From: Thermoplasmatota archaeon
GTDB lineage: Archaea; Thermoplasmatota; Penumbrarchaeia; Penumbrarchaeales; Penumbrarchaeaceae
DNA length: 28,441 bases
Direction of reading: 5' to 3'
Assembly: GCA_030591285.1 (NCBI GenBank)
Contig: JAUVBH010000001.1
Coordinates: 1-28,441 of the forward strand
Shown: positions 1 through 28,441 of the stretch, piece after piece
How the letters are laid out: the number at the start of each line of letters is the position of its first letter
How positions within the stretch are numbered: the stretch's first letter is position 1
The notes under the pieces: generated by a model
Seen by the model: the letters and a program-made list of their open reading frames with translations, nothing else
Told to the model about the DNA's origin: nothing
Database searches by the model: none
Translations under genes and position numbers: made by a program

Positions 1-165
1 GGAGAGGGTTACGATCCTTTCTGGATATTCCTCTATAGAAACTTCTGCACCCAATGGGTCGGTAAACTTCATATCACCGTCCTGACCCGTATCTCCTATG
101 CACCCTGCAATTATTCCCACAGGAACCAACAATAAAACTGCAAATATCCATTTCCATTCTTTCAT
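1..165 (-). CDS. ABC transporter substrate-binding lipoprotein, iron-siderophore/cobalamin (BtuF/FepB-like) class; runs off the window edge
   Basis: Not in the ORF track. Hand translation from ATG at 165: MKEWKWIFAVLLLVPVGIIAGCIGDTGQDGDMKFTDPLGAEVSIEEYPERIVTLS. It has a lipobox IAGC, the 'FTDxLGxEVxIxxxPERIVxLS' N-terminus typical of class III periplasmic binding proteins, and an RBS GGAGTGGG upstream (+ strand 171-178). Confidence 0.85.
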   Translation of the reverse strand, partial: MKEWKWIFAVLLLVPVGIIAGCIGDTGQDGDMKFTDPLGAEVSIEEYPERIVTLS

Positions 166-203
166 CTCGGCCCACTCCTATATTAATCCAGATTTAGCAT
201 AAC

Positions 204-238
204 TCAAGTAAACTTTATTTATGTAAAGTAAACTTTAT
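204..238. promoter_or_regulatory. Tandem palindromic operator-like sites (TAAAGT-AA-ACTTTA) between divergent genes
   Basis: Perfect palindrome TAAAGTAAACTTTA at 224-237 and a one-mismatch copy TCAAGTAAACTTTA at 204-217. The 13-bp direct repeat AAGTAAACTTTAT occurs at 206-218 and 226-238, a 20-bp period. Confidence 0.65.
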
Positions 239-277
239 GCATAAGCGGACTTTGATATAATATCTTTTCCCGGAGGG

Positions 278-1087
278 ATGGTTATGGAACTGATCAAGAA
301 GAAGAGCAACCTTACCCGAATGTTGATCCTCAGAGAGCTTGTGATAGAAGAGCCCAAGGACCAGAGGTCAATTGCAGATAACATAGACATCACCCCACAA
401 GCTGTTTCAGAATATCTGAAACTGATGAAAGAAGCGGGATTGGTGGATCTTGGGACCCGACCTCCTAAAGCGACCGTTAGAGGTGTCGACCTTCTTCAAA
501 GGGACCTTCTTCAATTGAAGGATTTCATAGATCGGTCCATTGATGGTCTTGAGATCGTAAGATCTACAGATGCTATTGCAGCATCAAACATAAAAAAAGG
601 AGACAGGTTGAGGACATTCTTGGATAACGGTTTGCTGTATTGCAAAGCTGGAGAGGGCGGCCCCTCGACCGGGATCGCAGATAATGATGGAAACCGTGGT
701 GACATCGTTATGATATCAGGATTATCTGGCGTTATAACCATGCCAGAAGTGAAAATGGCAGCCATTGAGATAATACCAGCTCGTCAAGGGGGAGGATCCT
801 TGAGGATCAGCAAAAAGACAATTGAGAAAGCTGTTCTTGAATGTTCCATGGGAGATCAGTTCCGAATAGCTGTGCTCGATCAGGAGGCAGCTTCTCTGAT
901 GAAGCGCAGTATGTTGGCATATGATCTTGAGATCCCCCGGGCCCCTACTCTCAAAGAGACCTTGCAGCGGGGTTTGTCATTGTTGTGTATCGGTACACCC
1001 CACACCGTATCAAAGATCCTGACCTCACAGGAGATCTCATCTTTAGATGTTGAAACCTGCAGGTTAGATCTGTCTAAGTTGGTTTGA
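278..1087 (+). CDS. Archaeal winged-HTH transcriptional regulator (COG1497-like, MarR-type N-terminus)
   Basis: HTH 'QRSIADNIDITPQAVSEYLKLMKEAGLV' plus the conserved-looking C-terminal segment 'AIAASNIKKGDRL..FLDNGLLY'. The start may be ATG 284 (RBS GGAGGG at 272-277). Confidence 0.8.
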   Translation: MVMELIKKKSNLTRMLILRELVIEEPKDQRSIADNIDITPQAVSEYLKLMKEAGLVDLGTRPPKATVRGVDLLQRDLLQLKDFIDRSIDGLEIVRSTDAIAASNIKKGDRLRTFLDNGLLYCKAGEGGPSTGIADNDGNRGDIVMISGLSGVITMPEVKMAAIEIIPARQGGGSLRISKKTIEKAVLECSMGDQFRIAVLDQEAASLMKRSMLAYDLEIPRAPTLKETLQRGLSLLCIGTPHTVSKILTSQEISSLDVETCRLDLSKLV

Positions 1088-1128
1088 TAGAGAAAAACCA
1101 TTTCTATGACGATGTACTACGATTTTCC

Positions 1129-2772
1129 ATGAACGGGGATATGGGTAGAAGGATCGCAATGCTTTCCCTCTTTATCGTTGCATTCATGGTTATTACATCT
1201 TCAGTGGGGTCTTCCCAATCAAAAACAGATCCCATTGAGGTTGATGATTATCAGACCTTGCTGGAAATGAAGGATGAGGGGACCGGCAGGTTTGGATCAT
1301 TGGATACCGGTTCATTTGTTGTATTCGAAGACAAGGTCTCGCAGGTCGTTGAATACACCGAAGTATCAAATTCCGGTGGTGTCGAGATCCAACTTCAGAA
1401 GACAAGGATCTATCTATCTTCATCCGAGGATGCAACCGGATATCCTGAACCCCTTCAATTCCATGGGACCGATTATGATGAGAGCTTGAGGTCAGGAGCA
1501 GAGGTTCGGATCACAATTCAGATCAAGGAGATCCCAGAGGGTAATAGAACTATTCAGGTCCTGGACACCACAAATGGATTGGTTGAGCTGATAAAGCAGG
1601 GCAAGGATGATGGAGTGAAGACCGAGGATGACATTGAAGTATTCGGGATGAACATTCCCACCACATTCCTTCCAAAAGCTTACCGGACAGACCTGGTACG
1701 TTTCCTTCTGGTCTTTGCGATCTGGGCCATTGGAACCGTTATCATGTGGTTCTTAGTAATGGCTGCAATGAAGATAACGAAAAAGACGAAGATCGATGTT
1801 GACCATAAGATCCTGAGTATTATTGCCGGTCCATTTTTCGTTATTTTATTGTTCTATGGATTGATAATCTCTCTGTCGCAGTTCGATCTGGACAAGAGGT
1901 TCATAGAGATCCTCGATATGCTTTATCGGTCTGTCACCATCGTGATCATCGCCTATATTGCCATCAAAGTGTTCAAACAAGTAATACTCGTTTATCTGAA
2001 GGTCCTCTCGGCAAAGACCGAAACCCAGGCAGATGATGTACTTGTTCCTGTGATGGGCAAGCTTATCACCGTTGTGATCTGGGCTATTGCAATAATCATG
2101 TTCCTCCGGGTATTCGGGATCGATGTTACCGTATTCATAGCTGGCATGGGGATCATCGGATTGGTGATCGCTTTTGCAGCGCAGGATACCCTCTCTAATT
2201 TCTTTGCCGGCATCATGATCCTCTTGGATCGCCCTTTCAAGGAGGATGATTGGATCGAGATGGAAGGATCGACCTACCAGGTAAAGAAGATAGGATTACG
2301 TTCAACGAGACTCCTCCATTCCATCTCGAATCAGCTGGTGACAATACCAAATAACAGGATATCTGACCATATCTTCTCCAACCTGAGCGAGCCAAACTAT
2401 CTTGGTAGAAAAACCGTGACCGTGGGAGTGGGATATCAGCATGAACCAAAGAAGATAGGAGAGTTGTTGATAGATGTTGTACGTTCTCATCCGGATACCT
2501 TTGAGGATGAAGAGCATAAACCACTTTACAGGTTCAATACCTTCGGAGATTCATCTTTGGACTTTGCAGTTACATTCTGGGTAAAGGATTTCAATGATCA
2601 GTGGAGAGTTGCCTCTGAGCTCAGAGAACGAATATATGACAAGTTCGAAAGTGAAGGTATCGAGATCCCATATCCACAGCATGTATTACACATATCTGGA
2701 AAAGGTGAACCGGATGAAGTTCCCATCACTGCAAAACCGAAAGTGGGTGAAATGCAGAACCTGAGTCCGTGA
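1129..2772 (+). CDS. mscS: Small-conductance mechanosensitive channel with an N-terminal signal peptide and extracellular domain
   Basis: MscS signature 'GLVIAFAAQDTLSNFFAGIMILLDRPFKEDDWI', 'IGLRSTRL', 'FNTFGDSSLDF' and 'GIEIPYPQ'. The ORF track starts at TTG 1084; ATG 1129 gives a cleaner signal peptide. Confidence 0.93.
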   Translation: MNGDMGRRIAMLSLFIVAFMVITSSVGSSQSKTDPIEVDDYQTLLEMKDEGTGRFGSLDTGSFVVFEDKVSQVVEYTEVSNSGGVEIQLQKTRIYLSSSEDATGYPEPLQFHGTDYDESLRSGAEVRITIQIKEIPEGNRTIQVLDTTNGLVELIKQGKDDGVKTEDDIEVFGMNIPTTFLPKAYRTDLVRFLLVFAIWAIGTVIMWFLVMAAMKITKKTKIDVDHKILSIIAGPFFVILLFYGLIISLSQFDLDKRFIEILDMLYRSVTIVIIAYIAIKVFKQVILVYLKVLSAKTETQADDVLVPVMGKLITVVIWAIAIIMFLRVFGIDVTVFIAGMGIIGLVIAFAAQDTLSNFFAGIMILLDRPFKEDDWIEMEGSTYQVKKIGLRSTRLLHSISNQLVTIPNNRISDHIFSNLSEPNYLGRKTVTVGVGYQHEPKKIGELLIDVVRSHPDTFEDEEHKPLYRFNTFGDSSLDFAVTFWVKDFNDQWRVASELRERIYDKFESEGIEIPYPQHVLHISGKGEPDEVPITAKPKVGEMQNLSP

Positions 2773-2785
2773 ACCACACCAGACC

Positions 2786-3394
2786 TCATTCATCACTTGA
2801 GGGGTGAGGGGCGTTGTGATTGTAGGAATCATCGGAATAACGGCCATTCACGGTGATATGGTACCAGTCGTAGAAAGGCACATCAGAGGCTTGACTTGCA
2901 GTTCCGTTGCCGATCACCCTAAGTGACCAAAGACCCGTTTCTGCACCCTCTATCTGGTCGATCATCTCTGCTGTTTGAAAACTCCCGACAGCAGGTGCAA
3001 CATAGGTTTTATGGGATCTCAATTGGCCCCCCTCATCCTCCGAGATGAAGTAAAGGCTCACATCGATGACCCTAATAAACTCGATCTGTCTTTCGGCATC
3101 ATCTCCAAAAATGATCTGGCCCCAGATATTAAGATCTCCCCCCCCCTCTCCAATATGGAAGTTATCAACAGAGAAATGCTCCTCTTGAGTCAGGACCTGG
3201 ACACTGTCACCGAACCCTCCGGTGAAATTATGGCGTACTTCTGCAATGGTCCCCTGTTTGAACCCGATCACTGTGTCATCTCTGGGAAAGAATACCCTCC
3301 TTGTGGAATTCAGATCGATACAACCTGACATGGTGACTAGGGGGATGATCAGAACGATCAGCATGAACAATGATACGGGAACCCTGCTTTTCAC
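2786..3394 (-). CDS. Hypothetical lipoprotein
   Basis: From GTG 3394: MKSRVPVSLFMLIVLIIPLVTMSGC (n-region, h-region, lipobox SGC). A TATA box TTTAATAA starts 31 nt upstream at 3425 on the minus strand. The ORF track extends to 3436. Confidence 0.75.
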   Translation of the reverse strand: MKSRVPVSLFMLIVLIIPLVTMSGCIDLNSTRRVFFPRDDTVIGFKQGTIAEVRHNFTGGFGDSVQVLTQEEHFSVDNFHIGEGGGDLNIWGQIIFGDDAERQIEFIRVIDVSLYFISEDEGGQLRSHKTYVAPAVGSFQTAEMIDQIEGAETGLWSLRVIGNGTASQASDVPFYDWYHITVNGRYSDDSYNHNAPHPSSDE

Positions 3395-3448
3395 ATTCAG
3401 GTATACTGCATGGGTGTTTATTAAAGATTTCAACAAACAATGAAAAGA

Positions 3449-4735
3449 TCAATTCACTTTTAGGTAGGGATCTCTACCCTTGAGAGGCATGGTTGCATCC
3501 ATACCCATCTTCGATGTGGTGTGGTCTTTGGGGTTTGCCGATGGGTCAAGGGTCGATCCTCTTACATTTTCGAGTATCACCATGTCCCTGTTGGCCTGGA
3601 ATCTGGTTGATAGGGCCCATTCGACCTCTATATCATTGAAGATGTCCACATCTTGATCCACTACAATGACCCTTTTCATGGAAGGATGACCTTTGAATGC
3701 AGCAGCTATCGCTTTCTTTCCATCATCCTCTTCCTGTTTTGTTATTGAGACAACTCCGTGAAGCCAACAGCAACCCCCCTCCGTCAACCTGACCCCATGG
3801 ACCAGGGGGACGGTCTTTCGAACGGATCGAATAATTGCCGGCTCTTTGGGAAGCCCCATCATCATGTAATGTTCAAATCCTCCTGGAAGTAGGACATGGA
3901 CCATTGGATCATTTCTTATCAGTGCTTTGTCCACCTGGAATACTGGTTCACCAGGGTCCATACCTGAGAGATCAACAGTGGAAGTAATGTCAACGAAAGG
4001 ACCTTCCGGGACCTTCTCATCGGTGAATTTACCGTAAAGCACGACCTCGGTCCCTTTCGGGGCCTTCGCCCCATCTGGATCATTTACGGGAGAGAAGAGT
4101 TGAATAGGAGACCCATTGGCTTTGTTATGGAGGGCGGAAGCCACCTTCATCTCGTCTTCGCCGAAGGGGAGTGAAATAGAACCCGCCAACAGTGCCGCTG
4201 GATCCGTCCCCATCGACACTACAGCTTGAAGCTGTTTACCTTTTTTCTCAGCTTCCTTCAATAGTGCATTCAGATGTCTGGGAACCACTCTTATCGCAAA
4301 CTTGTCCCCGCCCAGATACATCATCCTGTGGAAGGAGAGGTTGAACCGATCATCGATCCCGGCATGGAAAATGCCTGAAGTTACATATGGCCCCCCATCA
4401 GAGCGGTAATAAGTTGGGAAGGGGATGTCCTCAACTGCAACCTCTTGATAATATGCAGGCATCTCGATGGTCTCATATTGGGTGGGGCCCTCCATTGCGG
4501 TCAGTATCGTATCTGGGATCGCATCCACATCGACACCTAGGGCCTTTGCCATGGAATCTCTCGTTGAGATCGCATTCCCGGCCAACCTGAATCCTTTATG
4601 CCCTTTAGCAGGGGCTACCCATGGAGTATTCTGATCATCGGCCGATACCTCTGATGCTTCCAGATAGGGGTCGATCTCCCTTTGAATGGTCCTTGTTATA
4701 CTGCTTTGAAGAAGCTCTCTGAACTCCATCGTCAT
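3449..4735 (-). CDS. ubiD: UbiD-family prFMN-dependent decarboxylase, probably of the archaeal anhydromevalonate-phosphate decarboxylase type
   Basis: Motifs 'FHRMM', 'EGPFVDIT', 'HPSMKRVIVVDQDVDIF..EVEWALSTRFQ' and 'GSTLDPS...TSKMGMDAT'. RBS GGTGA at 4745-4741 favours a start at 4735 or 4729 rather than 4771. Confidence 0.9.
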   Translation of the reverse strand: MTMEFRELLQSSITRTIQREIDPYLEASEVSADDQNTPWVAPAKGHKGFRLAGNAISTRDSMAKALGVDVDAIPDTILTAMEGPTQYETIEMPAYYQEVAVEDIPFPTYYRSDGGPYVTSGIFHAGIDDRFNLSFHRMMYLGGDKFAIRVVPRHLNALLKEAEKKGKQLQAVVSMGTDPAALLAGSISLPFGEDEMKVASALHNKANGSPIQLFSPVNDPDGAKAPKGTEVVLYGKFTDEKVPEGPFVDITSTVDLSGMDPGEPVFQVDKALIRNDPMVHVLLPGGFEHYMMMGLPKEPAIIRSVRKTVPLVHGVRLTEGGCCWLHGVVSITKQEEDDGKKAIAAAFKGHPSMKRVIVVDQDVDIFNDIEVEWALSTRFQANRDMVILENVRGSTLDPSANPKDHTTSKMGMDATMPLKGRDPYLKVN

Positions 4736-4845
4736 ACCCATCACCCTTACCTTTGTCCCCAATGATAACATTATCGAATACCACTTTATACCTGTGACTT
4801 CTAGAAACGTATATATTTTTCAAGGGCTTTCGGTCGCTGATACGC

Positions 4846-5250
4846 ATGGTCCAGAGAACACGACTTTTAGAATGTCCTGACTGCAAAAAGCAGTTGGAAG
4901 ACACCAAGCAGGAGAATATCACCTGTAAATTCTGCGGTTTTGCCTTCCGTAGGCTTGATGTGGTCCAGGAAGATGAGGACTACATCCGCAGGAAGATGAT
5001 CGTAGAGCTCAGGACAGATATGGAGATCTACAAGGCCAGGAAGAAGTTTTCAACCATTTTTATGGTGATATCCTTTGTGCTGGCGATCCCGATTCTGTTC
5101 AGCCTACCATTCGAAGCCCTGCATTGGATAACGCTCGGTCTCGTCCTTGGAGGCGGCTTTACTTTCTTCCTTCTGATGCTCCTATGGGATAAAAGGTACG
5201 AAAACAGCAGGAGCCAGGCAAGTGACATTTCTATGAGGAGGAGATTGTAG
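4846..5250 (+). CDS. Zinc-ribbon membrane protein (CxxC..CxxC plus two TM helices)
   Basis: CPDC and CKFC followed by two hydrophobic segments; TATATATT at 4810. Confidence 0.75.
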   Translation: MVQRTRLLECPDCKKQLEDTKQENITCKFCGFAFRRLDVVQEDEDYIRRKMIVELRTDMEIYKARKKFSTIFMVISFVLAIPILFSLPFEALHWITLGLVLGGGFTFFLLMLLWDKRYENSRSQASDISMRRRL

Positions 5251-5259
5251 GTGATTATC

Positions 5260-8200
5260 ATGATGAAGACAAGACCAGTTTATATCACAGCACTTCTCAT
5301 GCTTGTAATATTGATATCATCATCTTTCGCGGTCCTAATGGACACAGAAGGTCCTGGACAAGGGGTGACTGCAACTCCTACCCGGGTAGCTGGTGAGAGT
5401 CTTGAGATCGAGAACATGACCTATACCGTTAGCTACCTTACTGGTGCTGAGGAATGGGACACTGTCTGGATCCGGGACAACGCGGCCCTCATCATCGAGG
5501 GCAGCACGCTCAGGGCCAAGAGGGTCATTTGTCGTGGAGACACCTTCAACACAACCTTCAAGATGATGGGCCATGAGGGAACTCAGGCACTTCTTTCAGT
5601 AACTGAAGGTATTGTGAATATCAATGCCGATACCATCGATATTTCAGGGTCGAGGATAACAGTGACCAATGGAACATCAACTTTGCCAAATGGTGAGGAC
5701 GGAGGCAATGGAGAGATCTCCTTGTTCTCCAAATCATCTGACCTCAATATCGTTGATAGCGAGCTGAATGTCCGGGCCCATAATGGAGGTCTTGGAGAGA
5801 GCGCAAAGTTCGGGGGGGATGGTGGGGATGCTTACATCTTCGTTGGATCCAATATCTCCAAGAAGAGTAATATACTCATCTCCGAGACAGATATAATTGT
5901 AGAGGGAGGACAGGGAGGAAATGGATATGTCCCTAACTCTGGAGCGGGTTCTGGTGGGAACACTGAACTTGATATAATGGGTCATGCAACGACCATACTG
6001 AAATCAAACCTTCTAACCAAGGGAGGAAAGGCTGGCGCTCATGCTGAGGCAAATCCGGGTGAATACGGCGGAAATTCGAAAATGAACATCAACTCCATCT
6101 ATGACACCACAATTCATTCAACTGAGATGGAATCGATGGTCGGTATCAATACGAATCTTGATCAGCCGAGGCAATCTTTTATCTTCATAAAATCCAAAGA
6201 AAGGAAGGTCTATTGGGACCATGATAAACCTGATGAGGAGAAGATGATCGTAGTTTCCAATGTCACAGCAAACACTGTAAATATTGACAGTAACACCGGT
6301 GCAGAGCTTCATCAGGTAAATACTGGCGACGACCCCCCTCAACCACTTGGAAGCGGGGTATTAAAATTATTCTGGTGGGCACGTATTAGTGTAACTGATG
6401 CATTGAACGGAGATTCTCTGAGGGATGCTTCGGTAACATATATGGTCGATCCAGATCCTCTCCCATACCCAAGGGACGGATCCCTCCTTACCACCGATGA
6501 CAATGGAAGACTTGATATCGAGGTCATTGCCAGGGAGAATCAGGATTGGAAAAAGCACACATTCAAAGCAGAGATCCTGGGTGGTGCCTCAGACACGTCG
6601 GATCAGTATAGGTTCGATCAAAACAGTAATGAGGAAATACCGATCTTGATAACCAGAATGACCTTGGATTTCGTTCAACCAGCAGATTTTAACGAACCAC
6701 AGGGTGGAACGTTCAGGATCCGGGGGACAGCAACTCCTGGAAACCAGCGCAATGAGATGTTGAACGTTAGTCTATATCTTGACGATGAATTGATAGGATA
6801 TGCTGAAGATGAAGCCGAGGAAGGAGCACCCCCTTACAATACATGGTCCCTGCTCTGGAACTCTGATCCGATACCAAATGGGATCTACACTTTGTCTGTC
6901 ATTGGAACAGATTCAGCATATCAGGTCAGGTATGACAAAACAATAAAGATCAATCATTTTGTCGTGAACCACCCTCCGGAATTCTTCCTATGTGTCATCA
7001 GTGATCCAACTGGAGCATATGAGGTTCATCCAGATGGTAGTACTGATATTCATGTCAATCAAGGTGAATCCATTATCTCCTTCAATGTCGAGGCATATGA
7101 TAGGGATATGTTGTCGGATCTACTTCAGCTGGGTAGGAAGGTGATCAAATCCACAATTGATATTGTTCACGTACCTACCGGTTCAGTAGTTCTCGACGAT
7201 AAGGTCATTGGAGAGGATGATATTGAAAAGATCAACCTCACAGGTGGTTATGGATTTTTATTTGAGATCGATGCAAATAAGAGACCTGGTACCGACGAAC
7301 CCTACAAGGAGGGAGAATACAAAGTGATCTTCCGATTGGAGGATGACGGTGGTTTGATCTCTGAAGTGGCTTCCATCGGCTTCGATCTCTACTTTGATTT
7401 CTACCCCAGAATTGTGATATACATCGATGGCACCCCTGCTATCAGACCGGGTGTTGACAGGGAGTTCCCTGAGGAATCATTTGTTGTATCCACAGTGAAA
7501 AGTCACACTTTTACCGCTAAGTTCAATTTCACAGACTCTTCCGACCGCGATGACCCCCTTTGGTCCAGCGATCCAACCAAGGACCGCTCATGGGCAAATC
7601 TGAAATTCACATTCGAGGTAATGGATCCGGATGGAAATAGGGAAGTCGTCTACGGTCCTGACAAGAAGGGAGCGGGATTCAACTATGATTTCGATGTATC
7701 AAATATTAAATCCGGAGAACAGGGAATATTCACCCTTATGATATCCTGCAAGGACAGCGAGGGTCTGGAATCCGAGCTCAGATTGAAGATGAGGGTTACA
7801 CACGACCCTCCTCCAGAGGATCTGAATGTATTCCTACAACCCTGGGGGATCCCATTTGGAGTCTTCAGTTACGTTTTCCTGGTTCTTTTCGTTCTCATGT
7901 TCGTCGCTTACCTGGTGATGTTCTTCCTTATTCAGAAGAAAAATTTGAAGGATAAGGATGACAAGATGACCCTCCTTGAGAAAAAGAAGAAGGAAGAGGA
8001 CAAGGAGAAAGGATCCTCTGCCATTGAGGATGAATTCACCGGAGGCAGAACTCAGGATGCAAGTAATTATCTAAAGAAATTTGGTGGAGACAAGGGCAAG
8101 GATGATTTTGCAAAGGAACTTGAAGCAGCCCAGGTAAAAGGTGCTGTTCAGGGAGGTCCGATCCCTCAGGAGAAACCTCCAGAAGTAAAACCACCCGAAC

Positions 8201-8469
8201 CACCGAAAGCACAGCAGGCACCTATTGTTCCCCAGCAAGCCCCACCAAGACCAACACCACCTCCAGCACAACAACCACCTGCTGCACCCTCAGTTCCTCG
8301 GCAACAACCCCCGACACAAGCAGCACCTCGTCCACCAACACCGGTAGCACCACCTGTGGCACCTCCACAGCCTGCCGCACCAGTGGCGCCACCACAGCCT
8401 CAACAGGCCCCACCGACACCTCAACCACCCGCAGCGCCGACTCCACCCAAACCACCACAGCCACAATAG
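5260..8469 (+). CDS. Large cell-surface protein: signal peptide, Gly-rich beta-solenoid-like region, Ig-like domains, TM anchor, Pro/Gln-rich cytoplasmic tail
   Basis: RBS AGGTGA at 5249-5254 before ATG 5260; hydrophobic N-terminus; repeated GxxGGxGG turns; TM 'FGVFSYVFLVLFVLMFVAYLVMFFLI' followed by a Lys-rich stop-transfer segment and a P/Q/A tail. Confidence 0.85.
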   Translation: MMKTRPVYITALLMLVILISSSFAVLMDTEGPGQGVTATPTRVAGESLEIENMTYTVSYLTGAEEWDTVWIRDNAALIIEGSTLRAKRVICRGDTFNTTFKMMGHEGTQALLSVTEGIVNINADTIDISGSRITVTNGTSTLPNGEDGGNGEISLFSKSSDLNIVDSELNVRAHNGGLGESAKFGGDGGDAYIFVGSNISKKSNILISETDIIVEGGQGGNGYVPNSGAGSGGNTELDIMGHATTILKSNLLTKGGKAGAHAEANPGEYGGNSKMNINSIYDTTIHSTEMESMVGINTNLDQPRQSFIFIKSKERKVYWDHDKPDEEKMIVVSNVTANTVNIDSNTGAELHQVNTGDDPPQPLGSGVLKLFWWARISVTDALNGDSLRDASVTYMVDPDPLPYPRDGSLLTTDDNGRLDIEVIARENQDWKKHTFKAEILGGASDTSDQYRFDQNSNEEIPILITRMTLDFVQPADFNEPQGGTFRIRGTATPGNQRNEMLNVSLYLDDELIGYAEDEAEEGAPPYNTWSLLWNSDPIPNGIYTLSVIGTDSAYQVRYDKTIKINHFVVNHPPEFFLCVISDPTGAYEVHPDGSTDIHVNQGESIISFNVEAYDRDMLSDLLQLGRKVIKSTIDIVHVPTGSVVLDDKVIGEDDIEKINLTGGYGFLFEIDANKRPGTDEPYKEGEYKVIFRLEDDGGLISEVASIGFDLYFDFYPRIVIYIDGTPAIRPGVDREFPEESFVVSTVKSHTFTAKFNFTDSSDRDDPLWSSDPTKDRSWANLKFTFEVMDPDGNREVVYGPDKKGAGFNYDFDVSNIKSGEQGIFTLMISCKDSEGLESELRLKMRVTHDPPPEDLNVFLQPWGIPFGVFSYVFLVLFVLMFVAYLVMFFLIQKKNLKDKDDKMTLLEKKKKEEDKEKGSSAIEDEFTGGRTQDASNYLKKFGGDKGKDDFAKELEAAQVKGAVQGGPIPQEKPPEVKPPEPPKAQQAPIVPQQAPPRPTPPPAQQPPAAPSVPRQQPPTQAAPRPPTPVAPPVAPPQPAAPVAPPQPQQAPPTPQPPAAPTPPKPPQPQ

Positions 8470-8483
8470 TGAAACGGGTGAAC

Positions 8484-8530
8484 AGGGGGGGGGAACCAAA
8501 ACCCCCCCCCCCTCTTTTTTTCTTATTTTT
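8484..8530 (+). terminator. G9/C11 stem-loop followed by T-tracts
   Basis: A-G9 (8484-8493), loop AACCAAAA, C11-T (8502-8513), then TTTTTTT (8515-8521) and a further T5 run, starting 14 nt after the stop of the upstream gene. Confidence 0.7.
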
Positions 8531-8623
8531 CAGAACATAAGGTTAATAATCCTTACTTCAATATTCAGTTAGACTTTGAGGATTCTGTAACAGTTAGATC
8601 GATCCTCGCAGGTGGTTAATTTC

Positions 8624-11600
8624 ATGATATTGCCTAACAAGATCTCTACTTGGACCTCTGCGATCGTAATATCGCTGTTGTTCATTTTCTCCGGTCTGAA
8701 CTATGGTTTGGACGATGTAAAGGAGGTTTCTGTCCCTGGACTTGGCGATCCTACCTTCATCACTGGGGAACCAACAAGGAACAGTCAATACTTCTATTCC
8801 ACAACAGGTGGGAAATGGGTCTATGATTTCTCTGACATAGATCCTCTATCAAATTCACAGAATCTTCTTTTCAAAGATGGAGTTGGGGCCCTAAAAGAGA
8901 GTGAAGAACTGGATGAGTTCTCCACAGGGACTCCTGGCACACTTCCCTCCGGATGGACTGAAAGCGATGCATCCCAGGGTGATTTTTTACTGGACCCTTC
9001 CATCTACAATGAAGCCGCGAACGGGGTCCTTTTTTCATCAGTGAGTGGAGACGGTGACTATGGGGTAAGTCATGTAGTACCCACTGTTGCATCTTCTGAT
9101 GATCTGGAGATCAAACTTTCTATCAGAATTGATATGATCTCGGAGGGCACTACACCACAGGGTTTTGCGATCAAGGTTCATTATACTGGTTCTACAGAAG
9201 GTCCAGAACTGAGATTGCATCAGAACGGTACAATTTCTTTTTTCGGCTGGGATGGGGCCCAGAACAGGGAGCACTTCAGCCAGGGAGCATCATTGAGCAG
9301 CGATCTGTGGTATGACCTCATCTTGAATATCAATATGACCTCTCAGCGTTGTGGATTGGATGTGGATGGTCGAAAAGAGTTTTGGAATATGCCAATGAGG
9401 TCATCTTCCGGAGGGAATATTCTTTTCCTGAACACATTGACCCTCCATACTGGAGCGGATCAGGATACAGCTGACATATACCTTGATGATATCTTTGCAA
9501 CCAAGAACACGATAGATACAGGTTTCTACAGATCCCCTACGATCTCCAAGACCCCGTTGATGAAGTGGCAGTTCCTGCAGGTATATCCTGGGCAGAACGA
9601 GGACCTTTTGTCCCTTTCCCTGATAAACATATCCAATAACCTGCCATATTCCGGTTTCGACTCCATTCCTGTTCCTGGTAATGGAAGGATAGACCTATCT
9701 TCCATGCCTAACACTGTTTCAAACTTCAGGATCCGTGTGGATATGGAGAGAGATGTTGACAGAAGACCATCCCTGGATCTTATTGGAGCAAGTTGGCTCG
9801 ATCCACTTCAGTTCTTCGATCCGCTATTCCCTGGTACTGGACTTCAAAGTATCGATGTTGACTTCATCAATAATGGACTCACATTGAAAAAGACCGGTCC
9901 AACATCATACAAGGATTCGGGACAGGTTACAACACCGTTGGTCAACCTTGAAAATGAGAGGGTATGGGGAAAGGTCCTATCCATATTCGATCTTCCAATG
10001 GGTTGCAATTTTACAATGGAAATAATCAGTCCAACATCCCAGGACCGGATACCTGGAACTTCACCATCCTACAATGGAACACTTGACCTTATATGGGTGC
10101 ATCCACTGGATCATGATGGTTTCAGGATAAGGATAACGATCCGGGGTGATGGCATCTCAACTCCTACCATCAACTGGTTGGCAGTGTCCACTTTTGAAAA
10201 CACTCCACCGATAATTGATCTGGTTTCACTTGAGGATAACATGATCAACAGAATGGACAGCACCAACGTCACTTTCCGTTCTATAGATGAGACCGACCCT
10301 ATCGTTACAACCGATCTCGCATATAGAACATCGACAGAAGGTCCATGGATCCAGGAAATGATCTCCGGAAGGAGTGTCCAGGGGGAGTTCACCTCCTATA
10401 AACTCTCCCCGGCATCGGATGATCCGGTTGGGTCATATGAGCTCCGTTTCAGTTCTATGGATAGAAGTGGAGTGACAACCCATTTGCAGGGGTATTTCCT
10501 GAATGTGGAGAATAGAATAGTGACAAAACCTATGATCGATCTATCCCCGGGTGTTGCCTTCACAGATAATATCATCCGTGTATCCGTAACCGGTGATTCA
10601 TTTGATCCCGAGGAGGATATGGTCCGGTACAGGTTCCACTGGTTCGTGAATGGAGTTATGGTTGACCCAAGTGATCCAGGGGGCCCCGCACCTGAGTGGA
10701 AACCATCGAATGTCAGTTCGAAGGAATCCACTTTGTCACCAGTTTTCACCGAAGCGGGAGATAATATTACCTGTAGAGTGGTTCCAACCGATCTGATAGA
10801 TGACGGTCCTGCAGCAGAAACCTGGGCGATCATCAACAACTCACCCCCCAGTGGACCTGACAATCAGATATCCTTCGTTGTGGAGGAGGACTCTACGGTG
10901 AACATTGATCTTGAGATGCATTTTTCTGATGCAGATCTGGATACCTTGATCTTCTCGCTTGATCACCCTGCTTCACTGATCGTTGAAGAACTTTCTATGG
11001 GTATCTACAATGTAACTCCAATTCAAGATCTCAATGGAGAATATCTTATCAACATATCTGCTACCGACGGCAGCTCCCAGGCCTTCGGCCAGGTATCTAT
11101 AACTTACACCCCCCTCAATGACCCCCCCACCATACAGGAAGTACCATCGAGGACCATCAAGCAGGGAGAGAAGATCGAGATATCTGTGATATGGGGCGAT
11201 CCGGAGGATCCGGATATTTCAGTTCTAACAGGCGATCTTCCTGACACATGGGGTAGTGATGGAAGATGTGAATTCGATGAGGAGAACTCAACCCTTGTTA
11301 TTGAAGCTGAGAATGGAAATGTCGGATCGCACTTTTTCACCTTCATTGTGACAGATCCTCAAGGACTTGAGGATCAGATCACCTTCAATATCTCCGTGGA
11401 AAACATCAATGATCCCATAGAAGGGGCCCTGATCCTCACCCCTCTCTCAGGATATACAGTAAAAGCAGGAGAGGAGGTCGAATTTGAGGGGGACGTTATT
11501 GATCCTGACAAGATCCATGGTCAGGAATTCTTCTACACCTGGGTTTTGGTGACAGAAACCATTGGAACGGGAAGAAATATAACCTATATCTTCGAAGAAC

Positions 11601-12127
11601 CTGGGACATATTCAGTTATACTGGAGGTTTCGGAAGGAACCGGTTCCAGATCTGCCACAGTGGAGATCACAGTTGGGAAGAAGGATGACGGCGGTGGTGG
11701 AGGAGGAAGTGGAGGCGGGGATGAAAAGAGTCCGGAAGTTAACATTCTATTAATCATCCTGCCATCTGTAGGCGTCATACTGCTTGGTTTGATACTGATC
11801 ATTGCATTTATGCTCTCAAGGAAGAAGAAAGCAGAGACCGAAGAACCAGAGGAGACCCCTGTGGAAGATGAGGTCAATGAAGAACCTCCTGAAGAAGTGG
11901 AAGAGAAGGTTGAGGAGGAACCGATCGAACCTCCACCTGTTCCGGTCCAAGAACCCACACCTGAACCAGAACCTGATCTCATGATGCCATCCGGGGACGA
12001 CCTCCTCATGCCGGATGACCTAGGGTCTATGGACATTCCACAGATCGAAGTCCCTGAAACCCCTAAGGTTTCGGAACCCGAGCCTGAGGAGTCAGATGTG
12101 CAATACTATTCACCTTCCAAAAAATAG
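8624..12127 (+). CDS. Large cell-surface protein: lectin/ConA-like region, Ig/cadherin-like repeats, PKD domain, TM anchor, acidic Pro-rich tail
   Basis: RBS AGGTGG at 8610-8615 before ATG 8624; cadherin-like 'VEEDS...NDPP' and 'VENINDP'; PKD-like 'YTW....IGTGRNITYIFEEPGTYSVILEV'; Gly linker, TM segment and E/P-rich tail. Confidence 0.85.
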   Translation: MILPNKISTWTSAIVISLLFIFSGLNYGLDDVKEVSVPGLGDPTFITGEPTRNSQYFYSTTGGKWVYDFSDIDPLSNSQNLLFKDGVGALKESEELDEFSTGTPGTLPSGWTESDASQGDFLLDPSIYNEAANGVLFSSVSGDGDYGVSHVVPTVASSDDLEIKLSIRIDMISEGTTPQGFAIKVHYTGSTEGPELRLHQNGTISFFGWDGAQNREHFSQGASLSSDLWYDLILNINMTSQRCGLDVDGRKEFWNMPMRSSSGGNILFLNTLTLHTGADQDTADIYLDDIFATKNTIDTGFYRSPTISKTPLMKWQFLQVYPGQNEDLLSLSLINISNNLPYSGFDSIPVPGNGRIDLSSMPNTVSNFRIRVDMERDVDRRPSLDLIGASWLDPLQFFDPLFPGTGLQSIDVDFINNGLTLKKTGPTSYKDSGQVTTPLVNLENERVWGKVLSIFDLPMGCNFTMEIISPTSQDRIPGTSPSYNGTLDLIWVHPLDHDGFRIRITIRGDGISTPTINWLAVSTFENTPPIIDLVSLEDNMINRMDSTNVTFRSIDETDPIVTTDLAYRTSTEGPWIQEMISGRSVQGEFTSYKLSPASDDPVGSYELRFSSMDRSGVTTHLQGYFLNVENRIVTKPMIDLSPGVAFTDNIIRVSVTGDSFDPEEDMVRYRFHWFVNGVMVDPSDPGGPAPEWKPSNVSSKESTLSPVFTEAGDNITCRVVPTDLIDDGPAAETWAIINNSPPSGPDNQISFVVEEDSTVNIDLEMHFSDADLDTLIFSLDHPASLIVEELSMGIYNVTPIQDLNGEYLINISATDGSSQAFGQVSITYTPLNDPPTIQEVPSRTIKQGEKIEISVIWGDPEDPDISVLTGDLPDTWGSDGRCEFDEENSTLVIEAENGNVGSHFFTFIVTDPQGLEDQITFNISVENINDPIEGALILTPLSGYTVKAGEEVEFEGDVIDPDKIHGQEFFYTWVLVTETIGTGRNITYIFEEPGTYSVILEVSEGTGSRSATVEITVGKKDDGGGGGGSGGGDEKSPEVNILLIILPSVGVILLGLILIIAFMLSRKKKAETEEPEETPVEDEVNEEPPEEVEEKVEEEPIEPPPVPVQEPTPEPEPDLMMPSGDDLLMPDDLGSMDIPQIEVPETPKVSEPEPEESDVQYYSPSKK

Positions 12128-12192
12128 ATGTGGAACATGTTCGAAGTCATTTCGGCAAAATTTATATGTCCTTCGACCTTAGGGCATTTCCA

Positions 12193-13326
12193 ATGGGTTC
12201 AGTAGATGAAAGCAAGGTCCCCTTGCTATCGGTGATAATTCCCACATTCAATGAAAGGGAAAACATGCCGATCATCATACCCAAAATTGCCCAGGTACTT
12301 GGTGATTCATCTGTCCCCCATGAGATAATTGTAATGGATGATGATTCCCCGGATGGGACATCCGAAGCTGTTGGCGAGGTTCAGAAGGAGATACCCCAGG
12401 CCAGATGTGTTGTAAGAAAGACCGATAAAGGACTTTCACCAGCTGTGATCCAGGGTTACAAAGAAGCCAAGGGCGATATCCATCTCGTGATGGATGCCGA
12501 TCTTTCACATCCAGTTGAAGTGCTTCCAAAGATGTACAATGCCATCGTCAAGGATGGAGCTGATGTTGTTGTTGGCTCCAGACATACAACGGGTGGCGGG
12601 ATAGAGAATTGGCCATTCATGAGACGGTTCATCTCATGGGGCGCTGCAATGATGGCACGACCCTTGACACCCTGTTCCGATCCGATGTCTGGTTTCTTTG
12701 CAATAAGACCCAAGGTGATCGACGGGGCCCCTCTCAAAGCAAAAGGATATAAGATCCTCCTTGAAGTCCTTGTCAAGGGAAAATATGACAAGGTTTCAGA
12801 AGTGCCCATCACTTTCAAGGACAGGGAATTGGGTGAATCGAAGCTTGGAAGCAAGGTGATGGTCAATTATATCCAGCATTTGATCCAGCTTTATCTCTTC
12901 CCAGGATCTGCTCCATTGATCAAGTTCCTCTTCGTTGGAGGAACAGGGATGCTCATTGATCTCGGAGTTATTTCCCTGCTTCTTTTCTTGTTGGGGGATA
13001 ATAATTTCGACCTGTTGGGTATGGAGGGACTGAAATATGTTTACCTTTACCAAGCAGGATCGTTCCTTGCCGCGGTGACCTGGAACTTCTTCTGGAACCG
13101 TTACTGGACCTTCAATGCCAGGAAAGGTTCGAAGTCCTCCCAATACACCAAGTTCTTTGTGGTAGCGATCATTGCATTTTGTGTCAGGACAGCTTTGATG
13201 TATGTTGGAGTTGATGTGATAGGTCTCAATGGGGAACCCTGGTACCAGGTCATTCTGATAGGAGTAATATTCATTGTCACTGTCATCAACTATCTCGGAT
13301 CCAAGCTTTGGGCATTCAAGAAATGA
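12193..13326 (+). CDS. Polyprenol/dolichol-phosphate mannose synthase-like GT2 fused to a GtrA-like membrane domain
   Basis: 'SVIIPTFNERENM', 'MDDDSPDGT', DxD motif 'MDADLSHP' and 'DPMSGFFAIR', then a four-TM C-terminus with 'WNFFWNRYWTF'. TATA TTTATATG at 12161 favours a leaderless ATG at 12193; the ORF track starts at 12130. Confidence 0.88.
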   Translation: MGSVDESKVPLLSVIIPTFNERENMPIIIPKIAQVLGDSSVPHEIIVMDDDSPDGTSEAVGEVQKEIPQARCVVRKTDKGLSPAVIQGYKEAKGDIHLVMDADLSHPVEVLPKMYNAIVKDGADVVVGSRHTTGGGIENWPFMRRFISWGAAMMARPLTPCSDPMSGFFAIRPKVIDGAPLKAKGYKILLEVLVKGKYDKVSEVPITFKDRELGESKLGSKVMVNYIQHLIQLYLFPGSAPLIKFLFVGGTGMLIDLGVISLLLFLLGDNNFDLLGMEGLKYVYLYQAGSFLAAVTWNFFWNRYWTFNARKGSKSSQYTKFFVVAIIAFCVRTALMYVGVDVIGLNGEPWYQVILIGVIFIVTVINYLGSKLWAFKK

Positions 13327-13380
13327 TGCCATAACACCATTCTAAGCCACATTTCTTCCACAACTTTAAAAAAGGAAGTA

Positions 13381-14415
13381 ATGGGATTTTCCCCCGTGAG
13401 ATACCATTGGCTTTCATTGTTCATCATCTCGTCCCTTCTGTTGATGTTGATCCCATTCGATCTTCATGTTGATGGAGAGTTAGATGGACCGCAGCAGACA
13501 GTTGATCTGGTCAGAATGGAGATCGATGAGGAGACCATTTCCATCGATATCAGTTTCAATGGTTCCTTCACAGGTCAATTGCGTTGTAGAGCGATCCTGA
13601 TCTTCGACCTAGGCATTGCAATAGAATATGTGAATGTCTATTTTGAACCGGAGTACCCGGAATATGTATCGGTAGTTCTGGAGGAATATGAGGCACGGTT
13701 GACATCCGAGGATCCGATCCACGAATTCACGGCGAACATCAGTATCGATCCTGGCACCACCTCCGCACTGAATCCAATCGTAATAATGGATGGAACCGCC
13801 AGGACCAATCATGGCAACGATGGAGGGGTGGAAACCGATTCAGCTTCGGTCAGGATACTTCCTTACTACAGTGCAACTATCTTCTTCAGGGTCCCAACCG
13901 GTACCATTGATGGAGGTTCATCAAAGAACTTCATTCTCACCCTGCAGAACACCGGGAATGCAGGGGGGCATTACATTCTCACAGTTACCAATGCCGAGTT
14001 CCTGGCCTCCAAGGGGATCGAGGTTACCTTTCCTGACTCCCGGGTCTACGTCGAAGAGAATGGTGAGAGAGAAGTTGATGTCAAGGTATCGGTTTCGGGT
14101 AGTGCAAGGAGAGGATCATACATTGTCAAGATCGCTGTATGGTCCGAGAAGGTGGGTCATGCATCCGAACAGGATAACCCTGCCTCACTGACCCTCAACG
14201 TGGAGGAAGGTTACAGCAAGATCCTTGGACTCATCAAGGATCCGATCTATCTCTGGGTCGGCCTTGGAATACTCCTGGTATTGGTCGTATTGGCAATCTG
14301 GGGGACCATCAAACTACGGGAGCATCTCCTGTGGAAGCGTACACTGAACAATATACGGAACGCTGAGCTCGAGGAGGATCCCCAGTCAGCTGAGGAAGAA
14401 GAAACCATCATCTGA
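13381..14415 (+). CDS. Membrane-anchored surface protein with two Ig-like domains (resembles the Thermoplasmatota 'choice-of-anchor T' type)
   Basis: Signal peptide, 'LTLQNTGNAGGHYILTV' (Ig/NEW3-like), C-terminal TM and acidic tail. The family assignment is from recall of the pattern, not a search. The start may be GTG 13396, 31 nt after TTTAAAAA. Confidence 0.7.
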   Translation: MGFSPVRYHWLSLFIISSLLLMLIPFDLHVDGELDGPQQTVDLVRMEIDEETISIDISFNGSFTGQLRCRAILIFDLGIAIEYVNVYFEPEYPEYVSVVLEEYEARLTSEDPIHEFTANISIDPGTTSALNPIVIMDGTARTNHGNDGGVETDSASVRILPYYSATIFFRVPTGTIDGGSSKNFILTLQNTGNAGGHYILTVTNAEFLASKGIEVTFPDSRVYVEENGEREVDVKVSVSGSARRGSYIVKIAVWSEKVGHASEQDNPASLTLNVEEGYSKILGLIKDPIYLWVGLGILLVLVVLAIWGTIKLREHLLWKRTLNNIRNAELEEDPQSAEEEETII

Positions 14416-14429
14416 TGTAGTTTCTATGT

Positions 14430-16592
14430 TCAATCTTCGTAATCATCATCATCATCATCGAAGTCGAGTTCCTCTTCATCATCCTCTTCTTCTTCCATGT
14501 CCTCGAACTCTGCACCGCAGTTGGGGCACATTGGCTCCTCGACCGATACCAGATCTCCGCACGATGAGCAGATGCTCATGTTGTCCAATTCTTCCATCTC
14601 ATCAGCATCATCCATCATGGGTGGAAGTTTTGCAACGCCTGGTCCATCATCATCGTAAATGGCTTCAGCATCACTCCCACTCACTGGTGGTGGAGCCTGG
14701 GTTGGAAGATTGATGGTTCCGTTGTAGACAAGGTAGAGGAAGACGAAGACTGCAATGATTATCAACAGGACAAGGAGAAGGGTCAGTATCTGGATCCAAA
14801 GCGTCTCCTTCTCTGTCGGTGCCTTTGAGATACTTGCATCCCTCGGTGCATAATCATCTTCATTGAGGACCCCATCTCCATCGATGTCCTCATCCTGATC
14901 ATCACCTTTACCGTCATAGTCCATATCCCCCGGTCTTGATGCTGTCTTCGGGCGTGTGTCGAACCATATCGGGTCGTTCATATCTGGATTGTCTGGATGA
15001 ATGTCCGGGATACCGTCATTGTCATCATCCAGGTCCATCCAGGCCAATGAATTCTTGTTATCACCATCAGGCAGACCATCCCCATCGGAGTCCAAGGGCA
15101 TATCGAACCGATCCTTTGGATTGGTTTTAAGTTCGATTTCCCAATCATCAAAGAATCCATCCTGGTCGTCGTCCTTATCGTCATTGGGATCGTTCTTACC
15201 GTTCCCATTTGCGTCATCGAGGAGTCCATCACCATCCGTGTCGGTCGGGGTTACATAAACAGAAAGGTAGAATGTTACACCGGGAAGGTTGTTGGAATCA
15301 TACGGGGTTATTCCTACACTGATGTTTGCTGGATAGTTCCAGTTGCCTTCGGTTTTCTGGATCTCTGACCAGGTATCAGAGATCGCTATTGGATAGCCTC
15401 TGACATACCACTGGTAACTTATGGTTACAAGATCTCCATCCGGATCACCCCAGATCAGGTCCTTGATATACACCCTCCCAGTGTTTTCATCCACTAGTGA
15501 AGGCATCAATTTGGCTGAAGAGATGTATGGTGCTGAATTCCGGATGTATACTTCCGATGTCCTGACCTCACTTATCGAGAAACCGTCAGACACCCAGACC
15601 TTCACTCTTATCGTATCTCCTCTTGTGGTGAACCGATGATCAAGGATCGGTGAGTTTGGGGCTCCAATGGATTCGTATCCGGATTGGGTTTTCTTCTCCC
15701 ACAGGTAGTTGAATGTTACGACATTCGTTTCCGGGTCGTCCCAGAGTCCGGGAGATGCCATGAGGTCAGTAAGTGTTGTCGGGTTCAGTGTTTTGATGGA
15801 AGCAGAGTTCAATCTTGGTGGAATGTTGCCGATCATCACCGGTGGTGAATGTGCTGGAATTCCATACTCTCCCCCACTGATACCCAAGTTGTCAGCAGGA
15901 TAGATGGTATAATTCCAGATCTGGCCTGCATAGACATTCTCGACCTTGATGTTATTGTCGTAAGTTGGCATATGTGTTCCATTCAGATACCATTTGATGA
16001 CATGGCTTGTTGGTTCATTATCTCCATCAATATCGAACCATTCCCACACACCCATGATGGTATCACGGGTTCTTGGGACAGTAGGACTTTCACTGTCCAA
16101 TGCAATGATCCTTGGATTGGTTACCATTGGTTGGTCGTTCTTCTCAAGGACATGGATGGAGACAAACCAGGTGAAAGAAACTCCATGTGGATCTGTTGCT
16201 GTCACTGAAATGTTGCCCCTTCCATTCCAATCCTTGGCCAAATTCAGATCGAGCATGGTGCCATCCAGGAATGGTGATATCTCTGGTGTCAACTGTTGGA
16301 CAGAGAACGTCAGGTTGCCAAGATCGTCACCAATGTCCTTGAACCAGGGCTCAACGTCGACTGGCCCAACTTTCAATCCCTTATCCTCATCTGCAATGAG
16401 ATTTCCAACCGGGGCTTTTCCAGTTATGCTTGGGGCCTGGAATCCATAGTAGGTGATGGATATTGCCTGGTCAAGATCGAATGAGTCCATGATCTCAGCA
16501 AGAATGGGATCATTGTTCGCATCTTTTCCTTCTTGGTATTTCAACGTAAGCTCAACTGTCAGATCATCATCGATAACCGAATTATACAACAC
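14430..16592 (-). CDS. C-terminal part of the giant surface protein: Ig-like repeats, thrombospondin-type-3-like Ca-binding repeats, TM, cytoplasmic zinc ribbon, acidic tail
   Basis: Multiple DxDxDGxxD motifs; TM 'IQILTLLLVLLIIIAVFVFLYLVY'; CSSC..CPNC at 14570-14518. It has no signal peptide and is in frame with 16596..20789. Confidence 0.8.
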   Translation of the reverse strand: MLYNSVIDDDLTVELTLKYQEGKDANNDPILAEIMDSFDLDQAISITYYGFQAPSITGKAPVGNLIADEDKGLKVGPVDVEPWFKDIGDDLGNLTFSVQQLTPEISPFLDGTMLDLNLAKDWNGRGNISVTATDPHGVSFTWFVSIHVLEKNDQPMVTNPRIIALDSESPTVPRTRDTIMGVWEWFDIDGDNEPTSHVIKWYLNGTHMPTYDNNIKVENVYAGQIWNYTIYPADNLGISGGEYGIPAHSPPVMIGNIPPRLNSASIKTLNPTTLTDLMASPGLWDDPETNVVTFNYLWEKKTQSGYESIGAPNSPILDHRFTTRGDTIRVKVWVSDGFSISEVRTSEVYIRNSAPYISSAKLMPSLVDENTGRVYIKDLIWGDPDGDLVTISYQWYVRGYPIAISDTWSEIQKTEGNWNYPANISVGITPYDSNNLPGVTFYLSVYVTPTDTDGDGLLDDANGNGKNDPNDDKDDDQDGFFDDWEIELKTNPKDRFDMPLDSDGDGLPDGDNKNSLAWMDLDDDNDGIPDIHPDNPDMNDPIWFDTRPKTASRPGDMDYDGKGDDQDEDIDGDGVLNEDDYAPRDASISKAPTEKETLWIQILTLLLVLLIIIAVFVFLYLVYNGTINLPTQAPPPVSGSDAEAIYDDDGPGVAKLPPMMDDADEMEELDNMSICSSCGDLVSVEEPMCPNCGAEFEDMEEEEDDEEELDFDDDDDDYED

Positions 16593-16595
16593 CTG

Positions 16596-19500
16596 TTAGG
16601 ATTGGTAGCTGTTGGAGAACTTGGTATCGATATTGAATATGTTCACAATGTTATTTCCAGGTCCCCTGTCCACTGTAAGATCGAATTCGACATTATCGCC
16701 GACCTCGTTCAGAAGTTCTACTTCAAGTGTATAGCTCAGTCTTACTGAGTAGCCAGATTGGGTTACCTGGATCGAATTTGGATTGACAAATGAGTCCAGA
16801 ACATAGGCGTTCGCGGTTGCAGTCCAAATGGGTGCTGGACTGTTGCCCGAGAAGAACGAGTCTTTGATCGAAACCGTCTGTGTGGAGTCGTTGAAAAGTG
16901 AGATCCCCCATTTGTTATCCACAAACTCGCAGTCAATAATATCCAGATCATCTTCAAGTCCTTCAACCTGCAGTCCGATCGTATTTTGAGAGAATTTGGT
17001 GCCCTGGAGTGATCCTTCTCCGTCTATCACCAGAAGTGCTGTTCCTTCTATGTCGGAGAATTCGCTGTCCACAATGTTCATTGGGGTCGTATCGAGTCGT
17101 ATCGGTCCATCCCCGAATCTGACCAATGTTCCATCCATGGTGAAATCACGTCCATCCACCATTTCCAATTGATATAACTGCCCAAGATATCCTCCAAAGA
17201 TCTGGATCGATGAAAGGCTGTCTCCGGTGATCGAGAACCAGTTGTCTGATTGGCTAGGCCTGATGTAACAATTGACGAGTTTCAGGCTGCCAAGCTCGGA
17301 AACGTGGAAACTATTGCTATCTCCCAATAGTGTTATGTTCAGATTCCTTACTTCAGCATCTGAGGGTGTAGTTAGCACAATATCCAGGTTCGCTCTGACA
17401 AGTCCGTTCACCGTATTGCTTCCCAGAATGTCCCTTCCAGAAGCAACCGAGGTCCATGTGATGTGGACATTCCTTGGTGAGATAATGTCTCCACCTGGAT
17501 TGCCTCCGATATTTGGACCCTGAAGATCGATCTCGATGGTTTTGGTCACCTGTGTTGGATCGTAGGATATAAGCAGTCCTGTTCCGGAATTATCAGTGAT
17601 GTCCGTGTTGTTGATCCTACCATAGTATCCATTTGCATCAAGGAGAGCTTCGGATGTTATGTGGATGGTTAGACCATCATCGCTGTTACCGATGATCTTC
17701 ACATCCTTCATGTGTAGGAGGTCAACACCGAGTAAACTTATACCCTGGCCCGTGTTATAATTGATCCAGGTCCTTTCGATGCTCAGTGTTCCGCCTTCCA
17801 AAAGGATGCCGTCTCCATTGTTGCTAACTATGTAATTGATCAAAGTGCCCTTTCCCATGGTGATGTCAGAATCCTTTGCAAATATTCCGTAACCCTGTGT
17901 GGTATATCCGATATCGAGACCGAATATCCCAATTTCGGACCCATCACCGATCGTCAACCCGGAATTGCACATGTACATCTCGGTATCGAGAATGTTTCCA
18001 ACTGAATTGGAACCCATGAATATACCCGGTCCATTGCAGAATGAAATGTTCACATTGGAGATATCGAAAACTGCATTATCTCCTATCATTATTCCTCCGG
18101 AACCCAGGCCGCCGCTTATTGTGGACCCCGTGCTGCCTCCCAGTATCAACTCAAAATCATCTCCGGCATATATCCCAACATTACTTTGGGAAATGCTCAC
18201 ATCTGAGATATTTGCCAAGAACCCCTCGCCAAGATAGATACCATCCAGGTCTACGCCCGTGATCCTTGAGTTTCTTATCTCTACCATACCATCAGAGGGC
18301 CAGTAGGGTATTGCGATACCGTGTGAATTACCTCCAGTAACGGTTCCAGAGATCACTACTCCAGCATCTTCACTTGTGGTCAGATCAACTGTCACTCCGC
18401 CGATACCATCGCTTCTTACATAGGATGAGGCGTTCGATGTGAAGATATCAAAGTCCTTTATTGAAAGATTGATGGGGTAGTCGATGGAGTCTCCCTCGAC
18501 ATATACCCCTGAGATCCCGAAATCACTGCTTACACTGGTGGTAGTGATCTCCATACGTGCTCCTATTGGGTAGGAATCTGGAAGGGTCACATATATGCCG
18601 ATCTCGTCTGGATCCATGTCAGAAATGTTTGACATCAGGAATCCATCCATGATCCTTATGCCATACGTTGCATTCTGAACTGTGATGTCAAAGGTTTCGA
18701 GCCACCCTCCCTCGGAGTAGACACCAGCATCCATGACATTTGTTCCATTGATGGATATGTCAAGACTGCTCAAATATGAAGTTCCCCAATCATTTCCCGC
18801 CTGGAAAACAACTTTCACACCATATTGGTTATCATCCTTCCCGATCATTTCCGAACCGTTAATGGCGACACCGGAGTCAGTCACCGCTATGAACTCATTG
18901 ATCTCAAGATCTGCGGTAGGCCCCCCAAGGACCAATTCAGAGATCATCACGTCTCCTGATGAGTGAATGTCAATGAAGTTCGTAATGGCATCATCAATGG
19001 TGATATTTTTCAGGACAAGCACATCTCCAATGGCTGTTTCACCCCAATTCACCTTATCAAATGTGAAGGAAGGGGATCCATGATAAAGCTCGCCATCGTC
19101 ATTTCCCAGTATTGGGTCGCCAAGATAGATGCAACCCACTTCGTCAGCTAGAGGGGTCCATTTGGTGCGGAGCTGGTGGGGTCCCGCCGATAGTATGGAA
19201 AGATCCACCTTTGCATCATCCCCGTTCACCCATTCATCGAAAATGGTGTTGCCTTTCGGGAAACCCGGGAAGCTTGTCCAGATGCCTGTATTGTTGTATT
19301 CAAGTGTAAATATGCCCAATGCAGACCTTGAATCCAGGAAGTATGGTAGCTTCAGATAGGGATTGCTCATGTTGGTTGTATCGATGTAGATGTAAGCCAA
19401 TCCATCCTCATCATCCTGGTAGTAGCGATTGGTAACGTCATATGGGGTCCAGGTGGAAACATTGCTTATCTGGATAGGGGTCCACGCTGTTCCATTGATG

Positions 19501-20789
19501 GTCATGTTCATCAAGCTGGTCGAAGTGTTATCCCATGTATGTTTCATGTCTATGTCAATTGAACCAGAGCCATCAAGTTCCATGTGAGAGTGTGATATTT
19601 CTACACCCTGGGATAGAATTGAGATCTTATTGGTTATCTCATGGAAAGTGACATTGAATATTTCTCCGGACCTAAGTGACATTATGGAAGAATCCGCTGG
19701 TGTGAGGTCAGGGCCGAATATATCAGTTTCACTGATCATAAGTTCGGATCCCTTCTCTGAGGTGATCGTATAGTGTTCTCCCTTGCTTTTGATGGTGCAG
19801 TTCTCGATAACGATCTTACCTCCGGTCTTGACCGTTAAACCATCACCATATCCCAGGAAAACAACCTCAGAATGTCTGATGGACAAAGTAACACCATCAA
19901 CCACCTCTGTGGTGCTGATCAATACAGGGCCAGTTGTTATTGTGAGGTTACCCGCGATGGAAGCATCGGACAGGAAATTTGTGACATTATATGTCTTCAA
20001 GAATGTGGTGCTAAGATCAAATTTATCGGTGGCTGTGACATTTAGCGAATGATTTCCAAAAGAGCTGGGAATAGTGATCGCAGTACCATCCCATGTGGCA
20101 GGGGTTCCCGCATCCCAGGAAAATGTCACCTTATCGTTATCCACCAGCCACTGATGGTCAGAGGATATGTCGGTAAGGGTCAAATTCAGCATACCACTGC
20201 TTTTGGCATAGGTGACACCTGAATAAGTTGCAACTGACGCTCCGGGTTCTACAGGTGAGATGGCTGGACCACCGGTATCGACCATGAAATAGAGGAGGGG
20301 TGCATCACCGGTATTGTTCTTCCTCAGTGTCACCATGTCACCATCTTCCGCTTTTATGTGGATCCCATCGGATGACGACTGGAAGTTCTGAGAGAGGTCC
20401 TCATCGATGGTGATGTTACCTGTGAACTCCGCTCCTGTTCCATTGTAATTCAATCCCCAGGAGGTCCAGTACTTGATCGTACCTGCTGAGTTGTTCACAA
20501 TGATGTCAATGACAAGCATGTCCTCAGTGAGAATTGTTGATGGTGCTGACATATTGATAGCTGTGATGTTCACAACATCATCGTCTGTGACCACATCTCC
20601 ATCAGAAAACATACCTTGGAATGAACCAACGACCTTCTCTCCAGCAACTGATTGGACGTTGTAGAAATCCGCTCCGCTCACTTCAACATCGCCTGGTCCC
20701 ATGATGAATGCAATGAAAACCAGTGCCAGAATGCCGATAGCTGCCGGAATGACAGATGAGCCTACAAAAATCCCCTTGTTCCGGTTCAT
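16596..20789 (-). CDS. N-terminal part of the giant surface protein with right-handed parallel beta-helix repeats
   Basis: RBS GGAGGA and a signal peptide; repeated 'I..N..DGI.L' and 'IxNxxIxxNxxxG' beta-helix turns; dense N-x-S/T sequons. It ends at TAA 16598-16596 without a membrane anchor. Confidence 0.82.
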   Translation of the reverse strand: MNRNKGIFVGSSVIPAAIGILALVFIAFIMGPGDVEVSGADFYNVQSVAGEKVVGSFQGMFSDGDVVTDDDVVNITAINMSAPSTILTEDMLVIDIIVNNSAGTIKYWTSWGLNYNGTGAEFTGNITIDEDLSQNFQSSSDGIHIKAEDGDMVTLRKNNTGDAPLLYFMVDTGGPAISPVEPGASVATYSGVTYAKSSGMLNLTLTDISSDHQWLVDNDKVTFSWDAGTPATWDGTAITIPSSFGNHSLNVTATDKFDLSTTFLKTYNVTNFLSDASIAGNLTITTGPVLISTTEVVDGVTLSIRHSEVVFLGYGDGLTVKTGGKIVIENCTIKSKGEHYTITSEKGSELMISETDIFGPDLTPADSSIMSLRSGEIFNVTFHEITNKISILSQGVEISHSHMELDGSGSIDIDMKHTWDNTSTSLMNMTINGTAWTPIQISNVSTWTPYDVTNRYYQDDEDGLAYIYIDTTNMSNPYLKLPYFLDSRSALGIFTLEYNNTGIWTSFPGFPKGNTIFDEWVNGDDAKVDLSILSAGPHQLRTKWTPLADEVGCIYLGDPILGNDDGELYHGSPSFTFDKVNWGETAIGDVLVLKNITIDDAITNFIDIHSSGDVMISELVLGGPTADLEINEFIAVTDSGVAINGSEMIGKDDNQYGVKVVFQAGNDWGTSYLSSLDISINGTNVMDAGVYSEGGWLETFDITVQNATYGIRIMDGFLMSNISDMDPDEIGIYVTLPDSYPIGARMEITTTSVSSDFGISGVYVEGDSIDYPINLSIKDFDIFTSNASSYVRSDGIGGVTVDLTTSEDAGVVISGTVTGGNSHGIAIPYWPSDGMVEIRNSRITGVDLDGIYLGEGFLANISDVSISQSNVGIYAGDDFELILGGSTGSTISGGLGSGGIMIGDNAVFDISNVNISFCNGPGIFMGSNSVGNILDTEMYMCNSGLTIGDGSEIGIFGLDIGYTTQGYGIFAKDSDITMGKGTLINYIVSNNGDGILLEGGTLSIERTWINYNTGQGISLLGVDLLHMKDVKIIGNSDDGLTIHITSEALLDANGYYGRINNTDITDNSGTGLLISYDPTQVTKTIEIDLQGPNIGGNPGGDIISPRNVHITWTSVASGRDILGSNTVNGLVRANLDIVLTTPSDAEVRNLNITLLGDSNSFHVSELGSLKLVNCYIRPSQSDNWFSITGDSLSSIQIFGGYLGQLYQLEMVDGRDFTMDGTLVRFGDGPIRLDTTPMNIVDSEFSDIEGTALLVIDGEGSLQGTKFSQNTIGLQVEGLEDDLDIIDCEFVDNKWGISLFNDSTQTVSIKDSFFSGNSPAPIWTATANAYVLDSFVNPNSIQVTQSGYSVRLSYTLEVELLNEVGDNVEFDLTVDRGPGNNIVNIFNIDTKFSNSYQS

Positions 20790-20902
20790 AATACTCCTCC
20801 ATGAAGTCCGAAATCCTCTGAATCCAGGTTCCCGGTGTCCGAACCCGCTCCTATTACTTTGTACCTATTTTAATTATAGGGTGAAAATTACAAATCATGA
20901 TA

Positions 20903-20924
20903 CTGCTGGACCCCTGCTGGACCC
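20903..20924. repeat. Perfect tandem 11-bp repeat CTGCTGGACCC x2
   Basis: Copies at 20903-20913 and 20914-20924, in the intergenic region upstream of the giant surface gene. Confidence 0.8.
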
Positions 20925-20936
20925 ATGGTAAATTAA

Positions 20937-23900
20937 TCAACCTTTGATCTTTTTCAAACTCTTCAGTTTGTTATACCTCGGGAGGTACAGTCGGTAGGCA
21001 GATGTGAGGATAAAAATTGCAGAATATGCCGAGAAGACCAGAAGGATGATGATCAGCAGAATGAACTCCCGTATTGATGGTATATTCACTAGGAAAACAG
21101 CTGCCAACCCCATCACCATTGTGGTTGTCGACTCGATGAATGACCATCCGGAGGTATCGGCAGCATACATCACACCTTCAAGTGTGAAGTTCTTTTCACG
21201 GACCCTTTCAGTGATATGTATGGAGAAATCCACACCAATTCCAATGATGATCGAACCGATAAGAGCGGTAAATAGATTGAGGTCACCGGAGAACATGCTC
21301 TCCCCAGGTGCCATCGCTTCCCCTATAGCTCCTATTCCCCATATTGCTGCATACTGCCAGAATACAACGAGAGTCACAGGGAGGATGGTGATAAGAGCGA
21401 TCCTCCATGATTTGAAAACTACGAACAACAACAGGAAGACCATGATGAGAGCCATGATGGTTGACTGGTTTGCACTGTCTATGAGCACATCGTTCACTGT
21501 GACCAGGACCTTTCCGAAACCGGAAAGTGGAGATGCTGTTTGGCTCCCCCCCCCAGCCTCATCTGCTGTCACGAAGTAAACTTCATCAATTGCCCGGTCC
21601 ACTTCATCCACGACAACTTCGGTGTCGATAATGTCCATATTTGGCATGTTGATATAAATGATGGTTTTTCCATAGGTGTCGTTGATCAACATGCCACGAA
21701 TTTCTTCACCTAGGGAATTGTAGAAAATATTGATTAAAAAGACATCCAGATCCTCCTCGAGATATCTATTGATCGGATCATAATCTGGAGCAGTCTGTAT
21801 CGCATGCCAAAATGAATATCCAATGACATTTGAATAGATCCATTTCTCAAATTCTGCAACAGGGTCTTCGATTAGTTCCCCCGGTAATGGTGGTATTAAT
21901 TCTTTCAATGTGCCGATAAACTGTTGATAGGCCTCTGAAGAGGTAAAATTAGGAATTTCTATCATTTTCATTATATCAACTATGGATATAGCATCCGCAT
22001 TTTCGATACCATTTCCATTCACTCCATCTCCATCGATAATCTGCATCAATCTATCGATGTGGTATAATGTATTCTCATAATCCTTCATGCTCCCCTGAAT
22101 ATGCTCGTCTCTACCATCACCATCCTCATCCCAGGCTGGATCCCCTCTAACAAGCATTAGCCCAATCTGCCCGGATCCGAAGGTGTCTGATTGTTCCGAC
22201 ATCTTCTGGACAACCGGTTCGTCAGCTGGAGATAGGCTGATGTAATCCATATTTGCTTCAACAATGGAGAAACCACCAAGCTTCAGTCCCGTCCCTGGAA
22301 TGGTTGAAGGTGGTGAGAGTGACAGGGAGGCCAGTGCGAATAAAATTCCCAGTATCAGGATCTTCCTCGAATGCTTCATAGGAATATTTCCAAGTCTTCT
22401 GGCACCAGAACTCTTCGTGACTGCTTTCTTCTCCTTGTTTCCTACAAGCTTCTTGTAATCCAACCATATGACCAGAGAAGGGGTCATCAGGATCGTAGTG
22501 ATATAACTCGCAAGTATACCTGTGGAAAGACCGAAACCAAGCACCTGCATGGTTGCCATGTCCACTGTCATCATGGCACCGAAGCCAAAAGCTGTGGTCA
22601 TCGCCGATAAGAAGATCGCTTTTCCGGTGGTCCTTAAAGCATATCGTATTCTCTTCTCTTTATCCTCTATCTTACTTTCTTCCGAATATCTGTTGGCAAT
22701 GTACAGGCCGTAGGCTACTCCAAGCGCGATCAATATTGGAGCAACGAGCACCACCTGAGGGGTAAGAACGGGGAGAACCAATCCCATGAGACCAAATGAG
22801 ATTATCGACGAGAATGTGACAGGTATCAGGGTGATAAGTATTATCTTCCAGGTCCTGTGGAATATCAGAAGAGATGCAGCAACCATTGCCATGGCCCATG
22901 GAAGAACCTTCGTCATCTCCTTCATGGTCCTGTCGGATATCATCCTTGCCAATGGGGTTGGACCGGTCAGGGTCATGCGTGAATGTATATTTCCTTCACG
23001 ATAGCTTTCTAACCATTGGTCTGTGGTATCAACACTTCCTGGTCTTACACCAGGGTCTACGAAAAAGGGTTCGATCTCAACATTGATGCTATTGATAAGT
23101 TCGACCTGATCGACGGATTGAGAGAGCCCCATCAGGATCAGTGCAGAATCATAAATTCCGTCCTTGTTCACATCTGCAACCAAACCTGAAATTGAATTTG
23201 GACCAGCCTGGGTGAAGAACTCATCGATCAATCTCTGATCCGGAGGAATGGAATAGTTTCCCTTGTACTGGTCAGGAATTCTGTAGTTGATCAGGTCATT
23301 TGGAAGTTCATTGAAAAATGATTCTTCGATGGCGGTGGAAGTATAGTTGAGGGTTTTTATGAGTGTAGAGATCGAGAAACAGAATATGATACCGTCTTCG
23401 ACCCCCTTGTCGGATTTGTTGTAATTCAGACTCTCCTCGAGTTCCGATATTTCAACAAGTACATTGTAATCGGTAATGTTTGTCTCATCAGTTGGATCGA
23501 ACTTATTCTGTGTTTCTACAAAGATAGTTGCAAGGTCGGTGGACCAGTCCTTCTTCATCTCAAAGAGAACCTTTTCAGCATCTGACCCACCGGGCAGGTA
23601 TACCTCGAAATCTCCCCTGATCTTGCTTTGCATGTGCGTCTTACGGGTTTCCAAGAACTCTGGTCCGATAACTCCAAAATAGCCCAGAAGAAGAGATGCA
23701 ACCACTACCAATGCGAAGACGGTCTTTCTCCATTTAAGGACACCCTCCATAATGGTATCCAATGGTTTTGATTTGAACATCCTCTGAGAATATTCGCCTG
23801 CTCCTTCATCTAAGTCCCGGATCCTCTTCCCGGTATCTATCAAGAATGATTTCGCTTTCCCCCCATAGACAGGTGTCTTATCACTGATCTCGGATACAAC

Positions 23901-24029
23901 ACGGTCCAGGGTCTCTTCCATATCCTGGGTAGTATCGCCTCTGTACAACCGTTTGTAATCCCTCTTGAACGGGCCCCGTCCCTTTGGGCCACCTTTGCTC
24001 CTTGGTGTATTTTTATCATCAAAGGGCAA
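20937..24029 (-). CDS. MMPL/RND-family transporter
   Basis: Two repeats of one TM, a large extracellular loop and five TMs; 'ILIALGVAYGLYIANRYSEE' and 'SIIIGIGVDFSIHITERVRE' are RND TM4/TM10-like motifs; TTG start. Confidence 0.9.
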   Translation of the reverse strand: MPFDDKNTPRSKGGPKGRGPFKRDYKRLYRGDTTQDMEETLDRVVSEISDKTPVYGGKAKSFLIDTGKRIRDLDEGAGEYSQRMFKSKPLDTIMEGVLKWRKTVFALVVVASLLLGYFGVIGPEFLETRKTHMQSKIRGDFEVYLPGGSDAEKVLFEMKKDWSTDLATIFVETQNKFDPTDETNITDYNVLVEISELEESLNYNKSDKGVEDGIIFCFSISTLIKTLNYTSTAIEESFFNELPNDLINYRIPDQYKGNYSIPPDQRLIDEFFTQAGPNSISGLVADVNKDGIYDSALILMGLSQSVDQVELINSINVEIEPFFVDPGVRPGSVDTTDQWLESYREGNIHSRMTLTGPTPLARMISDRTMKEMTKVLPWAMAMVAASLLIFHRTWKIILITLIPVTFSSIISFGLMGLVLPVLTPQVVLVAPILIALGVAYGLYIANRYSEESKIEDKEKRIRYALRTTGKAIFLSAMTTAFGFGAMMTVDMATMQVLGFGLSTGILASYITTILMTPSLVIWLDYKKLVGNKEKKAVTKSSGARRLGNIPMKHSRKILILGILFALASLSLSPPSTIPGTGLKLGGFSIVEANMDYISLSPADEPVVQKMSEQSDTFGSGQIGLMLVRGDPAWDEDGDGRDEHIQGSMKDYENTLYHIDRLMQIIDGDGVNGNGIENADAISIVDIMKMIEIPNFTSSEAYQQFIGTLKELIPPLPGELIEDPVAEFEKWIYSNVIGYSFWHAIQTAPDYDPINRYLEEDLDVFLINIFYNSLGEEIRGMLINDTYGKTIIYINMPNMDIIDTEVVVDEVDRAIDEVYFVTADEAGGGSQTASPLSGFGKVLVTVNDVLIDSANQSTIMALIMVFLLLFVVFKSWRIALITILPVTLVVFWQYAAIWGIGAIGEAMAPGESMFSGDLNLFTALIGSIIIGIGVDFSIHITERVREKNFTLEGVMYAADTSGWSFIESTTTMVMGLAAVFLVNIPSIREFILLIIILLVFSAYSAIFILTSAYRLYLPRYNKLKSLKKIKG

Positions 24030-24125
24030 GTTCCAACACTGTCCTGGAAGTATGTTCCAAACCTGGATTAAACTAAGGGTAATTATATGATTTGGTCACG
24101 AAATGAAATTTTCCAAGGGCCATTT

Positions 24126-24395
24126 TTATGCTTTTTCTGCACGTTCTCTGGCTCTTTTTGAATATATGAAACTGACTATCAGGGATAAAACGATCCCAAC
24201 CAAAAGTCCAACAAGAGCAGAATACTGATTTCCCATGTCAAATAAGTTGGGAAATACGTTTAGAATGAAGAACACAGCGATCGAAAGTGGAATGATCACT
24301 ATTGACCAGAGAATGAAACTATAAAAGAACCATGACCCCGGGCTGAGGATCTTCCTTTCACTCTTACCCGTTTTCTTCTCAAGGTCTTCAACCAT
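24126..24395 (-). CDS. Small two-TM membrane protein
   Basis: Two hydrophobic helices; RBS GGAG 8 nt before ATG 24395 and TATA TTTATATA at 24444-24437. The ORF track starts at GTG 24404. Confidence 0.7.
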   Translation of the reverse strand: MVEDLEKKTGKSERKILSPGSWFFYSFILWSIVIIPLSIAVFFILNVFPNLFDMGNQYSALVGLLVGIVLSLIVSFIYSKRARERAEKA

Positions 24396-24635
24396 GATGT
24401 TCACTCCTTGTGGATTTTGGGGAACTCAAGGGCTCTTATATAAATGTTGCCGATTTCTTGGTTCGATCCGCCTGTTTCACTTCTGAAAAATAATATATAT
24501 CGGTTTATCTCATGCCATTTAGGCAATGGGTGGGGGAGTGGGGAATGTCCACTGTCTTGCCAAAGATAAGGGACGGATGGATCTACGAGTGGGAGTGGTT
24601 TCCCGGGGGAATAATTTAGGGTGTGAATTGGATAG

Positions 24636-24668
24636 GCCCCCTTCGGGGGGCATTATTCTTTTAATTTT
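24636..24668 (+). terminator. GCCCCC-TTCG-GGGGGC hairpin with a T-rich tail
   Basis: 6-bp GC stem with a cUUCGg tetraloop at 24636-24651, followed by ATTATTCTTTTAATTTT. A second hairpin ACAGCC-AAAT-GGCTGT lies at 24681-24696. Confidence 0.6.
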
Positions 24669-24738
24669 CCTGAAAATAGAACAGCCAAATGGCTGTAGTT
24701 ATTTGGCATTGATCAGAATATTTCAGGTCTATGGATGA

Positions 24739-24966
24739 TCACATGCAGTATCGCCCACTCTTGAGGAGCGGATCATAGTTCATCATACTTGGGTCCATGT
24801 CAAGGTCCATATCGTCGTTGGATTCAAGATTGACCAGCATTTCAACAAGCATATTGACCATGCTTCGGAGCTCCCTGACCTCTGATCTGAGGTCTTCTAT
24901 TGTCTGGAGAACCTCTGTGTCTCCAGATTTGGGGTCCTTTTTTACAATATTCGAATTCTTGCTCAA
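24739..24966 (-). CDS. Small coiled-coil protein with an acidic tail (hypothetical)
   Basis: RBS AGGTGA 4 nt before TTG 24966 and heptad pattern 'IEDLRSEVRELRSMVNMLVEML'. The ORF track extension to 25035 crosses the promoter and is probably non-coding. Confidence 0.7.
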   Translation of the reverse strand: MSKNSNIVKKDPKSGDTEVLQTIEDLRSEVRELRSMVNMLVEMLVNLESNDDMDLDMDPSMMNYDPLLKSGRYCM

Positions 24967-25121
24967 ATGCTCACCTTCTTGGAACCATGGGAAACTCCAA
25001 GCTTTAAATCGAGTTAGACCAGATATATATTTCAACCTTTTGGTATGAAGATAACATCTTCTATGAACCTTTTCTACGATATTGGATAAACGATATTTAA
25101 TAAGTGACGCAGTACCAACCG

Positions 25122-25973
25122 ATGAGTCCTAACATTGACCCACTCAAGATCGAGATAGTTCAGAAACGTCACAGAAGATTTGATATCGAGCATAATTTGA
25201 ATATCATCAAGGAATCGATATCAACATCTTCGGCTCGATTGTTGGTATTTCCCGAGATGTTCCTCACCGGGTACACCTTAGGGGACGATGTTCATAAGCT
25301 AGCAATGGAACTTGATTCTCCATACCTTGTAACCATAACTGAATATTGCAAGAAGCATGACAAGTTCATCATCCTTGGTTTTCCTGAAAGGTCCGTCAAG
25401 ACAAAGGGACAGATCCACAATTCAGCAATTGTTATTGGGCCTGATGGGATATTGGGAACTTACAAGAAGATGCACCTTGTGGATTTCGGACCATTTGAAG
25501 AGTGGGGATATTTCACACCAGGTAACGACCTCTTAATGGTGGAGATCGATGGTTACAAAGTTGGAGTTATGATCTGTTATGATCTCTTCTTTCCAGAATT
25601 GACCAAATTATATGCTTTGAAGGGAGCTGACCTTGTTGTCAACATCTCAGCTTCTCCTTCATTGACCAGGAAGTTCTTCGAGAAGGTAATGGTCGCAAGG
25701 GCAATAGAGAATACGATCTTCTTTGTATATTCTAATCTGGTGGGGATGGATTCCAGGATGGATTTCTGGGGGGGAGGGGCCCTAATAGGTCCAACTGGGA
25801 GTTTGATCTCCAAAGGTCCCACTTTCGAGGAAGCCTCGATCCTGGGGGAGATCGATATTCACTCATTGGAGCTCTCCAGGAAACATAGGCCAACGATCCG
25901 GGATACGAACATTTCACTCCTTGAAGAGCTCGCAAGGGTCGGGATAAGTGAAAAAAATAGGTCGGATCAATGA
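25122..25973 (+). CDS. Carbon-nitrogen hydrolase (nitrilase superfamily)
   Basis: Catalytic triad contexts 'VFPEMF' (Glu), 'YKKMHL' (Lys) and 'ICYDLFFPE' (Cys), plus 'ARAIEN'. TTTAATAA at 25096 favours ATG 25122 over GTG 25104. Confidence 0.92.
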   Translation: MSPNIDPLKIEIVQKRHRRFDIEHNLNIIKESISTSSARLLVFPEMFLTGYTLGDDVHKLAMELDSPYLVTITEYCKKHDKFIILGFPERSVKTKGQIHNSAIVIGPDGILGTYKKMHLVDFGPFEEWGYFTPGNDLLMVEIDGYKVGVMICYDLFFPELTKLYALKGADLVVNISASPSLTRKFFEKVMVARAIENTIFFVYSNLVGMDSRMDFWGGGALIGPTGSLISKGPTFEEASILGEIDIHSLELSRKHRPTIRDTNISLLEELARVGISEKNRSDQ

Positions 25974-26056
25974 AAGATAGCCACTTTTGACCTTTGGTTT
26001 TATAAACTATGTAATATTTCTTCTGTGTCCCGGCTTACCTGCAGGAGATACAAGTA

Positions 26057-26686
26057 ATGGGATTGTTCAAAAGAAAGCAACATGACAGGATCGAGTTTGA
26101 GAATATAGGTGTCAAGGAGAGCCTTACCGAGATGAAGGATCTCTCTGAACAGATAATCGACCTATCATATTCTGCAATACTTTTTGATTCAAGCGATATT
26201 GCTAGACAGGTAATGGAGCTGGAGGAGAGACTTGACAAACTCCTCTACAATGTGAGGATCGGAGTTCTATTGGCTGCCCGCAACCGGGAGGATGCTGAAC
26301 AACTATCGGGGATCCTTCAGGTAGCATCAGCAGCAGAAGCCATGGGTGACGCTTCACTTCAATTGATGAGGATCTTTGACGAAGATGTTGAGTTCAGACC
26401 ATTCGCTCCATTTTTCCTGCGGGATGGAGATGAGAAGATCTGGGCCATCAGGATCTATGAAGGTTCCGATGTTATCAATCGGATGATATCAGAACTGGGT
26501 ATCGAATCAGAGACCGGTGCCAGGATAATTGCGATAAAGAGACGGACCAGATGGCTCTATGACATTGAGCCTGAGAGAAGAATAAAGGAAGGCGACATTT
26601 TGATAGTGAGAGGGGTCGAAGATGGACTCCAGGAGCTGGACGCTTACGCAAAAGGTGAGGTGAAATGGGGGAAATACAAGAGGTAG
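26057..26686 (+). CDS. PhoU-like plus TrkA-C (RCK-C) domain protein, paralog 1
   Basis: 'EMKDLSEQIIDLSYSAILF' helical N-terminus; 'ELGIESETGARIIAIKR...WLY' and 'EGDILIVRG' in the TrkA-C domain; TTTATAAA at 25999 and RBS GGAGA. Confidence 0.85.
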   Translation: MGLFKRKQHDRIEFENIGVKESLTEMKDLSEQIIDLSYSAILFDSSDIARQVMELEERLDKLLYNVRIGVLLAARNREDAEQLSGILQVASAAEAMGDASLQLMRIFDEDVEFRPFAPFFLRDGDEKIWAIRIYEGSDVINRMISELGIESETGARIIAIKRRTRWLYDIEPERRIKEGDILIVRGVEDGLQELDAYAKGEVKWGKYKR

Positions 26687-27267
26687 AAGATCCCTTGAAG
26701 AGGATGGAGGAGATATTCCTCGAAATGAAGGACACCTCCGAGTTGATGGTGGACCTCGCTTATTCCTCATTGCTTTACAATAACAAGGAGATCGCTTCCG
26801 AAGTGGAGCATCTCGGGGATATTGTCGATGAACTCTCTGGTGACCTCCAGCATATCGCCATCGAGGAGATCGCTGAAAGGACTCCAGATGCAACTTTGAT
26901 GATCCTTCAGATGGCAAGGTTCGTGGATTCGATTGCAGACGCAGCCATGTCAATTGTCGATGTCGTGTTGAGGGATATCGAACCCCACCCCATTTTGATT
27001 CAGGTGATAAAGGAATCCGATGTCGGGATCTACAAGATGGAGGTTCGCTCAAAGTCGACCCTTGTAGATAAACCACTGGGAACCTTGAGGCTTGCAACAG
27101 AGACCGGTATGTGGGTATTTGCCATCAAAAGAAAGGTACGATGGATCTACGGTCCCGAGAAAGGAGAGGTGTTGAAGAAAGGTGATATCATCTTCGTTAG
27201 GGGCCCGGAAGATGGTGCTAAAAAACTCCGTGCCGTTGCCAAAGCAAAGAGAATGTCCCTTGAATGA
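26665..27267 (+). CDS. PhoU-like plus TrkA-C domain protein, paralog 2
   Basis: 'EMKDTSELMVDLAYSSLLY', 'LRLATETGMWVFAIKR...WIY' and 'KGDIIFVRG'; overlaps paralog 1 by 22 nt; RBS GGTGA at 26654-26658. Confidence 0.85.
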   Translation: MGEIQEVEDPLKRMEEIFLEMKDTSELMVDLAYSSLLYNNKEIASEVEHLGDIVDELSGDLQHIAIEEIAERTPDATLMILQMARFVDSIADAAMSIVDVVLRDIEPHPILIQVIKESDVGIYKMEVRSKSTLVDKPLGTLRLATETGMWVFAIKRKVRWIYGPEKGEVLKKGDIIFVRGPEDGAKKLRAVAKAKRMSLE

Positions 27268-27310
27268 AAGTTTTAAAAAGAATAATATCATAGCCCTCTT
27301 CCCACCATCT

Positions 27311-27383
27311 GCGGGTGTGATGTAGTCTGGTATCATTCTAGCTTGCCAAGCTAGTAACTCGGGTTCAAATCCCGGCACCCGCA
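27311..27383 (+). tRNA. tRNA-Gly (anticodon GCC), no intron, CCA not encoded
   Basis: Acceptor stem GCGGGTG/CACCCGC plus discriminator A; anticodon arm CTAGC-TTGCCAA-GCTAG; T arm TCGGG-TTCAAAT-CCCGG; TATA TTTAAAAA at 27272. Confidence 0.97.
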
Positions 27384-27712
27384 CTCATTTTCTTTCGTCA
27401 ATTAGAAGTTGATACGAAAATGAGTGCTCGAAAATGATTACACACGATAAAAATGAATTGCAGGGTGCAATATCATTTTTATCTGGACATTTGAGCTTTG
27501 CTTGTCGTCAATTATTGGGCAGCTCAAATGTTCCGGCACCCGTCTTAAGATTTTTGTCAAGTAAGATAACTTCTAACAGATCTGGATCTGGATGTTTAAG
27601 ACATAAAAAGAATCCAAATTTAACATCCAGGTCTGAAAAATCTGCGATTTTTCAATGACCTTTGAATTTGGCTTGCCGTCAATGTTTTTCAAATTCAAAG
27701 GTCCCGGCACCC
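27381..27712. repeat. Hairpin array with two degenerate tRNA-Gly 3'-end copies
   Basis: Inverted repeats at 27381-92/27416-27, 27446-62/27466-83, 27487-97/27521-31, 27589-97/27622-30, 27634-42/27646-54 and 27657-70/27690-703. CCGGCACCC occurs at 27372, 27533 and 27704; CGTCAAT at 27396, 27506 and 27677. Confidence 0.85.
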
Positions 27713-27784
27713 ATCGTTATAGCTAATCAAGTTTTATGGTCAGAGAACAGTAATTGGAAATAATCTTCAGGGGTATAGGGGTGC

Positions 27785-28441
27785 ATGGGTGGAAAGGGAG
27801 AGAAGATAGTTGCCCTGGTCACTGGTGGATACAAGAACCTTGGATTGTACATTACAAAAGGACTGATGGAAGCGGGATACCGGGTTGTCACCACATACAG
27901 GAGCCGTGGCCGTGAAGCTGAAGCAGTTTCTAAGGAATTCGGGTTCGATATCTACGAAGCAGACGTCTCCAACAAAGGAGATGTAATGGAGCTATTTGCC
28001 TGGATCGAATCAAATATTGGAACTGTTGCAGTCGTTGTAAACAACGTATCATCTTTTCCAACAGGGCCCCTGAAGTCACTATCAATTGAAGAGTTCGAGG
28101 GAGCTTTCAAAAGTTCTGTATTCGCTTCCAATCTGGTGATGAATAGAGCAATTCCAGGTATGCTTGAGAAAGGAGCAGGTAGAGTTGTGAATATTGGAAT
28201 GGCAGGAACCAACCGGATCAAGGGATACATCGACGTCGCCGCTCATGCGGCTGCCAAAACCGCTTTGACCGTACTTACCAGATCATGGGCCAGAGAACTT
28301 CGAAATGACAAGATATCTGTCAACATGGTCAGCCCTGGGATCATTGATTACAGTTGGAGGGATAACATCTGGAGGGACAAGATGAAGAAGATCTTACCAT
28401 CTGGTGAATTGACCCAGCCCACTGAAGTGGCATCTGCGGTA
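27785..28441 (+). CDS. SDR-family oxidoreductase, 3'-truncated by the window edge
   Basis: Not in the ORF track because there is no stop. Hand translation: MGGKGEKIVALVTGGYKNLG...VVNNVS...GRVVNIG...AAHAAAK...NMVSPG. Rossmann TGxxxxxG motif; the frame is open to the window end. Confidence 0.9.
   Translation, partial: MGGKGEKIVALVTGGYKNLGLYITKGLMEAGYRVVTTYRSRGREAEAVSKEFGFDIYEADVSNKGDVMELFAWIESNIGTVAVVVNNVSSFPTGPLKSLSIEEFEGAFKSSVFASNLVMNRAIPGMLEKGAGRVVNIGMAGTNRIKGYIDVAAHAAAKTALTVLTRSWARELRNDKISVNMVSPGIIDYSWRDNIWRDKMKKILPSGELTQPTEVASAV

Follow-up and report, generated by a model that had tools for sequence, protein, structure and literature searches.

The window, by which we mean the whole analysed stretch of 28,441 nucleotides, contains a tRNA-Gly(GCC) gene on the plus strand at positions 27311–27384, which was called by ARAGORN and scored 62.4 bits with the Rfam tRNA model. 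The genome from which the window comes measures 1.9 Mb in 320 contigs and is 70% complete, and the sequencing runs containing the window flanks are cold-seep and marine-sediment metagenomes. The final bases of the tRNA gene from T60 on, TCCCGGCACCCGCA, are repeated behind it. The sequence TCCCGGCACCC, which lies inside the gene at 27370–27380, is found again at 27531–27541 with one mismatch and at 27702–27712. An earlier note on this DNA had reported a period of 161 and 171 bp, and this was confirmed as the spacing of these tRNA-end copies; the recurring CCGGCACCC is the 3′ end of tRNA-Gly(GCC) itself. The note had also described a hairpin layout present in two copies, with its arms, its 23-nt interiors, a middle hairpin, and A5/T5 hairpins, and all of these features are present in the sequence. 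The two copies are both there, as claimed, but they are not equivalent, as the first is a complete unit and the second is rearranged.

Unit 1 extends from 27385 to 27544 and is a complete unit of the family described below; the covariance model matched it at 27370–27541 with 179.6 bits. All features of the array are given on the plus strand. The first hairpin, H1 (27381–27427, inverted repeat I7), has a 12-bp stem, GCACTCATTTTC/GAAAATGAGTGC, whose first three nucleotides are the last three of tRNA-Gly, and a 23-nt loop containing TCGTCAATTA at 27395–27404; its DNA fold has an energy of −12.3 kcal/mol (z −5.3 versus shuffles). It is followed by the H1–H2 linker TCGAAAATGATTACACAC (27428–27445), which was defined by the invariant columns of the hand alignment and by a promoter matrix test. 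The ACG at the 3′ edge of the linker is almost invariant, and the linker faintly resembles an archaeal BRE/TATA promoter motif. In the second hairpin, H2 (27446–27483, inverted repeat I11, DNA fold z −7.9, 11/11 pairs covarying), the A/T-run stem GATAAAAATGA/TCATTTTTATC is lengthened by ATTGCA-GGG-TGCAAT, giving 17 bp with one bulge and a GGG loop. The third hairpin, H3 (27486–27532, inverted repeat I12, z −5.6, 12/12 pairs covarying), has a stem of 11–12 bp and a 23-nt loop with TCGTCAAT; its 11-bp arms, ACATTTGAGCT at 27487–27497 and AGCTCAAATGT at 27521–27531, are separated by 23 nt. The unit is closed by the first copy of the tRNA 3′ end, TTCCGGCACCCGTC, at 27531–27544 (direct repeat family D3). 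By eye, unit 1 shows an anecdotal likeness to a tRNA D-loop and anticodon arm.

Unit 2 (27545–27715) has two different hairpin modules in place of H1 and H2; the covariance model matched it at 27574–27712 with 48.6 bits. As read from the sequence, it starts with a degenerate segment (27545–27584) in which intact H1 and H2 are missing, and the homologous array on contig C197 of the same genome has no counterpart of window positions 27481–27579. The middle hairpin, H4 (CTGGATGTTTAAG...TTTAACATCCAG, 27585–27633, inverted repeat I4, DNA fold z −2.9), is a separate module that C197 and contig C9 (behind a tRNA-Asn) also contain, as does C198 in a form with a compensated change. The H5 module, GAAAAATC-TGC-GATTTTTC (27637–27655), has 8 bp, a 3-nt loop and a DNA fold z of −3.5, and was seen again in L011, L020, L258, and C197. 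Then comes the H3 hairpin of unit 2 (27657–27703, inverted repeat I3, DNA fold z −5.6), whose 11-bp core arms, ACCTTTGAATT at 27658–27668 and AATTCAAAGGT at 27692–27702, are also separated by 23 nt; the stem extends to 14 bp and leaves a 19-nt loop with CGTCAAT. The second copy of the tRNA 3′ end, TCCCGGCACCCATC (27702–27715, family D3), ends the array. Each of the three left-arm differences between the two H3 copies is compensated in the right arm, just as the earlier note had stated, and GCTTGYCGTCAAT occurs in both H3 loops at an identical offset. The anticodon-like GCTTGYC is peculiar to the window locus, whereas the family-wide conserved loop motif is TCGTCAAT.

A lineage-wide family of tRNA-linked repeat modules

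The array in the window belongs to a family of non-coding repeat modules that are linked to tRNA genes and occur throughout the lineage. A BLAST comparison with relatives gave matches in 19 of 23 genomes of the same family, nearly always next to a tRNA. A covariance model (R1), derived from a hand alignment (A1) of 23 full units, was used for the kind of search proposed in the earlier note, and it found full-length units in all 24 family genomes searched, 4–24 in each and approximately 290 in total. Of 13 further genomes of the class, three, each from a different family outside this one, have a few units, and ten have none. A pattern scan of the genome collection returned true matches in Thermoplasmatales and Thermoplasmatota archaeon MAGs; its bacterial matches were due to chance, none of them having a covariance model match. 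All 80 metagenome loci that were collected with a loose pattern and screened with the model failed, and the pattern scans of viral contigs gave chance matches only and no unit.

The linkage of the units to tRNA genes is strict. In the loci examined, a tRNA gene of the same strand lies less than 500 nt upstream of 125 of the 139 unit matches, and most of the others are at contig or locus edges. The unit-bearing tRNAs are those for Gly (GCC, CCC, TCC), Leu (TAA, TAG, GAG, CAG), Ser (TGA, GCT, GGA), Ala (CGC, GGC, TGC), and Glu (CTC, TTC), with variant units behind the Arg, Asn, Ile, and Trp tRNAs; those for Thr, Val, Phe, Tyr, and Asp were without units. The arrays consist of one to four units and were found in seven genera and behind at least 15 tRNA species, orthologous tRNAs bearing arrays across genera, and a single genome (G011) has at least ten unit-bearing tRNA loci. 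Within the window's own genome, the array in C197 is homologous to that of the window (83–86% identical) and is bracketed by a different 14-mer, TCCCAGTGCTCCCA. Related arrays lie there behind tRNA-Asn (C9), tRNA-Ile (C235, with four 3′-end copies), and tRNA-Ala (C179).

The unit has a length of approximately 160–170 nt and three hairpins, and in the consensus its first base directly follows the last base of the tRNA. In H1, the tRNA terminus together with a T-rich run (typically GCACCATTTTTC) pairs with a complement located approximately 23–24 nt downstream, and the loop contains TCGTCAAT; the linker after H1 ends in the near-invariant ACG. H2 has the form CTAAAAA...TTTTTAG and is followed by CTGG. 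H3, with a stem of 11–14 bp and variable sequence, again has TCGTCAAT in its loop and adjoins the tRNA-end copy, which corresponds to tRNA positions 60–73/76 and closes the unit. Conservation lies in the loops (TCGTCAAT) and in the flanks (ACG, CTGG, TCCC), while the stem sequences are variable; the loop motifs are conserved and include invariant CG dinucleotides. T5 runs are present on both strands in H1 and H2, and every tRNA-end copy is followed by a T-run.

The exact match of the copy to the local tRNA is most often 15–17 nt (10–11 nt to tRNA-Gly for the copies in the window), and the start is nearly always at T60, whatever the tRNA. This start reads TCCC in most tRNAs and TCAC in tRNA-Leu(GAG), and the copy ends at A73 or at the encoded CCA. 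Two hairpins clamp the copy, as its first 3 nt belong to H3 and its last 3–6 nt to H1, and the 8–9 most tRNA-specific bases lie unpaired between them. The 3′ arm of H1 tracks the tRNA terminus: the pairs are GCGCCA/TGGCGC for Ser, GGTCCAC/GTGGACC for Ala, and CCCACTTTC/GAAAGTGGG for Ile. An H1-type hairpin with a loop of 23–24 nt was found behind approximately 45 of the 69 tRNAs examined.

Hairpins under selection and their DNA-like mismatch rule

The covariation was scored on 77 units aligned to the model, and the controls were pairs whose partners were slid by 1–3 columns, as well as 500 shuffles. In the units, 94.1% of the cells pair, compared with 37–53% for the slid partners, and 35/35 pairs changed on both sides; the observed values of pairing and covariation were reached in none of the 500 shuffles. 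The hand alignment alone gave 90.7% pairing and 31/35 covarying pairs. These results support the earlier proposal that the hairpin structure is under selection.

The mismatches found in the stems bear on the question of whether the structure is selected as RNA or as DNA. The unit stems contain 66 G·T and 49 A·C mismatches (28 and 27, respectively, in H1 and H3 alone). The control consisted of 59 tRNAs encoded at these loci; in their acceptor and T stems, we counted 659 Watson–Crick pairs, 40 G·T and no A·C. Near-equal numbers of G·T and A·C are the outcome of transitions when neither mismatch is tolerated. As the unit stems show no preference for G·T, palindromes acting at the level of DNA are favoured over RNA, and the choice that the earlier note had left between a non-coding RNA and a folded recombination site leans toward DNA. 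Replication template switching, in which one arm is copied from the other, is reportedly a published mechanism. It would give the same symmetry of G·T and A·C, so that the mismatches make RNA less likely at most.

A BRE/TATA matrix (consensus GAAAGGTTTAAAAA), derived from 69 promoters of tRNA genes in these archaea, was applied to the H1–H2 linker. The linker had a median score of 6.3, as compared with 1.2 for the background and 8.6 for the real promoters, and the position of the best promoter-like match in it was inconsistent between units.

Array dynamics and candidate enzymes

The number and type of units behind the same tRNA vary between species. The tRNA-Gly(GCC) arrays compared in four genomes (G000, G001, G003, and G006) differ in both respects, and tRNA-Leu(TAA) is followed by two units in G016 and by three in G020. 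In a unit tree built without the repeat columns, some of the grouping follows the tRNA type (Ala, Glu), and some follows the genome irrespective of tRNA type. Clusters of the latter kind join the Gly-GCC and Ser-TGA units of G008 (support 99), a Leu unit of G016 with a Ser-GCT unit of G011 (99), and unit 1 of the window (G000, Gly-GCC) with the Trp-type array of C197 (97). Since units cluster across tRNA types, they move, or are converted, between tRNA loci.

The tRNA-end copies mostly match the local tRNA, with exceptions. Behind tRNA-Gly(GCC) of G006, the copies are of the Gly(CCC) type (CATCC-type), and in the tRNA-Ser array of G008 the inner copies resemble decayed Gly ends and the outermost one is of the Ser type. 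Inner copies without CCA retain the H1 pairing by compensation, for example, GCACTT/AAGTGC. A model of target-site duplication suits most arrays; it was rejected as it breaks down where the copies belong to another tRNA. The arrays are also mosaic: some units (C197, L011) have H4/H5 inserted at CTGGA^C, partial units occur in inverted orientation, and further modules (H6, H7, and an inverted T-arm-like motif) are seen repeatedly. The tiny cassettes suggested in the earlier note were not borne out, as none with cargo was found. Public contigs break at 27384/85, and the single joint 27480→27580 matches the paralogous C197 form; neither excised circles nor a polymorphism of units within the population were seen in them. 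For work with MAGs, this means that contigs break at the arrays and that tRNA-end fragments may pass for prophage borders.

The candidate enzymes were searched for at the level of whole genomes. The IS200/IS605 Y1 transposase (PF01797) was found in none of the 24 family genomes and in none of three other unit-bearing genomes, while six genomes of the class that have no units do possess it; the earlier note had proposed a check for co-occurrence with an HUH nuclease, and this (Y1) type is absent across the whole family. TnpB gave no match above the cut-off. As TnpA and TnpB are both absent, the RAYT/PATE reading was rejected, and so was an omega-RNA-like scaffold/guide reading of H2–H3 with its 16-nt tail. 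Reverse transcriptase, IS110 transposase, and Cas1 occur in scattered genomes and are all missing from G011 (97% complete, 22 units), which leaves retro-, bridge-RNA-, and casposase-type readings unsupported. Tyrosine recombinases were the sole candidate enzymes seen. Each genome has one strong match to PF00589, presumably the host Xer-like recombinase, and 0–6 others; in G010 (96% complete, ten units) the PF00589 match is single. The integrases are sporadic and none of them tracks the units, so that the suggested co-occurrence with a tyrosine recombinase did not hold. Meanwhile, the statement of the earlier note that any enzyme would need to act in trans was supported.

Integrase genes nevertheless adjoin some arrays. 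In G011, an integrase gene lies approximately 300 nt beyond the two-unit array of tRNA-Ser(GCT), and in G003 an integrase gene follows the array of tRNA-Gly(TCC), the hairpin modules reaching its stop codon. Two small ORFs past the G003 integrase resemble, by eye, a ribbon-helix-helix/RelE-type pair. A candidate att copy at the far end of the G003 element proved to be a chance 13-mer within a gene.

In the window's own genome, an integrase uses the same tRNA-end core. On contig C118, an intron-bearing tRNA ends in TCCCAGTGCTCCCA, and a convergent gene for an integrase of 333 aa (C118:211–1212) lies approximately 100 nt downstream of it. We read this tRNA as Trp(CCA); the ARAGORN parse is Asn with a 106-nt intron. 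The only other exact occurrences of the 14-mer are the two that bracket the unit in C197. On the simplest reading, an integrase element would have inserted between tRNA-Trp and an older array with the tRNA-end copy as its att core, a reconstruction that joins two separate, unjoined contigs. Homologues of the C118 integrase occur in 7 of the 37 genomes searched, its own included, and bear no relation to the units; the ends of the integrase elements that were seen are not unit-like.

Possible origins of the modules and comparison with known systems

We tentatively prefer, with somewhat less than even confidence, to regard the modules as non-autonomous repeats that recombine at the tRNA-end copy, probably via tyrosine recombinases in trans. 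They would be non-autonomous DNA repeat elements that act as folded DNA rather than RNA and that multiply and rearrange by recombination at this copy. Inside an array, unequal exchange at the copies could add or remove tandem units; from one tRNA locus to another, units would be transferred now and then. As the tRNA-end copy is the att core of tyrosine-integrase elements here, tyrosine recombinases in trans are the most likely enzymes, and they may be supplied by the integrases of elements or possibly by the host Xer-like recombinase. That any recombinase acts on the modules, and that it needs the hairpins to do so, is our inference. Several observations weigh against such recombination: no recombinase tracks the units, the element ends are not unit-like, and the viral contigs are without units. 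The universal presence and the conserved structure would suit a host function equally well. Folding as DNA is also made less probable by the 23-nt loops, which are unfavourable for cruciforms in duplex DNA. A reading confined to DNA has against it, in addition, that the analogous repeats of E. coli are transcribed and processed (PMC8144298).

It is possible, though somewhat unlikely, that the units are small RNAs like those E. coli repeats and that the hairpins are RNA structure. Transcription could run on from the tRNA or start at a weak promoter within the H1–H2 linker, and the RNAs would be released by tRNA-type 3′ processing at the copy. The layout is that of the E. coli repeats, some of which arise as terminator read-through transcripts, undergo processing, and bind Hfq and CsrA (PMC8144298), the units always have the same orientation as the tRNA, and the linker scores above background (6.3 versus 1.2, with promoters at 8.6). 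The T-run behind every tRNA-end copy also agrees with small RNAs, but the one right behind the tRNA should stop archaeal transcription, and the promoter-like match changes its position from unit to unit. The stems are long, perfect, and bulge-free and show no tolerance of G·U (66:49 as against 40:0 in tRNA stems), the H1 pairing is still compensated where inner copies have lost CCA, and Rfam, RtT included, gave no match. A function of the units as host cis-elements of the tRNA genes appears decidedly unlikely. With their hairpins and T-runs, they would serve as a bidirectional terminator or insulator, as an aid to 3′ processing, or as decoy att sites, that is, spare attachment sites that divert integrating elements from the functional tRNA end. 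Units are indeed present in every family genome and at orthologous tRNAs across genera, H1-type hairpins pair the tRNA terminus behind most unit-bearing tRNAs, and H1 and H2 have T5 runs on both strands. However, many tRNAs (Thr, Val, Phe, Tyr, Asp) lack units, unit number and type differ between species at one tRNA, and H3 and the transfers between loci are left unexplained; archaeal termination is not known to require a hairpin. An integrase element apparently came in at the copy of the Trp array nearest to the tRNA, which speaks for a decoy; yet integration in this single instance was at the tRNA itself, which means that the decoy failed.

It is highly improbable that the units are passive scars, namely attL/attR stubs of decayed elements that were amplified in tandem without selection. 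Integrase elements classically leave direct repeats of the tRNA 3′ end as their footprint (PMC9897764), and some arrays have integrase genes as neighbours. This reading is close to being refuted by the covariation, as it leaves three hairpins with 35/35 covarying pairs to be explained in seven genera and at least 15 tRNA species, together with the conserved loop motifs and the invariant CG; moreover, the units are unlike the element ends seen. We consider it unlikely, too, that a dedicated process without a classical integrase or transposase copies the last 14–17 nt of tRNA genes from position 60 and sets hairpin modules behind them, using host functions only. For example, the tRNA 3′ end could prime or pair on a complementary copy. 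If this were true, the archaeal units and the E. coli repeats would be two products of one general, undescribed mechanism by which tRNA ends direct the duplication or mobility of DNA.

Among known systems, the att sites of tyrosine-integrase elements likewise consist of direct repeats of the tRNA 3′ end that begin at the T-loop/T-stem border and may stand in tandem behind one tRNA. Some of the arrays adjoin integrase genes, and the same core is used by an element of the window's own genome. Accreted gene-less derivatives of integrase elements are known as cis-mobilisable elements. In contrast to such elements, the archaeal units are only approximately 160 bp long, gene-less, unlike element ends, and present without an element integrase (G010); we know of no att arms that covary, whereas the hairpins of the units do. 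Footprints left by integrated elements as tRNA fragments have been described (PMC9897764). Footprints of integrases explain the repeated tRNA end but not three covarying hairpins across seven genera.

Three other kinds of repeat share some of the properties of the units. The attC sites of integrons are folded single-strand sites in which structure is conserved over stem sequence, which form arrays and which have a tyrosine recombinase as a partner. The archaeal units are also conserved in structure and arrayed, and a tyrosine recombinase partner is plausible for them. Nevertheless, the features of attC, with which the earlier note had compared the sites, were not seen: by eye, the consensus showed no R/L-boxes and no GTTRRRY core at the foot of a stem, the conserved motif is in the loops rather than in a stem, and there is no cargo. 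REP/BIME elements are mosaics of small intergenic hairpin modules in both orientations, served by RAYT transposases. The archaeal arrays are mosaics of hairpin modules in intergenic DNA as well, in both orientations, but they are tRNA-linked and bounded by tRNA-end copies, and a Y1 enzyme (RAYT/TnpA) was found in 0/24 family genomes. A MITE was rejected because the T-rich start and the GGTCC end of the unit do not form inverted repeats and the TCGTCAAT motifs are in direct orientation. The units are not tRNA pseudogenes either, as neither the Rfam tRNA model (E ≤ 10) nor ARAGORN calls them. Rfam scans of the units returned nothing except tRNAs, and RF00391 had no match at E ≤ 10 in window positions 27000–28000 and none at E ≤ 1 in six other unit-bearing loci. 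The earlier note had recognised no annotation, and none was found in Rfam, RtT included. The outcome is a structure with homologues elsewhere and with further covariation, and with no match to a MITE or IS end or to an Rfam family.

The analogy that the earlier note had drawn with the repeats behind E. coli tyrT proved apt, as the tRNA-linked repeats of E. coli have the same layout (PMC8144298). They have been known since 1978 and lack both a known maker and an accepted function; 22 members are found at ten loci, one to five per locus, with a conserved three-stem structure, and for three of them read-through transcription, processing, and the binding of Hfq and CsrA in vitro have been described (PMC8144298). 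The E. coli repeats (the 178-bp tyrT repeats, rtT RNA RF00391, and rrA/rrB/rrF) and the archaeal units are both approximately 150–180 bp long and lie behind a tRNA (or rRNA). Both are present at many loci, one to five per locus in E. coli and one to four in the archaeal arrays. The end of the unit copies the 3′ end of the upstream gene over 18–19 bp in the former and 14–17 nt in the latter, and a conserved three-stem structure is common to both. There is no homology between them in sequence or structure. The archaeal units, unlike those of E. coli, follow the DNA-like mismatch rule, and their H1 pairs the tRNA terminus itself; transcription has been shown for some of the E. coli repeats.

Judged by this analogy, the archaeal family is an archaeal counterpart of the E. 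coli tRNA-linked repeats, which are the closest analogue described for it. A non-homologous family with the same architecture is hereby defined, with hundreds of copies and with rules that can be read from them: a boundary at tRNA position 60, two clamping hairpins, loops of approximately 23 nt with TCGTCAAT, and DNA-like mismatches. With these rules, an old curiosity of E. coli becomes a testable question, namely, what acts on tRNA 3′ ends in DNA.

A tRNA-Ile subtype and the extent of the unit family

On contig C235 of the window's own genome (5331-6000, locus L029), the tRNA-Ile(GAT) gene is followed by an array in which three more exact copies of the tRNA 3' end lie downstream, at +140, +293 and +475. 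The units of this array represent a different subtype, with the hairpins AAAATCGCC and GGTCTGACAC, and the covariance model of the units, R1, gave no match to them. As this subtype escapes R1, the unit family is larger than the counts from the model suggest.

The units break short-read assemblies. Many contigs in these MAGs start or end inside arrays, and the tRNA-Ser(TGA) array of another searched genome (G008 contig C47, locus L025) is interrupted by a stretch of Ns, representing either masked or unassembled sequence, approximately 150-270 nt downstream of the tRNA. In the window, a 74-codon ORF on the plus strand (27434-27658) spans the hairpin units. Because of the underlying repeat structure, this ORF is almost certainly spurious, and its annotation as a gene is unwarranted.

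Integrase genes next to tRNA genes

On contig C118 of the window's genome (locus L257), a plus-strand gene coding a tyrosine integrase of 333 aa (211-1212) lies directly after an intron-bearing tRNA on the minus strand (1286-1478), in convergent orientation. ARAGORN parsed this tRNA as Asn(gtt); contrary to this, our reading is Trp(CCA), interrupted by a ~106-nt intron. The stretch separating it from tRNA-Arg(TCT) contains a tiny arginine/lysine-rich ORF that resembles ribosomal protein L41e.

On contig C108 of genome G003 (locus L258, 1500-3100 in reverse-strand coordinates), the tRNA-Gly(TCC) array is succeeded by an integrase gene, past which come two small ORFs that by eye look like a ribbon-helix-helix/RelE-type toxin–antitoxin pair. 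Together, these genes probably constitute a small integrated element; no repeat was found at its putative far end.

Promoter motif of the tRNA genes and possible transcriptional setting of the units

In the upstream regions of the tRNAs, taken from all loci, the tRNA genes of the family have a clear BRE/TATA motif in common, GAAAG-G/A-TTTWAAWA. On its 3' side the motif ends ~30-32 nt upstream of the mature tRNA 5' end, and it could serve for promoter annotation.

On contig C41 of genome G016 (locus L247, 1356-3501), tRNA-Ala(TGC) is followed by three units, and a 16S rRNA gene on the same strand ends ~1.4 kb upstream of it. Therefore, these units may belong to an rRNA–tRNA transcription unit, as do some of the tRNA-linked repeats of E. 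coli.

Follow-up and report, generated by a model that had tools for sequence, protein, structure and literature searches.

tRNA genes are classic landing sites for mobile DNA, and the stretch of 28,441 nt of Thermoplasmatota DNA analyzed here (the window) contains one that raises the question of what lies behind it. The sole tRNA gene of the window, tRNA-Gly(GCC), is separated from a short-chain dehydrogenase (SDR) gene at 27785 by a gap of about 400 nt, in which two modules appear to reproduce parts of the tRNA. The original prediction described three boxes in each module, resembling the anticodon loop, the T-loop and the acceptor end, with exact 16-nt spacers and a 2-nt insert. Rereading the sequence gave these boxes exactly as written (the 7-mer GCTTGCC or GCTTGTC, 16 nt, TTCAAA or CTCAAA, 2 additional nt in the modules only, and TYCCGGCACCC). 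The acceptor box TYCCGGCACCC occurs three times within 342 nt at the locus and only once elsewhere in the 1.9-Mb assembly, in a coding region; its recurrence at the locus far exceeds chance. What are these modules, and which of their boxes come from the tRNA?

The two modules are the last hairpin (H1) and the end repeat of two non-coding cassettes, and the gap between the tRNA and the SDR gene is a chain of five hairpins. The features of the locus are as follows:

27311 to 27384, plus strand: the tRNA-Gly(GCC) gene (ARAGORN; Rfam RF00005, 62.4 bits).
27370 to 27384, plus strand: repeat copy 1, tRNA positions 60-74, TCCCGGCACCCGCAC, the template for the downstream repeats.
27381 to 27532, plus strand: cassette A, an intact copy of the short form H0-Ha-H1 (151.4 bits and E = 5e-32 with covariance model R1, aligned over all positions 1-153).
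27381 to 27427, plus strand: hairpin H0, a perfect 12-bp stem (z = -6.0 and -11.7 kcal/mol when folded as DNA; covariation at 12 of 12 pairs over 87 distinct copies).
27446 to 27483, plus strand: hairpin Ha, an A/T-rich 11-bp stem (z = -7.6; 10 of 10 pairs covary).
27486 to 27532, plus strand: H1 of cassette A, which is module 1, an 11-bp stem (z = -4.9; 12 of 12 pairs covary).
27531 to 27544, plus strand: repeat copy 2, TTCCGGCACCCGTC, the tRNA 3' end in decayed form.
27545 to 27701, plus strand: cassette B, a long form without Ha, whose 5' part (27545-27584) is a decayed H0 remnant.
27585 to 27633, plus strand: hairpin Hb, found in the long form only, with 15-nt arms that are 87% complementary (z = -2.5).
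27634 to 27654, plus strand: the small hairpin Hc, TGAAAAATC / GATTTTTCA (inverted-repeat search).
27657 to 27703, plus strand: H1 of cassette B, which is module 2 (H1'), a perfect 14-bp stem (z = -6.1).
27702 to 27715, plus strand: repeat copy 3, TCCCGGCACCCATC, followed by native flank and then by the SDR gene from 27785.

The modules had been described as keeping the spacing of the tRNA 3' half but not its fold. Each of them is itself a perfect hairpin of 11-14 bp, and DNA folding of the window hairpins gave z values from -2.5 to -7.6 against shuffles. The stem arms of module 1 lie at 27487-27497 and 27521-27531; its loop reads GCTTGTC and then GTCAATTA, and its 3' arm contains CTCAAATG. 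Module 2 has arms at 27657-27670 and 27690-27703 and a loop that reads GCTTGCC and then GTCAAT, and its stem differs from that of module 1 by three compensatory changes. The 5' arm of H0 begins inside the tRNA at G71, with G71-A73 as its first bases, and the H0 loop holds the decamer TCGTCAATTA, which a repeat search found again among the hairpin loops of the window. In cassette B, 27545-27584 recalls the 5' arm and loop of H0 by inspection, and 27580-27705 shows 86% identity to an intact long-form copy in the same assembly (G000:C197:8714-8839), a paralogue that is flanked by a different repeat, TCCCAGTGCTCCCA. Hb is present in this copy (C197) and also in L008, L012 and L018. The tRNA-Gly(GCC) gene has no encoded CCA, the sequence reading GCAC and then TCA, and both distal repeats of the window are without their final bases (..CACCCGTC and ..CACCCATC).

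The cassette has the same plan in related genomes. The short form, H0-Ha-H1, measures 153 nt, and the long form adds hairpins Hb and Hc. Behind tRNA-Gly in relatives, the unit runs from the tRNA 3' end through H0, a linker ending in ACACG, Ha, CTGG and H1 to a copy of the tRNA 3' end. The H0 stem there consists of GCACCA plus 6 nt paired with their complement, and the H1 loop reads TTGG..TCGTCAAT..GGAC. The loop word TCGTCAAT is present twice per cassette, in direct and not inverted orientation, and no terminal inverted repeats were found when the cassette ends were compared by eye on the alignment. In H0, the final 4-6 nt of the tRNA are paired with an inverted copy that the cassette carries, and this copy reaches up to 7-8 nt for Ala and Glu. 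An oligo-T tract stands immediately 3' of the tRNA, and H0 and Ha bear T5-7 tracts on both strands. By inspection, a conserved TATA-like stretch, ATTATACACG, was also seen ahead of Ha in many copies. Pairing between the repeat and GGGTG of the Ha loop was rejected as a common feature, since only the window and a few relatives show it.

To what extent is this cassette shared? Searched at the DNA level, 40 relatives yielded many copies per genome of the region behind the tRNA. The covariance model R1 (153 positions, 34 pairs), which was built without the flanking repeats, matched in all 24 genomes of the Thermoplasmatota family, the window's own genome included, with 4-24 matches each. It also matched in one of two genomes of a second (sister) family and weakly in the one genome of a third, and in none of the 10 genomes from the six remaining families of the class. 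In genome G011 (97% complete, 50 contigs), all 22 R1 matches were located 3' of tRNA genes and on the tRNA strand, at 12 of about 44 such genes. Likewise, at the other fetched loci and on metagenome contigs, each cassette match lay 3' of a tRNA and on the tRNA strand wherever a tRNA was called on the fetched DNA; no module away from a tRNA, an occurrence that would have counted against the original prediction, was seen among the copies examined. The occupied genes encode tRNAs for Gly, Leu, Ser, Ala, Glu and Trp, carry single or stacked cassettes, and belong to the same isoacceptor families across several genera. A search with the H0 pattern returned 33 Thermoplasmatota contigs plus about nine bacterial chance matches from GTDB genomes and 31 contigs from metagenomes, and the two best metagenomic sources of the region's DNA were cold-seep metagenomes. 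Rfam at E values up to 10 gave only noise and no family matching the cassette, and literature searches found no description of such archaeal cassettes. This 153-base, three-hairpin cassette has apparently not been described before.

Comparison across these loci showed that, of the three boxes, only the acceptor/T-stem box is tRNA-derived. The repeat after H1 corresponds to positions 60 to 74 or 76 of the adjacent tRNA. In each case read it starts at T60, the last base of the T-loop, spans the 3' strands of the T-stem and the acceptor stem, and ends at C74, or at A76 where CCA is encoded. This end repeat matches its neighbor at Gly-GCC, Gly-TCC, Gly-CCC, Leu-CAG, Leu-GAG, Leu-TAA, Leu-TAG, Ser-GCT and Ser-TGA, and also at Ala-TGC, Ala-GGC, Ala-CGC, Glu-TTC, Glu-CTC and Trp. 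In genome G019, near-identical cassettes stand at tRNA-Gly(GCC) and tRNA-Gly(CCC), and both flanking repeats read CACCC or CATCC according to the tRNA. The 3' arm of H0 follows the tRNA end as well, with TGGCGC at tRNA-Ser (discriminator G), GTGG at Trp and, in the window, TGAGTGC where the gene reads GCACTCA. Where tRNA-Ser has changed its discriminator from A73 to G73, the 3' arm of H0 has changed from T to C.

The anticodon and T-loop boxes, which had also been attributed to the tRNA, behaved differently. Over 68 cassettes, the anticodon-box 7-mer matched its own tRNA at 3.31 of 7 positions vs 2.99 of 7 for other tRNAs, and the family consensus at these columns is G(A/T)TTATC, then GTCAAT, irrespective of the tRNA. 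The box does not track the tRNA, and the 6-7 of 7 matches in the window are therefore chance within family variation. This box sits in the H1 loop beside GTCAAT, and the T-loop box coincides with the H1 3' arm, a cassette stem that mostly reads TCCAAAGG, TCCAGATG, TTCCAAGG or alike. Judged from the aligned copies, the arm appears to be a family feature that recalls the T-loop; T-loops themselves barely vary. The spacing of 16 nt is equal because the cassette geometry is fixed. Thus, the expectation that boxes at other tRNA genes would match their own tRNA was borne out for the acceptor box, did not hold for the anticodon box and appears not to hold for the T-loop box.

The stems of the cassette are under strong constraint. 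RNAalifold found compensatory changes in 26 of 37 pairs among 12 units. When 87 distinct cassettes were aligned to R1, 95.3% of 2911 pair cells held standard pairs, and double changes occurred at all 34 stem pairs (816 cells). None of 500 shuffles reached the observed values, and slid registers were likewise far from the observed pairing. RNA helices normally tolerate G·U. Here, G·T accounted for 0.95-2.2% vs 2.0-2.1% for A·C of the 2741-2911 pair cells, and this was so in every helix and on either strand. Transversion swaps, for example UA to AU or CG to GC, made up many of the stem changes. Such a strand-symmetric, Watson-Crick-only constraint would point to DNA palindromes rather than RNA. 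These palindromes may form hairpins in single strands or cruciforms, or may reflect a need for folding on both strands.

These data bear on the view that the modules encode a structured RNA, co-transcribed with or antisense to the tRNA, that would bind, mimic or regulate it in the manner of RttR. The E. coli tyrT repeat, the nearest described analogue, yields a processed small RNA annotated as rttR; the TATA-like ATTATACACG precedes Ha in many copies, and the end repeat by construction complements the 5' acceptor and T-stem strands of the tRNA. The original prediction had proposed two versions, a decoy acceptor strand pairing with the tRNA 5' end and a minus-strand, T-box-like RNA. The Watson-Crick-only stems, together with the oligo-T tract directly behind the tRNA, argue against both. 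Neither version is supported: the anticodon-complementary box does not track the tRNA, G·T is no more tolerated than A·C on either strand, and transversion swaps are many. Moreover, there was no Rfam match even at E = 10. We consider an RNA role improbable.

We then considered how the cassettes reach their sites. An empty allele was found in genus g1, where tRNA-Gly(TCC) in the window's own assembly (G000:C176) runs directly into its flank. In genome G005 the allele is filled: a 162-nt insertion is present, and this flank resumes after its distal repeat. The two alleles differ by the cassette plus a 15-nt duplication, T60-C74. The empty site in G000 is probably a secondary precise loss rather than the ancestral state, because relatives in g1, g5 and g6 are filled; no de novo gain was therefore caught. 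Contigs of four metagenome runs on the region covered the array only in fragments. A 308-nt metagenome contig joining 27480 to 27580, with 7 mismatches per aligned piece, was rejected as evidence of excision because its architecture equals that of the paralogous long form in C197.

The array ends carry traces of their history. Native tRNA genes end in the discriminator and then CTT. CCA is encoded in 2 of 13 tRNA genes of the own assembly, both of which are abutted by an element with an inverted T-arm, and in 13 of 36 genes of G011. Of the latter, a cassette abuts 8 by a motif test (3 more by eye) vs 4 of 23 genes without CCA. The tRNA-proximal repeats carry CCA, and the distal ones typically lead into the native T-rich flank without CA. 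In the tRNA-Gly(TCC) array of G011, the distal repeats read CCGAC, the ancestral sequence found in other genera, and the proximal ones CCGGC, as in the present tRNA, indicating that arrays are time-ordered with the newest copy beside the tRNA. A tree of 71 cassettes grouped them by genus and not by tRNA, the Glu, Ser and Gly cassettes of genome G008 forming one clade. This genus-wise clustering means that the cassettes either moved among tRNA loci once the genera had diverged or evolved in concert.

We favor the reading that the cassette is a non-autonomous insertion element, trans-mobilized or formerly mobile, or the domesticated descendant of one, and we give this a probability of roughly 0.55. 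The cassette would enter between the tRNA 3' end and the native flank and duplicate about 15 nt of the target. As the duplicated target is the tRNA 3' end, the repeat would match whichever tRNA is invaded. New copies would be added beside the tRNA, and arrays would grow by unequal recombination and shrink by recombination between repeats. The hairpins with their common loop word TCGTCAAT would be recognized, as single-stranded or cruciform DNA, by some trans-acting protein. Several points speak against an insertion element. No mobilizing enzyme, autonomous parent, viral or plasmid copy was found, and terminal inverted repeats are lacking. Gene conversion, in place of movement, could account for the clustering by genus. 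Simple target duplication does not explain why H0 holds the tRNA end in inverted form, and the T-tracts that H0 and Ha bear on both strands fit a role as a host terminator.

The search for a mobilizer covered the 23 related genomes of the family. RVT_1 (PF00078) was found in 6 of the 23 and was absent from G011, which has 22 cassettes; Cas1 (PF01867) was found in 5, none of them in the cassette-rich genera g1, g2 and g6; and the Y1 transposase (PF01797), present in other families of the class, was found in none. These three enzymes do not co-occur with the cassette, and none fits its distribution over 23 of 23 genomes. No larger or autonomous parent bounded by H0 and H1 was seen in the genomes and metagenome contigs examined. 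The array flanks are housekeeping genes (CN-hydrolase, SDR, PhoU/TrkA-C and an RNA polymerase subunit).

Three other routes were rejected. TnpB with an omega-RNA, using the end repeat as guide, was dismissed by reasoning, for the intact tRNA at the locus would itself be a target. A tRNA intron at 59/60 with a bulge-helix-bulge was dismissed by inspection, the two junctions being non-complementary. Reverse transcription primed by the tRNA cannot give a distal repeat that follows the tRNA, and a reverse transcriptase is mostly absent. For the proximal repeat taken by itself, tRNA-primed reverse transcription is attractive, with a start just 3' of the A58 region and CCA in the DNA.

The missing enzyme leaves room for a different view, namely that the cassette is a host module, a hairpin-rich tRNA trailer serving as bidirectional terminator or insulator or in 3'-end handling, that has spread without a dedicated enzyme. 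It would have spread by microhomology template switching, leaving at the tRNA end or T-tract and returning at TCC of the T-loop/T-stem, followed by tandem duplication and gene conversion. A switch that returns at the T-loop recopies the 3' end of the recipient, so that the match to the tRNA is equally automatic. The 3' arm of H1 usually ends in TC(C)AAAGGT or TCCAGATGT, close to the T-loop TTCAAAT, which would supply the return microhomology. In G011, 12 of 38 tRNA genes, including many that lack a cassette, have at least 6 nt of their own 3' end repeated in exact inverted form in the next 80 nt. The lack of co-occurrence with a transposase, integrase, reverse transcriptase or Cas1, the T5-7 tracts on both strands of H0 and Ha, and the occupation of identical isoacceptor families in several genera are also in keeping with a host module. 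However, archaeal transcription termination is generally held to require only oligo-T, and a terminator needs neither three long Watson-Crick-only hairpins nor a doubled loop word nor a trailing copy of the tRNA end. Accidental switches would, moreover, hardly yield the same T60 junction at about 10 tRNA types. On balance we think a host module rather unlikely.

The insertion-element reading must also be set against integration by larger viruses or plasmids. In the original prediction, the modules were possible remodeled attR-type scars of repeated integration; on this view, tyrosine integrases would have made the repeats, and the cargo would since have been deleted. Such integration has direct repeats of a tRNA 3' end as its signature. 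In archaea, an att site at this end may span as few as 14 nt, and insertions in tandem are known (PMC8371274). The asymmetry of CCA in the proximal repeat and native flank after the distal one resembles attL/attR and is reproduced by conservative recombination (PMC8371274). The direct repeats, the tandem stacking and the distal repeat followed by native flank are indeed present, but the units are no remodeled scars. They are complete, with the same intact 153-nt cassette between the repeats everywhere and covariation at 34 of 34 pairs. The inserts are non-coding, no integrase, cargo fragment or larger parent was found with them, and an IMG/VR scan with the H0 pattern gave no matches. For conservative recombination, moreover, an attP would have to fit each of about 10 tRNA ends in advance. 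We regard integrase scars as highly improbable.

Known systems share some of these properties. Integrase attL/attR duplications (the 14-nt att of SNJ2, pT26-2 and the SSV families) have the same direct repeats, tandem stacking, intact tRNA and CCA-bearing proximal repeat. Unlike them, the cassette has a 153-nt non-coding insert that is alike at every locus, lacks integrase and cargo, and occupies many tRNAs per genome. MITEs, REP/BIME and palindromes derived from IS200/IS605 are likewise small, multi-copy, non-coding, hairpin-rich and presumably moved in trans, and the asymmetric ends and subterminal hairpins of the cassette recall IS200/IS605. The cassette differs from them in having no terminal inverted repeats, no Y1 transposase in 23 relatives, a strict target at the tRNA 3' end and a target-derived repeat of 15-17 nt. 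A MITE-type duplication is in line with 4-24 copies per genome and the one empty/filled pair with its 15-nt duplication, which crossover at an att site fits equally well. Casposons make a target duplication of 14-15 bp, and some insert at the 3' ends of tRNA genes. The 15-nt duplication in the single empty/filled pair is similar, but the cassette has neither terminal inverted repeats nor polB, and Cas1 occurs in only 5 of 23 relatives.

The closest known relatives in kind are the 178-bp repeats at E. coli tyrT/tyrV (RtT, RF00391; rttR, tpr), known as tRNA-linked repeats. Both they and the cassette are tandem non-coding units directly 3' of a tRNA and on its strand, and in both the last part of the unit repeats the tRNA 3' end from the final T-loop bases onward. 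The copy measures 11-14 nt in the window, where it is decayed, 15-17 nt in relatives and 19 nt in E. coli. In E. coli K-12, the 19-mer of tRNA-Tyr positions 58-76 occurs six times at tyrT/tyrV, three of them at 178-nt spacing behind tyrV, and the copies run through CCA and overlap the annotated rttR small RNA and tpr. The two share no similarity in sequence or structure: the RF00391 model gave no match at its gathering threshold, nor when E values up to 10 were allowed. RtT is confined to one operon. The archaeal cassette, by contrast, occupies about 12 tRNA loci per genome and about 10 types of tRNA, its repeat adapted to each of them, and one of its three Watson-Crick-only hairpins takes in the tRNA end. 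The function and origin of the E. coli repeats are not known to have been settled. The cassette belongs with these known but unexplained tRNA-linked repeats, from which its dispersal over many tRNA types sets it apart.

Taken further, the cassettes, together with the 'type 2' and other adjacent unit families, might represent an unrecognized class of miniature elements, common among archaea, that target tRNA 3' ends by a mechanism other than that of the known transposase, integrase, casposase or reverse transcriptase families, with RtT as its bacterial example. We offer this tentatively, as possible and short of an even chance. If true, the mechanism would be either a hairpin-recognizing enzyme of a new kind or an enzyme-free template switch, copying the last 15-17 nt of the invaded tRNA.

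What lies behind the tRNA-Gly gene is thus more than a scar, and its reading as tRNA mimicry was mostly wrong. Roughly a quarter of the tRNA genes of one genome bear stacks of a single gene-less, constrained cassette whose repeat is re-fitted to each tRNA. For annotation, such arrays yield tRNA-fragment matches and calls of 'encoded CCA'; they probably break assemblies at tRNA loci and can be mistaken for prophage att sites. The family offers hundreds of comparable copies that follow rules: the T60 junction, the fixed strand, the Watson-Crick-only stems, the loop word and the CCA that is brought along. With these copies, the archaeal family makes testable what the tRNA-linked repeats of E. coli, known since 1978, are and how they arise.

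Two adjacent paralogous genes (window 26057-27267), each encoding a PhoU domain and a TrkA-C domain, lie directly upstream of the tRNA-Gly(GCC) gene, and they are preceded by a CN-hydrolase gene. Downstream of the tRNA, 99 nt (27480-27580) separate hairpin Ha of cassette A, a 153-nt non-coding unit, from hairpin Hb of the long-form cassette B. This segment consists of module 1 (hairpin H1 of cassette A), repeat 2 (the copy of the tRNA 3' end behind it) and a remnant of hairpin H0. It is bordered by the 7-nt direct repeat ATCTGGA and is missing from the paralogue on contig C197 and from one metagenome contig that is about 90% identical. In the cassette alignment, an almost invariant A.ACG closes the linker in front of Ha (columns 68-76; window 27437-27445), and a TATA-like ATTATA lies upstream of it in many copies. 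This may be an archaeal promoter directed into Ha-H1.

Further cassette copies were found in the same assembly:

Cassette copies on other contigs of the window's own assembly
C179:3290-3560, cassette copy behind tRNA-Ala(CGC)
C312:1-260, cassette copy behind the repeat TCCCAGCCGGGGCAC at the contig start
C122:92-290, decayed cassette copy behind tRNA-Glu(CTC)
C197:8714-8953, Trp-like cassette array, no tRNA gene called

The arrays also contain another type of cassette, about 200-240 nt long, alongside the first. It contains an antisense T-arm (GGGATTTGAACCC-like), and its minus strand forms an H1-like hairpin with the loop word TCGTCAA, as in the first type. Its end repeat is longer than that of the first type: it starts at C56/A57 in the T-loop, runs through to CCA and measures 20-22 nt.

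Sites of the second cassette type
Loci L010, L012, L013, L018 and L112
Own genome: C197:8600-8710; C9, after tRNA-Asn; C154, after tRNA-Ser

In another family of the class (genome G036, locus L021), the first 150 nt or so behind tRNA-Gly(GCC) hold two unrelated units, each about 77 nt long and terminating in GCACCCGCA(C), the last 9-10 nt of that tRNA. A search with R1, the covariance model of the cassette built without flanking repeats, gave no match at these units. The cassette anatomy is repeated here by a different unit family.

In G011, a 97%-complete relative, an exact inverted copy (at least 6 nt) of the gene's own 3' end occurs within 80 nt after 12 of 38 tRNA genes, many of them without any cassette. 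In the Ala case, the inverted sequence is Watson-Crick complementary to the 3' strand, with A facing T70, and does not reproduce the 5' strand, which has G3.

Inverted copies of tRNA 3' ends
Example lengths in G011: Val-GAC, 12 nt; Ile, 10 nt; Glu, 8-11 nt; Ala, 7 nt
Sites: G011 tRNA flanks L166-L198; own-genome contigs C176, C278, C235 and C41

CCA is encoded in 13 of 36 tRNA genes of G011 and in 2 of 13 of the window's own assembly. These are mostly the genes with an abutting cassette. Cassette-free tRNA genes end in the discriminator followed by CTT; therefore, the encoded CCA seems to have been brought in by the inserted DNA.
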